From a bacterium (lineage in GTDB: Bacteria; Hinthialibacterota; Hinthialibacteria; Hinthialibacterales; Hinthialibacteraceae), in assembly GCA_963663405.2 (NCBI GenBank), contig CAXXSM010000105.1, positions 32,001 to 96,000 on the forward strand: a stretch of 64,000 bases of DNA, written 5' to 3'. The translations under genes were made by a program, and so were the position numbers. The notes under the pieces are model-generated. The model saw only the letters and a program-made list of their open reading frames with translations, ran no database searches and was not told the DNA's origin. This document shows, piece after piece, positions 1 through 64,000 of the stretch (within the stretch, counting starts at the first letter, position 1; each line of letters begins with the position of its first letter).

Positions 1-2
1 AT

Positions 3-1496
3 TTCGCCAACGCCGAATCCATTCGCGATAACTTGGGATTTCGCCTCGGTACATTGGAGAATCGGCATACTGTGGATGGATACACATGTGAGTCTTTAAC
101 CGATCAATGGGAATGGAGAGTGTTCCGTGTCGATAATAGTAACGCGTGGCTTGGAAACTTAGCCGATAGTACTGGTGGGGGCCAATACGGAGGCGTCAAT
201 GGAGGCACGATCCGCTTTCAAAATACGACCGGCCTGATTTTCCGGGCTGTGGCGATCGGTCCGGAAGGCGCATTTGGGGATCCGGATAGGATCAATAGAT
301 CCAATACCGTTGACTTTGATCCCAATCCATACGCCATTCTTGCGGAATGGGATATCGACAAAGGAATTACCAACGGACTCGATCTTTACATGGATGAAGA
401 AGGTGATCAGGAACCAATCATTTCTGAGTCTATCGGCCCCGCTGACGATCAACGCAAAGCGGCCCGGCCCGCCAAGGGAGATGGAAGCGATGGGATTGAA
501 GACAATTACCTGAATTGGTTGATCCTCGACGAACACTTCGGTCCAACCAGTCAGCCCAGTTTCCGCATCAAAGTAGTCGCAGAATATTACGACGATCCCA
601 TCCTGGCGGGAGAAACGTTTGGACCAGATGTCTACATGACTGCTGGCGGTGGTGATCCCGTACCTTATCCGGCTGAAAATTGGACGGTCCTAACGGGAAG
701 CGGCCAGTGGCTGGAAGCGGAATGGTATGTGCCTGATGTTAAACTCATCGGTGTGAATATCCCGTCGGACGCGCAGGCCGGGCCACGCTTCTATTTTAGC
801 GGGCCTATTTACATAAGCCGTCTCCGTATGGGCGCCATCCGGTCATCGGGCATTTATGAAGGCGTCGATCCGATTCCGGATTCGTACCCATTCAATCCCG
901 ATCCCTATGGAATCTATGCGGAAATGGATTTAGATCAAGATCTCTTTGATCATCTCAATATGGCCAATAACGGAGGCGATCAGGAATATATCATTGAGGA
1001 AGGAATAGGCCCGGCTGGTGATATTCGAACCGCTGTGCGCCCCGCTTTGGATTTGGGGACGGATCCATTTGACCGGTATATGAATTTTGCGATTTTGGAT
1101 GAGGTATTCGGTCCCAACGATCAGCCCAACGCCGTGGTAAAAATGGCTGTCGATTATTTCGATGATCCAGAACTGATTGGCGCGCAATTCGGAGCGGAAG
1201 TGTATAAAACAAACGCGTTTGGAACGCTTCAGATTGTCTCGGTTCCCAACGATCAACGTATCACTCTTGAAGGCGCCAACACTTGGCGCACCGCCGCCTG
1301 GCAGGTTGATAATTTAAACTTCAGCGGTGTAAACGTCAGCCCGCAAGGAGCGATGCGCCTCTGGTTTTCGGATAACAGCGCGATTCATATCAGCCGGGTT
1401 CGCATTGCGGTGATCCGGCCCGTTGGAGAATTCGCGGGTGTGGATATGCTGGCGGATGTTCCTTTAACCCCCGTCACCGGATGGGAATTGTACTAA
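3..1496 (+). CDS. Acidic, probably secreted protein with tandem ~190-aa repeats and C-terminal PVTGWELY; 5'-truncated by the window edge
   Basis: Frame is open from nt 3. Two clear internal repeats (PYAILAEWDID..GDQE..IGP..D.R..Y.N..ILDE.FGP..QP..DY.DDP..G..FG..VY) plus a partial third. D/E-rich. Confidence 0.8.
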   Translation, partial: FANAESIRDNLGFRLGTLENRHTVDGYTCESLTDQWEWRVFRVDNSNAWLGNLADSTGGGQYGGVNGGTIRFQNTTGLIFRAVAIGPEGAFGDPDRINRSNTVDFDPNPYAILAEWDIDKGITNGLDLYMDEEGDQEPIISESIGPADDQRKAARPAKGDGSDGIEDNYLNWLILDEHFGPTSQPSFRIKVVAEYYDDPILAGETFGPDVYMTAGGGDPVPYPAENWTVLTGSGQWLEAEWYVPDVKLIGVNIPSDAQAGPRFYFSGPIYISRLRMGAIRSSGIYEGVDPIPDSYPFNPDPYGIYAEMDLDQDLFDHLNMANNGGDQEYIIEEGIGPAGDIRTAVRPALDLGTDPFDRYMNFAILDEVFGPNDQPNAVVKMAVDYFDDPELIGAQFGAEVYKTNAFGTLQIVSVPNDQRITLEGANTWRTAAWQVDNLNFSGVNVSPQGAMRLWFSDNSAIHISRVRIAVIRPVGEFAGVDMLADVPLTPVTGWELY

Positions 1497-1559
1497 ATGC
1501 ACAAAGTGGAACCATGCGATTGAATTACGCTTTGCGGGATAAACGCTGTCACAAAGAAC

Positions 1560-1592
1560 GGGGCGTGGAAGAATCTATTCCACGCCCCATTT
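1560..1592. terminator. Hairpin between convergent genes, probable terminator
   Basis: GGGGCGTGGAA(1560-1570)...TTCCACGCCCC(1578-1588), a perfect 11-bp stem between two convergent stop codons. Confidence 0.7.
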
Positions 1593-1619
1593 CAAACTGT
1601 CTTATCGAGAAAAATTAAC

Positions 1620-3002
1620 TTAGCGCAACATCCAACTTTCAACGCTGGCGGGCATGTGATCGGATGTGACGGTCAACCGGACGACATTGGTGAATCCAGC
1701 GCCTGTCGCGTAAATGATGATGAATGAGTCGCTGACGGGATCGTATTTGACATCATGATAGTTAGCGTCGTTGCTGATCGCAGTAGGTGTTTCCACCAGT
1801 TTGTATAGATCGTCAGGACGCCCTGGGAGGATTTCACCTTCCGGACCGAGAAGCGTAAACACCATCCCCTGAAAACCTCCGCTGGCGTTGTGAGATATCA
1901 CAATTACACCGCTGTTTGGATCGGCGGCAAGCCGTGGATGACGCTGGCTGAACGGCACACTTCCTGCCGCTTCCAAATAAGGAATTTGTTCCCGCGCTTC
2001 TTCCAAAACGTAATCGGGCGCCGGACCGATATTGAAATAGAAAATATCGCCGCCTTCCGCGCCGTTCGCGTAATCGAGAACACCAATAAATTCTCCATTA
2101 AAAGGATTCTCAATGGCGGAGGGATGGCCGGCGTCGAAATTCTTGCGCAGCTGGGAAACGATTCGTTGTTCACCCAATTGCAGACTACCATCATCGCCCG
2201 GCACAGTTTGAATCATCCGGCTTGAGATCCGATTGGGAGATGTGGATGGATCAATGTTTGTGATAAAGAGGAAGACGTCGTTCTCTTCTAAATAATAGAC
2301 GTCTGGATCGTCTTCATCACGTGTTGGTTCGAGAGAATCCAATCGAGTCGCTTCAGCGGTCAGGAGATTGCCGTCCTGATCGTACAGCAGACCGATAACG
2401 CCTTCACTTTCATCGGGTGGATCATATTCGGACACATAGATCATGTTCCCATTTTGCGAACTGCACGCTACGGCGGTATCCTGATAATTGAATTCGGTTT
2501 CCGGATCAAACGACCACGCTTTCACAACGGGATCCGCATCCCCTGCCGCGCTCTTGGCGTTAACGATCGCCATCAACGGAACGCGCGCGCCCGTGGGGGA
2601 ATAGCCGTCCGCCGCCACCGCTACAAAGTATTGGTTGCTGACCGGATTGTAGGCGACGGTCAATTTCTGCAATTCTCCGTAGGGATTGCCGACAATAATA
2701 AAAGGATCGCCGACTTGTGTGAGGGTCACAGGATTGTAAAAGAAACCCATGACCGCATGGACAGCGGGGTCTCCCGTGATGGGATCGTTATCCACCGCGA
2801 TGGTGTCGATCGTAACGAACAGGATTTCCGGTTCGTTTGTGTTCACGGCCAATCCCGCTTCTTTGGTGCTGGTCTCTTCAAACAGGGTGATCGGTTCACT
2901 GATCGTGAACTCGGGTTCCTGCGCGGCGGCGAAGCCACATAAGACGAGATTCGCCAGGATAGCGAACACCGCGCATTTGCTTAAAATACCTTTTTTCATC
3001 AC
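1620..3002 (-). CDS. Secreted acidic protein, possibly a beta-propeller, ending ...ASVESWMLR
   Basis: 460 aa, Sec signal (MKKGILSKCAVFAILANLVLCGFAAA-Q), RBS GGAGGT, repeated V.Y.P.S..F-type blade motifs. Confidence 0.8.
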   Translation of the reverse strand: MMKKGILSKCAVFAILANLVLCGFAAAQEPEFTISEPITLFEETSTKEAGLAVNTNEPEILFVTIDTIAVDNDPITGDPAVHAVMGFFYNPVTLTQVGDPFIIVGNPYGELQKLTVAYNPVSNQYFVAVAADGYSPTGARVPLMAIVNAKSAAGDADPVVKAWSFDPETEFNYQDTAVACSSQNGNMIYVSEYDPPDESEGVIGLLYDQDGNLLTAEATRLDSLEPTRDEDDPDVYYLEENDVFLFITNIDPSTSPNRISSRMIQTVPGDDGSLQLGEQRIVSQLRKNFDAGHPSAIENPFNGEFIGVLDYANGAEGGDIFYFNIGPAPDYVLEEAREQIPYLEAAGSVPFSQRHPRLAADPNSGVIVISHNASGGFQGMVFTLLGPEGEILPGRPDDLYKLVETPTAISNDANYHDVKYDPVSDSFIIIYATGAGFTNVVRLTVTSDHMPASVESWMLR

Positions 3003-3296
3003 ATACCTCCATTAAAAAAAATGTGTTTTGTGGATTCAGAACAGATAGAACCCAATACAAAGACGGCAAAAGTATAACTTGTATAGTGTTCAGGTCAGAA
3101 GTCCGTCTCTCCACGATAGCGGCAATTTAATGATATAATAATGTTCTTAATAGTATGTTAACGCTTTTTTCTTATTATTAATAGTGTACATCGAAAGAAT
3201 GCCCTAAAAGAAGATCACCATTTTTAAAAAACCGAGAGACTACAAATGCAAGTTGGAGAGATGATATTTAACCTTTGAAAGGGAGGAGTTTATTTC

Positions 3297-3455
3297 ATGG
3301 AAACATTTTTAGCGAAAATCTGCCAAGTGTGTCCGTTTTGTATTGCGAGGCGGAAATGGCCGGATAGCGGGTACGCTCGATTTATGCGCAAGATAGAAAA
3401 AAACTGCCCGTTTTGCCGCGCGTACAATCGATTGAAGGCGAAAGAGCGGAAGTGA
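3297..3455 (+). CDS. 52-aa Cys-rich, probably metal-binding mini-protein (CxxCPFC...CPFC)
   Basis: Hand translation: METFLAKICQVCPFCIARRKWPDSGYARFMRKIEKNCPFCRAYNRLKAKERK. Strong RBS GGGAGGAG at 3281-3288. Too short for the ORF track. Confidence 0.75.
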   Translation: METFLAKICQVCPFCIARRKWPDSGYARFMRKIEKNCPFCRAYNRLKAKERK

Positions 3456-3803
3456 TATATAGGCTATTCAATTAATCCAATATAGTGTTATTAAGCGCTT
3501 TCTCCATCAACGACGATAGAGGATAATAAAGATAGACTCTAGTCGTTGAGCGAAACAAATATTTATTAGAATCTGTCTCCAAGAAATCTCTAGGTAAATG
3601 ACCATTCCCTCACGATCTGTGTGACTGACGCTCAATAATCATGCGCAAACAGTCTATGACCAATTTTGCGAGGTGTAGATAACTCTCATTAAATAAAAGG
3701 TTATATAATAAGTAATTAATGAAAACGATTTCTTAGAAACTAAACCAAAAACAGCTTTGAGTGGTTCATAAAATCAAACCACCGGCTCATTCGAAGATCA
3801 TGA

Positions 3804-4853
3804 CTAAAATGGCAAACCGCAATTTACACTTATGGTGCGATGTCGAAGAGCAGAATTGTCTGAAGGGAAATAAGCAGCAGCATATATTTCTACATCAGCA
3901 ATTAAGCTAATATCAGCTTGGCTGTTTTGCTCCCATTCAATAAAACCAAAACCAGTTATAAAATCGTTGTTATTCTTCATTTTCAAAAGTATTGTCTTTT
4001 GTGGCAATAAATCAAATTGGACAGTATTATTTGTAGTTGATCCAGTATTTTCAATGTATGTACCTGAAGTAGTTCCATCTATTAGTACTGTAAGTAATCC
4101 GCTATTTTTATCATTATTATCCGTTAATATAGAACCATCACTCTTTACTAATGTAACATAAACAGTTGAAACATCGTCTGCAATATTTGATATACTTATA
4201 AAACACTCATGATCATGGTATCCGGAATCATAACAACTCCACTTAGAGATATATGCTTTTCCTCTAGCCTTCGGGATAACATCAACTACAATCTCCGCAG
4301 GTTGATCTAAATCCACATATTCTTTACTAGGTATACGGACATCCACAAGACTTTCTGTGGTTGGCCGCATGGCTAGGCCATTATTAGCTGCTGTTCCGTC
4401 CACCCAAGCTTTTACTAGGTCTGTAATATCTACGACAATGGTTGTACCGATTTCCTCAGTGATAAATACATGATTGGCTTCGACTACAGCATTGACGGGC
4501 GGCATGTTGGAGGCTGTAATCGCGCTTTCGTTCCATGAACCTTCCACGGAAGCGAATTCCACTTCGCCCGGTGAATCCATGATGTTGACATACAATTTTA
4601 GATGCGCGCTTACAATATCCGAACCGCGATACTCTGCCAGAGTGGCGGTGTCAAACTTAAAAAATCCAAGTCGTCCTTGGCCAACAACATCATCCGCGCG
4701 CACATGGTTATTCGCACCCACATTGGTGTCAGGAAGAAATTCCAACACAGTAGCGTCATCAGTGACTGGTAATGTAAGCGTATCTGCATAAGTTGAAACA
4801 GCCCCAATAAAAAGGATACTCGTGATCGTTAAAACTAGACTTACGCTTCTCAT
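3804..4853 (-). CDS. Secreted DNRLRE/CBM96-like domain protein with an additional low-GC C-terminal domain
   Basis: Signal peptide, then DDATV..PDTN..G...FFKFD..SAHLKLYV..W.ES.IT..N.P...DITDLVKAWVDG..NNGL, typical of DNRLRE domains. Start set at MRSVSL after the GGAG RBS. Confidence 0.7.
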   Translation of the reverse strand: MRSVSLVLTITSILFIGAVSTYADTLTLPVTDDATVLEFLPDTNVGANNHVRADDVVGQGRLGFFKFDTATLAEYRGSDIVSAHLKLYVNIMDSPGEVEFASVEGSWNESAITASNMPPVNAVVEANHVFITEEIGTTIVVDITDLVKAWVDGTAANNGLAMRPTTESLVDVRIPSKEYVDLDQPAEIVVDVIPKARGKAYISKWSCYDSGYHDHECFISISNIADDVSTVYVTLVKSDGSILTDNNDKNSGLLTVLIDGTTSGTYIENTGSTTNNTVQFDLLPQKTILLKMKNNNDFITGFGFIEWEQNSQADISLIADVEIYAAAYFPSDNSALRHRTISVNCGLPF

Positions 4854-5308
4854 AATTCTCCACCTTTGCATAGATATTTACAGAACTAAATATATTTATG
4901 CAGTTCTGTTATTAATTTCTTTGATTGAAAATTAAATGCAAAAATCACTCTATCTTAAAAATATAAAATTCAAAAGTCAAGTGAGCCTTTTACAAAATAG
5001 ATAAAGAGGATGTTTTTCATAATATAGATCAACAATCATGTAGAACTCTAGAAAATGGACATTATTTCGGAAATCTCCTGTAGATAGATTTTCAAATGAA
5101 AGAAAAATATATTTTATCTGACGGTGTGCGTCTATTTGAATTAAATTCTGATTGAAATTTTTTCACACCTCTTGTCTGAATCGTCAACACAAATCAAACT
5201 GTTAGCGAGTGATTAGGAGGAATGCTGAGGCCATAGAGTATCTCTCCGCCGTTCGTTTTCACACCGATACGAAAGAACTCGATCTTTTCCACATCAGGAG
5301 CACAATGG

Positions 5309-6319
5309 ATGAAGTTACTTATCACCGGAGCGTCCGGTTATCTGGGCGCCGCGATTTTGCACGAGGCGCTCGCGGAAGGGTATCGAATACGGGTGTTACT
5401 CCGTCCTGAATCGGATCGCAGCCAAATTCCAGACGAAGTGGAAATCATTCAAGGCAATCTACTTGATTCGCATTCTCTTCATCAAGCGATGAAAGGCTGC
5501 GGCGCTGTGATTCATTCCGCGGGGCTGGTTTCGATCTGGCGCCGCAATCCAAATGATTTTTATCAAACCAACGTATTGGGAACCGTTAACATATTGCGCG
5601 CGGCGCGGGATGAAAAAGTGGCGCGCGTCGTGTATACCTCGTCGTTTTTCGCACTCGGCCCCACCCGCGAACGGCCCGCGGATGAAACCTGGAGCAACCA
5701 TCTCACCCTGCCGCCAACCGAATATGCGCGGAGCAAAACCGAAGCGGATAAACGAGTCATGAATTGGGTTGAGGAAGGAAACAACGCAGTCCTGCTCTAT
5801 CCCGTATTTTTATATGGGCCAGGGAAATCAGAGAAAGGGAACTGTGTTTCCACGCTATTGGAAGACTATATAAATAGAAGAATCCCCGGTGTCATCTATG
5901 GAGGGAATAAACGCTGGACTTATTCCTACCTACAGGATGTGGCGCGCGGTCACATTCTCGCCTTGGAAAAAGGACGTACGGGAGAGAAATATATCCTTGG
6001 CGGAGAAGACGCGACGCTGCGAGAGTTATTCGACATTGTGAAAGATATTACAGGCGTGGAACGCTCACGCGGAAGACGAACCTCGCGCTTTCTCAACCAA
6101 TACGCTTGGTTGGAGGAGACAAAAGCGCGTTTTTTCAAACAATATACTCCAAAAATGACACGGGAGAGTTTGGGCGTTTACCGGCATCATTGGCGGTATT
6201 CTTCCCAGAAAGCCATCGGTGAATTAGGCTACATTCGCACGCCGTTGAAAGTAGGAATCATAAAAACGCTGGAAAGCCTGGGGCTGGCGCCGAAAGAAGA
6301 CCGGAGCACAATTCTATAA
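5309..6319 (+). CDS. NAD-dependent epimerase/dehydratase (extended SDR, HpnA/dihydroflavonol-reductase-like)
   Basis: ITGASGYLG Rossmann motif, YTSS, catalytic YARSK, DVARGH..A...G..GE.YILGG. Confidence 0.9.
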   Translation: MKLLITGASGYLGAAILHEALAEGYRIRVLLRPESDRSQIPDEVEIIQGNLLDSHSLHQAMKGCGAVIHSAGLVSIWRRNPNDFYQTNVLGTVNILRAARDEKVARVVYTSSFFALGPTRERPADETWSNHLTLPPTEYARSKTEADKRVMNWVEEGNNAVLLYPVFLYGPGKSEKGNCVSTLLEDYINRRIPGVIYGGNKRWTYSYLQDVARGHILALEKGRTGEKYILGGEDATLRELFDIVKDITGVERSRGRRTSRFLNQYAWLEETKARFFKQYTPKMTRESLGVYRHHWRYSSQKAIGELGYIRTPLKVGIIKTLESLGLAPKEDRSTIL

Positions 6320-6356
6320 TTGTTTTTTATCGATTTCGTGGAAACGCAACTTTGAT

Positions 6357-7391
6357 TTAGAAAAGACTCCAATGATATACGGAGACGGGTTCACCGGCGA
6401 TCGAACCCGCGTTCAATCCATCAAGGCCCAAGCCGGACGCGGGAGAGCCGGATTGGAGGTTGAAATCCAGATCGGCGTTCAACGTTCCGGGCGTCACGTT
6501 GACGTACAATGGATTATAAACGACAGAGTCAATAATTTCCGGTTCGGCGCCGCCCGTCACCAAGAGTTCTCCTTCCGAAACCAGATCCCAGAGCACCGAA
6601 TTTTTAATCGTTAATGATCCTTGTGTCAGATAGATATCATCAGTTTCGACAGTTCCATCATTGCCGTTCGTTGCAAGGAGTATGGAATTGGTAATGGTGA
6701 CGGAAGGCCCTTCATTAGGGGCGGCTTCAGGATCATCGAGCCTCATGCTCACGGCTAAGTCATGATTAAAAAAATCACAATGGTCAAAGGTGGCGTACGA
6801 GGTATCCCGGAGATTGATGATTGAAGAAGGGGCGCCGAAATCGGATGGATAATCGGCTGTGATCGCGAAGACACAGTTCTTTACAATCATGGGCGCGGCG
6901 GGTGTTCCAACCGTCCGTCCACCGGTTGATTTGAAGATCGTCTGGCAGTTGATAAACCATACATTCTCAAAGATGACAGGAGCGTCTGAAGGCGAATCGA
7001 CACTTCCCGTGCGTAGATCAAGCGCGCGGCCATCCGCGTTCAAGATCGTTATGTTCCGGATAATCGCAGGCCCCCGAATCGAAAAGGCTCTTGCGTCATC
7101 CTCCGAGGCTGAATAGGAATAGAAATCCAAGATGGTCGCTTCGGGACCGAGACCGCTGCCCGAACCTTCGAGTACGGGAGTTTCATCTTGAAAACGCAGT
7201 TGAACGCCCATCTCATAAAGACCTGGCGCGAGTTTCATGGTATACGTGTCATCATAGTCTCTTAAATCGATGGAAATTAATACAGCGTCTTCTGGTTCGT
7301 ATTCCAGGATTTCCTGTGAAACCGCCGGTACAATAAAGAAAAGCGCAAGAATAAGAAAGGAGCCGATGCTCATTCCATTTCGGTTAGCCAT
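6357..7391 (-). CDS. Secreted acidic protein, likely right-handed beta-helix (pectin-lyase-like), ending ...VSVYHWSLF
   Basis: Signal peptide, LAPGLY, LEGSG..ATILD, repeated (I/V)xNxx(F/I) strands, P.YV...DFNLQSGSPA...G.NAG tail. RBS GGAGG before MANRN. Confidence 0.75.
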   Translation of the reverse strand: MANRNGMSIGSFLILALFFIVPAVSQEILEYEPEDAVLISIDLRDYDDTYTMKLAPGLYEMGVQLRFQDETPVLEGSGSGLGPEATILDFYSYSASEDDARAFSIRGPAIIRNITILNADGRALDLRTGSVDSPSDAPVIFENVWFINCQTIFKSTGGRTVGTPAAPMIVKNCVFAITADYPSDFGAPSSIINLRDTSYATFDHCDFFNHDLAVSMRLDDPEAAPNEGPSVTITNSILLATNGNDGTVETDDIYLTQGSLTIKNSVLWDLVSEGELLVTGGAEPEIIDSVVYNPLYVNVTPGTLNADLDFNLQSGSPASGLGLDGLNAGSIAGEPVSVYHWSLF

Positions 7392-7495
7392 TATTTCCTC
7401 CATATGGTTTATCTGGGCGTTTGATCGTTCGAGATAGTTTTATTCTAACATTTTATTTTCAAGAAGAAACATGCAATTCAATCCCACCCCAATTT

Positions 7496-7594
7496 TTATC
7501 CCCAATTCGCTGTGGATAAAATGTTGAAAAGGTGTTTTTCGCCCTGTATAACCGGTGATTCGCAGGTGGTATCCTGTGGATAACCTGTGGATGA
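7496..7594. promoter_or_regulatory. DnaA-box cluster (putative oriC or DnaA-regulated dnaB promoter)
   Basis: TGTGGATAA at 7511-7519 and 7575-7583 (perfect). TTATCCCCA at 7496-7504 and TGTGGATGA at 7586-7594 (one mismatch each). AT-rich tract follows. Confidence 0.65.
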
Positions 7595-7761
7595 AAAAAT
7601 GTTCAGAAAAAGTGAATTTTGTTATTGATTTCAGGCGCGGTTTGCTTACAATAAACACCACTATTATTCAATTGAATCGCTGTCATGTAATTCAGGGTTA
7701 TTCCTCATTTAATTTCGGTTTCATGCTTTTGAACCTTTCATCTCATCTCTAGGACACACTC

Positions 7762-9165
7762 ATGGCTAAGGTTGAACGTATACATACACAGGATCGAACT
7801 CCTCCACACAACCTGGAAGCCGAGAAAAAAGTGTTGGGCGCGATGATCCGCGATATGGAAGCGATCCACAGGGCGCACGAGATTTTAGGCGCCGACGCGT
7901 TCTATCAACCCAGCCATCAAAAAATTTATGACGCGCTGATCGAACTATCCTCTAAAAACACGGCGATTGATTTGACAACGCTTTCCGATCTGTTGGAACG
8001 GAAGGGGGAACTCAAAGCGATCGGAGGACCGTATTATTTAATCGAAATGGCGCAGAGCGTCGCGACCTCCGCCAACATCGATTACCATGCGGCGATTGTG
8101 CGCGAGCGGGGGATGCGCCGGAAACTGATCCGCCAATGCTCTGAGATCATCAAAGAGGCGTATGAAGGGGAAGACGAAGCCGAACAGATTCTCAACCGGG
8201 CGGAGTCGAGTATCTTTCAACTCTCCCAGCAGCGGTCCGGCCGGTCGTTCAATCCTGTAGGAAAATTTCTCGATACGGCGATGGAGAAGATCCAGCTCGC
8301 GCACGAACAAAGCGGGGCGCTGACCGGACTGGCGAGCGGATTCCGGGATTTGGATAAATTGACATCGGGTTTCCAGAAGTCCGATTTAATTATCCTAGCC
8401 GCTCGTCCTTCCGTAGGGAAAACGAGTCTCGTTTTGAATATCGCGGAATATGCGGCTCTTTCGGGAATTCCAGTCGGAATTTTTTCTTTGGAAATGAGCA
8501 GCGAGCAGATTGCGGAACGTGTGCTCTGCTCGCAAGCGCGGGTGAACTTGAAGCACCTCCGGTCGGGTTATTTCACGAAACGGGAAGCGTCGACGCTGTT
8601 AAAGACGGCGGGGAAAATATACGATATTCCTCTCTATATAGACGATACGCCCAGTTTGAACCCGACCGATGTCTTCAGCCGTTCCCGCCGGTTGAAATCG
8701 GAGTGTCCCGGTCTCGGATTGCTGATTATCGATTATTTACAATTGATGAGCGCGCGAAAAAGTTCTGACAACCGTCAGCAGGAAGTGTCGGAAATCTCGC
8801 GGTCTCTGAAGATCCTAGCCCGTGATTTGGACATCCCCATCATCGCCTGCTCACAGCTATCACGCGCAGTGGAAAAACGCGACGACCATGTGCCCCGGCT
8901 TTCGGATTTGAGAGAATCGGGCGCGATCGAACAGGACGCGGACCTTGTCGCCTTCCTGCACAGGGAACCTCTCAAAGGGGAAGTGGAGGATGAAGAGGAA
9001 GAGGACGAGATGGAAGCGGGCCGCCAGATCCATTACGCCTATAAAATCATCGTCGGCAAACACCGCAACGGCCCGATCGGAGAAATCGACATCTACTTCG
9101 CCCGTGAATACACGCGGTTTTATGATGTGTCACAGGAGGAACCGGATGAGTTGGTTCCGTTTTAG
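7762..9165 (+). CDS. dnaB: Replicative DNA helicase DnaB
   Basis: PPHNLEAE, AARPSVGKT Walker A, IIDYLQLM, SQLSRAVE..LSDLRESGAIEQDAD, KHRNGP. Confidence 0.98.
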   Translation: MAKVERIHTQDRTPPHNLEAEKKVLGAMIRDMEAIHRAHEILGADAFYQPSHQKIYDALIELSSKNTAIDLTTLSDLLERKGELKAIGGPYYLIEMAQSVATSANIDYHAAIVRERGMRRKLIRQCSEIIKEAYEGEDEAEQILNRAESSIFQLSQQRSGRSFNPVGKFLDTAMEKIQLAHEQSGALTGLASGFRDLDKLTSGFQKSDLIILAARPSVGKTSLVLNIAEYAALSGIPVGIFSLEMSSEQIAERVLCSQARVNLKHLRSGYFTKREASTLLKTAGKIYDIPLYIDDTPSLNPTDVFSRSRRLKSECPGLGLLIIDYLQLMSARKSSDNRQQEVSEISRSLKILARDLDIPIIACSQLSRAVEKRDDHVPRLSDLRESGAIEQDADLVAFLHREPLKGEVEDEEEEDEMEAGRQIHYAYKIIVGKHRNGPIGEIDIYFAREYTRFYDVSQEEPDELVPF

Positions 9166-9524
9166 GGATTTTCGTTCCTATCATAATTTTTGTGATCGTT
9201 AAAATACAGTTTGGCCGAATCCACTACTCGCTTTAAAAGCGCCATATCTTGTTGATTCATATCTTTAACTTGAAGTAGGGAACGGATTTTCTCCTCACTG
9301 AACGTACTATACAACTGGCCAATACCAACGTTCAAAAACGAGCAAGTCAAAGTAGTGATGTTTCGAAATGAAAGTACAACAACACGCTCATTTCTTAAGG
9401 CGGTTTCAAGACGATTGTAGACTTTTTGTCCATCGCTGGAAGCGAAACAAAAAGGGCTTCCCGCAATTTCATAAATGGAAAGTTCTATTTGTTTATCCAT
9501 CTCAGTCACCTTTAAAATATCCAA
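9162..9524 (-). CDS. STAS-like domain protein (DUF4325)
   Basis: G..FCFASSDGQKVY..L...L....VVLSF.NI..LT.SFLN.GIGQLY pattern. AT-rich. Alternative start at 9500. Confidence 0.75.
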   Translation of the reverse strand: MDILKVTEMDKQIELSIYEIAGSPFCFASSDGQKVYNRLETALRNERVVVLSFRNITTLTCSFLNVGIGQLYSTFSEEKIRSLLQVKDMNQQDMALLKRVVDSAKLYFNDHKNYDRNENP

Positions 9525-9784
9525 TTCTCCCCCTCATCACATAATCCAAACAATCAGGATTCTTTAACAAACTAGAAATATAACAATAAAGCAATCCTCT
9601 GGCTATGGGATTCAACGCTTTGCGTAATAGTCGAACGGTATATTCATTTTCTGCGGCCGAAGGGCCATCTCAGCGCCTAAGGCCTTGTCCGGTTTTTCCA
9701 GACTTTGTATAGTGGATTGGTGTATTTTTGTGAATAGAACGTCACTCTCAAACTGATTCTGAGAGTGAATTATCGGGGATCGTT

Positions 9785-10714
9785 ATGAAACGGTTTTGGC
9801 TTGGTCTATTATTGATTGGGATTCTTGTTGTCACATGGGAAGGAGCTTTTGGTGAATTGATCGCCAGGCTTCCCCCAGAAAATGTGTTGTATGAGACAGA
9901 CTCGTTGTATCATCATATCCGTGTGTCTGAAGTCGCCGGGAAACGGTACCTCTCATTCAACCGGGCGAGAGGTCACCAGAGCGCCGTCAATCTCAAGGAT
10001 CCTTATGATCTAGAATTCGCTTATACGCAGGCGAGTTTCACCGCGCTTGGATTTTTGGAAAAAGGACCAGAGAAGGTTCTATACTTGGGATTGGGGGGAG
10101 GCTCGATGCCGAGGGTGTTAGCCAAACACCTTCCGGAGGCGAAAATCGATATCGCCGAGATCGATCCGGAAGTCGTGATGGCGGCCAAGAAATATTTCCT
10201 CTTTAAAGTCACACCGAATATGCGCGTTTTTGAGCAGGATGGTCGGCAGTATCTGCGGCGCTCCCAGGAACAATACGATTTGATTTTTCTCGACGCGTAT
10301 AACGATCTCGCGATCCCTTTCCATCTCACAACGAAGGAATTCTTTGAACTAGTCAAACAGCGGTTGAAACCGGGAGGTATCGTGGCGGCGAATGTTTGGG
10401 GGCCTCCGGTTGATGAGTTTTATTTATCCGAGTTGAAGACGTATCAAGCGGTTTTTACTCATGTGTACCGGATTGATTCCATCACGACGAACAACTACAT
10501 TTTCGCCGCGGATATGAACGAGCGGGTGATGACCGCCGAAGAACTGCTCCGCCGGGCGCAAGCGCTGCAAGATCATTTTTCATTTTCGTTCTCTCTGCCG
10601 AAATACGCGCGGACATTTGAAGATTTGACAAAGGAAGAAGTCACCGCGGATGTTTTGTCCGACGATTTCGCTCCAGTGGAGGTTCTTCGCTCCAGAAAGG
10701 CTTCCTCGAATTGA
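9785..10714 (+). CDS. Spermidine-synthase-like SAM-dependent transferase with N-terminal signal or anchor
   Basis: VLYLGLGGGS, AEIDPEV, DGRQYL..YDLIFLDAY..IPFHLTTKEFF, DDFAPVE. Confidence 0.85.
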   Translation: MKRFWLGLLLIGILVVTWEGAFGELIARLPPENVLYETDSLYHHIRVSEVAGKRYLSFNRARGHQSAVNLKDPYDLEFAYTQASFTALGFLEKGPEKVLYLGLGGGSMPRVLAKHLPEAKIDIAEIDPEVVMAAKKYFLFKVTPNMRVFEQDGRQYLRRSQEQYDLIFLDAYNDLAIPFHLTTKEFFELVKQRLKPGGIVAANVWGPPVDEFYLSELKTYQAVFTHVYRIDSITTNNYIFAADMNERVMTAEELLRRAQALQDHFSFSFSLPKYARTFEDLTKEEVTADVLSDDFAPVEVLRSRKASSN

Positions 10715-11316
10715 TCCCTTGCATAGTCTTTCTAACCGGCGCGATTGTGATGTCATTTGAAATTTTGGGTAGCCGGATTCTCGCGCCTGATTTCGGGAAC
10801 GCGATTTTTGTCTGGGGCAGTTTGATCAGTGTCTTTCTGGGGGGATTGACCGTTGGGTACTGGGGAGGGGGGAAACTGGCTGATACAATCGGCGATCTCA
10901 GGGGATTCGCGGGGCTACTGGCCGTTCCTGGATTGATTCTACTCTGTCTGCCATTTTATTGCGGCGCCGTCAATCTATGGATATTCGAACGTGAATTTGG
11001 CGTTCGTATGGAACCCCTTTTAGCCTCCTTGATTCTCTTTTTCCCACCGACGATTTTTATGGGCGCGGTCAGTCCCTACGCGGTGAAACTGCAGGTTAAG
11101 AATTTGAAATGGCTGGGATCCGGTGTCGGTAATTTATACGCGCTATCCACACTGGGCAGTATTCTGGGGACATTGTTAACATCGTTTTATTTGATTACGT
11201 GGATTGGGGTGCGGCAGATCATCCTGGCGCAGGGGGTGTTGCTTTTAGTGATGGCGGCCGCTGTGTGGATCGTATATTATCGAGCGAGGGGAGAGACAAT
11301 AGAGGAACCGAATTGA
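10711..11316 (+). CDS. Membrane (MFS-like) domain of the fused MFS/spermidine synthase family, encoded separately
   Basis: GAIVMSFEILGSRILAPDFG..WGSLISVFL..GYWGGGKLAD; G.VGNLYALSTLGSILGT. About 6 TM segments. 4-nt overlap with the upstream gene. Confidence 0.85.
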   Translation: MIPCIVFLTGAIVMSFEILGSRILAPDFGNAIFVWGSLISVFLGGLTVGYWGGGKLADTIGDLRGFAGLLAVPGLILLCLPFYCGAVNLWIFEREFGVRMEPLLASLILFFPPTIFMGAVSPYAVKLQVKNLKWLGSGVGNLYALSTLGSILGTLLTSFYLITWIGVRQIILAQGVLLLVMAAAVWIVYYRARGETIEEPN

Positions 11317-11346
11317 TGGAGAGTCTTTTCAGCCGATCGAACTGTT

Positions 11347-11754
11347 TTATTTCACTCCTTTGCTAATTAAATGCGCCGCCAGTCCCCGATCTAATTTTAG
11401 TATATGATCGATCAACCAATCTTTAAGGAAATGAGTTATTTTGGGAGATAAATGTAAATCTTCCTGTTCCAACCGTTCTTTAAATTCTATCGCTTTTTCT
11501 TTAAAAAAAATATGTTCGTTTTTATGCTTCATTGAATCCGGATAATTATATTGATCCATATATTCCTCTTCCGTGTTGAAGTGATGAATCGAGTAGTCAA
11601 TCATGTCATTTACTATATCTGGCATGATCTCCAGAGTTTTTCTCTCCACCATCGCCCTATAAATACGATCGATCATCATAAGTATCTTCTTATGCTGAGA
11701 ATCAATACTCTCGATCTTCACATTATACTCATCTTTCCAATCGAAAAAGCCCAT
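11347..11754 (-). CDS. Bacteriohemerythrin
   Basis: W..EY.V.IESIDSQHK, HF.TEE..M, H..EH..F, WLI.HI...D iron-ligand pattern. Start set at MGFFDW. Confidence 0.92.
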   Translation of the reverse strand: MGFFDWKDEYNVKIESIDSQHKKILMMIDRIYRAMVERKTLEIMPDIVNDMIDYSIHHFNTEEEYMDQYNYPDSMKHKNEHIFFKEKAIEFKERLEQEDLHLSPKITHFLKDWLIDHILKLDRGLAAHLISKGVK

Positions 11755-11898
11755 AATCCAATCCTTCCTTAAGGATAAAAGTCCACAACGCCCTCCTTCC
11801 AAGTTTATTCATTTGAGTTTTTGAATTTATCTGTTTTGATGGCGAACCAGTAAATCCGGATAACTCTTCAAATATGTGGATAGGACACGTTATAATAA

Positions 11899-12306
11899 TT
11901 ATTTCTGTCCTTTCTGAATTAGGAAAAAGGCCAATTTCCGATCTGTATTCAGTATATGGTTAATCAACCAATCCTTCAAAAAATTCATGATTTCAGGGGT
12001 TAGAAACATATTTCTATGTTCCAGCTGTTCTTTGAATTCGTATGCTTTTTTCTTAAAAAATATATGCTCATTCATATGTTTCTTGATTTCAGAATACTCG
12101 TATTGATCCATTAATTGCTCTTCGGTCTCGAAATGATAGACCGAATAATCTACCATGTCGTTCACAATTCCCGTCAGTTTTTGATGAGTCTGTTTCCCCA
12201 TCATGGCCACGTACAGACTTTCTATCATCAAAACCAGTTTCTTGTGCTGGGAGTCAATACTCTCAATATTCACGCAATACTCATCTTTCCATTCGAAAAA
12301 ATTCAT
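11899..12306 (-). CDS. Bacteriohemerythrin (paralog)
   Basis: Same H/HxxxE/HxxxH/HxxxxD ligand set; highly similar to the neighbouring copy. Confidence 0.92.
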   Translation of the reverse strand: MNFFEWKDEYCVNIESIDSQHKKLVLMIESLYVAMMGKQTHQKLTGIVNDMVDYSVYHFETEEQLMDQYEYSEIKKHMNEHIFFKKKAYEFKEQLEHRNMFLTPEIMNFLKDWLINHILNTDRKLAFFLIQKGQK

Positions 12307-12399
12307 ATCTATGAACCATCCATGAAATTGAATATACTTAAAACATTTAATAGACGTTCATCTTATCGATTTCTATATTGCTAGTCAAATCTTTATATC

Positions 12400-12546
12400 A
12401 TGAGTTGCGGGAGCGAATACAAACGAGAAAGCCTTAGGAACTCATTTTCATTTAAACCATCATGATTGAGATCACAACTGCAAATGAAAATGAGTTGCGG
12501 GAGCGAATTCGAACGAGAAAGCCTTGGGAACTCATTTTCATTTAAA
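12400..12546. repeat. Two tandem ~57-bp repeat units (90-bp period) with terminal inverted repeats, MITE/REP-like
   Basis: ATGAGTTGCGGGAGCGAATwCrAACGAGAAAGCCTTrGGAACTCATTTTCATTTAAA at 12400-12456 and 12490-12546. Copy 2 has a perfect 15-bp IR: AAATGAAAATGAGTT(12482-96)/AACTCATTTTCATTT(12529-43). Confidence 0.85.
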
Positions 12547-12630
12547 TGTTGACAGAACTCACCTGGGTTGGATAATCAATAAGAAAGGTTAACGGTATCG
12601 ATTGGCTGCCAAGGCAAGCCGGGAACGGTA

Positions 12631-14247
12631 ATGAACGAATTTATGGATTCCATTGCAACAGCGCTCAATTCAAATTCAGTAATTTCTCTTTTCCTCGTGA
12701 TTGGATTGGGATTGGCGTTGGGAAACGTAAAACTGGCGGGATTCTCTTTAGGATCGAGCGCGGTGATGTTCGTTGCGCTCGCTTTTGGACAATTGGGGCT
12801 TACGATCCCGCCGGCGATTAAAAATTTAGGGGTCATTTTATTTGTTTACGCCGTCGGCCTGCAAGTCGGTCCCCGGTTTTTTCATACGATCCGGCGGAAC
12901 GGAATCACGTATCTTTGTATCGCGCTGCTTTCCTTGCTGAGTGGTATGGCGAGTATTGTCATCATCGGCAAGGCGATTGGCATCCCGGCCGACTTAGGCA
13001 TCGGCGCTTTCGCAGGCGCGCTCACATCCACACCCGGGTTGGCCGCCGCGTTGGACGTTTTGGATGAAAACACATCGGTATCCGTCGGATTCGGGATCGC
13101 GTATCTCTTTGGTGTGATCGGTGTTGTGTTGTTTGTACAAACCATCGCCAACAAGCAATGTACTAAAGATGAAGTGGAAGCCGAACGGAACGCGCCGGTG
13201 GAGGCCAGTTCAAATCTAAAACTCAAAGCCTTTATCGTTACGAATCCGAATTGTACGGGCAAACCACTCATAGAAATCGATCTCCACAGCATGACACGCG
13301 CCAATATCACCCGGATCGTCCGGAACAGCCAGGAATTTATGGCGTATGATACCACAGCGTTCCAGCTCAATGACATCGTTCACGCCGTCGGAACCGAACG
13401 GGAATTGAGAAAACTCGAACACATCATAGGCAAGGAAACTACTCCAATTGAACTGGATAAAAACAAAGAAATCGCTGTGCGTGATGTATTCGTCTCTTCC
13501 CCCCGCATCACCGGCAAGCGATTGAAAGATTTAGAAGTGCTGGAATTATTCGGGGTTCGGTTGACCCGGTTACGAAGAGATGAGATTGATATCGTTCCTA
13601 CGGGCGATACAACAATGGAAATCGGTGATTTGATCCGCGTCGCAGGAACGACGGACGATTGCGAACGCTTCGTTCAGATCGCCGGTCAACAGGAGCGACG
13701 CATTCATGAAACCAACCTGCTGGCCATGTGCGCCGGGATCACACTAGGGGGATATGTGGGCGCGTACACTTTCAACCTGCCCGGCGGGATGACATTCAAT
13801 CTAGGTTTGGCGGGAGGGCCGATGCTCGTGGCGATTCTGATCAGTCACGCGGGCCGTATTGGACCCATCAGCACGCGGGTTCCCTACGCCGCCAAGTATC
13901 TCTGCCGGGAGATCGGCTTGGTTTTCTTTTTGGCCGCCGCCGGCGCCGAGGCGGGGGATTCGTTTGTAGAAATGTTTCAGAGTTATGGCGTTCAGATATT
14001 TCTTCTCGGCGCCGCCGCGACGACGGTTTCCATGTTCTCCGCGTACTTGCTGGGGCGGTATCTCTTCCGATTGAGCCGGTTGGCGTCGCTGGGCGTCGTC
14101 TGCGGCTCCATGACCAGCACGCCGGCCCTGGGCATCGCCGCCAGCAGCGTCGATTCAGACACCCCAGCGATCGCATACGCTTCCACCTACCCACTCGCCC
14201 TCGTTCTTGTGACGCTCATTTCACAAATCCTCGCTTCAGTGCTTTAA
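12631..14247 (+). CDS. AspT/YidE/YbjL family transporter with two TrkA-C (RCK_C) domains
   Basis: G.ILFVY.VGL.VGP.FF, GALTSTPGLAAA, duplicated GSMTSTPAL..YA.TYP, central TrkA-C repeats. Confidence 0.93.
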   Translation: MNEFMDSIATALNSNSVISLFLVIGLGLALGNVKLAGFSLGSSAVMFVALAFGQLGLTIPPAIKNLGVILFVYAVGLQVGPRFFHTIRRNGITYLCIALLSLLSGMASIVIIGKAIGIPADLGIGAFAGALTSTPGLAAALDVLDENTSVSVGFGIAYLFGVIGVVLFVQTIANKQCTKDEVEAERNAPVEASSNLKLKAFIVTNPNCTGKPLIEIDLHSMTRANITRIVRNSQEFMAYDTTAFQLNDIVHAVGTERELRKLEHIIGKETTPIELDKNKEIAVRDVFVSSPRITGKRLKDLEVLELFGVRLTRLRRDEIDIVPTGDTTMEIGDLIRVAGTTDDCERFVQIAGQQERRIHETNLLAMCAGITLGGYVGAYTFNLPGGMTFNLGLAGGPMLVAILISHAGRIGPISTRVPYAAKYLCREIGLVFFLAAAGAEAGDSFVEMFQSYGVQIFLLGAAATTVSMFSAYLLGRYLFRLSRLASLGVVCGSMTSTPALGIAASSVDSDTPAIAYASTYPLALVLVTLISQILASVL

Positions 14248-14321
14248 CCGGCATGGTTTCCGCTCCAATCGATGATCGGCTATACTCTGTGCGTTCAACT
14301 TTTTTCAACCGGGAGAAGAGT

Positions 14322-15401
14322 ATGCGGAATTGGATGCGCAATATTTTATTTCTATGCGCCGCGCTATGTATATTTTCATGTTCACCCGCGGAGGAGCCGG
14401 ATTCGGCTGGGAATTCATCCGGCGATCCTTTTCGTGTAATTCTCATTACGGATGTAGGGGGATTGGGCGATAAGGGTTTTAATGATTCCGGTTGGGCGGG
14501 CTGTCAAATCGCAGAAAAGAAATTAACCGAACGGGGCGCGAAAATCGAATGCAAAGTCATCGAATCACGCGAACAAACCGACTACACCGATAACCTGAAT
14601 ATGGCCGCCGAACGGGCGGATGTCATCGTCGCCTTGGGTTTTTTGATCGCGGATTCGGTAGAGCGGGTGGCGAAACATTATCCTGACACTGCTTTTATCT
14701 TTATCGATGGAAAGATCAAAGGGGATAACATCGCCAGTTTTGATTTTAAATCACATGAAGCGGCGTTCCTTGCAGGTATCCTTGCGGGGTATGTGACGGA
14801 GACGGGAACGGTTGGCGTTATGCCGGGGATGGATATCCCCCCGGTGGAAGCGTTCGCGAGCGGCTATCAAGCGGGTGTTCTAACCTATAACAAACTTGCG
14901 GGAAAAGAAGTCAAGGTTCGGTCCTCCACCATCGGCAGTTTCAATGATCCAGTGAAAGCCAAATCCATCGCCCAAGCGTTGATTGACAATGGCGCGGACA
15001 TTCTCTTTCAACTGGCGGGGAATAGCGGGCTTGGGGTAATTGAAGCGGTTCGGGACGCGCCGGGCCGGTGTTTCGCCATCGGCGTGGACATCGACCAAGA
15101 CGATCTCGCCCCCGGCAAGATTCTGACCAGTGTATTAAAACGCATGGACAAAGTTGTGTCGGATCAGATCCTCGCCGCGTATAATAATCAATTCAAAGGG
15201 GGGATCTTTGAAGCTGGTTTGAAGGATGATTACACTGGTTTGACAGAAATGGTTCACACCCGCCATCTCGTCCCTCCCGAAGCGTTCGAAACAATCGGCC
15301 AAGCCCGTGAAGCGATTATTTCGGGAAAACTGATTATCCCGAAAACCTACGAAGCGCTGCGAGCATTCGAAGCGCCGCTGGATCCATTCAAGACTCCATG
15401 A
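14322..15401 (+). CDS. BMP family ABC transporter substrate-binding lipoprotein (nucleoside/purine)
   Basis: Lipobox IFS-C, TDVGGLGDKGFNDS, GSFNDP.K, AG.SGLG, IGVD.DQ. Start moved to ATG 14322 because the 13728 start overlaps the upstream gene. Confidence 0.92.
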   Translation: MRNWMRNILFLCAALCIFSCSPAEEPDSAGNSSGDPFRVILITDVGGLGDKGFNDSGWAGCQIAEKKLTERGAKIECKVIESREQTDYTDNLNMAAERADVIVALGFLIADSVERVAKHYPDTAFIFIDGKIKGDNIASFDFKSHEAAFLAGILAGYVTETGTVGVMPGMDIPPVEAFASGYQAGVLTYNKLAGKEVKVRSSTIGSFNDPVKAKSIAQALIDNGADILFQLAGNSGLGVIEAVRDAPGRCFAIGVDIDQDDLAPGKILTSVLKRMDKVVSDQILAAYNNQFKGGIFEAGLKDDYTGLTEMVHTRHLVPPEAFETIGQAREAIISGKLIIPKTYEALRAFEAPLDPFKTP

Positions 15402-16927
15402 ATAAGCCAGAACATGTCTCCGGCTTAAACGCAATTCCCGCCTTATCCGCGCAGGGCGTCACCAAATGGTTTGGGAAAACGCCGGCTAACGAATCTGTCT
15501 CTCTCGATCTCCATTCTGGAAGAATCCATTCTCTGCTGGGCGAGAACGGCGCGGGAAAATCGACGCTGGTTTCGATTCTGTATGGATTGTATGAAGCCGA
15601 TGAAGGCCGCCTGTTTGTGGATGGGCGCCCGATTCAGATCCGCCGTCCGGGTGATGCGCTGCAGCTGGGGATCGGGCTAGCGCCGCAGCATTTCTCTTTG
15701 ATTCCCACTTTGAGCGCGCTCGATAATTTGATTTTGGGGCGGGAAAACAAAAATGGATTCTTTCTCGACCGGCGGGGAGCGGAACGGGAAATTACGGCGC
15801 TTCTCGATCGCTATAGATTGGATATCCCCTTGCATGAACGGGTAGGAAACCTGCCGGTTGGAGCGCGGCAGCGTGTGGAGATCGCGAAAATTCTTTACCG
15901 CAAAGCCCGCGTTATGATCTTTGACGAACCGACCGCCGCGCTGGTTACGCATGAGATCGATCGATTTTTAGAAACGCTTGATAATCTCCGCAAGGAAGGC
16001 GTCGCTGTTTTACTAATCACCCACCGTCTGCCGGAAGTGCGTGAGGTGTCGGATGATATCACCGTCCTTCGGAAAGGGCGTGTGGTTTTACAAGATCGAT
16101 TCAAAAACGTAACTGAAAAACAGATCGCCAAAGCGATCATCGGTGAAGAACTGCAAACGGAAACATACGATCTGCCCCAAACCGGCGCCCCCTTTATTCG
16201 AATTGATTCCCTATCAACCAACGCGGGAAAGACGAAGGTTTCTCTGAACCACATCTCTTTAGATATTCATGAAAAAGAAATCCTAGGCATTGCCGGAGTC
16301 GCTGGAAACGGGCAGGAAGAGTTAATCGGCGCTATTTTCGGCTTGATTCCCGCATCGTCCGGTTCAATACATATGGGAGATAGGGATATTACCTTGCTGC
16401 GTCCGGCGGAGCGGAGAAGAGAAGGTCTCGCTTTAATCCCTCAGGACCGGCGGGAAGAAGGATTGCTCGTTAGTCATTCGGTGATGGAAAATATTATGTT
16501 GAACCGCCATGCGTTTAAAGAGCAAAGGGCTTGGATCAACAAATCCGCGATTCAGACGCAAACAATGGAATGTATCCATCAATATCAGATTGCGGCGTCA
16601 TCACCGGATCAATCCGCCGATCAATTGTCGGGCGGCCATCAACAGCGTGTCGTCATCGCCCGTGAATTGCTGACCCAGCCCCAGTGGACTATCGCGCATA
16701 ATCCAACTCGTGGGCTTGATCTGCGGGCTTCCCGGTTCGTACATGAAAAATTGCTGGACTTATGCGAAGGAGGCGCGCCGGTTTTACTCTTCTCTTCTGA
16801 ACTGAGCGAGTTGTTTGTTTTATGCCATCGGATCGCAGTCATGTACAGAGGAGCGATCACGGCAGTCCGTCCTACAAGGGAATGGACGCCGGAGAGTCTG
16901 GGGAAAGCGATGATGGGATTGGCGTGA
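15398..16927 (+). CDS. ABC transporter ATP-binding protein (CUT2/Nup family, two ATPase domains)
   Basis: LLGENGAGKSTL, DEPTA, LSGGHQQRVV, PTRGLD. Confidence 0.95.
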   Translation: MNKPEHVSGLNAIPALSAQGVTKWFGKTPANESVSLDLHSGRIHSLLGENGAGKSTLVSILYGLYEADEGRLFVDGRPIQIRRPGDALQLGIGLAPQHFSLIPTLSALDNLILGRENKNGFFLDRRGAEREITALLDRYRLDIPLHERVGNLPVGARQRVEIAKILYRKARVMIFDEPTAALVTHEIDRFLETLDNLRKEGVAVLLITHRLPEVREVSDDITVLRKGRVVLQDRFKNVTEKQIAKAIIGEELQTETYDLPQTGAPFIRIDSLSTNAGKTKVSLNHISLDIHEKEILGIAGVAGNGQEELIGAIFGLIPASSGSIHMGDRDITLLRPAERRREGLALIPQDRREEGLLVSHSVMENIMLNRHAFKEQRAWINKSAIQTQTMECIHQYQIAASSPDQSADQLSGGHQQRVVIARELLTQPQWTIAHNPTRGLDLRASRFVHEKLLDLCEGGAPVLLFSSELSELFVLCHRIAVMYRGAITAVRPTREWTPESLGKAMMGLA

Positions 16928-17943
16928 TGGGAAAACGAATCGCATTCATTCCAATTTCTCTTTTCACCGCCTTCGCTGTAACCGGCATATTCTTGTGGAT
17001 CAATGGTTTTTCTCCCATCGCGTTCATACGAATTCTTTTTACCAGTTCGTGGGGATCGGCGACGGGGATTTTACTCGTATTGACCAAATCGGCTCTTTTG
17101 ATTTTAACCGGACTGGCCGTCGCGATTCCATTTCGCGCCGGTTTGTTTAATATCGGCGGTGAGGGACAGATGATTCTCGGCGCCTTGGCCGCCGCGCTGA
17201 TCGGCGCTCTGCCACTGCAATGTATCGGCGTGTTTCATTTGCTTCTCTGCATCATCGCAGGGATTCTCTGTGGTTCTCTGTGGGGCGCGTTGGCGGGATT
17301 TTTAAAGGTTCAGCGAGGCGTGCATGAAGTGATCGGCACGATCATGCTGAACTTCATCGCCTTTAAAGCAGTCAATGAATTGACATTCGGCGCCTTCAGC
17401 GCGGACGCGGGAAGCGGGCGCACTTCGTTCATTCATGAATCCGCCTACATGCCGGTTCTCATTACTCACGGCGCGGCGGACACATCGATCGGTGTTTTGA
17501 TTTCCTTCATTCTAGCGGTTGGCCTTTCCATTGTATTATACCGGACATGGTTTGGTTTTGAGATCCGCGCGGTGGGAGAGAATCCCACCGCGTCCCGGAA
17601 CGCGGGAATCGCCGTTGGATGGACTCAATTCTGGACGTTAACGCTTGGAGGGGCGTGCGCGGGACTGGCCGGAGCCATCGAAACAACAGGAGTGAATCAT
17701 ACATTTTACGCGCGATTCACGGGTGGCTTGGGATTTGACGGGATCGCGGTGGCGTTTTTAGGCCTGTGCGAACCCTGGGCCACGATCCCGGCCGCGCTAA
17801 CAATCGCGACGCTCCGGGCGTCTGACCGGGCGCTGCAATTAGACCTTGGCGCGCCGAAAGAAATTGTGTTTATGGTGGAAGGTATATTAATCATCTGCAT
17901 CGCGATATTCACCCGGCGGAGGAACGAAAGAAATAGTGAATAA
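16927..17943 (+). CDS. ABC transporter permease (NupB-like)
   Basis: GLAVAIPFRAGLFNIGGEGQ, HEVI.TIMLN, GFEIRAVGENP, GFDGIAVA. Start coupled to the upstream stop. Confidence 0.92.
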   Translation: MGKRIAFIPISLFTAFAVTGIFLWINGFSPIAFIRILFTSSWGSATGILLVLTKSALLILTGLAVAIPFRAGLFNIGGEGQMILGALAAALIGALPLQCIGVFHLLLCIIAGILCGSLWGALAGFLKVQRGVHEVIGTIMLNFIAFKAVNELTFGAFSADAGSGRTSFIHESAYMPVLITHGAADTSIGVLISFILAVGLSIVLYRTWFGFEIRAVGENPTASRNAGIAVGWTQFWTLTLGGACAGLAGAIETTGVNHTFYARFTGGLGFDGIAVAFLGLCEPWATIPAALTIATLRASDRALQLDLGAPKEIVFMVEGILIICIAIFTRRRNERNSE

Positions 17944-17993
17944 CCTGTTGAACTAACGATGTAAGTTTTATTATGCGGAAGAATTACTGAAAT

Positions 17994-18926
17994 ATGGATC
18001 TCTACACGCTGCTGATTTCAATCTGCCTTCATGAATGCCCGGCGCTGCTGCATGCGGGAGCGTTGAAAGCCGCGCCTCTGCTCTGGGCGTCGCTGGGGGG
18101 CGCTTACAGCGAACGGTCCGGTGTAATAAACATTGGCTTGGAAGGCATGATGCTGATTGGCGCGTTTGCGGCAGTCGCCGGATCGGGCTTGACTGGGAAT
18201 CCTTGGATAGGCTTGTTTGTTGGCGCCGCCGCGGGAGGTTTGTTCGGCTTGATTCACGCTCTAGCGGCGCTGCAGTGGAAAGCGAATCAAATCGTCAGTG
18301 GGATGGGGATCAACATATTTGCCCTTGGTATAACGGGCTTTCTTCTTTACCGGATCTTTGAAGCGAGAGGCAACTCGCCCGAAGTGACGAAAATTCCAGC
18401 GGTTCATGGATGGGAAGACGTCCCGTTTCTGTCCGACTTATTTTTCCCATTTTCTCTATTGCATATTCTTCTTTTGTTCGCATTATGCTTTACGATTTTC
18501 ATTTTTTATCGAACCGCGTTCGGGCTGCGGCTGCGGGCCTGCGGGGAAGATCCAGAAGTGGTCAAAGCCGCCGGCGTCAATGTATCGTTTTACCGCTATG
18601 CGGCGGTGGTGATAAGCGGTATTCTGGCTGGGATCGGCGGCGCGCAGCTATCGTTAAGCGATGTTAGTCAGTTTAGTGTTGGAATGACGAACGGGCGCGG
18701 CTTTGTGGCGCTGGCGGCGTTGATCTGCGGCGGATGGCGTCCCGGACGCGCGGCGTGGGTTTGTCTTTTTCTAGGAACGGCGGAAGCTCTTGGCGAACGG
18801 CTTACGGCGGTCTTCCCTCTCATTCCTTCAAGAGCCTGCCAAGTCCTTCCTTTTGTCTTCGCGCTGCTTGTTCTCGCCTACAAACGGGAATTGGCCCAAC
18901 AACCGCGGGCGTTGGGGAAATTATAG
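17994..18926 (+). CDS. ABC transporter permease (NupC-like)
   Basis: SERSGVINIGLEGMML, GLRLRACGE.P, GRGFVALAA.I.G.W.P. Confidence 0.92.
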   Translation: MDLYTLLISICLHECPALLHAGALKAAPLLWASLGGAYSERSGVINIGLEGMMLIGAFAAVAGSGLTGNPWIGLFVGAAAGGLFGLIHALAALQWKANQIVSGMGINIFALGITGFLLYRIFEARGNSPEVTKIPAVHGWEDVPFLSDLFFPFSLLHILLLFALCFTIFIFYRTAFGLRLRACGEDPEVVKAAGVNVSFYRYAAVVISGILAGIGGAQLSLSDVSQFSVGMTNGRGFVALAALICGGWRPGRAAWVCLFLGTAEALGERLTAVFPLIPSRACQVLPFVFALLVLAYKRELAQQPRALGKL

Positions 18927-18957
18927 TTAATTGGAATATTTATAAGCGATAATTGTA

Positions 18958-19584
18958 TCACTCATAATACCGCTTATTGGACGCCATTAGATCGCCTGAT
19001 GAGATGACGCCGTTGGATGGATTGTATAAAATATCAAGATGGTCCGTTCCACTGTCAAGCCCTCTCCAGAGGGGGACGTTGTTCCAGCCGATATCCTGTA
19101 AATCGGAATATTCGTCCGGACCGGCGGAATTGATCCAATATTTAAGGCCAATGGAAGTCAGTTCGGGAGACCAATTGCTCGTTGCGCCACCGGAGGCGAC
19201 AATGACTTCCGCGCTGTAGCCAAAAATCGCCAGCCATCCGTATGGGTACGCGACGTTCTTCGCTTCGTATGGATTTCTGATGATTTGATTGATATACGGC
19301 ACGGGGGTTGTCAGATGCTGCCAGGTCCGGGGTTCGAAGTACGAATGATCTGGTGGATAGGCGTTATTATCCACATAATACGCGCCCATCGCCGTTTGGA
19401 GTGACCGGATATCCGCCTTGACGCGGGCGACCTTCGCGCGGGACATGGCGGATAAAAAGTTGGGCACGGCGATCGCGGCTAAAATCCCGATAATAGCGAC
19501 AACAATTAGTAATTCGATCAACGTGAAAGCGGATTTCGATCGTAACGATCTTGATATTCTTTCTGTGACACTATTGATGTTCAT
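18958..19584 (-). CDS. Prepilin-type N-terminal methylation domain protein (GspG-like pseudopilin)
   Basis: SA/FTLIELLIVVAIIGILAAIAVPNF class III signal; Y.VD.N.YP, LTTPV.Y, SAGPD, YNPSNG..S.GD. Confidence 0.92.
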   Translation of the reverse strand: MNINSVTERISRSLRSKSAFTLIELLIVVAIIGILAAIAVPNFLSAMSRAKVARVKADIRSLQTAMGAYYVDNNAYPPDHSYFEPRTWQHLTTPVPYINQIIRNPYEAKNVAYPYGWLAIFGYSAEVIVASGGATSNWSPELTSIGLKYWINSAGPDEYSDLQDIGWNNVPLWRGLDSGTDHLDILYNPSNGVISSGDLMASNKRYYE

Positions 19585-19839
19585 ACCACTACCCTTTCCT
19601 ATTTTTGATGAATTATAAGCGAGTTTTATCGCTTGTCCATATCATTTCTCCTATTCATCCTAGAATTCAACGCTGGACAAATCTCCCCTGGGAACCATCC
19701 CATCGATATCAACGACAAATAGTAGTTATAGCAAAATACGCCTAGTGATGCGAATGAATTCTTTTTTATTCCTTTTTTAGAGCGAGGTTATATACTTCCC
19801 TGCCATAATCATTTTCAAACCTTTTGGAGGTATGTTCCG

Positions 19840-20433
19840 ATGAAGACAAAGTTTGTTGTATCGATTATGGTATTGTCACTCGCTCTTATCGCCGGTCAAA
19901 GTGTCATGGCCGAAAAACCGTATGACGTTGGATCGAAGATCGAGCCGTTTAAACTAAAGGATTGGGCCGGAAATGAACACGATCTCAGTAAAGATTTGGG
20001 AAAAAAAGTGATTGTGCTCAATTTCTGGAACTGCCAGTGTCCAGTATCGCGCGCGTATGAAAAGCGGTTTATCGCATTGGAAAAGAAATACCGTGACAAA
20101 GGCGTTCAGGTATACTCGATCGATTCCAACACTATTAACGACGTCGAACGCATCACGAAATACGCGAAAGAGAGCAAAATCTCGTATCCCGTCTTGAAAG
20201 ATTGGAACAACGTAATCGCGGACAAGTTCAACGCGAAAACCACGCCGGATGTGTTCGTGATCGGCAAAGACAAAACGATCCACTATCACGGCGCTTTCGA
20301 CAACAGCCAGCAGGAGGAGAATGTGAAAAACCATTGGCTGGAAGACGCGGTCAAAGAAGTTTTGGCTGGAGAAAAAGTTACGACGCCTGAAACAAAAACG
20401 TTCGGCTGTTCGATCAAACGTGTCAAAAAATAA
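19840..20433 (+). CDS. Secreted redoxin (AhpC/TSA-like thioredoxin family)
   Basis: Signal peptide, FWNCQCPVS, YP.L.D...IA..F.A..TPDVFV, YHGAFDN, terminal GCSIK. Confidence 0.9.
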   Translation: MKTKFVVSIMVLSLALIAGQSVMAEKPYDVGSKIEPFKLKDWAGNEHDLSKDLGKKVIVLNFWNCQCPVSRAYEKRFIALEKKYRDKGVQVYSIDSNTINDVERITKYAKESKISYPVLKDWNNVIADKFNAKTTPDVFVIGKDKTIHYHGAFDNSQQEENVKNHWLEDAVKEVLAGEKVTTPETKTFGCSIKRVKK

Positions 20434-20445
20434 TCGTAAAAAAAT

Positions 20446-20482
20446 GGGGTGAGTTTTGTATCCTTTCAAACTCACCCCTTTT
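20446..20482 (+). terminator. Rho-independent terminator
   Basis: GGGGTGAGTTT...AAACTCACCCC stem followed by a T-run, just after the redoxin stop. Confidence 0.75.
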
Positions 20483-20599
20483 CTTGTCCAGCTGGAATTA
20501 TTTTATGTCCGCGTTAATAATGGAGTTTGATGACCGTTTACATCTTAAGTCATGATTTTTAATTTCGGTGGGATAAAACCACCCTAAAAGAAGAGAGCG

Positions 20600-20839
20600 A
20601 TGAGTCCTTTGAATGAACTGAGTAAAACCCGGCGGGAGATTCTCCGGACGCTGGGGCGCATTTTATCCCTTGGATGTCTAGCGTGGGTGGGCAGCGCCGC
20701 TGCAAGAACCAATCGTTCTTCCAAAGAGCCGCAATGTGAAAAATCCAATCCCTGCCGGATATGCGGATCTTTGGACCGGTGCTCTCTACCTCAAGCTCGT
20801 GTAGCGCGGCGATTGAGAAAGGAGACGGTTCATGGCTAA
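20600..20839 (+). CDS. Small twin-arginine-type protein with a C-terminal 4-Cys cluster
   Basis: TRREILR plus a hydrophobic stretch; C-x5-C-x2-C-x5-C (CEKSNPCRICGSLDRC). Overlaps the next gene. Confidence 0.7.
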   Translation: MSPLNELSKTRREILRTLGRILSLGCLAWVGSAAARTNRSSKEPQCEKSNPCRICGSLDRCSLPQARVARRLRKETVHG

Positions 20840-21401
20840 ATCTTCCCCAAAAATCACTCGCCGCAATCTCTTAAAAGACGGTATCCGAAGCGCCTGTCTG
20901 CTAGGTGTCGGCGGCGCCGCCGGAAATCTCTTGGGACGAGCCCAGACCGAGCAATACTGCTGGCAGATCGATCCCTACGCGTGCGTGGCCTGCGGACAAT
21001 GCGCCGATCATTGTGTGCTCGATGAGTCCGCTGTGAAGTGCGTGCAGGTCTATGGCATGTGCGGCTACTGCAAACTCTGCACGGGCTTTTTCGATCCAGC
21101 GCCTCTGGCGCTCAACACCGGCGCGGAGAATCAACTTTGTCCTGCAGGCGCGATCATACGGACATTCATCGAGGATCCCTATTATGAGTATACCATTGAT
21201 GAAACCCTCTGCATTGGCTGCGGGAAATGCGTTAAATGGTGCAAAGCCTTTGGCAATGGGTCGCTTTTCCTCCAAGTCCGGCACGATCGATGCGTAAACT
21301 GCAATGAGTGTTCCATCGCCGCCGCCTGCCCGTCTGACGCGTTCAGACGGGTTCCTGTTAATCGCCCTTATCTATTGAAAGGAGCGAGCCATAGCGAATG
21401 A
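20832..21401 (+). CDS. Multi-[4Fe-4S] ferredoxin-type protein with a Tat-like leader
   Basis: TRRNLLK leader; CVACGQCADHC, CGYCKLC..CP, CIGCGKCVKWC, CVNCNEC..CP. Confidence 0.88.
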   Translation: MAKSSPKITRRNLLKDGIRSACLLGVGGAAGNLLGRAQTEQYCWQIDPYACVACGQCADHCVLDESAVKCVQVYGMCGYCKLCTGFFDPAPLALNTGAENQLCPAGAIIRTFIEDPYYEYTIDETLCIGCGKCVKWCKAFGNGSLFLQVRHDRCVNCNECSIAAACPSDAFRRVPVNRPYLLKGASHSE

Positions 21402-22708
21402 ATTCTTTCGTCCGCGCGCTAACATCGCTCTCCCACACACTCAATTCCGCTGTTGATATACAGCGGTTTCCCCCGCCGGAATTTGAAGGGGGGCATGCGC
21501 TTCCCCAAACCACCACGCCCATGCCCCATAGTGAATTCTTTGAATATCTAGATGTGGCGGTTCTCGTGGGGGCGCTCTCTCTCGCGTCTTATTTTGTTTA
21601 TACAAAACGCAGCCGATCGAGTGTTTTTTACCTTTCGATCTTTTCTCTGATCTATTTTGGATTTTTCCGGGAAGGCTGTATCTGTTCCATCGGCGCCATC
21701 CAAAACGTCACGCTGGCGCTCTTTGATCAAACCTACGCGATTCCGTTGGTCGCGCTTGCGTTTTTCCTTTTGCCGTTGCTCTTCTCTCTCTTTTTTGGGC
21801 GCGTCTTCTGCGCGGGCGTTTGTCCACTTGGCGCGATACAAGATCTTGTGTTGATAAGACCTATCAAGGTTCCTTACTGGCTTCAACAAGCGTTAAGCCT
21901 CTTTGCGTATGTATACCTGGGCGCGGCGGTCTTATTCGCGGCGCTGGGCAGCGCATTCATCATCTGTGAATACGATCCTTTCGTCTCCTTTTTCCGTCTT
22001 TCCGGCAATCTGAGTATTTTACTGCTCGGAACATTTCTGCTCGTGATCGGCTTATTCGTAGGCCGGCCCTACTGCCTTTACCTGTGTCCCTATAGCGTGA
22101 TTCTGCGATTTCTTTCACGATTTTCTCAATGGAATGTGATTGTGACGCCTGATTCGTGCGTCACATGTCAGCGATGTGAAGACGCCTGTCCCTATGGGGC
22201 GATTGTTCCCCCTACGCCGAAGGACGCGCCATCTTCAAATGCAAAGGACCGGAAGCGTCTGATCCTATTACTATTAACCGCGCCGGTTATCATCGCTTTT
22301 GCCGCATGGGTAACCTCTTTCGCGGGCGCTTCTTTTTCGCGTATGGATTATACAGTACGTTTAGCCGAACAGATCATTTGGGAAGAGACCGAACAAGTGG
22401 AAGTCTACACCGACGCCAGCGCCGCGTTCCGGGATACGGGACAACCCAAGGAAGAACTGTTTGAGAAAGCCCGGCTGCTTCGCGAGCGATATACGCTGGG
22501 CGCGTGGATCCTGGGCGCATTTATCGGGCTTGTGATTGTATGCAAATTAATCGAACAGTCTGTATTTACTCGAAGATCGGAATTCGAAGTCAATCCCGCC
22601 GGCTGTCTCGCATGCGGCCGGTGTTTCGCTTCCTGTCCCCTGGAGCGTAAGCGGCGGAGAGAATGTCAAGCCGCAATCCCGGCGAAGGGAGGCGCGGCCG
22701 TACAATGA
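21398..22708 (+). CDS. Polytopic membrane 4Fe-4S binding protein (NapH/MauN/NosR-C-terminal-like)
   Basis: GRVFCAGVCPLGA.QD, RPYCLYLCPY, CVTCQRCEDACP, CLACGRCFASCP, multiple TM helices. Confidence 0.9.
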   Translation: MNSFVRALTSLSHTLNSAVDIQRFPPPEFEGGHALPQTTTPMPHSEFFEYLDVAVLVGALSLASYFVYTKRSRSSVFYLSIFSLIYFGFFREGCICSIGAIQNVTLALFDQTYAIPLVALAFFLLPLLFSLFFGRVFCAGVCPLGAIQDLVLIRPIKVPYWLQQALSLFAYVYLGAAVLFAALGSAFIICEYDPFVSFFRLSGNLSILLLGTFLLVIGLFVGRPYCLYLCPYSVILRFLSRFSQWNVIVTPDSCVTCQRCEDACPYGAIVPPTPKDAPSSNAKDRKRLILLLLTAPVIIAFAAWVTSFAGASFSRMDYTVRLAEQIIWEETEQVEVYTDASAAFRDTGQPKEELFEKARLLRERYTLGAWILGAFIGLVIVCKLIEQSVFTRRSEFEVNPAGCLACGRCFASCPLERKRRRECQAAIPAKGGAAVQ

Positions 22709-24459
22709 ATGAGAAGATCAAAAATCCTAAAATGACACCGTGGTATTTGACCGCCAAAGGCGCCGTCATTGTATCCGGCGTTTTTTCGATTCTTGCCGTG
22801 GGAATGCTGCTCTGGAACTATGTCATCGATAAAGCGGGGCTTCCGGACAAGGAACAAATCTATTCCAGCGAACTCGTAGAAAAAAAAGCGCTTCTCGCCC
22901 AAGATCCCCTCAATGAAGAACTGAAAAAAGAGATTCGAAACTTGGACCTGGAACTTCGGCAGGGCTATTTCCAGCGAAAGGCGTTTGCGGATCGCGGCCG
23001 ATACTTTCTTCTCATCGGGATCGTGATTTTCCTGTTTGCGATCCGGCAAGTGGCCGCGATTCATAAGGCGCCATTTAAGAAATGGTCCCGGTTGAAGGAA
23101 CCGGAATTTGAAATTAATAAAAAGGCGCAGGCTCGGTCGGCCATCAGCGTGATGGGATTGATACTACTGGGGGGCGCGGTGACTTTGGCTCTTCTGCCAA
23201 CGGTCGATCTGACAACTCTTTCCTCTGAAATGGCGAACGCGGAAGAGCCCACTCTTCCCGATTATCCGGCCATGGAGGAGATTCAACAAAACTGGCCGCG
23301 TTTCCGTGGGCCTGGAGGGCTGGGGATCTCTTATCATGAACGGGCGCCCACTTCCTGGAACGGAGAAACGGGTGAGGGAATCCTCTGGAAAACGGAGGTT
23401 CCCCGAACCGGCCCCAATTCCCCCATCGTCTGGAACGATCGTCTCTTTTTCACCGGTGGCGATCAGATGAATAAAGAGGTCTTCTGTTTTTCAACGGCTA
23501 CCGGGGACCTTGTATGGAGCCGCCGGGTGGAAAATGTTCCCGGCAATCCTGGGAAAGAGCTGAATGTGCTTGAGGACACGGGTTTTGTGGCGCCCACTAT
23601 GGCCTGTGATGGTTCACGTGTCTACGCTCTCTTCGCGGATGGTGATTTGGCCTGTTTTGATTTTAACGGCAAACAGGTTTGGGCGAAAAACCTTGGGACA
23701 CCGGATAACATATACGGTCTTGCTTCATCATTGGCTGCGTACCAAAACAACGTATTAATCCAATACGATCAAGGCACAGAAGAAGATACCAAATCAAAAC
23801 TCATCGCATTGGAAGGAAAAACAGGAGTCATCGCGTGGCAGGCTACACGGCCCGTAGCCAACGCCTGGACTACGCCGGTCCTGGCGCAAACAGACAGCGG
23901 CGAACAAATCATCACCTGCTCGGAACCGTGGGTCATTGGATATGAGCCCAATGAAGGCAAGGAACTCTGGCGGGCCAATCTAATGGGCACGGATTTGGCT
24001 CCGTCTCCCATTTACGCCCAGGGATTAGCCATCGTGGTTCAACCAAGCGAAGCCATGTTTGCGATTCGGACGGATAGCCAAGGAGACGTGACTGACACCC
24101 CGCAAGTGGCTTGGATCAAGGATTGTCCCGCGCCGGATATATGCAGCCCTGTCAGCAATGGGGAATTGATTTTCCTGCTGGGCTCAATGGGTGAATTGGG
24201 CTGTTACGAAACCAAAACAGGAGAAATGATCTGGGAAGAGATCATCGATGATTCTTTTCAAGCTTCGCCAACGATCGCAGGCGGCTGGCTCTACCTGCTA
24301 AGCGAGGAAGGCGTAACGTATCGAGTCAAGGCGGCGAGAGAATACGAAGCCGCCGGAACTTCACCCTTGGATGAATGGCTCCGCGCCTCTCCAGCGTTCA
24401 TGGATGGACGTATTTATATCCGGGGAGACCGGTTTTTATATTGTATAGGAAGTGAATAA
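22705..24459 (+). CDS. Membrane-anchored PQQ-binding-like beta-propeller protein (3 N-terminal TM segments)
   Basis: NWPRFRGPGG.G, W..G.GILWK, SPIVW, repeated G..xW blades. ATGA coupling to the upstream gene. Confidence 0.88.
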   Translation: MNEKIKNPKMTPWYLTAKGAVIVSGVFSILAVGMLLWNYVIDKAGLPDKEQIYSSELVEKKALLAQDPLNEELKKEIRNLDLELRQGYFQRKAFADRGRYFLLIGIVIFLFAIRQVAAIHKAPFKKWSRLKEPEFEINKKAQARSAISVMGLILLGGAVTLALLPTVDLTTLSSEMANAEEPTLPDYPAMEEIQQNWPRFRGPGGLGISYHERAPTSWNGETGEGILWKTEVPRTGPNSPIVWNDRLFFTGGDQMNKEVFCFSTATGDLVWSRRVENVPGNPGKELNVLEDTGFVAPTMACDGSRVYALFADGDLACFDFNGKQVWAKNLGTPDNIYGLASSLAAYQNNVLIQYDQGTEEDTKSKLIALEGKTGVIAWQATRPVANAWTTPVLAQTDSGEQIITCSEPWVIGYEPNEGKELWRANLMGTDLAPSPIYAQGLAIVVQPSEAMFAIRTDSQGDVTDTPQVAWIKDCPAPDICSPVSNGELIFLLGSMGELGCYETKTGEMIWEEIIDDSFQASPTIAGGWLYLLSEEGVTYRVKAAREYEAAGTSPLDEWLRASPAFMDGRIYIRGDRFLYCIGSE

Positions 24460-24562
24460 AACAAAACGCCTGGACTATTTGGGAAGGTAGTTTGTTTTGT
24501 TTATAAACGAGTTTATTAGAAAACATCAGACTATTTCAAAAATCAAAGAGAGGATTGAATCG

Positions 24563-25885
24563 ATGAAAAGAGTAAGCATGGTTGTATGGATTGCGTTGTT
24601 TGTTTGGTCGTCGAATGTCTACGCAGGTGATTGGCCACAATACTTAGGTCCCGGCAGAAACGCTGTTTCTTCGGAAACCGGATTGGCGAAAGAATGGCCC
24701 GAAGACGGCCCCAAGGTTTTGTGGACCGTGCCTCTTGGTCTCGGTTACGGCGGTCCGGCGGTTGTGGATGGAAAGGTGTATCTCCTGGACCGGATCGGCG
24801 CCGAGCAGGATGTGATGCGTTGTCTCGATTTCAAAACCGGTCAAGAAGAATGGCGGTTCGCCTACGACGCGCCCGGCCGGTTGGGCCATCCCGGCTCCCG
24901 TTCCGTGCCCAGTGTGGACGATGAACGGATTTACACCTGCGGACCACATGGGGATGTCTACTGTTTCGACAGAACAACCCATAAACCCATATGGAAGAAA
25001 AGCCTCAAGACCGATTTCGGTCCGGAAGCGTCGATGGGCTGGGGTTTCGGCCAGAATCCACTGCTGTATGAAGATATGATCATTATCGCTCCAATGACAT
25101 CGGAAGTGGGTGTCGCGGCCCTCGACAAAAAAACCGGTGATACTAAGTGGACCTCTCCTCCAATGACCGGCCGCGGGAGTTACGTGTCACCCGGCGTCTA
25201 TCAAATCTGCGGGGAAGACCAGATTGTGATGATCAACGCATCTAACGAAGGAAGGAGACGAGGCCGTTCCCGGGATTCCGAACAAACCCAAGATAACGCG
25301 CAAGCGTCAAATGCGAACAAGGGTGTCGTTGTCGGATTGAATCCAAAAACAGGTGAACAGTTATGGAGTTATTACGGTTGGCAATGCGGTATCCCCATAC
25401 CGAACATGGTCACGATCGGCGATGGCCGGTTCTTCATCACTGGCGGTTATCAAGCCGGTTCGGCGATGATCCGAATCGAAAAGAAAGACGGGAAGTTTGT
25501 TGTTGAAGAATTGTTTAAAACAGCGGATTTTGGCGTGCACTGCCATCCACCAATCCTTTATAAAGATTACCTTTACGGCCATTGCTCCACGAATGAGACC
25601 CGTGATGGTCTGGTCTGCATGAATTTAGATGGAGAAGTGCAATGGAAGACGGGAAGCGATCCGCTTTTCGACAAAGGTGGGCTTCTTCTCGCTGATGGGC
25701 GGATTTACAGTGTCGATGGGAATGAAGGTTACCTCTATATGATCGATCCTTCTCCCGAAGGATTCAAACCAATCGCAAAGGCGAAATTGCTGGGTGGACG
25801 TGAAATCTGGGCGCCGCTGACGCTTGTCGACGGGAACCTGTTGATCCGCGATCAGTCGCAGATTAAATGCGTCGACATCCGGTAA
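24563..25885 (+). CDS. Secreted PQQ-binding-like beta-propeller protein
   Basis: Signal peptide ending VYA-G, DWPQYLGP.RN..S.ETGL...WP..GPKVLW, tryptophan-docking blades. Confidence 0.88.
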   Translation: MKRVSMVVWIALFVWSSNVYAGDWPQYLGPGRNAVSSETGLAKEWPEDGPKVLWTVPLGLGYGGPAVVDGKVYLLDRIGAEQDVMRCLDFKTGQEEWRFAYDAPGRLGHPGSRSVPSVDDERIYTCGPHGDVYCFDRTTHKPIWKKSLKTDFGPEASMGWGFGQNPLLYEDMIIIAPMTSEVGVAALDKKTGDTKWTSPPMTGRGSYVSPGVYQICGEDQIVMINASNEGRRRGRSRDSEQTQDNAQASNANKGVVVGLNPKTGEQLWSYYGWQCGIPIPNMVTIGDGRFFITGGYQAGSAMIRIEKKDGKFVVEELFKTADFGVHCHPPILYKDYLYGHCSTNETRDGLVCMNLDGEVQWKTGSDPLFDKGGLLLADGRIYSVDGNEGYLYMIDPSPEGFKPIAKAKLLGGREIWAPLTLVDGNLLIRDQSQIKCVDIR

Positions 25886-25901
25886 TCGATGTTACATCTC
25901 C

Positions 25902-27089
25902 ATGAAGACAGCGATCGTCACAGCCTTAATCATCATTCTCATTGGTCTTGTGGCGCTCCTGTGGATCGAGGAGGAAAAAAAACCGTCCACGTTCGATCGC
26001 AGCGGAAGGATTCGAGAGTTTAAAAAGAGTCCACTCGAAGATGGGGCGCCCTGGCCGATGTTCCACGGCGCCCCACAGTTAACGGGCGCGGTGGATTCTT
26101 CAATTCCGGATACGCTCGCTCTCTATTGGAGATTTAAAACAGGAGGAGAGATTGTCTCATCAGCGGCTATCCAGGATGGCCGCGTCTACGCAGGTTCAGA
26201 AGACGGGAACCTTTACGCCTTGGATCTAGCAACCGGGAATGAAGTCTGGCGTTACCCAACAGGCGACTCGATTGAAAGTTCCCCCTGTGTTGTAGAGGGA
26301 ACCGTTTACATTGGCTCATCTGATTCATTTCTCTACTCGATTGAAGCGGAAACGGGAGAGATGAAGTGGAAATACAAAACCGGAAACCGCATCCTGGGTG
26401 GAGTGAATTGGGCGCAGCTCCCTGGTGATGAGAACGCGCGGATTCTTGTTGGGAGTTACGACAGCAAATTATATTGTCTGCGCGCGGATACAGGGAAGCC
26501 GATTTGGATTTATAAATCGGATCATTACATCAACGGAACGCCGGCTGTTGCAGATGATTTGGTGGTTTTCGGCGGTTGTGACGATCGAATCCATTTTGTC
26601 TCGATCGAGAGCGGAACCGCCATCGCCCGTGTGGACGCGGGATCATACATCGCCGCCTCCCCTGCGTTTGCGGATAACCGGGCTTATGTTGGACATTACG
26701 AAGGTGAATTCCTTTGCGTGGACGTAAAACAAGAAAAAATTATTTGGCGATACAAGGGACAGGCTCCCTTCTTTTCATCCGGCGCATTGGCGAAGGATCG
26801 CGTGGTCTTCGGCGGTTACGATAAACGCCTGCATTGCGTCAATCGGGAAACGGGAAAAAAGATATGGACCTTTCCCACCCGTGGAAAAATCGAATCGAGT
26901 CCTGCGATCGCGAAGGATAAAATTATTGTGGGATCAAACGATGGGCGCTTATATATGATCCGCCTCTCCAATGGTTCCAGAATCTGGAGTTATGAGATTG
27001 GCGCGCCGGTCAAAGCGGCGCCCGCCATCGCGCAAGGCCGGATCGTAGTTGGCGCCGGAGATGGAACGATCTACGCCTTTGGTCCATAA
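25902..27089 (+). CDS. BamB/AfsK-type PQQ-repeat beta-propeller protein
   Basis: WPMFHG, regular W.F.TG..I.SSP....VY.GS.DG.LYA repeats, N-terminal anchor. Confidence 0.9.
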   Translation: MKTAIVTALIIILIGLVALLWIEEEKKPSTFDRSGRIREFKKSPLEDGAPWPMFHGAPQLTGAVDSSIPDTLALYWRFKTGGEIVSSAAIQDGRVYAGSEDGNLYALDLATGNEVWRYPTGDSIESSPCVVEGTVYIGSSDSFLYSIEAETGEMKWKYKTGNRILGGVNWAQLPGDENARILVGSYDSKLYCLRADTGKPIWIYKSDHYINGTPAVADDLVVFGGCDDRIHFVSIESGTAIARVDAGSYIAASPAFADNRAYVGHYEGEFLCVDVKQEKIIWRYKGQAPFFSSGALAKDRVVFGGYDKRLHCVNRETGKKIWTFPTRGKIESSPAIAKDKIIVGSNDGRLYMIRLSNGSRIWSYEIGAPVKAAPAIAQGRIVVGAGDGTIYAFGP

Positions 27090-27148
27090 TTGGAACAAAC
27101 TACTTGGATCCAAGGGCGAAGAAATCTACCCTTGCGATAGACGAATCA

Positions 27149-28552
27149 ATGAAAGAATCAACAATCGGAAACGTAGTAATAGGCGCGCTCGCAGCCGTTG
27201 GAATCCTCACACTCATATTCTGGCTGAGCGCCGATGCGCCGTTTGATCTGGAAGAACGCGTGCCGGGTATGGATAAGGCGGATCAAATCGCCGCCGCTGA
27301 GGGAAGCCGCGAAGGACCGGAAGGTGAATTAATCCTATCAGACGGCGTTCCCGAAATGTACCCGGCGCCGCCGAAGTACAATTGGCCCTGCTTTCGCGGT
27401 GAAGATCTCGACAATATCAGTAAAGAAGTCTATACACCCGCCCCGAAAGGAAGCGAGTTTCCCGTCCTTTGGTCTATCGATGTCGGCGAAGGTTTCGCCG
27501 GAGCGGTGATCCGGGATGGACGCGTCTATATGATAGATTACGACCGCGAAAAGAAAGCGGACGCCCTGCGCTGTCTCTCCTTCGTAGACGGCCGGGAAAT
27601 TTGGCGTTACACCTATCCCATCAGCGTAAAACGCAATCATGGCATGAGCCGGACCATCCCATTCGTTACGGAGAAGTTAGTCGCCGCCATCGGCCCCAAA
27701 TGCCATGTCACTTGCCTCGATTCGAAAAGCGGGGAGAAAAAATGGTCTCTGGATCTGGTCTACGCGTATGACGCCGAGGTTCCCCCCTGGTACGCTGGGC
27801 AATGTCCCTTGATCGATGGAGATCAGCTGATTCTTGGGGTAGGAGGAACCGCGTTGATGCTCGCTCTAGACAGCGAGACTGGCGAAGTCATTTGGGAAAC
27901 CCCGAATCCAAAAAATTGGAAAATGACTCATTCCTCCGTCACACCGATGGAATTCAACGGAAAGCGGCTTTATGTTTACTGCGCCAGCGCTGGCGTCGTG
28001 GGCGTCTCGGCGGACGATGGGCGGTTGTTATGGGAAATCTCAGATTGGAAAATCAATATCGCCAATGTGCCATCTCCTTTAATTATAGGCGATGGGCGAA
28101 TCTTCCTTAGTGGAGGTTATAAGGCTGGATCCATGATGCTTCAATTGGAAGAGAAGGATGGACAGATTACAGCCAATACACTCTTCCGTCTGGGACCGGA
28201 ACGATTCGGCTCGACACAGCAAACACCGATTCTTTACAAAGGACACATCTATGGAGTACGTCCTGATGAACAGCTGGTTTGCCTCGATCTCGAAGGAAAC
28301 GAAGTTTGGACCAGCACGAGCGCGTATAAATTCGGCCTTGGCCCCTATACCATCGCGGGTTCCTTGATTTACGCGATGAACGACACAGGTCTTTTAAGCC
28401 GTATCGAGGCCACTCACGAAGAGTTCCGTCTCTGGGATCAAACCCAACTGCTGGATGGGCACGATTCATGGGCTCCGATCGCCTTCGCGATGGGCCGGAT
28501 CATTGTACGCGACCTAAACCGGATGGTTTGCATCGATATAACGGCTCAGTGA
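27149..28552 (+). CDS. Membrane-anchored PQQ-binding-like beta-propeller protein
   Basis: N-terminal TM, ERVPGMD, WPCFRG...DNI, VKRNHGMSRT, WYAGQCPL, W-docking blades. Confidence 0.88.
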   Translation: MKESTIGNVVIGALAAVGILTLIFWLSADAPFDLEERVPGMDKADQIAAAEGSREGPEGELILSDGVPEMYPAPPKYNWPCFRGEDLDNISKEVYTPAPKGSEFPVLWSIDVGEGFAGAVIRDGRVYMIDYDREKKADALRCLSFVDGREIWRYTYPISVKRNHGMSRTIPFVTEKLVAAIGPKCHVTCLDSKSGEKKWSLDLVYAYDAEVPPWYAGQCPLIDGDQLILGVGGTALMLALDSETGEVIWETPNPKNWKMTHSSVTPMEFNGKRLYVYCASAGVVGVSADDGRLLWEISDWKINIANVPSPLIIGDGRIFLSGGYKAGSMMLQLEEKDGQITANTLFRLGPERFGSTQQTPILYKGHIYGVRPDEQLVCLDLEGNEVWTSTSAYKFGLGPYTIAGSLIYAMNDTGLLSRIEATHEEFRLWDQTQLLDGHDSWAPIAFAMGRIIVRDLNRMVCIDITAQ

Positions 28553-28580
28553 AGACGCCGATCACGGAAGAAGCGCAATA

Positions 28581-29603
28581 ATGATAACAGCGGATTCAAA
28601 CCGTACCCAATGGCTTATCGGCGTTGTCATAGCGTTAGCGCTTCTCGGCGCTCTCTTTTCACTCGTTTTTATCAATAGAGAAAACAGAAACGAACTAACA
28701 AAAAAGCCTTCGAACAATCTGGATCAACTTCGTAAAACCGATCCATCGTTGATTCTTTACGAAGAAGCCTGTCCACCCATCGCCACAGGAATTCCTTTGC
28801 CCCAAGCGATCGCCGCCGGTCCCAACGGAAATATCTACGTCACAGGGGGACAAACGGTATACGCGTTCAGCCCTTCGGGAGAAAAACTACCGTTTACCAT
28901 TGAATTGAAACAGGAAATTACTGCGATCACCGTTTCGGAAGATAGTCTCTTCTACCTTGGCGTGGGGGATCATATTGAAGTGTATGAATCCACTGGCCAG
29001 TTGAAAAGCCGGTGGGGCAGCGCAGGGCCGAAAACGATCCTCACATCGATTGGAGTTCACAAAGAACACGTCTTCGCAACAGATTTAGGAAACCGGACCG
29101 CCCTTCAATTCGACGCGGCAGGCCGGAAGATCAACTCGTTCGGTGATTTTGTGATCCCCAGTTATTATTTCGATCTAGCCGTCTCACCGGATGGATCTGT
29201 TTTTATCGCCAACACCGGCGCGCACCGCATTGAAACCTATTCCCTGGATGGGAATCTAGTATCCTGGTGGGGTGAATATTCCGGCGTAGATCCGAAAAAG
29301 TTCTGTGGATGCTGCAACCCCGCCCATTTCACCCTGCTACCCAATAGGGAAGGCTTTGTCACCTGCGAGAAAGGTATTACCCGCGTCAAAGTTTACGATC
29401 GAGAAGGTGTGTTCACCGGATTCGCCGCAGGCCCCGAACAATTCGCTCGCCACGATCGTCTCAGCGCCGCCCCGGACGTTGATCCCACCGGCGCCGCTCT
29501 CGATGTGACGGCTGACGGTCAAGGGCGGATCATTGTGTTAGATCCTCTACTCTCTGAAATACGAATTTTTACACGGATAAAAGACAAAACGCCTGAGAGT
29601 TGA
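28581..29603 (+). CDS. Membrane-anchored NHL-repeat (6-bladed propeller) protein with an FCGCCNP motif
   Basis: N-terminal TM; P.AIA..G.IYV, F.IPS.YFDLAV..DG..FIAN.G.HRIE, FCGCCNPAH, VTCEKG..RVKVY. Confidence 0.85.
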   Translation: MITADSNRTQWLIGVVIALALLGALFSLVFINRENRNELTKKPSNNLDQLRKTDPSLILYEEACPPIATGIPLPQAIAAGPNGNIYVTGGQTVYAFSPSGEKLPFTIELKQEITAITVSEDSLFYLGVGDHIEVYESTGQLKSRWGSAGPKTILTSIGVHKEHVFATDLGNRTALQFDAAGRKINSFGDFVIPSYYFDLAVSPDGSVFIANTGAHRIETYSLDGNLVSWWGEYSGVDPKKFCGCCNPAHFTLLPNREGFVTCEKGITRVKVYDREGVFTGFAAGPEQFARHDRLSAAPDVDPTGAALDVTADGQGRIIVLDPLLSEIRIFTRIKDKTPES

Positions 29604-29775
29604 CACACGGCCAGAATCCCATTTCGCTTCACTTATCTTCAGTTACTCTCATTATTGATCCATCAAAATACTTTCTTTCTTCCTGAAAATCTTTTTTTTT
29701 GCACAAAAAAACCTTCATTCCACGTGGGTAATATAAAATGACCATAGAAAATGGATTCAGGATTGTTATTGCTTA

Positions 29776-30255
29776 ATGATTGATTTCAAGCAGGCGCTCG
29801 AGCGATTTTACATCCAATACCGGCAAGAACTTTTTACCTACGCATTGGCGATTTTAAAATGTTCCACCCGGGCGGAAGACGCCGTCCATGATGCGTTCTG
29901 CCGTTTGATTAAGCGCAACAACAATCCAGTGGAATTGAAGCCATACGTCTTTCGCGCCGTGCGCAACGCGGCGATGGATGAACTCCGTCACAATCCGGCG
30001 CCCGCTGAATCCAATGGTTATATTTTTGATTGTGAGACCAGCCCACGCGAAGCGGCGGATTTAAATGAAACCAGCCGAAAAATCGCCACCGGTTTACTCA
30101 CTCTCACGGAGGACGAGAGGGAAACGGTCGTCCAACATCTTTACACCGGTTTGACTTTTCGTGAAATTGCTGAAATACGAGAAACACCTCTGGGAACCGT
30201 CACCTCGTGGTATCAACGAGGACTCAAAAAACTTCGGGAACGTTTGGAGAAATAG
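29776..30255 (+). CDS. ECF sigma-70 factor
   Basis: AEDAVHDAF, YVFRAVRN region 2; GLTFREIAE....LGTV.S...RGL region 4. Confidence 0.93.
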   Translation: MIDFKQALERFYIQYRQELFTYALAILKCSTRAEDAVHDAFCRLIKRNNNPVELKPYVFRAVRNAAMDELRHNPAPAESNGYIFDCETSPREAADLNETSRKIATGLLTLTEDERETVVQHLYTGLTFREIAEIRETPLGTVTSWYQRGLKKLRERLEK

Positions 30256-30257
30256 AT

Positions 30258-30623
30258 ATGCGAGATTTTGAATCGCAATTACAAAAGGCGCCGTTACGAC
30301 GGCCTTCCCCCGAATTGGATAGAAGAATCCAGTCGTTAACGGCAAAAGAATCCATCTCGTACGTCTATCAGGAGAGACGTATTTCTCTCGGTTGGGCTTT
30401 TGCGGCAGCGTTGGTAATGGGTATTATAGGATTCGCGGTTGGAGCGTATTGGCAAGCGAAACAATCAACGTATGAATTCTCCTCATTCCCACAATCCCAA
30501 GTTCATATTATTTACTACCCTTCGGATTCAAAACCAGTATTCGATTTCACCCAACAGCCTAGAACAGATTTCATTAACACCGATACGATTAACATAATTA
30601 CTAAAGGAGAGCAAAAACTATGA
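30258..30623 (+). CDS. Putative single-TM anti-sigma factor
   Basis: Directly follows the ECF gene; short N-terminus E..L...PLR.PS.ELD.RI and one TM helix. Confidence 0.65.
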   Translation: MRDFESQLQKAPLRRPSPELDRRIQSLTAKESISYVYQERRISLGWAFAAALVMGIIGFAVGAYWQAKQSTYEFSSFPQSQVHIIYYPSDSKPVFDFTQQPRTDFINTDTINIITKGEQKL

Positions 30624-31360
30624 TCCATTGTAAGTACATTCTAACGTTTTCGATGATCTTGATCTCAACATTAATCGCCTTTGGACAAGAAAATAACGAT
30701 ATCGTATTTATCAAATTCGATATCTATAAAGTCCTTGGTGGAATTGCTGGAGACACTTCCATGACGGATAATGTATGGGAAGGAATCAACAAATCCACGA
30801 AATTGAAACCCATAGAAGAGCATAAGTTTTTTGACACCACGGATCTGACCGTTGCTGGTACCCATCTACTTACCAATGAAAAAGAGTGGACATGGAACGG
30901 AAAAGAAAAACCACCGGAAACCGGCGGGATAGAATTACTTTCAAGCCCCGCTGTGATCGTAAGGATTCATGAATCATTTGCCATAGAATCCGGTTCGGAA
31001 GTTCCCGCTATGCAATATTATGAAAAACGCTCGGATGGTCTTTTTGAAATAAAATCTATGGATCCGGACAATTGTGTTAACACAGGATTCAGGATTTCAT
31101 CGAGGATTGAAGAAGGGCCGTCGAATCGAATTATTTTAAAAGATTTCTTTTTTGAAATGAGTAGCATCGATTTTAGGGAAAAAATCGATGGCGTCGATCT
31201 CGATGTAGGAAAACCCGTCATTATCAAGAAGGAGATTAAAACAGATTTAGCCATCAAACCGGATTGCAACTATGGATTGCTGGTTCGATCGAAAGGCGAG
31301 GGCGCGTTAATCATTAAATTCCGCGCCAGCTGGATATCTGAACAAGATCAATTGAAATGA
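30620..31360 (+). CDS. Secreted protein with a secretin-like beta-sheet signature
   Basis: Signal peptide; LLSSPAVIVR..E..AIESG..VP, NTG.RI, GKPVI.KKEIKTDL resemble the secretin domain core. ATGA coupling. Confidence 0.55.
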   Translation: MIHCKYILTFSMILISTLIAFGQENNDIVFIKFDIYKVLGGIAGDTSMTDNVWEGINKSTKLKPIEEHKFFDTTDLTVAGTHLLTNEKEWTWNGKEKPPETGGIELLSSPAVIVRIHESFAIESGSEVPAMQYYEKRSDGLFEIKSMDPDNCVNTGFRISSRIEEGPSNRIILKDFFFEMSSIDFREKIDGVDLDVGKPVIIKKEIKTDLAIKPDCNYGLLVRSKGEGALIIKFRASWISEQDQLK

Positions 31361-31395
31361 AAAAACAACGTTCAAACGGTTCCTATCCCCACAAT

Positions 31396-32781
31396 CTAAA
31401 GTTTCCATGGTTCCCGATATTCATAATGTAGTAATTCATTCGCCTCTTTATTGTTCGTGATTACTTCTTTATCCGCATCCCAATCAATCCGTGATTTCGT
31501 CTGTAAGGCGATATTGCCCAGATGGGCGAATGTAGTCGAGCGATGCCCCGTTTCGAGATCGCAGTTGGGCGTTTCACGGGATTTAACGCAGTCCAGGAAA
31601 TTGCGGATATTTTGATACGTTAGATCGCCGTCCATCGATTCCACTTTCTCATTTTTCACATTCGATTTCTGGGTTTGGAACTGTCCGGGTCTTGCGGGAA
31701 TAATTGAGTATCCATTGCCTTCCGATCCGGTATAAATGTTACCGAGTGTGCCCCGGAATTCGATTTCACCTTCAAGGAGAGCAGGGCCGCTGTTGGCTTC
31801 GTATTGTCCGAATATCAGCAGACATCCCGACGGCAGTTCGAAGATCACTTCCATCGTATCAGGAACCGTGCGATCGTCATCAACCGCGAAGCGTCCTCCA
31901 TGCGCTGAAACTGAAATGGGAGCCAATTCATTGAGAACCCAGCGGATCGCGTCGCAGTAATGAACGCCCCAGTTCGCTATCTGAGACGAATATTTCTGCC
32001 ACCACCGAAATTTATATGGCGTGATATTGGTTTGAAACGAACGGTCGTTTCGTGGACCGAGCCACATATCCCAATTGAAATTCTTCAATGGTTTTTCCGG
32101 CTTATTCTTATTGATTCCAAGTGGATACATATTGCTGATTCGATACGCCCGCGCCACGGTCACTTTCCCGATCATTCCGTTTTGCACCTGCTCGCTGACC
32201 TGGCGGTACATCTTCGAGGACCGGCGGTGCAGACCGACCTGCACGACACGATTGGTTTTCTTGGCCACCTCAACCATTTTCCGGCCTTCGTAAACGGTGA
32301 TGGACAGCGGTTTCTCGACGTAGACATCCTTCCCCGCCTCGCAGGCCATGATCATTTGAATCGCATGCCAGTGATCCGGGGTGGCGATGGTTACCGCGTC
32401 GATATCATTCTGTTCCAACACACGCCGGAAATCCCCACAGCGCATAACATTATGATCAAATTTCTCTCCCATCCGGGGGATTCTCCCCCCAAGCGCGTCA
32501 AGCATATCCTTATCGACTTTGGACAGATCGCGCTGCACGTATGGTTCGTACACATCGCAGAGCGCCGCCACTTCCATATCGTCATTTTTCATAAAAGCGC
32601 TCAATAACTGAGATCCCCGGTTGCCCACGCCGATGAATCCAACCCGGATCCGGTCGTTAGCGCCTAGGACTCGGTTGCTTGAAACTGCGCTCAATCCCAT
32701 TGTCACTCCCGCCGCCGCAATAGCCGACTTGCCGAAAAATCCCCGCCGTGTTGACTTCGTCTGTTTTTCACTCATCGTCAT
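31396..32781 (-). CDS. Tat-exported Gfo/Idh/MocA family oxidoreductase
   Basis: TRRGFF Tat motif, GANDRIRVGFIGVGNRG, ATPDHWH, KDVYVEKP, NWGVHY.D. Confidence 0.93.
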   Translation of the reverse strand: MTMSEKQTKSTRRGFFGKSAIAAAGVTMGLSAVSSNRVLGANDRIRVGFIGVGNRGSQLLSAFMKNDDMEVAALCDVYEPYVQRDLSKVDKDMLDALGGRIPRMGEKFDHNVMRCGDFRRVLEQNDIDAVTIATPDHWHAIQMIMACEAGKDVYVEKPLSITVYEGRKMVEVAKKTNRVVQVGLHRRSSKMYRQVSEQVQNGMIGKVTVARAYRISNMYPLGINKNKPEKPLKNFNWDMWLGPRNDRSFQTNITPYKFRWWQKYSSQIANWGVHYCDAIRWVLNELAPISVSAHGGRFAVDDDRTVPDTMEVIFELPSGCLLIFGQYEANSGPALLEGEIEFRGTLGNIYTGSEGNGYSIIPARPGQFQTQKSNVKNEKVESMDGDLTYQNIRNFLDCVKSRETPNCDLETGHRSTTFAHLGNIALQTKSRIDWDADKEVITNNKEANELLHYEYREPWKL

Positions 32782-32897
32782 TCTCCTGCGTTTTGTGAAT
32801 TTCTCTCATACATATCACATTTCACAATAAAATTCTATCTGTAAAGCTGGGAATAAAATAAGAATGCTTTTCTGCCCTTGCAATTGATCCACATTCC

Positions 32898-34016
32898 TTA
32901 CCATTCCGTAAACGATCCATCCTCCAATGTGAACACTGGTGTTTCCCAATCTCCTGCAAAGATTTTTTCCTGGATCGCTTCTTCATCCAACTCGATTCCC
33001 AAACCGGGTTTATCGGGTATTGGGACATATCCATTCACTACGCGGAACGGATCGCGGATGTATCCTTCACCGAGAGAGAGATGTTCCTGAATGAGAAAGT
33101 TCGGTGTGCAGGCCGCGAGTTGGAGACAGGCCGCCAACGCGATCGGCCCCAATGGGCAATGTGGAGCGACGGCGATGTTGCGGGCTTCGGCCATCGCGGC
33201 GATCTTACGGGCTTCGAAGATTCCTCCTACGTGCGAGAGATCCGGCTGGATGATCGCCGCCGCCTGGCGTTCGATTAGATCGTTGAATTGCCAGCGTGTA
33301 AACAGCCGTTCGCCTGTGGCGATGGGAATGATTGTGCTTTCGGCAATCTCCTTCATCGCGGTTACGTCACCCGGCAGGACCGGCTCTTCGATGAACATGG
33401 GATCGTATGGTTCAAGGAGGCGCGCCAACCGTTTCGCCAACGCGGGCGCGACACGTCCATGAAAATCCACTCCAATATCGATCCCCCGCCCGGCGGCCTC
33501 GCGCGCCTCGGCGACATTGGCCACGATTCGGTCCATCATTTCAGGCGCCTCGACTGCGCGCACAGCGGGAACCGGTGTCATTTTGTACGCTGTAAACTGT
33601 CCGTCATCGATGCTGCGTTTGAAATTCTCGATGTAATCGCCGGTTTTTTCCACATCCACCCAGCCATACATCCGCGCTTTCCCGCGCACTTTGCCTCCGA
33701 GCAACTGCCAGACGGGCGTTCCCAGCGATTTCCCCAAAATATCCCATAGCGCCTGTTCGACGCCGGAGAGGGCGCTGGTCAAGACCGGCCCGCCCCGGTA
33801 GAATGTGCCCCGGTAAATCGTCTGCCAATGCCGCTCGATTTCTCTTGGATCTTTTCCAAGGAGATACCGGCCGATTTCATGCACCGCCGTCTCTACGGTC
33901 TGCGTCCGCCCTTCCAGCGTCGGTTCACCCAAACCAGTGATCCCCTTATCCGTGTGGATTTTCAAAAACAACCACCGGGGTTTGACATGAAAGGTTTCTA
34001 ATTTCGTGATTATCAT
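32898..34016 (-). CDS. dgoD: Galactonate dehydratase (mandelate racemase/enolase superfamily)
   Basis: PRWLFLKI.TD.G..G.GEP.LEGR, FYRGGPVL.SA, DFHGR, FIEEP, IATGERL, APHCPLGPI. Confidence 0.9.
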   Translation of the reverse strand: MIITKLETFHVKPRWLFLKIHTDKGITGLGEPTLEGRTQTVETAVHEIGRYLLGKDPREIERHWQTIYRGTFYRGGPVLTSALSGVEQALWDILGKSLGTPVWQLLGGKVRGKARMYGWVDVEKTGDYIENFKRSIDDGQFTAYKMTPVPAVRAVEAPEMMDRIVANVAEAREAAGRGIDIGVDFHGRVAPALAKRLARLLEPYDPMFIEEPVLPGDVTAMKEIAESTIIPIATGERLFTRWQFNDLIERQAAAIIQPDLSHVGGIFEARKIAAMAEARNIAVAPHCPLGPIALAACLQLAACTPNFLIQEHLSLGEGYIRDPFRVVNGYVPIPDKPGLGIELDEEAIQEKIFAGDWETPVFTLEDGSFTEW

Positions 34017-34129
34017 TGTAAAATCCCCCATCCTCTCTTTTCATTTCCATAGGATCAATGAACCCTATGATAACACGCCTCTCTTCTATTAGAATGACAT
34101 GAAAACCATTTCACAAAGGAAGGTGAATT

Positions 34130-35585
34130 ATGATACGGCGAATTTTTTTGTTTCTAATCATTACTCTATGCGCGATGACATCTCAATACGTGAGTTCATC
34201 AGAAACCATCATCGATCTTGGTTCGCGGTTGGAACTATTTGCAGACCGGTATCTGATTGATGAATTGAATGGAACCGAATTGCGCCTTCATTCTCCCCAA
34301 TGTACCGGCGCGGTTCTTCAATTCGACAATCCGTGGGAAGGACGGTATTGCGGTTATTCCACTACGTTCAAAGATGGAGACAAATACCGTCTCTATTACC
34401 GTGGACTCCCTATGGCCGGTCGCGATGGGAGCACGACGGAAGTGACGTGCTGCGCTGAAAGCGTGGATGGCGTAACATGGGAAAAACCGGATCTTGGAAT
34501 TTACGAGATCATGGGGACGAGGAAAAACAATGTTGTGCTTTCCGGCATGGCTCCCTGCTCGCATAACTTCGCTCCATTTCTGGACACGAAACCGGCTGTT
34601 GCAAGCAACCAGCGCTACAAAGCCCTTGCAGGGACGGGGAATAGTGGGTTGATCGGTTTTGTCTCATCGGACGGCTTGCATTGGGAAAAAATACGGGAAG
34701 AGGCGCTTATCACTGAAGGCGCCTTTGATTCGCAGAACATCGCCTTTTGGTCAGAGGCGGAACAATGCTACGTCTGTTATTTCCGCACATGGACCAAGGG
34801 GGAATACAATGGCTATCGCACGATCAGCCGCTGTACATCTCCCGACTTTTTAAATTGGAGTGATCCAGTAGAGATGAGTTTCGGCGATACGCCACGCGAG
34901 CATCTTTACACAAACCAGACGCAGCCCTATTTCCGCGCGCCGCATCTTTACATCGCTCTCCCCGCGCGGTTTATGCCTGGACGCCGAGTACTGACCAAAG
35001 AGCAATTCGAAGCTCTTGGCGGCGACGCGGGATATTCGGGCGATTGTTCAGATACTTGTTTTATGACCAGCCGGGGCGGATCTGTTTACGACCGCACATT
35101 CATGGAAGGTTTCGTACGGCCCGGATTGGGTCTCAACAATTGGAGTTCCCGCACGAATTACACCACACATGGTATGCTCCCTACCGGGCCGGGTGAAATT
35201 TCCCTCTTCATTCAACGCAACTATGGTCAGCCCTCACACTACCTCGAACGCCTCACGCTGCGTACGGATGGATTCGCCTCCCTCCACGCCCCCTACACAG
35301 GAGGGGAAGCGCTGACAAAACCGTTCCGTTTCAAAGGCGAAAAAACTGACCATTAATTATTCCACCTCCGCCGCTGGAAGCATATGGATCGAAATACAGG
35401 ACGCGCAAGGAAATCCCATCCCCGGCTACACCAAAGAAGACGCCGATGAAATCTTAGGCGATATGATCGAACGAACTGTCACATGGAAAGGGAATGCGGA
35501 TGTAAGTTCTTTAGCTGGAAAACCGGTCCGGCTGCGGTTGATATTGAAGGATGCGGATTTGTATTCGATCCGGTTTGGGGGGTAG
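34130..35585 (+). CDS. Secreted putative glycosidase (GH32/43-like five-bladed propeller plus C-terminal domain); +1 frameshift at 35340-35345
   Basis: Signal peptide, RLELFAD.YLI, S.DG..W.KP.LG, FDSQN, LR.DGFAS. The ORF stops at 35356, but the shifted frame continues KLTINYSTSAAGSI..GKPVRLR..LKDADLYSIRF to TAG at 35585. Confidence 0.75.
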
Positions 35586-35608
35586 GATTGATGTTGGTTG
35601 AAGGCGCT

Positions 35609-35827
35609 CTATGATGTATCTCTTCGATTCAAATCCGCATGTTCATGGAGCAAGTCTTCTAAATAAACCTGAATCTCGTCTTTTTTGACATCTGGTGGGA
35701 TCACAATATCATGCGCCGGTCTGTTGATTCCACCAGTGCCTTTAATTACTACTCGCCAACGATCATTCTCACGGATGATACGCAGTTTTTTTTCGTAGAC
35801 AATTATGTCAAACTTTGTTGGCTCCAT
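35609..35827 (-). CDS. Small hypothetical protein
   Basis: 72 aa, ..IVIP.DV...EI..YL.DL.HE pattern, AT-rich, co-oriented with the next gene. Confidence 0.6.
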   Translation of the reverse strand: MEPTKFDIIVYEKKLRIIRENDRWRVVIKGTGGINRPAHDIVIPPDVKKDEIQVYLEDLLHEHADLNRRDTS

Positions 35828-35847
35828 TTACGCTCATCCATCAAGAT

Positions 35848-36150
35848 CTACTGGACAAAATTTAACGCTGGATACCAAATTCCTTTAAAAACACAAATCC
35901 CTATATTCGGCTGCACATGACCGGCGTCTAATGTTCTTATATCAACATTCTCAATAATCTTCTTGACCGGAGGCAGTTCCTCATTTTCAAATAACTGTTC
36001 TTTTATAAGCCGCAACGCTTCGTTCGTATTCTCTGCGGTTACTCCATATCCATGTTGAATATAAATAGTGTGACGGTCATATATAGTGAAATCAAACTCA
36101 ATCCAATATCGTATCATTGTATCGAGTTTGATTTTACGGTATTTATTCAT
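35848..36150 (-). CDS. Small hypothetical protein (GYGVTA / LD.GHV.PN.G / GIWYP motifs)
   Basis: Motif-rich 100-aa ORF, AT-rich. Possible later start at MIRYW. Confidence 0.65.
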   Translation of the reverse strand: MNKYRKIKLDTMIRYWIEFDFTIYDRHTIYIQHGYGVTAENTNEALRLIKEQLFENEELPPVKKIIENVDIRTLDAGHVQPNIGICVFKGIWYPALNFVQ

Positions 36151-36194
36151 CGGATTTTCTTTTCAGCAACCGATCCGTAAAGAAACTAATCCAC

Positions 36195-37106
36195 TCACGC
36201 GTTCAGCGCTTTATCGATCCGGCCCATGTTTTCGTCGATCTGCGCGGGATTCATCATGCCGATGGTCATGGAATCGACGAGATTGTTGTCGACGACGTAT
36301 TTGATGGAGGCGTCTTTCTGCTCCGGTTCGGTGAATGTTCCTTCGCCATAGATTTTCATTCCAATGATGGCTTTTCCATTGGCGCGGGCTTTTTGGAGCG
36401 TGGGTGTGATTTCTTCCACCGGGCCATCCATTTTGGTTCCGTCATGGTTGATACGGGCGAAGACGACATCCGTCCAATCAAGGTCGACGGCGGTTTTGAG
36501 GGCTTCATGATTGTGACACGAGACGCCGGCGGCGCGCACGATTCCTTTTTCTTTCAGTTCGGACAATTCATCCAACACACGTTTGTACCGATCCGGCCAG
36601 TCCGCATTGCTGAGGCAATGAAGCAGGCAGACGTCGATCATTTCCGTCCCCAGTTCTTTGCAATACCGTTCAACTTCTTCTTTGGCGCCGCCGGAGGGGA
36701 TCATCCAATCACCCGATTTCCGAAGCCAAATCTTTGTCAAGATCACATATTTGTCTCTCGAGATTCCCTCCATCGCGTTTTTCGTGAATGGATGCGAGCC
36801 GTATAGATCGGCCATATCAATAAAGTTCAGTCCGTTATCGAATCCATGCCGGATCATTTCGGTGTATTTCTTTTGACCCTGCCGCGTCTGGTCGGAAGAC
36901 CGGTTGTATCCGCGCATCCCCGTTCCCATCGCGAGGCGGGAAACGTAGATTCCGGTATTCTGTAATTCCACCCGGTCGGTGACGCTGCGGGAACCGTGTT
37001 TTTTCTCTTCCTTGTTGCTCTCAACCGCCCAGGCTGCGCCCGCCGCCAGCGCTCCCGCGCCCACAAATGATTGTCCAATAAATCGCCGTCTAGATATATT
37101 GTTCAC
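36195..37106 (-). CDS. Tat-exported aldo/keto reductase
   Basis: SRRRFIG Tat motif, VSRLAMGTG, FIDMADLYGSH, LLHC, GVSCH, GMKIYG. GTG start with AAGGAG RBS. Confidence 0.92.
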   Translation of the reverse strand: MNNISRRRFIGQSFVGAGALAAGAAWAVESNKEEKKHGSRSVTDRVELQNTGIYVSRLAMGTGMRGYNRSSDQTRQGQKKYTEMIRHGFDNGLNFIDMADLYGSHPFTKNAMEGISRDKYVILTKIWLRKSGDWMIPSGGAKEEVERYCKELGTEMIDVCLLHCLSNADWPDRYKRVLDELSELKEKGIVRAAGVSCHNHEALKTAVDLDWTDVVFARINHDGTKMDGPVEEITPTLQKARANGKAIIGMKIYGEGTFTEPEQKDASIKYVVDNNLVDSMTIGMMNPAQIDENMGRIDKALNA

Positions 37107-37296
37107 AATACGTCTCCTTTGGTTTCATCAACACGTTCTAAATATTCAGATCCTAATATATTGTAGAAGCGCCGCTGGGAAAATCCAATGAATTAAGACA
37201 TTCATTTCGTTAGCAAATCGTGAGACAAAGAAATTTCGTTCAACTGGGATTGCGGCTGAGACAGGGAATCAATATACTTCTCTTTCTGGCACCATT

Positions 37297-39090
37297 ATGA
37301 AACAAGAACACATCCGTAACTTTTCCATTATCGCGCATATCGACCATGGGAAAAGCACTCTCGCCGACCGCATTCTTGAAATGACGGGAAGTGTTTCCCA
37401 GCGGGATATGCGCGCCCAGTACCTGGACAGCATGGAACTGGAACGTGAACGGGGTATCACGATCAAGGCCCAATCCGCCCGCATTGTATACAAAGCCAAA
37501 GACGGGCGGGAATATCAGCTCAATTTGATCGACACACCCGGCCACGTTGACTTCACGTATGAAGTCTCCCGCTCCCTCGCCGCCTGTGAAGGCGCTGTGC
37601 TGGTTGTTGACGCCGCCCAGGGCATCGAAGCCCAGACCGTCGCCAATCTCTATAAAGCCCTGGATGTAAATCTCGAAATTATCCCGGTTATCAACAAAAT
37701 CGACCTTCCCAACGCCGATCCTGAAAACGTGATGCGTCAGATCCATGAATTGATCGGCAGCACAGAAGAGGAGATGATCCTCGCCAGCGCGAAAGCGGGA
37801 AAAGGCATCGAAGAGATCCTCGAAGCGGTCGTGCAGCGGATTCCTCCGCCGCATGGGAAAAAAGACGATCCACCCCGCGCGCTCGTTATCGACAGCGTGT
37901 TTGATATGTACCGGGGGGTGGTGACATATGTGCGTGTGGTCGATGGCGCGTTCCGTCCCCGCGATCCCGTTATCCTAATGGGGACGGGTGAAGAATATGA
38001 AATTGAAGAAGTGGGGATCTTCACGCCCAAGATGAAAAAGATCGACTGCCTCGAAACGGGCGAGGTGGGGTACATCATCGCCAATATTAAGGATGTGTCC
38101 GAAGCCAACATCGGCGATACGTTCACACACAAAAAACACCGGGCGAAACAATCCCTGCCAGGCTACAATCCACCCCAGAGCATGGTATTCTGCGGACTCT
38201 ATCCGATTGATCCGGATCAATACGAAGACCTTCGAAACAGCTTGGAAAAACTGCGACTGAATGACGCCTCGTTCCATTTCGAACCGGAATCCTCTCTCGC
38301 GTTGGGATTCGGGTTCCGGTGTGGTTTTCTGGGAATGCTGCACATGGAGGTGATCCAAGAACGGCTCGAACGGGAATTCGATCTATCTCTTATTACGACA
38401 GCGCCGAATGTCGCCTATGAGGTAGAGAAGACCGATGGGGAAGTGCTTCTCGTCGAGAATCCCACGGATCTGCCGCCACCCAATCTGATTCAAGAAACTC
38501 GTGAACCCTTTGTCTCAGCGACGATTATCACATCGCCCGAATATATCGGCGGGATCATGAAACTGTCGATGGACCGGCGCGGCGTGGATAAGGGAATGGA
38601 ATATATCTCTCCGGACAGGGCCGTGCTTCGATATGAATATCCTCTCTCTGAGATTATTCTTGATTTTTACGACAAACTGAAATCCACCTCGCGCGGTTAC
38701 GCGTCGCTTGATTATGAATTTTTAGAATATCGGAAAGGGCCGTTAGTTAAACTTGACATGCTGCTCAACGGCAATCCCGTCGACGCGCTTTCTATCATTG
38801 TCCATCGGGACAAGGCGTTTCAGCGGGGGAAATTACTGGCGGAAAAATTGAAAGAGGTTGTCCCTCGACAGCAGTACGACGTCGCCATTCAAGCGGCGAC
38901 CGGTTCAAAGATCATCGCGCGGGAGACCGTCAAAGCCCTTCGAAAGAATGTCACCGCCAAATGTTATGGGGGGGATATCACACGAAAACGAAAACTCCTC
39001 GCCCGGCAGCGGGAAGGGAAAAAACGGATGAAAAACATCGGGAATATTGAAATCCCGCAGGAAGCGTTCATGGCTATCCTTGACATTTAA
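37297..39090 (+). CDS. lepA: Elongation factor 4 (LepA)
   Basis: [49 protein letters not shown]. Confidence 0.99.
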
Positions 39091-39114
39091 TTCCCTTCCG
39101 CTTAAAGGAGAGAT

Positions 39115-40941
39115 ATGAACGAATCTCTCCTAACCTCCAATCTAGATTTTCTCACCCGGTATTTTCCGGCCTTGACCAAGGTCATCCAACGTGGCGCCCT
39201 GCCCTCTTCCACTTGCCAACCCGAAATCGTAGAGGGAAAGCGTGGATTTCCGACAGCGCGGATTGTAATGAATGGAACCGCGCACTATCTCCATTCGCGG
39301 TACGATCCTGTCAGTGAAGCCGAGCGATGGGCGTCGGGGAGCGCGCCGGATGATGGCTCCGTGGCGCTTCTGGTTGGATGGGGGATGGGCTATCACACAA
39401 TCGAGTGGGTAAAACAGCATGGGAGGCGTGTCAAAGCGGTAGTGATTATCGAGCCGGAACCGGCCTTGTTTTTATCCTCCCTCTCGACCATCGATCTGCG
39501 CCAACTGACCGCCGCGCCCCGTGTGGAAATTGTTTTGGGTGAATCGGGGGACGAACTCTATCAGACGTTATTGAAGCAGATGGAGCATATTCTCTGCGCC
39601 GGTCTCTCTACATTCACGCTTCCCTTCATCCGGATTTATCCCACACAGACAATCGATACGATCCGGTCAACCTTACAAACATTAACCGTGACGAAAGAGA
39701 AGATGCTCGATCACATGGCCGGTTTGGGGTACCGCTGTCAAGAGAATATAATCCGCAATATAAACGCGATCTCCGATTGTTTTTTTCCCCGCGATCTGCG
39801 CAATGCGGCGAAAGGAATTCCCGCGATCGTCATCGCGGCGGGCCCTTCGCTGGATCGAAACGTTCATCTGCTGGCGAAGGCGCGTGAAAGAGCGTGGCTC
39901 ATCGCCGCCGATACCAGCCTGCGGGTATTGAAACAACATAGCATTGAGCCGCATATCGTTGTCACGAAAGATCCTACGGAACTAAATCGGGCGCATTTTG
40001 AAGAGTTTAACAATATCCAAACGATCGCCCTTGCGTTCGATCCCCAGGCCGATCCTTCGATCCCCCCACGCTTCACAGGTCCGCGAATTCTATTGCCGAA
40101 CCGTAATAACGCCATTCATCAACACCTAAAAGGATTGGAATTGCAACCGGATGACGCGCTTCCGTTAAGTGTCAACGCTGCAGCCACCGCGTTTAATCTT
40201 GCTGTGGCAATGGGATGCGATCAGATTGTTTTTACTGGATTGGATCTCTGCTTCTCGAATACCGAAGGCCCATCCCACGCGGCGGGTTCCGCGCTTCGAT
40301 CCAAGACTTTTTTTTCCGCCGCGGAGGGGACGCTAACCTATTCGCGGGACGCGATGAGTGATGTGATTGACGTATTTGAAGTGGAAGGGATCGACGGAAA
40401 GCATTATCCCACCTCGGCTACATTCCATGAGGCGCTGCGGCAACTTGAAACATCGATCCAGGACGCTGGTGTCACGTGTATAGACGCGTCGGAAGGGGGC
40501 GCGAAAATCGCCGGGACGGAAATTATTCCACTCGCGCAGGTTCTGGAACAATTGGACACGCCTCCAGTCAATCCAGGAATCCTATTTCAACGATCCCCAC
40601 CCGCGCGCAATCGAAAAGCCATCCTGAGAAGCATTCAAAGCATCGCCGAACATATAGGATATTGTGGGAAAATCTCTCAAACGGCATTGGAAACAAAGCC
40701 CCGTGATTTAAGTATTCCACCAAGATGGATCCAAGCGCAGGAGCAAATTGAAGAAGGCTACCTCCTTTATCATGAATTACAATCCGCTTTGGAGCGCGTA
40801 TTAGTCGAAATCAGCCGTCCCCATTTCTGGGAGGAAGATCCAAAACAACCGGATGCGCTGCGCGAGCGGTATCAATGGTATTTCAGTGAAATTCTCCGCG
40901 CCTGCGAGACATTCGGGATGATATTTAGGGGATTCGGTTGA
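39115..40941 (+). CDS. Maf (motility-associated factor, MAF_flag10/DUF115) family putative glycosyltransferase
   Basis: LHSRYDP..EA, GWGMGYH, IIEPE; AIVIAAGPSLDRN, IAADTS..L....I.P..V...D, GCDQIVFTGLDL, IDASEGGAKI.GT. Confidence 0.88.
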   Translation: MNESLLTSNLDFLTRYFPALTKVIQRGALPSSTCQPEIVEGKRGFPTARIVMNGTAHYLHSRYDPVSEAERWASGSAPDDGSVALLVGWGMGYHTIEWVKQHGRRVKAVVIIEPEPALFLSSLSTIDLRQLTAAPRVEIVLGESGDELYQTLLKQMEHILCAGLSTFTLPFIRIYPTQTIDTIRSTLQTLTVTKEKMLDHMAGLGYRCQENIIRNINAISDCFFPRDLRNAAKGIPAIVIAAGPSLDRNVHLLAKARERAWLIAADTSLRVLKQHSIEPHIVVTKDPTELNRAHFEEFNNIQTIALAFDPQADPSIPPRFTGPRILLPNRNNAIHQHLKGLELQPDDALPLSVNAAATAFNLAVAMGCDQIVFTGLDLCFSNTEGPSHAAGSALRSKTFFSAAEGTLTYSRDAMSDVIDVFEVEGIDGKHYPTSATFHEALRQLETSIQDAGVTCIDASEGGAKIAGTEIIPLAQVLEQLDTPPVNPGILFQRSPPARNRKAILRSIQSIAEHIGYCGKISQTALETKPRDLSIPPRWIQAQEQIEEGYLLYHELQSALERVLVEISRPHFWEEDPKQPDALRERYQWYFSEILRACETFGMIFRGFG

Positions 40942-40983
40942 AGACTGAAGACTGAAGGAGGTTTTTAGGGGATTCGGTTGAAG
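40924..40983. repeat. 20-bp direct repeat spanning the gene end
   Basis: TTTAGGGGATTCGGTTGAAG at 40924-40943 and 40964-40983, separated by a spacer containing GACTGAA repeats. Confidence 0.8.
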
Positions 40984-41188
40984 GATTATTTTTTGGGTTG
41001 CGATCTTTGACATGACGGCCTACTAGAATGGACTCCAATACAAAACATTTTTTTCATGAAATAGCCAAAAAAATAACCAATAAAGCGCTAGGGACGTTGA
41101 CACATTAAGAATAAAAAGTATACGCTATTGGTAGCCGTTCTGTTTTGGGTTTGATGAATGAAAGAATAGGATTTTACGTTTGGATCGA

Positions 41189-41428
41189 ATGTCCAACGAA
41201 ACGCCCCCAAAACCGAAATACGCATGGATCCGAGTCGCCGGTCAATGTTCATTCATTCCGGTTTATTTGGCTCTGTTTCCAATCGCCTTCCGATATATCG
41301 GATTGTGGCTGGATGGGATGTGCGGCACAACGTGGTTGGAAAATGTGTTTTTGTTTCTTGGTTTGATATCAGGAGCGCGGCAGACGTATTTTTTGATTAA
41401 GAATTTAATTGAAGCGCAGGACCAATAA
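41189..41428 (+). CDS. atpZ: AtpZ/AtpI-gene-1 family membrane protein
   Basis: Two TM segments, IGLWLD...GT..W......GL..G pattern, first gene of the atp operon. Confidence 0.75.
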   Translation: MSNETPPKPKYAWIRVAGQCSFIPVYLALFPIAFRYIGLWLDGMCGTTWLENVFLFLGLISGARQTYFLIKNLIEAQDQ

Positions 41429-41430
41429 AC

Positions 41431-41808
41431 GTGGGACCAGAGTGGCTTACACGGATCATTCGCCGGTCCTATCTGGTGACACTCGTTAGCTCGGTTTTTC
41501 TCTGGATGGTATGGGATTGGCCGCATGCGCTTGGCGCTGCGTTTGGCGGATTTTGGTGCGCGGCGAATCTCTGGGCGCTTAAAGGTTTGGTTGAAGGAAT
41601 TTGTCAATACCGAAGCGCATGGCGGGTGTTTTTTTTCGCTCAGATAAAAATACCCGTGTTGTATGGAATGGGATTTTTCGTATTGATAACCGTTCCACTT
41701 TCCGTTGGAGCGGCTATATTTGGATTTAACATTCCATTTATATTGCTTGTTTTTGAAGCAGTGTTCTATCCGTCTCACGCCTCCAATATGGCTAAAAGGA
41801 TACCTTAA
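41431..41808 (+). CDS. atpI: ATP synthase protein I
   Basis: 4-TM hydrophobic protein immediately before atpB. Confidence 0.75.
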   Translation: MGPEWLTRIIRRSYLVTLVSSVFLWMVWDWPHALGAAFGGFWCAANLWALKGLVEGICQYRSAWRVFFFAQIKIPVLYGMGFFVLITVPLSVGAAIFGFNIPFILLVFEAVFYPSHASNMAKRIP

Positions 41809-41863
41809 GTTAGAGTCATTGACTACCAGCGATTAAGGTAGAAGGAAGGATGATAGTATAGTC

Positions 41864-42712
41864 ATGGAAGCAGTCCACGATGCAATCCATGCGGCGACGG
41901 AACATGTGGCTGAGCATGCGGCAGGCGCCGTCTCTCATCCCCCGGAACTTCCCAATTTTATTCATCTTTTACACAACTGGCTTCCCGGTAATTTTGTAAC
42001 GGATACGCTGTTATATTTTATGGACCAGATTTTCGCGTTGCTGGTCATCGGCGTGATCGCGCTTTTCTTCTCCGCCGCTTCGAAGAATTGCTCCATTATC
42101 CCCGGCCGTTTGCAGGCATTGGCGGAGATGCTATTAGAAGGTTTATATGGCATCATCAGCGGGATTTTAGGCGAGAAAGAAGGCCGCCAGTATTTCCCGT
42201 TTTTGGCCTCGCTCTTTATTTTTATTATATGTATGAACTGGTTCGGTTTGATTCCGCTGATGCGGTCTCCGACATCAAACATCTGCGTCACGGCGGGATT
42301 GGCGGTTTGTGTCTTTGGATTCGTCCAATATAGCGCATTCAAGCGCCTGGGTCCCAATGGGTATCTCTATCACCTGCTCGGTGAACCGAAAGACGCGATC
42401 GGCTGGGCGATGACGCCCCTGTTTCTCCCCCTTCATATCTTAGAAGAATTCATCAAGCCTCTCAGCCTCGCCTGCCGTCTCTATGGAAACGTGTTCGGTG
42501 AAGATGTGCTGTTGGGCGTGGGGATGACTTTAGGGGCGGGCTTGATGTTATACATTTGGCCTGGCACATTTTTTGGATTTCCGTTTCACTTCCCCTTTGT
42601 ATTATTGGCGATTTTATTGAGCGCGATTCAGGCGCTGGTGTTTACCCTTCTTGCGACCGTGTATATCTCGATGGTCATTCCCCACGAGCATCACGAAGAA
42701 GGGCATGAATAA
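41864..42712 (+). CDS. atpB: ATP synthase Fo subunit a
   Basis: PGRLQ..E, N.FGLIP..SPT, KPLSLACRLYGN, IQALVF.LL..VYI. Confidence 0.97.
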   Translation: MEAVHDAIHAATEHVAEHAAGAVSHPPELPNFIHLLHNWLPGNFVTDTLLYFMDQIFALLVIGVIALFFSAASKNCSIIPGRLQALAEMLLEGLYGIISGILGEKEGRQYFPFLASLFIFIICMNWFGLIPLMRSPTSNICVTAGLAVCVFGFVQYSAFKRLGPNGYLYHLLGEPKDAIGWAMTPLFLPLHILEEFIKPLSLACRLYGNVFGEDVLLGVGMTLGAGLMLYIWPGTFFGFPFHFPFVLLAILLSAIQALVFTLLATVYISMVIPHEHHEEGHE

Positions 42713-42815
42713 AAATCACTGATTATCGATAAGAATGAATCTCGGTTCAATAACCGGGTGAGAATTGAAAAAATAGATAGACAGCCTGGTTCAGCGCCAG
42801 GCGCGGGAGGAAATA

Positions 42816-43046
42816 ATGGAAGAACAACTCGCAACTTTCCTGACATCGCAGGGAGCCTATCACGTTGGACTCGGTTTGGCCGCTATTGGTTCCGGTTTGG
42901 GGCTGGGGATGGCCGTAAGTAAAGCGATGGAAGCGATGGGACGTCAGCCGGAAGCGGCGCCCCGCATTCAAACCGGTATGATCATCGGCTGCGCGTTTAT
43001 CGAAGCCTTGACGATTTACGCTCTGATTTCCAGTTTTATTCGTTGA
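42816..43046 (+). CDS. atpE: ATP synthase Fo subunit c
   Basis: [37 protein letters not shown]. Confidence 0.97.
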
Positions 43047-43110
43047 TAATACCAATAATAGATTGGAATAAAACCACCCCAGAACGACGCCGCTGTAAGG
43101 AGGATCGATC

Positions 43111-43659
43111 GTGAGTTTATCGCAGCTCTACGCCATCAGTGGTTTAGTATTGACCACATCGGAGGGCGGGGAAATGACCGCGCCGTGGTACGTTCAGATT
43201 ACCACGGTGATTTTCTGCTTTTTGCTGGTCTATTGGGTCCTGAAGCGGTACGCTTATGGGCCGATCCTTTCCATTATCGACGAACGGCGCGATAAGATCC
43301 AAGCGGATCTGAAAGAAGCCGCCGATCTGCGCGACAAGGTGGATCAAGACCAAAAGGATTACGAAGAACGGTTGCGCAACATTCAAGAAGAAGCGCGCCA
43401 GGAAATGCAGAAGCTGATCAACGAAGGCAAAGGCATTGCGGATACGATCCGGGAGAAAGCCCGGCAGGACGCTTCCGCCATTCTCGAAAAAGCCGAAAAG
43501 AATATTCAGTTTGAAATGGAAAAAGCGCGCGCCGTTCTGAAGGAAGAGGTCGTCGATATGACGATCCGGGCGACCGAACAGCTCATCAAGGAACGACTCG
43601 ACGATTCCAAGCACAAAGAACTGATCGGAGACTTTTTGTCACGAATTGAAAGGAACTGA
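43111..43659 (+). CDS. atpF: ATP synthase Fo subunit b
   Basis: TM followed by LK.YAYGPI..IIDER..KI and a long coiled coil. Confidence 0.93.
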   Translation: MSLSQLYAISGLVLTTSEGGEMTAPWYVQITTVIFCFLLVYWVLKRYAYGPILSIIDERRDKIQADLKEAADLRDKVDQDQKDYEERLRNIQEEARQEMQKLINEGKGIADTIREKARQDASAILEKAEKNIQFEMEKARAVLKEEVVDMTIRATEQLIKERLDDSKHKELIGDFLSRIERN

Positions 43660-43662
43660 TCG

Positions 43663-44220
43663 GTGACGAGAGATCCATTAGTCGTTCAAAACTATGCGCG
43701 CGCGCTCTTTCATGTGATCCAAAAACAAGGCGCGCCGCTCGAAGAAGCACTGGAGGAAGCCTGTGCGCTCCGGCGGCTGCTGAAGGATCAGCCGAAATTG
43801 TTTATCTTCCTATCCGGTCCTCAATTCCGGGAGGAAGACAAGTCGCAGCTGGTGGAGAAGGTGTTTAAAGGGAATCTGAGCGATGTGTTCTACAAATTCC
43901 TGCAACTGCTCCTCGGGCGCGATCGCATTGAACATCTGATTGACATCCTGGAAGAACTCCGGAAAGTGATCGAAGAAGCGCAGGGATTGACCCTCGGTTC
44001 GGTGACCACAGCGATTCCTCTCAGCGAGGACGATCAGCGGGATTTCCAGGAAAAATTGGAAGCCTTCAGCAAACTCAAATTCGATCTCCGTTTCCGGGTG
44101 GATCCCAATCTGATCGGCGGAGTGAAAGTGAAGTATGGGGATATCTTGATCGATACCACCCTATCCAGTTATTTAAACGATCTCAGGCGCCGGTTGGCCG
44201 AAGTGCGGCTCGCTTCCTAA
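43663..44220 (+). CDS. atpH: ATP synthase F1 subunit delta
   Basis: YARALF, VTTAIPLS, VDPNLIGG..V..GD..ID. Confidence 0.95.
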   Translation: MTRDPLVVQNYARALFHVIQKQGAPLEEALEEACALRRLLKDQPKLFIFLSGPQFREEDKSQLVEKVFKGNLSDVFYKFLQLLLGRDRIEHLIDILEELRKVIEEAQGLTLGSVTTAIPLSEDDQRDFQEKLEAFSKLKFDLRFRVDPNLIGGVKVKYGDILIDTTLSSYLNDLRRRLAEVRLAS

Positions 44221-44257
44221 GCGGGTCCTTCGAAAGTCCAGAGTATGGGGATAAACG

Positions 44258-45784
44258 ATGGCTCTACGACCAGAAGAAATAACCTCGGTTCTTGAAAAAG
44301 AACTCTCCTCATTCGAGACCGATCTGAAGATGGATACGGTCGGCACCATCCTGAGTTTAGGGGATGGAATCGCCACCATCTACGGTCTGGAAGAAGCGAT
44401 GGCGGGCGAACTGCTCGAATTTCCGGGCGGCTTGATGGGTTTAGTGTTGAACTTGGAAGAGAATTCCGTTGGCGCGGCGCTCTTTGGTTCGGACCGGAAC
44501 ATCAAGGAAGGGGATATCGTCAAGCGCACGGGGCGCATCGCATCAGTCCCGGTGGGCGAAGCGATGGTGGGCCGCGTCGTCAATTCGATCGGTGAGCCAG
44601 TTGATGGCAAAGGCCCGATCGTAACCCAGGAATACCGGAATATCGAACACCGCGCCCCCGGCGTTATTGAACGCCAACCCGTTAAAGAACCTCTCATGAC
44701 GGGCTTAAAAGCCATCGATTCCATGATTCCCATCGGGCGTGGCCAGCGGGAATTGATCATTGGCGACCGTGGCACGGGCAAAACCGCCGTTGCGATCGAC
44801 GCTATCCTGAATCAAAAAAACACCGACGTGTTCTGTATCTACGTCGCAATTGGCCAGAAAGCTTCCAGCGTTGCGGCGGTTGTGGATGTCCTCGAAAAGA
44901 ACGGCGCAATGGAATACAGCACGGTCATCTCCGCCACGGCGGAGCAGCCGGCGCCGCTCCAATTTATCGCGCCCTACGCCGGGGCCGCGATGGGCGAGTT
45001 TTTCCTCAACAATGGAAAACACGTTCTCGTCATTTATGACGATCTGTCCAAACACGCGACTTCCTACCGTCAACTCTCGCTTCTTCTGCGGCGTCCACCG
45101 GGCCGGGAAGCGTATCCGGGCGACGTCTTTTACCTGCACAGCCGCCTGCTTGAACGCGCGGTGAAACTGAGTGAAGCGAACGGCGGAGGATCACTCACCG
45201 CCTTGCCTATCATCGAAACCCAAGCCGGGGACGTCTCCGCTTACATTCCCACCAACGTGATCTCGATCACCGACGGTCAGATTTATCTTGAACCGGATCT
45301 GTTCTATGCGGGGATCAAGCCGGCGATTAATGTCGGTCTTTCTGTTTCCCGTGTGGGTGGAAACGCGCAGACGAAGGCGATGAAAGCAGTTGGTGGGCGT
45401 TTGCGTCTCGATCTGGCGCAGTATCGCGAACTCGCCGCGTTCGCCCAGTTCGGTTCGGATCTGGACAAAGCGACCCAGGCCCAGCTGACCCGTGGCGAGA
45501 AGATGACGGAGATTCTAAAACAAGGGCAGTATCAACCCAAAACCTTGGAAGAACAGGTCGTCATCATTTTCGCGGGAACACGTGGATACCTGGATGACAT
45601 GCCGCTAAATCGCATACAAGAATTTGAAGAAAAACTGATCCCGTATTTAAATAAGAACTATCAAGACGTTATTCATGCGATCGAAGATACGAAAGTTCTA
45701 TCCGAAGAAACCACAAAACGGCTGGAAGAAGGCTTAACGAAATTCAAAGAAGCCTTTCTCGCCGATACGCTATCTGCAGAATAA
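44258..45784 (+). CDS. atpA: ATP synthase F1 subunit alpha
   Basis: [40 protein letters not shown]. Confidence 0.99.
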
Positions 45785-45812
45785 AGACTCTTGATTTGAG
45801 CAGGGAATTGTT

Positions 45813-46703
45813 ATGCCTTCTCTCAAGGATTTACGCCGCCGCATCCGGACCGTGGATAACACAAAACTGATCACCCGCGCGATGCGCTCGGTCGCCGCTT
45901 CGAAAAAGAGGCGTACGCAGGAACGGAAAGAACGAGCGGAACCGTATGTGAACCGGCTGCGGGAATTGATCGGCCGGTTGACTGGTGACGCGGCGTTTGA
46001 GGGACAGCCTCTGGCGGAAGAGCGTGAAGTGAAAAAACGCCTGCTCGTTCTGATCTCCGCCGACCGGGGATTGTGCGGCGCGTTCAACGCGACGATCAAC
46101 CGGTATGCGTACGATTATTATAAAACGTTCGCGCCGGGAGAAGCGGACCTGCTGATTTGCGGACGCCGCGTGCGGGATTATTTCCGAAAACGGCAATGTA
46201 CAGCCATTAAAGAATATACTGAATTCGCGGGGAATCTCATAACATCGAGTATCATGGACATCGCAAAGGAGATTTGCCAACTCTTTCTAGACCGTGAATA
46301 TGATGAGATTGAATTTATCCATAACTATTCAGTCTCGGCGATGTCCTATCGGCCCCGGCGGGAAATTCTTTTACCCCTAAAGAAAGAAAACCTCGAACAA
46401 CCGGAGTCAACTCAGGCGAAAACCGGAGTTTTGCACGCGCAGACAGAGTACATCTTCGAACCGGACGCGAAGACTTTATTAGAACGTCTTCTGCCAATGT
46501 ACGTGCAGACACGTGTGCTCTATATTTTCGCCGACGCCTTCTCCGCCGAACATCAAGCGCGGATGATCGCGATGACGGCGGCGAATGATAATTGTGAAGA
46601 ATTGCTTCAAACCTTAACGCTGGAAATGAACAAAGCGCGGCAGTCGATGATTACCAGGGAACTCCTGGACATCGTCGGCGGCTCCGAAGCTTTGTCAGGA
46701 TAA
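45813..46703 (+). CDS. atpG: ATP synthase F1 subunit gamma
   Basis: ITRAM..VAASK, DRGLCGAFN, EHQARM.AM..A.DN, NKARQ..IT.EL.DIVGG. Confidence 0.98.
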   Translation: MPSLKDLRRRIRTVDNTKLITRAMRSVAASKKRRTQERKERAEPYVNRLRELIGRLTGDAAFEGQPLAEEREVKKRLLVLISADRGLCGAFNATINRYAYDYYKTFAPGEADLLICGRRVRDYFRKRQCTAIKEYTEFAGNLITSSIMDIAKEICQLFLDREYDEIEFIHNYSVSAMSYRPRREILLPLKKENLEQPESTQAKTGVLHAQTEYIFEPDAKTLLERLLPMYVQTRVLYIFADAFSAEHQARMIAMTAANDNCEELLQTLTLEMNKARQSMITRELLDIVGGSEALSG

Positions 46704-46771
46704 CGATTCCTTTTCGGATCGTTGAATGATTGAATGAGTAACTCAACGTTTTTACGTTAAACACATAGTGA

Positions 46772-48187
<1,416 letters not shown>

Positions 48188-48200
48188 GGGAGATTGGATT

Positions 48201-48467
48201 ATGGCGGTGACCTATCCCCTCCGAATCGTCACACCGGATGAATCGGTTTATGACGGCGAGATCGAATCTCTTATTCTTCCCGCCGCTCTTGGATCGATGG
48301 GCGTTCTCGCCCATCACGCTCCCTTGCTGACCTATCTGACACAGGGAAAAATGATGATACGGGATGGCGAAGGCAAAACGCGGTACTTTGAAGTCAATGG
48401 GGGCATTCTCGAAATCAGCGAAGGAGGCGCCGCGACGATTCTGGCGGATCAAATCCAGCCGCTTTAA
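48201..48467 (+). CDS. atpC: ATP synthase F1 subunit epsilon (N-terminal beta domain only)
   Basis: IVTPD..YDGE, G.MGVL..HAPL, GG.LEI...ATILAD; stops at 88 aa. Confidence 0.93.
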   Translation: MAVTYPLRIVTPDESVYDGEIESLILPAALGSMGVLAHHAPLLTYLTQGKMMIRDGEGKTRYFEVNGGILEISEGGAATILADQIQPL

Positions 48468-48662
48468 AACGAGATCCTGCGCCGATTCTTACTGAACGAG
48501 TGTATCCAATCCCCTTGGCTTTCAGAATAAGGAATCCTCTAGTTACCCGCGCTTTGCCGCCCAATTCATCGCGGCGCCTCACGACTGAAGACTGTCAAAC
48601 GTATACGAAGGCGCCGCAAGGTATTCGAAGGAATTGAGAAGTCTCTTGTCTTACTGTATTTT

Positions 48663-48724
48663 AATGAAAATGAGTTTCCGGTGGGTCGATCAAGCGTGAC
48701 CCACCCTACATAATTTTATTTGCA
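48663..48724 (-). repeat. GTAG-type REP-like palindrome enclosed by ATGAAAAT-type ends
   Basis: Minus strand reads GTAG-GGTGGGTC-N10-GACCCACC (48680-48709). Preceded on the plus strand by AATGAAAATGAGTT (48663-76), identical to the IR arm at 12483-96. Confidence 0.7.
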
Positions 48725-48792
48725 TTTGCGCGTGTGATCTTGATCATGATGGTTTATATATATGATAACTATTGTATGTAAGGAGAGAATTG

Positions 48793-50034
48793 ATGTACGA
48801 AAAAATAACCGTGCCATCCGATGGTAAAAAGATTGAACTTCAAAATGACAATCTGATCGTACCAGATAATCCTATTATTCCATTTGTAGAAGGAGATGGA
48901 ATCGGGACAGACATTTCACCCGCGATGAAGCGGGTGGTCAACGCCGCCGTGGAAAAAGCGTTCGGCGGCTCCAAAAAAATCGCCTGGATGGAAGTGTACG
49001 CGGGTGAGAAGGCGAATGAACTGTATGGCAGTTATCTCCCCCAAGAAACCTTGGACGCGTTCACAGAATTTCACGTCGCCATCAAAGGCCCGTTGACGAC
49101 GCCTGTCGGTGGCGGATTCCGCTCGTTGAACGTATCAATCCGGCAGCTATTGGATCTCTATGCCTGCGTCCGGCCGGTCCGCTATTTCCGGGGTGTCCCC
49201 AGCCCGGTGAAACGCCCGGATAAACTCAATGTGGTGATCGTTCGTGAAAATACAGAAGACGTATACGCGGGAATCGAATGGCGGCAGGGCACGCCGGAAG
49301 TGAAAAAAGTCATCGATTTCCTCAATCAAGAGATGGGAAAGAAAATCCGGGAGGATTCGGGGATCGGAATTAAGCCTATTAGCGTTTTTGGAAGCAAACG
49401 CTTGATTCGCGCGGCGATCAAATACGCCCAAAAGCGCAAACGGGACTCTGTCACCCTTGTTCACAAGGGCAACATCATGAAATTCACGGAAGGCGCGTTC
49501 CGGGATTGGGGATACGAATTGGGCCGGGATGAATTCGCTGATTTGATCGTCTCGGAAGCGGACTTGTGGGACAACCTCAATGGCAAAATGCCGGAGGGGA
49601 AAATTCTGCTGAAAGACCGGATCGCCGATTCTATCTTCCAGCAAGTGCTCTTGCGCCCGGATGAATATTCCGTGTTGGCCACGCCCAACTTAAACGGAGA
49701 TTATATCTCCGACGCCTGCGCCGCCCAGGTCGGCGGATTGGGATTGGCGCCCGGCGCCAATATCGGTGACACGGTGGCCGTGTTTGAAGCGACGCATGGA
49801 ACAGCGCCCAAGTACGCGGGAATGGATAAAGTCAATCCAGGTTCTTTGATTCTCTCCGCCGTGATGATGCTGGAACACCTGGGCTGGGATGACGCGGCCA
49901 ACTTGGTTATTCATGGTATTGAACAAGCGATCGAGAAAAAACAGGTCACCTACGATCTCGAACGGCAAATGGAAGGCGCGTCTCTCTTGAAATGCTCCGA
50001 ATTTGGCGAAGCGATCGTCGCCAATATGGATTGA
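48793..50034 (+). CDS. icd: NADP-dependent isocitrate dehydrogenase (E. coli-type dimeric)
   Basis: [57 protein letters not shown]. Confidence 0.97.
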
Positions 50035-50118
50035 TTTTCTCTACTGCCGTCAAAACGAAGTTCGTGAAAAGGGATGCGAAATTCGTCTTAATTTTTGAGT
50101 TTAACTTGAAGTAAATGA

Positions 50119-51072
<954 letters not shown>

Positions 51073-51105
51073 ACAGAGATGAAAACACGTTTTTAACGGA
51101 CAGAC

Positions 51106-51140
51106 CGCCCGGCTCAGTCAGGATGGGCCGGGCGTTTTTT
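51106..51140 (+). terminator. Rho-independent terminator after mdh
   Basis: CGCCCGGCTCA...TGGGCCGGGCG followed by T6. Confidence 0.85.
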
Positions 51141-51283
51141 CATTTCACACACAGTCGACATTTTACCGTTTCGTCATATAATGACAAAATAGCCACTATC
51201 GATAATGAGCGATCTGTTTGGCTAACGCACGGCTATTCCAGACGACGCCATTGAAGTGGCTCTGGACTGAAGAGGTACGATGA

Positions 51284-51934
51284 ATGAAGATCAAATATAT
51301 TGGTCATTCGACATTTTTACTTACTAGTGACAATGGCATCCGCATTTTGACCGATCCATACAAACCGGGCGCCTATGGCGGAGGACTCACGTATGGTCCC
51401 ATCACTGATTCCGCGGATATTGTCGTATTAAGCCATGAACATGAAGACCATGCGGATATCGAAAGTCTTCCCAACTCCCCTCTTGTCGTTCGCACCGACG
51501 CGCTCGCGCGTGGGATCGCGTTTGATGTCGTGGAAACCTACCACGATGACGCAGGCGGTGAGAAACGCGGTAAAAACCGGGTGACCTGTTTCGAACTGGA
51601 TGGAATTCGTGTTTGCCATTTGGGCGATCTGGGCCATGTGCTGTCTCCCGAACAGGTGGAAGAGATCGGACAAGTGGATATTCTTCTGCTGCCCGTCGGC
51701 GGCACATTCACAATCGGCCCTGTGGAAGCGGCGGAAGTGATGAGATTAATCAGTCCCAGCATCGTTATCCCCATGCATTTTAAAAGTGAAAAATGTGGTT
51801 TCCCCATTGAACCGGTGGAGACGTTTTTAAAAGAGAAAGAACAGATACGCCGTTCTTCTTCCAGCGAAGTTGTCATTAATAAAGAAGATATAGTGGATAA
51901 ATGTTCGGTTCTTTATTTACCTCCCAGCAATTGA
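51284..51934 (+). CDS. MBL-fold metallo-hydrolase (Lactamase_B_3-like)
   Basis: GHSTF, TDPY, SHEHEDH, HLGDLGH, PVGG..TI, IPMH. Confidence 0.9.
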   Translation: MKIKYIGHSTFLLTSDNGIRILTDPYKPGAYGGGLTYGPITDSADIVVLSHEHEDHADIESLPNSPLVVRTDALARGIAFDVVETYHDDAGGEKRGKNRVTCFELDGIRVCHLGDLGHVLSPEQVEEIGQVDILLLPVGGTFTIGPVEAAEVMRLISPSIVIPMHFKSEKCGFPIEPVETFLKEKEQIRRSSSSEVVINKEDIVDKCSVLYLPPSN

Positions 51935-51947
51935 CTGTCTGTGATGA

Positions 51948-52301
<354 letters not shown>

Positions 52302-52370
52302 AACAGCCTTTAAAGTTGAAATAGTACCGCGACCCCAAAGAATTCGTAAAACTCCGCTCCAGCAGGCGCC

Positions 52371-54146
52371 ATGCTTCGAGACTTGTACGATCTCAACAAA
52401 AAGGCGTTTCGTTTCCGCTATCCAAACACCGCGGACGGTTTGAATTTTCCCTCCCCCAACGAAGCGCTGCTCTTGGACTCTCATCCTGATATTTCCCATC
52501 CGAAGTCATTGATTCCTAAAGATTGGAAACAAACTAGTGGAATCAAATCGCGCGCCATCATCGCGCTGGACCTCCCGTGTCTGTTTTCTCTCTACGCTGA
52601 AATCGCTGGGGATTCGTCCATCGGACTGATCGTCATCGAACCGGATTGGAGAAATCTTGCCCTGGCGTTCTCAACAGAAGACTATCGGGAATTGATTCTA
52701 TCCCCCTATGTGTTTTGGATCGTGGGAGAAAATTGGAGCGATTCTCTTGCCAGTTTTATTACGAAACAAGGGATCTTTCATCTCACTCCCCAAGAGTTCC
52801 ACATCATTCCTTCACCCAGCGAATCATCACAAAAAAAAGATCAAATTGAACAAGCGCAATATGTTCTGTCGTCTTCAATTCGAGCGTCCCGGATCGCGTT
52901 TCAAAAAAAAGGCGATGCGCTCCGGCGCGCTGTTCCGGCATCCCTAAAAAACAACCGGCTCCGAATTTGGGCGCATATTGAATCCAAAGCGACCGTTTAC
53001 AAAGGATTGACACGCTCTTTCATGGACGCGCTGGCGCGGCGGGGATGCGAGATACATCTCTCGAATTACCAAGAAGAATGGCTCGCGCAGGGAAAAATCA
53101 CTTCTGAACTCGTTAATTTCTCTCCAGACGCGTTGTTTTTTCTCAATGGCCCTTCTCCACATATCCTGCGTTACTTAGGGGTGGACCGGTTTTTCCCCCA
53201 ATCCCTTCCCTGCCGGAGACTGACTTGGTATGTTGACAGTCCCCGCTATTTATCCCTCCCGGACGAAGCGCGGCGGGATTACAGTGTTGATGATATAGCC
53301 GTGGCGGACAGCGCGTTTCTCGATGAATTCGAATTGGACCGATGCCGGAGCGCCTTCCATCTGCCTCCAGCCGCCATGATCGATCGAAGAGGGAATTACG
53401 ATTCTTCATTGGATTTTCCAGCCGTCTATGTGGGGAGCATAATCGATATGCGTCCATACTTAGAAAAACTATCGGCTAGCGCTCGCGGCGTTCTCCTTGA
53501 ACTAGTCCGAGAGAAACGAAAACAACCAGCGATCGCAAATGATTTACTCATACAAAACGCGGGCCTATCTACAACCCAACTTGATGAATTGACACAATGC
53601 GCCCTGCGATATAACCAAGAACGCCTCCAAAAACGTTTCCCCAACGCCGATCGGACCTTAGAATATTTCATATATGTGGTCACGACATTTATCAGCCGCT
53701 GGGAAGCCGTTGAGGCGCTGTTGCCATTGGGATTGCACATTTTCGGCCCGGATGACTGGCTCCCTCTTCTAGGCGATCGATACCAGGACCGTCATCATGG
53801 AATTATGGAATGGGAACGCCTGCCCGATTGTTACGCGTCGGCCCGGATTAACCTGAACGCGCACAGCGCCCAGTGCCCCACAAGCTTCAATGTGCGCGAT
53901 TTCGACGTATTGCGGGCGGGTGGCTTTTTATTGACAGATTGGGTGGAAGATGTGGAAAAAGGCTATCTCGAAGAAGGCAAGGATTTCTGCATATACCGGA
54001 ACATCGAAGATCTTCAAAACAAGGTCATGCATTACACCAACCACGCTGATGAAAGAGAAGCGATCGCGGAACAGGGCTGCGAACAAGTCCGCCGCTACCA
54101 TACAGCAGACCAGCGCGCCGAAACGATTGTGAATGTGTTGCAATGA
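52371..54146 (+). CDS. CgeB/Glyco_trans_1_2-type glycosyltransferase with a Maf-like N-terminal region
   Basis: C-terminal YASARINLN...SFNVRDFD..RAGGFLLTD..ERE.IA..G...V...HT..QR; N-terminal IVIEPD. Confidence 0.8.
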   Translation: MLRDLYDLNKKAFRFRYPNTADGLNFPSPNEALLLDSHPDISHPKSLIPKDWKQTSGIKSRAIIALDLPCLFSLYAEIAGDSSIGLIVIEPDWRNLALAFSTEDYRELILSPYVFWIVGENWSDSLASFITKQGIFHLTPQEFHIIPSPSESSQKKDQIEQAQYVLSSSIRASRIAFQKKGDALRRAVPASLKNNRLRIWAHIESKATVYKGLTRSFMDALARRGCEIHLSNYQEEWLAQGKITSELVNFSPDALFFLNGPSPHILRYLGVDRFFPQSLPCRRLTWYVDSPRYLSLPDEARRDYSVDDIAVADSAFLDEFELDRCRSAFHLPPAAMIDRRGNYDSSLDFPAVYVGSIIDMRPYLEKLSASARGVLLELVREKRKQPAIANDLLIQNAGLSTTQLDELTQCALRYNQERLQKRFPNADRTLEYFIYVVTTFISRWEAVEALLPLGLHIFGPDDWLPLLGDRYQDRHHGIMEWERLPDCYASARINLNAHSAQCPTSFNVRDFDVLRAGGFLLTDWVEDVEKGYLEEGKDFCIYRNIEDLQNKVMHYTNHADEREAIAEQGCEQVRRYHTADQRAETIVNVLQ

Positions 54147-54241
54147 TAGGAGCAAACCAGGAAAACGAAGGGATTTAAGAAAACTCCATCAGAAAAGACA
54201 ACGTGTATTAATCAATGAATATGGTTATATATTATGGGCAA

Positions 54242-54706
54242 TCAATAATAAGTATTTTCTACAAAATCAATAGATTCAATGGATGGAGTTCTAAAAGTAA
54301 ATACAGTGTTACCGTTCTTATTGGTTATTACAAAATCACCTAAAGTAATAATATCCATTCCAATCAATACATCATCACCGCCAATATCTCCTTCACACAC
54401 ATGAACCCCATTGACTTCATAATTATTCGTCAAAATAAAATTAACAAAATATGTATTTGCCGCATGAAAACCGGCGACGGTTACCATTTCAGCAAAACCC
54501 GTCGGTTTTAAACGACATTCTTCGATTACTCTTTTTGAAATCACAGAATTTGTAGCTCCTGTATCCCAGATCGCAATAAATGACTTTTGGATAATATCCG
54601 TTGGTGGATTGTTTGGATTGAATGATTTGGATATTGTTATCTCCGATTTAATTTCTCGAGCAATACCTTCATATTTAATTGTAAACGGTTTTGGTTTTAT
54701 TGACAT
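54242..54706 (-). CDS. Retropepsin-like (clan AA) aspartyl protease
   Basis: AIWDTGATNSVIS catalytic motif and DVLIGMDII. Low GC. Confidence 0.88.
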   Translation of the reverse strand: MSIKPKPFTIKYEGIAREIKSEITISKSFNPNNPPTDIIQKSFIAIWDTGATNSVISKRVIEECRLKPTGFAEMVTVAGFHAANTYFVNFILTNNYEVNGVHVCEGDIGGDDVLIGMDIITLGDFVITNKNGNTVFTFRTPSIESIDFVENTYY

Positions 54707-54715
54707 TTGATTCGT

Positions 54716-54961
54716 TTATGTAAACGCTACCCTTGAATGAAATCTCCGTGTGTAACTATCACTCCCCGGCTCACATTTTTGGACGAGAAACGTGCCAAGT
54801 TCTTCCTTCTTCGAAGTTTCTTCGATCGCTTCCAAATCCGAATCAAAGACGCCTATCAATTCACAATTTTTAATAACGAGAATTTTGCCATTGTATTTTT
54901 CAACGAATGAATCTTGATTTTCAATATAATATTCAAATTCTTTTTCAAGTGGTTTGGACAT
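54716..54961 (-). CDS. Small DUF5678-like protein upstream of the aspartyl protease
   Basis: EF.YY.ENQ...V.KY.GK..VIK..E.IG.FDS..EA. RBS GGAGGTG before ATG 54961. Low GC. Confidence 0.7.
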   Translation of the reverse strand: MSKPLEKEFEYYIENQDSFVEKYNGKILVIKNCELIGVFDSDLEAIEETSKKEELGTFLVQKCEPGSDSYTRRFHSRVAFT

Positions 54962-55117
54962 CGTATCACCTCCACTCACATTGAAAACTCTTTCCTTTCC
55001 ATGCAGCTTCTTCCTATCTAAAAGCACCGTAATAATCGCTCTTACTAATAGTATAATAATAAATCGTTCACTGCAAGTAATTAATTTTCATAGATAAAAA
55101 TCATTCATGTTTGGACT

Positions 55118-56069
55118 ATGTGGAAAATCATGAAAACAGATTGGAATGGAATAACGCAGTCCCCTGATTCACCAACATTGTATACTGCCAACCGTGTGGC
55201 TCTTCAAGAACGATATCCAGAGTATACTGCCCAGTGGCCTTCTCCTCCGCAGGATATCGTTCGCGCGCCCCGCTCTGATGGATATTATTCGGCCCGGATT
55301 CAGACGCAAGATGGCGCTTATACGATCTCCGAATTGGAGGACGTGGCGTTGGACCAATTCGCTTTCCGCCGCGAAATCCGGCGCGCGATCGATCGGGGAA
55401 CGGATTTGATCTATCTGCTGGGTGTGGGATTGGGCTATCGGCTGCGCGCGGCGTGGGAGACGGTGGAATACGCTCAGCGGGGGCAATTGATTGTTCTCGA
55501 AGAGTCACTTTCGATCCTAGACGCCGCTTGCCAGTGCGCCGATCTACGGAAGGGTCATTCAATCCCCCCGCGTCGAGATCCTCGCAGCCAATCCATTGGA
55601 ACCAATTCTAGAGAAGCGAATTGTAGAGCAGGTTTGGTACGGCTGCGCGAAGTGCGCGTTCTTTTGGGGGTATCAAGTTTCCCAAAAGGCGTATCAACCC
55701 CACTACGAACGGATCGCCGATAAGATCAATGCCATCAGCGCGCATCACCACCGGGAATGTGCCGCCAACTGGAATGTATGGATTCGGCGGAAAGAGAACT
55801 GTAAAAATTTAATTAAACGAACCATCCTTGTGTATTCAGAAGATCGAACTGGAACAGACATAGAAGAAATAAAGAAATCGCGGGAGACTGTGGAATGGAT
55901 AACCATCAAAATTCCCGCAAAGGGCTATCGTTCACCGATGTACTTGATGGATCGGATCGTCAAAACCGATCCGGATGAAATCATCTGGGCTGGCGCGCCT
56001 GTGGGAACGTGGCTGCCTGTTGATTTGGTCTCAACAATCCCCATCCCAATCGGCGCGATCGAATCCTGA
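55118..56069 (+). CDS. Maf N-terminal-domain-like protein; +1 frameshift at 55552-55554
   Basis: LY.AN..AL..RYP, YLLGVGLGY, IVLEES. Removing one G joins DLRK-VIQSPRVEIL to the 55596 ORF, paralleling DLRQLTAAPRVEIV in the 39115 protein. Confidence 0.65.
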
Positions 56070-56963
56070 GAGTTCACCCAGGTTGAACTTATGCCGCAGC
56101 ACCTGCATGAATGAATGATCGGGCAATGAGATAATGGGAAGGGTTTTATCATATCGCCGGAAATAAACGCGGTCGGTGGACTGCATCGTAAAATGAATCT
56201 GCCCATCGAGAATCAAAACCAGTTCTTTCGTTCGCTCCTTGAAACAGACACACAAATCGCGTTTCCCATCAAAAACCAAGGGCCGGTTAAAAAGCGAATG
56301 AGGAGAAAGGGGTGTGACGATCAAAGCGGCGATATGCGGCTGCAGAATCGGGCCACCGGCGGAGAGAGAATGCCCTGTCGATCCGGTCGGCGTAGCCACG
56401 ATCAAACCATCCGCCCGGTAAGCCAGCGCCGGTTTTCCATTTTCCTCCAAAGTCAGATCGAGCAGCCTTCCTGGTCGGGAGAGAGAAATTAATCCCTCAT
56501 TCAATACGACAGTCCGAAAGACGGTTTGTTCACCATCCGGCGCAGGGCGCTTAACGATCGCTTCCAGCATATAACGTTCAATGACGCAGTGCCGATTCGC
56601 CAGAAACGCTTCTACAATGCTTTCCAGTTCACGCGCGTCACCCGCTGAAAGAAATCCAAAACCGCCTAAATTAATCCCCAACAAAGGAATTGGTGATTCC
56701 GCAATCGCGCGGGCCACACCGAGAATTGTTCCATCCCCACCAAGCGCAAGGATCAAATCACAGTCTTTCGCCAATGATTGAATACGCCGCTTGCAAATGT
56801 CTTCACTGTCTTCTGTGCGCCGGTGTTCGGAAATGATCGCCGGTATACCCGCGTGTTGAAAAATCGCGAGCGCTTGCCGCGCCGTTTCCAGCGTATTCGT
56901 TTTCGCCGGATTGTAGATTATTAACACTTTCTTGATCGATGGAGATTGGATCGGTTCACTCAT
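56031..56963 (-). CDS. nadK: NAD(+) kinase
   Basis: LGGDGTIL, GINLGG.GFL, LNE, DGLIVATPTGSTG.SLSAGGPI, LDGQ. Confidence 0.95.
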   Translation of the reverse strand: MSEPIQSPSIKKVLIIYNPAKTNTLETARQALAIFQHAGIPAIISEHRRTEDSEDICKRRIQSLAKDCDLILALGGDGTILGVARAIAESPIPLLGINLGGFGFLSAGDARELESIVEAFLANRHCVIERYMLEAIVKRPAPDGEQTVFRTVVLNEGLISLSRPGRLLDLTLEENGKPALAYRADGLIVATPTGSTGHSLSAGGPILQPHIAALIVTPLSPHSLFNRPLVFDGKRDLCVCFKERTKELVLILDGQIHFTMQSTDRVYFRRYDKTLPIISLPDHSFMQVLRHKFNLGELSGFDRADWDGDC

Positions 56964-57178
56964 CCGCCGTTCTTTCGTTGCTGGAACCTTCGTAAAACCA
57001 TGAGATAAATACGTATTGTAGTGTTCCTATCGAATAGTAAAGAGTGTACCGCAGAATAATGGACTCTCATAGAAGGCGCGGGGGAAAATGAATTTTCACG
57101 ATGGAATGATGATAATTTATACAAGGAACCTTCCGGAATACCGGCTCGGTTGAATATCAATTTGAAGTTGGGATACTG

Positions 57179-57985
57179 TTACTGTTTCAACATGGAATGG
57201 GCTTCGTCCACCACCGCTTCTATGGCTTCAGGTGTGATAGAAGGCTTACCACTTTCCCGTGTGATGTAGAACAGGAATTCGATGTTCCCCGATTTTCCTT
57301 GAATCGGGGATGGGACGATTCCTTCTACGGTCCAATTCGACTGTTGGAAAAAATCCACGAGACCGAGCAGCGTTTCGAGATGGTCGTTCCGGTTTCGGAC
57401 AATCCCCTTTTTCCCCACCCGTCCCTTACCGATTTCAAACTGTGGTTTGATTAAAAAGAGAGCGATTCCCTTTTCTTTGACGATCCGCATTACCGCCGGG
57501 AAGACGGTTTTGAGACTGATGAAGGAGAGATCGGCCGTCACCAGATCCACTGGTTCCCCCAAATCCTTACATTGCAAGTATCGGCAATTGGTGCGATCCA
57601 TGACCACGACACGAGGATCTTGCTGCAGGCGGTACGCCAGCTGCCCATAGCCGACATCAATGGCGTACACTTTCGCCGCGCCGGATTGCAGCAGGCAGTC
57701 GGTGAATCCACCTGTTGAGGCGCCAAGATCCGCGGCGGTCCAATGCGTCACATCGATAGAGAAGCGGCGCAACGCTTCTTCCAATTTTAAACCGCCCCGG
57801 CTGACAAACCGGCTTTCCGGTTGAATGACACGAATCGAGACGCTGGGTTTGACTTTCTGACCGGGTTTATCCACGACAATTTCATTGATTAGCACTTTTC
57901 CCGCCCGGATAAGCCGCTGGGCTTCCTCACGGTTTGCGGCTAGCTTTTGTTCGACAATTACGCGATCCAACCGGCCGGCGTCCAT
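57179..57985 (-). CDS. tlyA: TlyA family rRNA 2'-O-methyltransferase
   Basis: RLD S4 domain, FVSRGGLKL, DLGASTGGFTDCLLQ.GA, DLSFISL, LIKPQFE, SPI.G..GNIEF. Confidence 0.95.
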   Translation of the reverse strand: MDAGRLDRVIVEQKLAANREEAQRLIRAGKVLINEIVVDKPGQKVKPSVSIRVIQPESRFVSRGGLKLEEALRRFSIDVTHWTAADLGASTGGFTDCLLQSGAAKVYAIDVGYGQLAYRLQQDPRVVVMDRTNCRYLQCKDLGEPVDLVTADLSFISLKTVFPAVMRIVKEKGIALFLIKPQFEIGKGRVGKKGIVRNRNDHLETLLGLVDFFQQSNWTVEGIVPSPIQGKSGNIEFLFYITRESGKPSITPEAIEAVVDEAHSMLKQ

Positions 57986-58124
57986 GTTTGATTTCACAAA
58001 TTTCGTCCTTGTTTTTCTGCCATCCTGACCCAGCAATTCTCACATGATGAAATGCAGTATCGTATTAAGAAGTATTTATCAATTAATTTATTAACGCGGC
58101 GTCCATACACAATCCTATCCCCAC

Positions 58125-59077
58125 TCACACATCCCTTGATTGAAAGATAGGATACCCGCATGCGGCCGCGCGGGCGCCATCATACTGCCCTTTCGCCGAC
58201 GCCCACGCGAACCGGGGCGCGTTGATCATATCCCGCAGCCTTTGACCTGACCTTTGCCGGGTATGAGAGAGATAAGCCCAATCCTTGAATGTAGTGATAA
58301 AAAAGGAACGGAGTTTTTTTGGAATCGTGGGAACAGTCCGCACACCGAACAGCTCATACAACCGGTAATGATCGACAAACGTCCGCTTGTAAACATACTC
58401 CGCGGATCGTTGGTGAGAGTGTTCGACTCTCGCCTCCGGCTCATAAACAATCGATCCCCCATTGACCAAAACACGGTAGGCCCATTCTAAATCCTCTCCG
58501 AACGGCGCTTCGGGAAACGGGATTTTTTCCCACACATCCCGCCGGATGAGACTGGCGACGTTATCGAAAATACACTGAGAATAGCGTTCGAGAGGATGAG
58601 CGGCGAAGAACGAATTGGCGTTTTCTATCCGGATCACACGCCGCGTCAGGAGAGCCGCTCCACCAGTTCCGCAGATCGCGCTGGACCAAAGGGGACGCGC
58701 TGTTCCGTGGGATTTGACGCGCATACCCTCCCCAAGCCCCTTCCCGTTCAACCGAGTGGAGAAGAGTGGATAGATACGTATTGTGTAACGGGATGGCGTC
58801 TTGGGTAAACAAGGCGATCCATTGGCCTTGGGTCTCACTGACACCTAGGTTGCGAGTTCCTCCATGATTAAAAGTTGTGGGATCGATCTCCAGAATCCGG
58901 GCGCCATACGAACGAGGCCCGGTTCTGTGTGTCATCCGTTGAAATGGAATCCACAATCAGAATTTCGGTGGTTTCAAAATCCTGCTGTTTACGCAATGCG
59001 TGAAGTAAACGCGATAGATCGTTTCCCGCGTTCTTAGTTGGAATGACAATACTCAACAAACATGATGTATTATTCAT
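58125..59077 (-). CDS. GT2 glycosyltransferase (rhamnosyltransferase-like) with two +1 frameshifts
   Basis: Three consecutive frames give SIVIPT.N..IVDS.STD.T / FNHGGTRNLG..FTQDA.P..ARQIP / FDNVAS.IRR.VW...PF....GED..WA..HSH. Shifts near 58916 and 58649. Confidence 0.8.
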
Positions 59078-59793
59078 CGGCCAAATAGTAACCCCTTGCA
59101 TTTTTTTTAATGCTGGCTATATTTTCAATATAAGAACAGTATTCAGATCAAATCATAGTTGAACCATTCTTCATGCTGAGTAATTTCGTTTTTTATTTCT
59201 TATACCGTTAAATACAAAAACTGAGTCAAAGAATTGTCAATTTAAACGGCTTAATAACATGAATTGAATGACGGCATTGTACAAAAAGGAATTGAGTCTC
59301 TAAAAACAAATCGGTCAGGTAAAAATTCACAATAGTATTCAACCAAACAAAAAGAAAATAAATACTGTGTTCAATTTATCAAGAATAAAATCTGGATTTT
59401 CAGTGTGTCCCCAAAAAAAGACACCTTTCATTAAAAAGCAGTAAAGAAAGTCAATGACGCCAATTAAAATTGTTTCGTCTGTTATTATTGATATTATATC
59501 TCAATTTTCTTGTCTTGAATTGGATCATATTCCTTGTATTCTTAAAAAAACTGATTTATTATGGAATAAAAAGTTCCGATCATTGAATCGAACTAAGACA
59601 TTCAGATATACGTGCGATAGAAAGCGCCCCCGATTCTGATTCATATATAAAAAGAAAAATAGACACTATGCTTAAACCTTTGAAATTCATCATATAGGTA
59701 TTCTTTGCGGGAATAATCCATTCTCGCTTTACTATTGAATTGTCTAATTCAGAAATGCGCAGTGGCAAATAAAACATGATAAGGGGAACAACA

Positions 59794-61195
59794 ATGAAAG
59801 GTAAACCGAAAGAACAAAACCCTTTAAGCGGTGTATGCGTCGCCATACTGGCGCCGAAGGGTCGAATGGGAAAGAATCTCACAGACAGTCTCACCAAACT
59901 GGGATGTGAGGTGCAACAGGCGGAGTCGTTGATCGATCTACAAGAAGCCGTGGAAAAAAATCCCGCCCAAGCATTAATCGTGGAAACCAGTTTTTGTGAG
60001 GAATTGAGGTAAAAAACAGAAGGGGAAGAGCGATGAACTGAAAAATCTCGGGGAAGAATATATCATCCTCGCCGCCGAAGAAAAAACTTCGGACGCCACA
60101 AACTGGGCGCGGAAATTGAATGGCTATTTTCTCTCCACTCCTGTTGTCATCGAAGAACTCATTATTCTCCTTGAACGCGCGCTGGACGTTCATCTGTTAC
60201 GGAAACGGCTCTCACGGTATGAAGAACCTGAAGCGGGTCTGGAATGTTTTGGGCCCATTCATGTCAAATCCCCCGAAATGAGAGACGTCGTCCGTCTATC
60301 CCGGATCCTTGCCACACGGGATGAATGCATCCTCTTTGTGGGAGGAATTGGAACAGGAAAAGAACTGATCGCCCGCACTCTCCATGATAACAGTTCACGT
60401 AAGTATGGCCCATTTTACTCGATCAACTGCCGTTCGTTCTCCAATGAAGATCTCGCCATTGAACTCTTTGGAAAAGGGGAACCCGATTCAGCCGAAGCCT
60501 CCGAAGGAGAAAACCTTCTGGAAATGTGCAAAGGCGGCACATTAATGCTCGATGAAATCGGTGTGATCTCACCCAATATCCAAGGGAAACTCCAACGCTT
60601 TTTAGAAGACGGCTCTTATACACGAGTCAACACCCGCACGGTTTGCAAAGCGGATGTGCGAATCTTCGCGGCCACTAGCGTGTCACTGGATGAAGCCGTG
60701 GCCAAAGGTGAATTTTCCGAAGACCTCTATTTCCGATTAAACCGGTTTACACTCAATCTTCCTTCCCTGCGGCGCCGGACCGAAGATATTCCCATCATGA
60801 CAAAAGAAATCCTTGCGCGTATGACCAGCGATCAAGGAGGCGAGCCACTTAAAATCACCGAAGACGCGCTGAAACTCCTGCTCGAATATCATTGGCCGGG
60901 GAATGTTCGTGAATTGGAAAATGTGCTGGAATACGCCGCCCTCGTCGCGGATAAAGGCCCTATCCAGCCCAAGCACCTGCCCAAACAATTCCACGATGAG
61001 GTGGGAAGCATCTTCGTCGGTTCCTCCGTAGATGAATTACCACCCATCAGTGAAATCGAACGCCGCTATATCCTTCGCGTCATGGAAGCGACACGGAACA
61101 ATAAAGTGAAAGCCGCCGTCATCCTGGATATCAACCGGGCCACTCTCCATCGTAAACTGCAAATCTACGAGAAACAAAAAGTCGCGGAAATATAA
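59794..61195 (+). CDS. NtrC-like AAA+/Fis-HTH regulator with a degenerate receiver domain; +1 frameshift near 60009
   Basis: GTGKELIAR, GGTLMLDEIG, F.EDLYFRLN, WPGNVRELEN, N..KAA.IL.I.R.TL.RKL. The upstream 59776 ORF supplies a receiver-like N-terminus. Confidence 0.82.
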
Positions 61196-61340
61196 TCCAA
61201 ATCCTATACAAGAGACAATTCTTCTCTATATGAACCGTTAAGCTCATACCTTCAAGTATGGGCTTTTTCTTTCACCTAGGAAATAGTTCGCGTCATAGGC
61301 GAATCGATAATATAATAGACGTGACCTTCGGAGAAGACCG

Positions 61341-62036
61341 ATGGTAAACAATGAAATTGAAATAGTTCCTTCTGCAGAAATCTTGGAGAATTGGCAGGAA
61401 ATTACTAATATTCTAGCTGAATTGACAGGAATCCGCGCCGCGCTAATTATGCGGTTTTTAGATCCAACGATTGAAATTTTCGTTTCAAGCAAAGGCGAAG
61501 GCAATCCCTATAAACCAGGAGACAAGGAAACATTGTTCGATTCTGGCTTGTATTGTGAAACAGTTATCAAGACGCAAGAGAAACTCCTCGTCCCTGACGC
61601 CTTGGCCAGCGAAAAATGGAAAAACAATCCAGACATCAAGCTCAACATGGTTTCCTATTTGGGCTTTCCTATTCTCTTACCAGATAAAAAACCGTTTGGA
61701 ACTCTTTGCATATTGGATAACAAACCAAATCAGTACTCAAACACAATTGAAAATTTAATGTCAAAATTTCGTCACATGTTAGAATCACATCTCGAGATTC
61801 TTTATATAAATCAAATACTTGGAGACAAGAACAAACAACTTAACGACTATTTAATGGAAATCCAAACGCTGCGCGGCTTTGTACCTATATGCGCAAACTG
61901 CAAGGATATACGAGACGATCAGAATAATTGGCGTCCTCTAGAGTATTATTTTCGAAATCCAGACACGAAATTCACTCACAGTATTTGTCCAAAATGCTCA
62001 AAAAAGTTATACCCGAATATTGATATTAATACATGA
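61341..62036 (+). CDS. GAF domain protein with a C-terminal CxxC...HxxCxxC zinc-ribbon-like domain
   Basis: GLYCETV, VPDA....W..NPD....SYLGFPI..P...FGTLC.LD; PICANCK.IRD...W...HSICPKC. Confidence 0.85.
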   Translation: MVNNEIEIVPSAEILENWQEITNILAELTGIRAALIMRFLDPTIEIFVSSKGEGNPYKPGDKETLFDSGLYCETVIKTQEKLLVPDALASEKWKNNPDIKLNMVSYLGFPILLPDKKPFGTLCILDNKPNQYSNTIENLMSKFRHMLESHLEILYINQILGDKNKQLNDYLMEIQTLRGFVPICANCKDIRDDQNNWRPLEYYFRNPDTKFTHSICPKCSKKLYPNIDINT

Positions 62037-62198
62037 AATCTACATCGTCTCTCTTTGTAATGACAATCTCTATGAATCCTTTAATAGCGAGGGATTGATT
62101 TCAGTCAAGCCGACCAATACTATCACAAAGATACATCCTCGATTTTTCGCCAAACATAGTAAATCCCACTTTGGGTAAACAGAATAATAAAAGCAAGA

Positions 62199-64000
62199 AT
62201 GAGAATTCTTTTTGTTAACCATACATTCCCCCCTGAAAGTTACGCTGGTTCGGAACTGTGTGTTTTAAATTTGGCGCATGAATTGCAGCGCCGGGGCCAT
62301 CAGACCGCCGCGTTCTATCGATACGCCGATCCAACAGACGAAGAATACCGGATTCGATCCGGCTCGTTTGAATCAATCCCTATACATAAAATCAATCATA
62401 CATTCCGGTTTATCGATACCTTCCAATCGATCTATGTCAATTCAGCGATCGCGGCTAAATTCTCGCATCTCCTCTATGAATTCAAACCCGATGTCGTACA
62501 TTTTCACCATCTCACCAATCTGTCACTCTCCCTCGCGCATGAAGCAAAAATGTACGGAGCCGCCGCCATCATGACGTTGCACGATTACTGGCTTTTATGC
62601 CAGCGGGGTCAGCTGTTAAAACAAGATCTCAGCCTCTGTGCGGGGCCCAGTGAGGAGGATTGCCGATCCTGCCTCGCAATACAACTTCTGCGGGGTACCG
62701 CGCAGCGCTGCGCCGCAGGATTGTTTAAACGAAGCGTCAAACGATCGCGCCCTGAGGAAAAAGTGTATGACCTGATGGATCTGAGAAAGGCCGAACGCAA
62801 GACTCCAGATCCTAATTTCATCAGTCAGGCTGTATTTGATCTCGGAGGGGATTCGGTTCCCGCGCTGCTGACTCATCCTCCCGCGGAACTCATCTATCCG
62901 ATCCAGTTAAACCGCCCAGCCCGTCTGCGCAGCGCGGTGGCCATGCATCCTTCCACATTCGATTGCGAAGGAGGCGGTGTGCGATTTGAAGTTTTACGCA
63001 ATCAATCGGTTCTGTTTTCACGCGCGATCGATGCAAAACAAAACCATGATCATCGGCGATGGTTTCCGTTTGACATCGCGCTCGATCCATCCGATCGAGA
63101 GGACGATTGCTTAACCCTTCGCGTTCACGCGGAAAATCCGGAAAACAATCAATTTTGTTCGGCGGGGTGGCGGGAACCTTCGATCGTATATATTGACGGT
63201 CCAGATTTTCCACGCAAATTAGAATCTCCCCGAAAACGTCAATTACGCTCGCTAATCTATCAAGCCGCCTACGTAGCCGCTGGGGCCGCCGCCGCATTCT
63301 CCCCCAAAGCCAGGGAAGGCATTCGCCACCGCCGCAACTGGATAAACCGGATCATCAACGAGATGGATCAATTTATTTCGCCCTCCCGTTTCTTGATGGA
63401 ATTCTTCCTCCGGCATGGCATGCCGGAAGAGAAGATCGTTTTTTCGGATAATGGTTTCATCCGGCCCGAAATTGAGCCAAAAGCCCCTGTCGGTTCCCCG
63501 ATCCGGTTTGGATACATTGGTACCTGGATTCCATCAAAGGGAGTGGATATCGCGCTACAGGCATTCGAGAAAATCGATCCAGCGAAAGCGAAATTAACCA
63601 TACATGGATTCTTTCCCGGTTTCGATGGCTATGAAGACTATGAGACACAACTTCGAGCCATGGCGGGACCGGCGGTGGAATTTCATGGACGGTACGATCC
63701 GAAGGATGTCTATAGTCTCCTTGCAGAGATGGATTGCCTCATCGTACCTTCGATCTGGTGGGAAAATTCTCCTCTTACCACCCATGAAGCGTTTCTGGCC
63801 CACGTTCCTTTAATCGTTGCGGACGTTGGAGGTATGGCGGAACAGGTCAAACAGGGCGGTGGCCTTTTGTTCCGGCATCGTGATTTCACCAGTTTGCGAA
63901 TGGTGATTGAAACAATCATTCAAGAACCCACAATCTTAGACAATCTACGAGCGGAGATTCCCGATGTAAAATCCGTCCGCCGTCATGCGGATGAATTGAT
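62199..64000 (+). CDS. GT4 glycosyltransferase with an inserted beta-sandwich domain; 3'-truncated by the window edge
   Basis: Hand translation from ATG 62199: MRILFVNHTFPPESYAGSE, PDVVHFHHL, TLHDYWLLC, FISPSRF, GYIGT..PSKG, VPSIWWENSPL..HEA, DVGGMAE. No stop before the window end. Confidence 0.9.
   Translation, partial: MRILFVNHTFPPESYAGSELCVLNLAHELQRRGHQTAAFYRYADPTDEEYRIRSGSFESIPIHKINHTFRFIDTFQSIYVNSAIAAKFSHLLYEFKPDVVHFHHLTNLSLSLAHEAKMYGAAAIMTLHDYWLLCQRGQLLKQDLSLCAGPSEEDCRSCLAIQLLRGTAQRCAAGLFKRSVKRSRPEEKVYDLMDLRKAERKTPDPNFISQAVFDLGGDSVPALLTHPPAELIYPIQLNRPARLRSAVAMHPSTFDCEGGGVRFEVLRNQSVLFSRAIDAKQNHDHRRWFPFDIALDPSDREDDCLTLRVHAENPENNQFCSAGWREPSIVYIDGPDFPRKLESPRKRQLRSLIYQAAYVAAGAAAAFSPKAREGIRHRRNWINRIINEMDQFISPSRFLMEFFLRHGMPEEKIVFSDNGFIRPEIEPKAPVGSPIRFGYIGTWIPSKGVDIALQAFEKIDPAKAKLTIHGFFPGFDGYEDYETQLRAMAGPAVEFHGRYDPKDVYSLLAEMDCLIVPSIWWENSPLTTHEAFLAHVPLIVADVGGMAEQVKQGGGLLFRHRDFTSLRMVIETIIQEPTILDNLRAEIPDVKSVRRHADEL

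Follow-up and report, generated by a model that had tools for sequence, protein, structure and literature searches.

Within the window, by which we mean the whole stretch of 64,000 nucleotides that was analyzed, three genes encode proteins that finish in much the same way (Table 1). Valine at -7, tryptophan at -4 and leucine at -2, with the last residue counted as -1, are common to all three, as the first-pass annotation had noticed. The first gene lies only partly in the window: it starts 360 nt upstream, and the whole gene specifies 618 amino acids of an acidic, exported protein with internal repeats. No family was found in Pfam or NCBIfam for the products of genes 1 and 2, and that of gene 3 matches a right-handed beta-helix model weakly (PF13229, E 6e-4, short of the cut-off). 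The frame first given for gene 3 is right but its start is not, position 7391 being an in-frame internal ATG. Similarly, Sec signals had been seen on the two complete proteins and are there; the upstream start of gene 1 is also signal-peptide-like, therefore all three proteins have such N-termini. Their bodies are non-homologous, as had been supposed: in an all-against-all BLAST comparison each forms a singleton cluster, and the best match between proteins 1 and 3 has an E-value of 1.1. In MAGs of the same lineage, tail-bearing homologues of gene 2 are common and end in ..V..WM[LIVM][YFHQ], with 1-5 additional residues in some.

Table 1. Tail-bearing genes of the window and their C-terminal tails
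Feature	Position	Strand	Remarks
Tagged gene 1, 3' part	3..1496	+	whole gene 618 aa
Tail 1, TPVTGWELY	1467..1493	+	stop codon 1494-1496; weight-matrix score 21.0 bits
Tagged gene 2	1620..3002	-	460 aa; signal-peptide-like start
Tail 2, ASVESWMLR	1623..1649	-	stop codon 1620-1622; weight-matrix score 17.4 bits
Tagged gene 3	6357..7403	-	348 aa; signal-peptide-like start
Tail 3, VSVYHWSLF	6360..6386	-	stop codon 6357-6359; weight-matrix score 21.9 bits

Such ends are not peculiar to the window. In the genome to which it belongs (G000, an assembly of 8.44 Mb, 82% complete), the pattern V..W.L[YFRH]$ that the three ends had suggested terminates 72 of the 28461 stop-to-stop ORFs of at least 80 amino acids. 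From the internal frequency of the motif (61 internal occurrences) 0.37 would be expected, so that the pattern is about 200-fold over background at protein ends. Shifted 1, 2 or 3-10 residues before the end it occurs 6, 4 and 1 times, and a relaxed form, [VI]..W.[LIMVF][YFHRW]$, ends 141 ORFs. A weight matrix of 10 columns, with 0-3 trailing residues permitted and a threshold of 12 bits or more, finds the tail in 188 of 7070 genes, where about 0.3 would be expected from internal windows; the carriers amount to ~190 proteins or ~2.7% of the proteome. Both these gene calls, which are greedy, and the signal-peptide test used below are home-made heuristics.

The tail is real, and its consensus can be written as [T/V/S]-[P/A/S]-[V/I]-x-[D/N/E]-W-x-[L/I/V/M]-[Y/F/H]-stop. 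It is exactly terminal in 149 of the 188 carriers; a single further residue (E, K, D or Q) follows it in 34, and 2-3 residues do so in 5. In 176 it closes with Y, F or H, with an aliphatic residue before it. The conserved positions are encoded by all synonymous codons (for Val -7, GTT 36, GTA 27, GTC 27 and GTG 26 times), hence selection acts at the protein level.

What carries the tail is diverse. When the last 12 residues are trimmed, the 141 ORFs tagged by the relaxed pattern fall into 68 clusters without a BLAST link at E<1e-5, so the tail is modular. Its expected association with exported proteins is strong: 110 of 132 tagged ORFs have signal-peptide-like starts, against 2285 of 7670 control ORFs, and so do 145 of the 188 weight-matrix carriers, against 1545 of the 7070 genes overall. 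Against this stand the 43 carriers that fail the heuristic, many of which look like missed signal peptides or truncated ORFs. The richness in acidic residues that was remarked on in the three proteins holds for tagged genes generally (D+E 15.0% and K+R 5.5%, versus 12.3% and 10.3% in other signal-peptide-like proteins), and the median net charge per residue is -0.093, versus -0.019. The cargo is of an extracellular type. In 68 tagged proteins, representing 57 clusters, Pfam recognizes GH127, GH5, C1 and S8 peptidases, sulfatase, FGE, CotH together with LTD, LamG, CBM9, LRR, cohesin and beta-helix domains.

Could the tail simply be part of the fold that precedes it? On average a hydrophobic stretch at -19..-13 is followed by a polar, turn-like spacer of three residues at -12..-10, and the tail begins just 3-5 residues past the last hydrophobic strand of the terminal domain, with no flexible linker on average. 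This is compatible with a beta-hairpin in which the tail pairs with the last strand and guards the secreted protein against edge aggregation or C-terminal proteolysis, with no reader in trans. However, one specific sequence is unlikely to suit 68 unrelated bodies that include beta-helices, LRRs, alpha/beta hydrolases and propeller-like folds. An invariant tryptophan and a fixed position at the end are typical of a recognition peptide, and the replacement of such a cap in relatives would have to be a dockerin-like module (see below). We find this explanation hardly credible.

The tail is restricted to few lineages, as the first-pass annotation had guessed. When 185,579 species genomes were searched with a strict DNA pattern, real occurrences at protein ends proved almost confined to MAGs that bear the label Omnitrophota/Hinthialibacteria or Sumerlaeota, or are unnamed. 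In the home phylum (Hinthialibacterota/OLB16 by record labels) 28 of 35 genomes are enriched in the tail, and in a second one (Sumerlaeota by labels) 15 of 75 are. In certain genera up to 5 residues trail it, meaning that the aromatic residue need not be followed directly by a free carboxylate.

This last point bears on a quality-control role. DegS reads the Y-x-F ends of OMPs, and PDZ domains of periplasmic HtrA- or S41-type proteases might likewise read the tail, so that exoproteins stuck in the periplasm are degraded or signalled. The preference for Y, F or H after an aliphatic residue would fit, and PDZ proteases of the HtrA type (four) and the S41 type (three) are encoded in the genome of the window, one of these being a fusion with a BlaR1-like M56 membrane sensor. 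PDZ ligands, however, are usually defined by positions 0 and -2. If the last residue of the tail is numbered 0, this position is conserved, as are -1, -3 and -6, but -2, the residue after the tryptophan, is variable; moreover, trailing residues occur in 39 of the 188 carriers as well as in the other genera just mentioned. HtrA and S41 families are near-universal and therefore do not explain a patchy distribution, and the anchor position of the tail would be left unaccounted for. We give this possibility very little credence.

That anchor position deserves attention. According to the accessible part of bioRxiv 10.1101/2023.03.06.531300, a 'choice-of-anchor' domain is one that directly precedes an anchor or sorting signal at the C-terminus. 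In 12 of 28 best-per-genome loci examined, choice-of-anchor Q (NCBIfam) is followed within 10-17 residues by the tail, with 0-3 residues after it, and all 12 belong to tail-rich genomes. The same order is seen in 3 of 8 matches in the genome of the window, and choice_anch_X is present in one tagged protein. The tail stands where the 'choice-of-anchor' architecture (NF041518, NF041940) has its anchor. In four tail-poor genomes (G021, G029, G030 and G031) its place is taken, in 15 of 20 matches examined, by a dockerin-like EF-hand module of 30-60 residues; Pfam Dockerin_1 matches 6 of these 15 modules, 1 of them over the cut-off. A strict DNA pattern for the dockerin loop has 29-32 matches in each of these four genomes and in G019 (control 0), 7-13 in genus g19 and 0-9 in the 26 genomes of families f1-f3, and across the home phylum the tail pattern is distributed inversely. 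The inverse relation is not strict in the second phylum, where dockerin loops, 8-17 of them, accompany the tail in 4 of 15 tail-rich genomes and both features are missing from many genomes.

Such an exchange invites the suggestion that the tail is itself a miniature dockerin, a purely extracellular docking peptide that ties enzymes and adhesins, once secreted, to a scaffold or to a receptor on the surface, much as in a cellulosome, and plays no role in crossing the outer membrane. Besides the shared place behind choice-of-anchor Q and the inverse distribution in the home phylum, two proteins of the window's genome have a cohesin as last domain and then the tail, an order resembling the cohesin-dockerin proteins that serve as scaffoldins. 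Cohesins also persist in tail-rich genomes with few dockerin loops (11 matches versus 3 loops in the genome of the window), and a surface complex of cohesins and dockerins has been proposed for Planctomycetes, in the accessible part of PMC6461901. Yet Pfam cohesins are evidently not required. Second-phylum genome G083 has no cohesin candidate despite 15 tail matches (control 0), and G035, G084 and G101 have just a single weak match each; G040, in contrast, lacks cohesins although it has 21 dockerin loops. The tail lacks a Ca-binding loop and a Dockerin_1 match, and the usual want of a flexible linker ahead of it is odd for a tether. We regard this reading as unlikely, but not negligibly so.

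Tagged genes are also enriched beside pseudopilin genes. An adjacent pseudopilin gene on the same strand accompanies 13 of 136 tagged genes, 35 of 1436 genes for other signal-peptide-like proteins and 94 of 5362 remaining genes, a fourfold excess of tagged over other exported-protein genes. In the genome of the window a prepilin motif of the same strand lies no more than 300 nt past the stop codon of the tail for 4 of 133 pattern matches (0.31 expected); in a different genus (G010) this arrangement holds for 7 of 100 among the matches listed, against an estimated ~0.2. A pilin gene adjoins 1 of 14 tagged genes in the loci examined of second-phylum genome G036. On the other side, a pilin neighbour is present for just ~10% of tagged genes, which counts against the link, and pilins adjacent to tagged genes form no distinct subfamily (mean 40.7 versus 33.8 bits, p ~0.05). 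Counts of the pseudopilin motif do not follow tail abundance: all 35 home-phylum genomes, tail-poor ones included, have 28-205, and in the second phylum motif counts range over 10-128 whether a genome is tail-rich or tail-free. No reader emerged from these comparisons, as neither cohesins nor pseudopilin numbers track the tail.

On balance we favour a view in which the tail works as a modular C-terminal signal, for sorting or docking, on proteins that Sec has already taken across the inner membrane. A peptide of 9-10 residues at the free C-terminus, or one polar residue short of it, would be recognized by an envelope receptor that moves the cargo through the outer membrane or retains it on the cell surface, or does both. 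The tail would then be another 'choice of anchor', a functional counterpart of the dockerin-like modules in tail-less relatives and of the PEP-CTERM, LPXTG or T9SS domains used elsewhere. Our preferred candidate for the reader would be a component of a type II secretion or type IV filament system, for example one of the ~130 GspG-like pseudopilins. Precedent comes from T4bP secretion, where, in the accessible part of PMC9565799, the flexible N-terminus of Vibrio cholerae TcpF hooks onto the minor pilin TcpB, and that of CofJ onto CofB. A bolder version can be imagined, in which each cell has ~190 folded, highly acidic cargos that use their last nine residues to attach to pseudopilin-like subunits (genomes of these phyla have 10-205 such paralogues) and are then pushed through one of several secretins or shown on short fibres. 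This is speculative, and we would not bet on it; if correct, such a machine would for the first time have a cargo signal that is sequence-defined and genome-wide, and one common to two candidate phyla.

C-terminal sorting signals are the main route by which the surface and secreted proteome of bacteria is read from sequence, and, to our knowledge, every newly found signal has pointed the way to a new machine for processing or export. The host lineage of the tail is uncultured, polymer-degrading and large in genome, and the tail recurs in a second candidate phylum. It provides an immediate rule for exoproteome annotation in Hinthialibacterota-type and some Sumerlaeota-type MAGs, and the contrast of presence and absence among 110 genomes is well suited to a search for the reader. 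Should that reader prove to be a member of the T2SS/type IV filament family, the tail would open up the poorly understood recognition of cargo by these machines.

It had been claimed that no described model covers the tail, and this holds: full-length Pfam and NCBIfam scans of the 68 tagged proteins place nothing over it, and when just the last 40 residues were compared with NCBIfam on permissive settings, no family appeared in more than one of the 68. The literature searches, too, yielded no account of it. On frequency at protein ends, on export and on known models alike, the first-pass annotation is thus supported. Its enrichment in both phyla, its position after choice-of-anchor domains and its adjacency to pseudopilin genes are new, and its design, a bare 9-mer without a membrane segment or folded domain, is unlike that of every described signal.

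The tripartite signals (LPXTG/sortase, PEP-CTERM/exosortase, GlyGly-CTERM/rhombosortase and MYXO-CTERM) are likewise short, lineage-restricted and C-terminal, sit on unrelated Sec-exported proteins directly after choice-of-anchor domains and have tens to hundreds of substrates per genome. They also have a TM helix, a basic tail and an enzyme. Our tail has neither helix nor basic end, because the proteins stop 0-3 residues past the motif, just as first noted, and no sortase-like enzyme was identified for it; the tripartite layout is rejected. No tripartite signals are apparent in the window's genome as a whole: among 56 genes with a transmembrane-plus-basic C-terminus, 1 is signal-peptide-like and 0 have PEP or LPxTG; NCBIfam gives no sorting-domain match at the ends of the 68 tagged proteins. 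TIGR02595 (PEP_CTERM) has no match at E<=0.001 in this genome, a search without a positive control, as the control genomes were silent too. The T9SS CTD (TIGR04183/PF18962) resembles the tail in being C-terminal, without a transmembrane segment, on Sec-exported cargo bound across the outer membrane. It is, however, a folded domain of ~70-100 residues, and the type A CTD was rejected, 0 of 68 tagged ends matching it. One weak match is internal (residues 2095-2147 of 3288), and a genome-wide search, without a positive control, was empty.

These comparisons also bear on whether the tail might be removed by a sortase-like or PorU-like transpeptidase that couples the cargo covalently to lipid, LPS or a cell-wall component. 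Known anchors behind choice-of-anchor domains (LPXTG, PEP-CTERM, T9SS) work in this way, in part by the accessible text of the preprint cited above, and the strict end position together with a conserved pair of small residues at -9/-8 could mark a processing site. Nevertheless, there is no helix or basic tail to hold a substrate at a membrane enzyme, no T9SS-type folded domain was found, and neighbourhood analysis gave no candidate enzyme. We think such cleavage distinctly improbable.

A dockerin (PF00404) is, like the tail, a C-terminal non-catalytic addition to diverse extracellular enzymes, and has the same position in relatives. But it has 30-70 residues and a Ca-binding loop, whereas the tail has nine; with no Dockerin_1 match over any tail and no D-x-[DN]-x-D-G loop, identity is rejected. 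OMP beta-signals and DegS-activating Y-x-F C-termini also put a terminal aromatic at the ends of envelope proteins, with hydrophobic residues before it. The hydrophobic pattern of the beta-signal alternates and that of the tail (-7, -4, -2, -1) does not, and the bodies (GH5, GH127, S8, sulfatase, LamG) are soluble proteins rather than beta-barrels, so this reading too was dismissed. A type I secretion signal, whose cargo has no Sec peptide, was discarded on the heuristic count of 110 signal-peptide-like starts in 132 tagged ORFs. The T4bP signal of TcpF and CofJ, judging by the accessible part of PMC9565799, has in common with the tail a short linear peptide at one terminus of a Sec-exported protein whose gene lies beside pilin genes; there it docks the cargo to a pilin for export. 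That signal is N-terminal, with a demonstrated interaction and a single cargo per system, while the tail is C-terminal and has ~190 cargos, of which just ~10% are encoded beside a pseudopilin gene.

The nonapeptide tail is a modular peptide under selection, and nearly always it ends Sec-type exported, extracellular-type and very acidic proteins, at the position where anchors sit. The three tailed reading frames from which the first-pass annotation had proposed it are present (see Table), and the signal peptides it had assigned to the two complete ones were borne out as signal-peptide-like starts; the first gene likewise encodes such a start, its 5' end lying 360 nt upstream of the window. Their bodies had been called non-homologous, and each of the three is indeed a singleton in an all-against-all BLAST comparison of tagged proteins, the first and third sharing nothing. 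Pfam and NCBIfam assign none of these three proteins to a family; the third has a beta-helix match that falls below threshold. Not every neighbouring exported protein is tagged, since a DNRLRE / CBM96-domain protein with a signal peptide sits without a tail amid the tagged genes. Elsewhere in the window are two tandem paralogous ORFs with a common N-terminal stretch, F.WKDEY.V.IESIDSQHKK, which look hemerythrin-like.

In the assembly holding the window (8.44 Mb, 170 contigs, 82% complete), 28461 stop-to-stop ORFs reach a length of 80 aa or more. Seventy-two of them end in V..W.L[YFRH], where 0.37 would be expected from the 61 internal occurrences, so that the tag proposed from three proteins holds genome-wide. 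Moved inward by 1, 2 or 3-10 residues, the motif occurs 6, 4 and 1 times. A relaxed form, [VI]..W.[LIMVF][YFHRW]$, takes in 141 ORFs, 136 of them within 7070 greedy gene calls. An iterated weight matrix (10 columns, 0-3 trailing residues permitted) reaches 12 bits or more in 188 genes versus about 0.3 expected; the tail forms the exact end in 149, is followed by one residue (E, K, D or Q) in 34 and by 2-3 residues in 5. Its logo reads [T/V/S](-9) [S/A/P](-8) [V/I](-7) x [D/N](-5) W(-4) x [L/I/V](-2) [Y/F/H](-1), with Y or F standing in for W in 8 of the 188. Every synonymous codon is used at the conserved residues, so it is the peptide that is selected, not a DNA element. On average no flexible linker precedes the tail; there is a hydrophobic stretch at -19..-13 and then a polar spacer at -12..-10.

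Once their C-terminal 12 residues are trimmed off, the 141 ORFs caught by the relaxed form split into 68 clusters with no link between them at E<1e-5; the biggest have 22, 17 and 12 members. A local structural role could be imagined for a short hydrophobic-then-polar terminus; across so many unlinked bodies, a structural end-cap seems a very improbable account of the tail. The 17-member cluster, of LRR proteins, conserves a Cys-containing ..[SE]PQ.{1,7}C[EG]T immediately before the tail.

Export of the carriers had been predicted, and by our home-made heuristic signal peptides are found in 110 of 132 tagged versus 2285 of 7670 control ORFs, and in 145 of the 188 matrix genes versus 1545 of 7070 genes overall. 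Among the 43 carriers that the heuristic scored negative, many seem to have a signal peptide that it missed, a Tat-like leader, or an ORF that is truncated. The acidity remarked on earlier is also general: carriers have a median net charge of -0.093 per residue, other signal-peptide-like proteins one of -0.019. Domains matched by Pfam and NCBIfam in 68 carriers from 57 clusters are extracellular-type. They include enzymes and peptidases (GH127, GH5, papain-like and subtilisin-like peptidases, sulfatase, FGE) as well as CotH with a lamin-tail domain, LamG, CBM9, LRR, cohesin/dockerin, PPC, FG-GAP and beta-helix.

The claim that the tail matches no described sorting signal also held, as no Pfam or NCBIfam model covers it in these 68 carriers. 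A permissive NCBIfam scan of their last 40 residues gave no family in more than one of the 68, a crude genome scan found no tripartite signals, and PEP-CTERM and T9SS family searches, run without a positive control, had no match in this genome. The tail could also be a cleaved signal of the sortase type. Its place at the end of diverse exported proteins would suit such a signal, but the tail comes with neither a transmembrane helix nor a basic stretch, and we regard this as improbable.

A further suggestion is that the tail is a ligand by which PDZ proteins carry out quality control. The PDZ proteins of this genome have ordinary HtrA, S41 and M61 protease architectures, apart from one M56-PDZ-S41 fusion. 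The suggestion appears somewhat more doubtful still than a sortase-type signal. The fusion itself (1108 aa) is of unusual architecture, joining a BlaR1-type M56 sensor peptidase, a YscJ/FliF_C segment, PDZ and an S41 peptidase, and could sense the C-termini of periplasmic proteins.

Six otherwise different exported proteins of the same genome, 242-2904 aa long, end in another recurrent C-terminal module, some 35 residues in length (..IIDCGDQVNLLE[IV]PYW.Y..L..LGI...C.). One copy sits just upstream of a pair of tagged genes and a pseudopilin gene.

Table. Coordinates of features in the window, in its genome and in compared loci
Feature	Location	Strand	C-terminal end or remark
Tailed protein 1	window 3..1496	+	..TPVTGWELY
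Tailed protein 2, 460 aa	window 1620..3002	-	..ASVESWMLR
Tailed protein 3	window 6357..7403	-	..VSVYHWSLF
DNRLRE / CBM96-domain protein	window 3804-4871	-	..NCGLPF
Tandem ORF, 151 aa	window 11347-11802	-	
Tandem ORF, 135 aa	window 11899-12306	-	
GspG-like pseudopilin gene	window 18958-19584	-	
M56-PDZ-S41 fusion	G000 C132:84155-87481		
Second-module carrier	G000 C36:83059-84177		not in window; upstream of tagged genes
Second-module carrier	G000 C4:83666-92380		not in window
Second-module carrier	G000 C6:33714-34442		not in window
Second-module carrier	G000 C110:4085-5197		not in window
Second-module carrier	G000 C130:165612-168596		not in window
Second-module carrier	G000 C132:22628-25072		not in window
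LRR-cluster members (examples)	G000 C138:9184-10197, C150:67117-68214		Cys motif before tail
Repeat copies matching the tail pattern (examples)	G045 C6:8322-8351, C37:27874-27903		not protein ends
Co-folded pseudopilin	L002:5239-5796		
Co-folded neighbour's C-terminus	L002:5109-5228		

Source labels of homologues of the 460-aa protein include 'Candidatus Omnitrophota bacterium' as well as 'Candidatus Hinthialibacter sp.'. Some 45 close homologues keep the end ..V..WM[LIVM][YFHQ], a few with 1-5 extra residues, and remote homologues (about 750 aa) have other ends. Longer homologues without the tail, from other lineages (P0038-P0053, P0058, P0059, P0062, P0063), have in common ..[FY][FY]R[LTASV], 2-5 residues before the stop, which may be another unrecognised terminal signature.

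We surveyed genomes with a 30-nt degenerate pattern for tail plus stop, the control being the pattern read backwards, and called the tail enriched at 2.5-fold or more over control with a net count of 10 or higher. The genome holding the window (G000) has 133 matches versus 10 in the control. In its phylum, Hinthialibacterota/OLB16 by record labels, 28 of the 35 genomes show enrichment (20/20 in family f1, 5/6 in f2 and f3, 3/4 in genus g19); G014, G019 and G032 are borderline, and by this pattern G021, G029, G030 and G031 are not enriched. A second phylum, which holds two Sumerlaeota-labelled genomes that are not among the 35, passes in 15 of 75 genomes, and about 50 of its genomes count as tail-poor. 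One of its members, G045, in which several matches are near-identical copies of a DNA repeat (..GTGTCTTTGTGGTGAATTTT..), was left out of the tail-rich count. A stricter pattern, run against a single genome per species (185,579 species), matched 91 stretches. Among the 80 listed, the match has 50 or more open codons in front of it, taken as the mark of a real protein end, in 19/19 labelled Sumerlaeota, 7/8 labelled Omnitrophota/Hinthialibacteria, 27/28 metagenome-assembled genomes without a taxon label and 1/25 from all remaining taxa. By these patterns the tail is almost confined to two candidate phyla.

What replaces the tail elsewhere is suggestive of its role. In one tagged protein the NCBIfam 'choice-of-anchor Q' domain stops 16 residues short of the stop codon; such domains, according to the part consulted of bioRxiv 10.1101/2023.03.06.531300, are named for preceding alternative anchors, e.g. 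LPXTG, PEP-CTERM or T9SS. Taking the best match per genome, the tail (plus 0-3 residues) follows this domain 10-17 residues on in 12 of 28 loci, each of these 12 belonging to a tail-rich genome. Of 20 further matches in the four genomes poor in the tail (G021, G029, G030 and G031), 15 run on into a module of 30-60 residues with an EF-hand-like loop and a helix. Pfam Dockerin_1 matched 6 of the 15, only one above cut-off, so 'dockerin-like' denotes resemblance and not membership. A strict dockerin-loop DNA pattern, with zero control matches, occurs 29-32 times in G019, G021, G029, G030 and G031, 7-13 times in g19 and 0-9 times in f1-f3. These counts and those of the tail make the two endings complementary within the home phylum, which may reflect few evolutionary events as the genomes are related. 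The second phylum is looser: 4 of its 15 tail-rich genomes also have 8-17 dockerin loops, and many genomes have neither.

To see what stands in place of the tail, orthologues of the 460-aa protein were sought in five genomes where the tail is scarce or its enrichment weak, and that query found no homologue. A CotH-domain query for tail replacement gave only four weak matches (E 1e-6 to 7e-4). Two of them, L091 and L094 in tail-poor G021, end ..GQWRSLR and ..SAWHFLR and may be a tail variant outside the reach of the DNA pattern.

The exchange behind one domain might mean that the tail is purely a tether of the dockerin-like kind. Cohesin matches do occur in 35/35 home-phylum genomes. As the reader of the tail, cohesin is weakened: its counts are unrelated to tail counts, and since it is absent or weak in several tail-rich second-phylum genomes, it is not a required partner. 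We therefore think a pure tether of this kind unlikely, though worth keeping in mind.

Up to three genes away from tagged genes, no family of the window's genome is more enriched than its about 130 GspG-like pseudopilins (N_methyl and T2SSG Pfam matches; 131 by DNA pattern, 136 by regex), one of which lies in the window. Other neighbourhood-enriched families, secreted paralogues aside, are small (3-7 genes near tags); one paralogous family of 15 genes has a member no more than three genes from a tagged gene in six cases. A pseudopilin gene is the adjacent same-strand gene for 13/136 tagged, 35/1436 other signal-peptide-like and 94/5362 remaining genes. A prepilin motif begins within 300 nt past the tail stop in 4 of the 133 pattern matches versus 0.31 expected, and G010, another compared genome, shows this arrangement 7 times among the 100 listed matches. 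In second-phylum G036, 1 of 14 tagged genes in fetched loci has a pilin neighbour. Pseudopilin copy number was ruled out as a correlate of the tail, prepilin-type motifs (10-205 per genome across both phyla) being abundant in tail-rich and tail-poor genomes alike. The idea that tag-adjacent pilins form a distinct subfamily was dropped, the difference not being significant. Co-folding of one pseudopilin (residues 36-186, alignment of 8 rows) with the C-terminal 40 residues of the neighbour in its operon (50 rows) scored 0.00, without controls, a value that counts on neither side as to binding.

New here are the genome-wide tail count, its spread over 110 genomes in two phyla with a global negative control, the swap between tail and dockerin-like module behind one domain, the pseudopilin adjacency within its limits, and the evidence against cohesin as partner. 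Searches of the literature on Hinthialibacter, OLB16 secreted proteins and C-terminal sorting with pseudopilins, with subscription journals and supplements outside their scope, found no description of the tail; in PMC9324843, 'C-terminal', 'secretion' and 'sorting' each gave 0 hits.

Judging from sequence, the tail is most likely a post-Sec sorting or docking signal. Its outcome would be outer-membrane crossing and/or retention at the surface. The window's genome encodes 7-8 secretins and three or more T2SS-like clusters. Our preferred guess for the reader is a component of type II secretion or of a type IV filament. We favour it because of the replicated gene adjacency and because of a precedent: in the TcpF-TcpB pair, as described in the part consulted of PMC9565799, cargo is hooked to a pilin by a terminal peptide.
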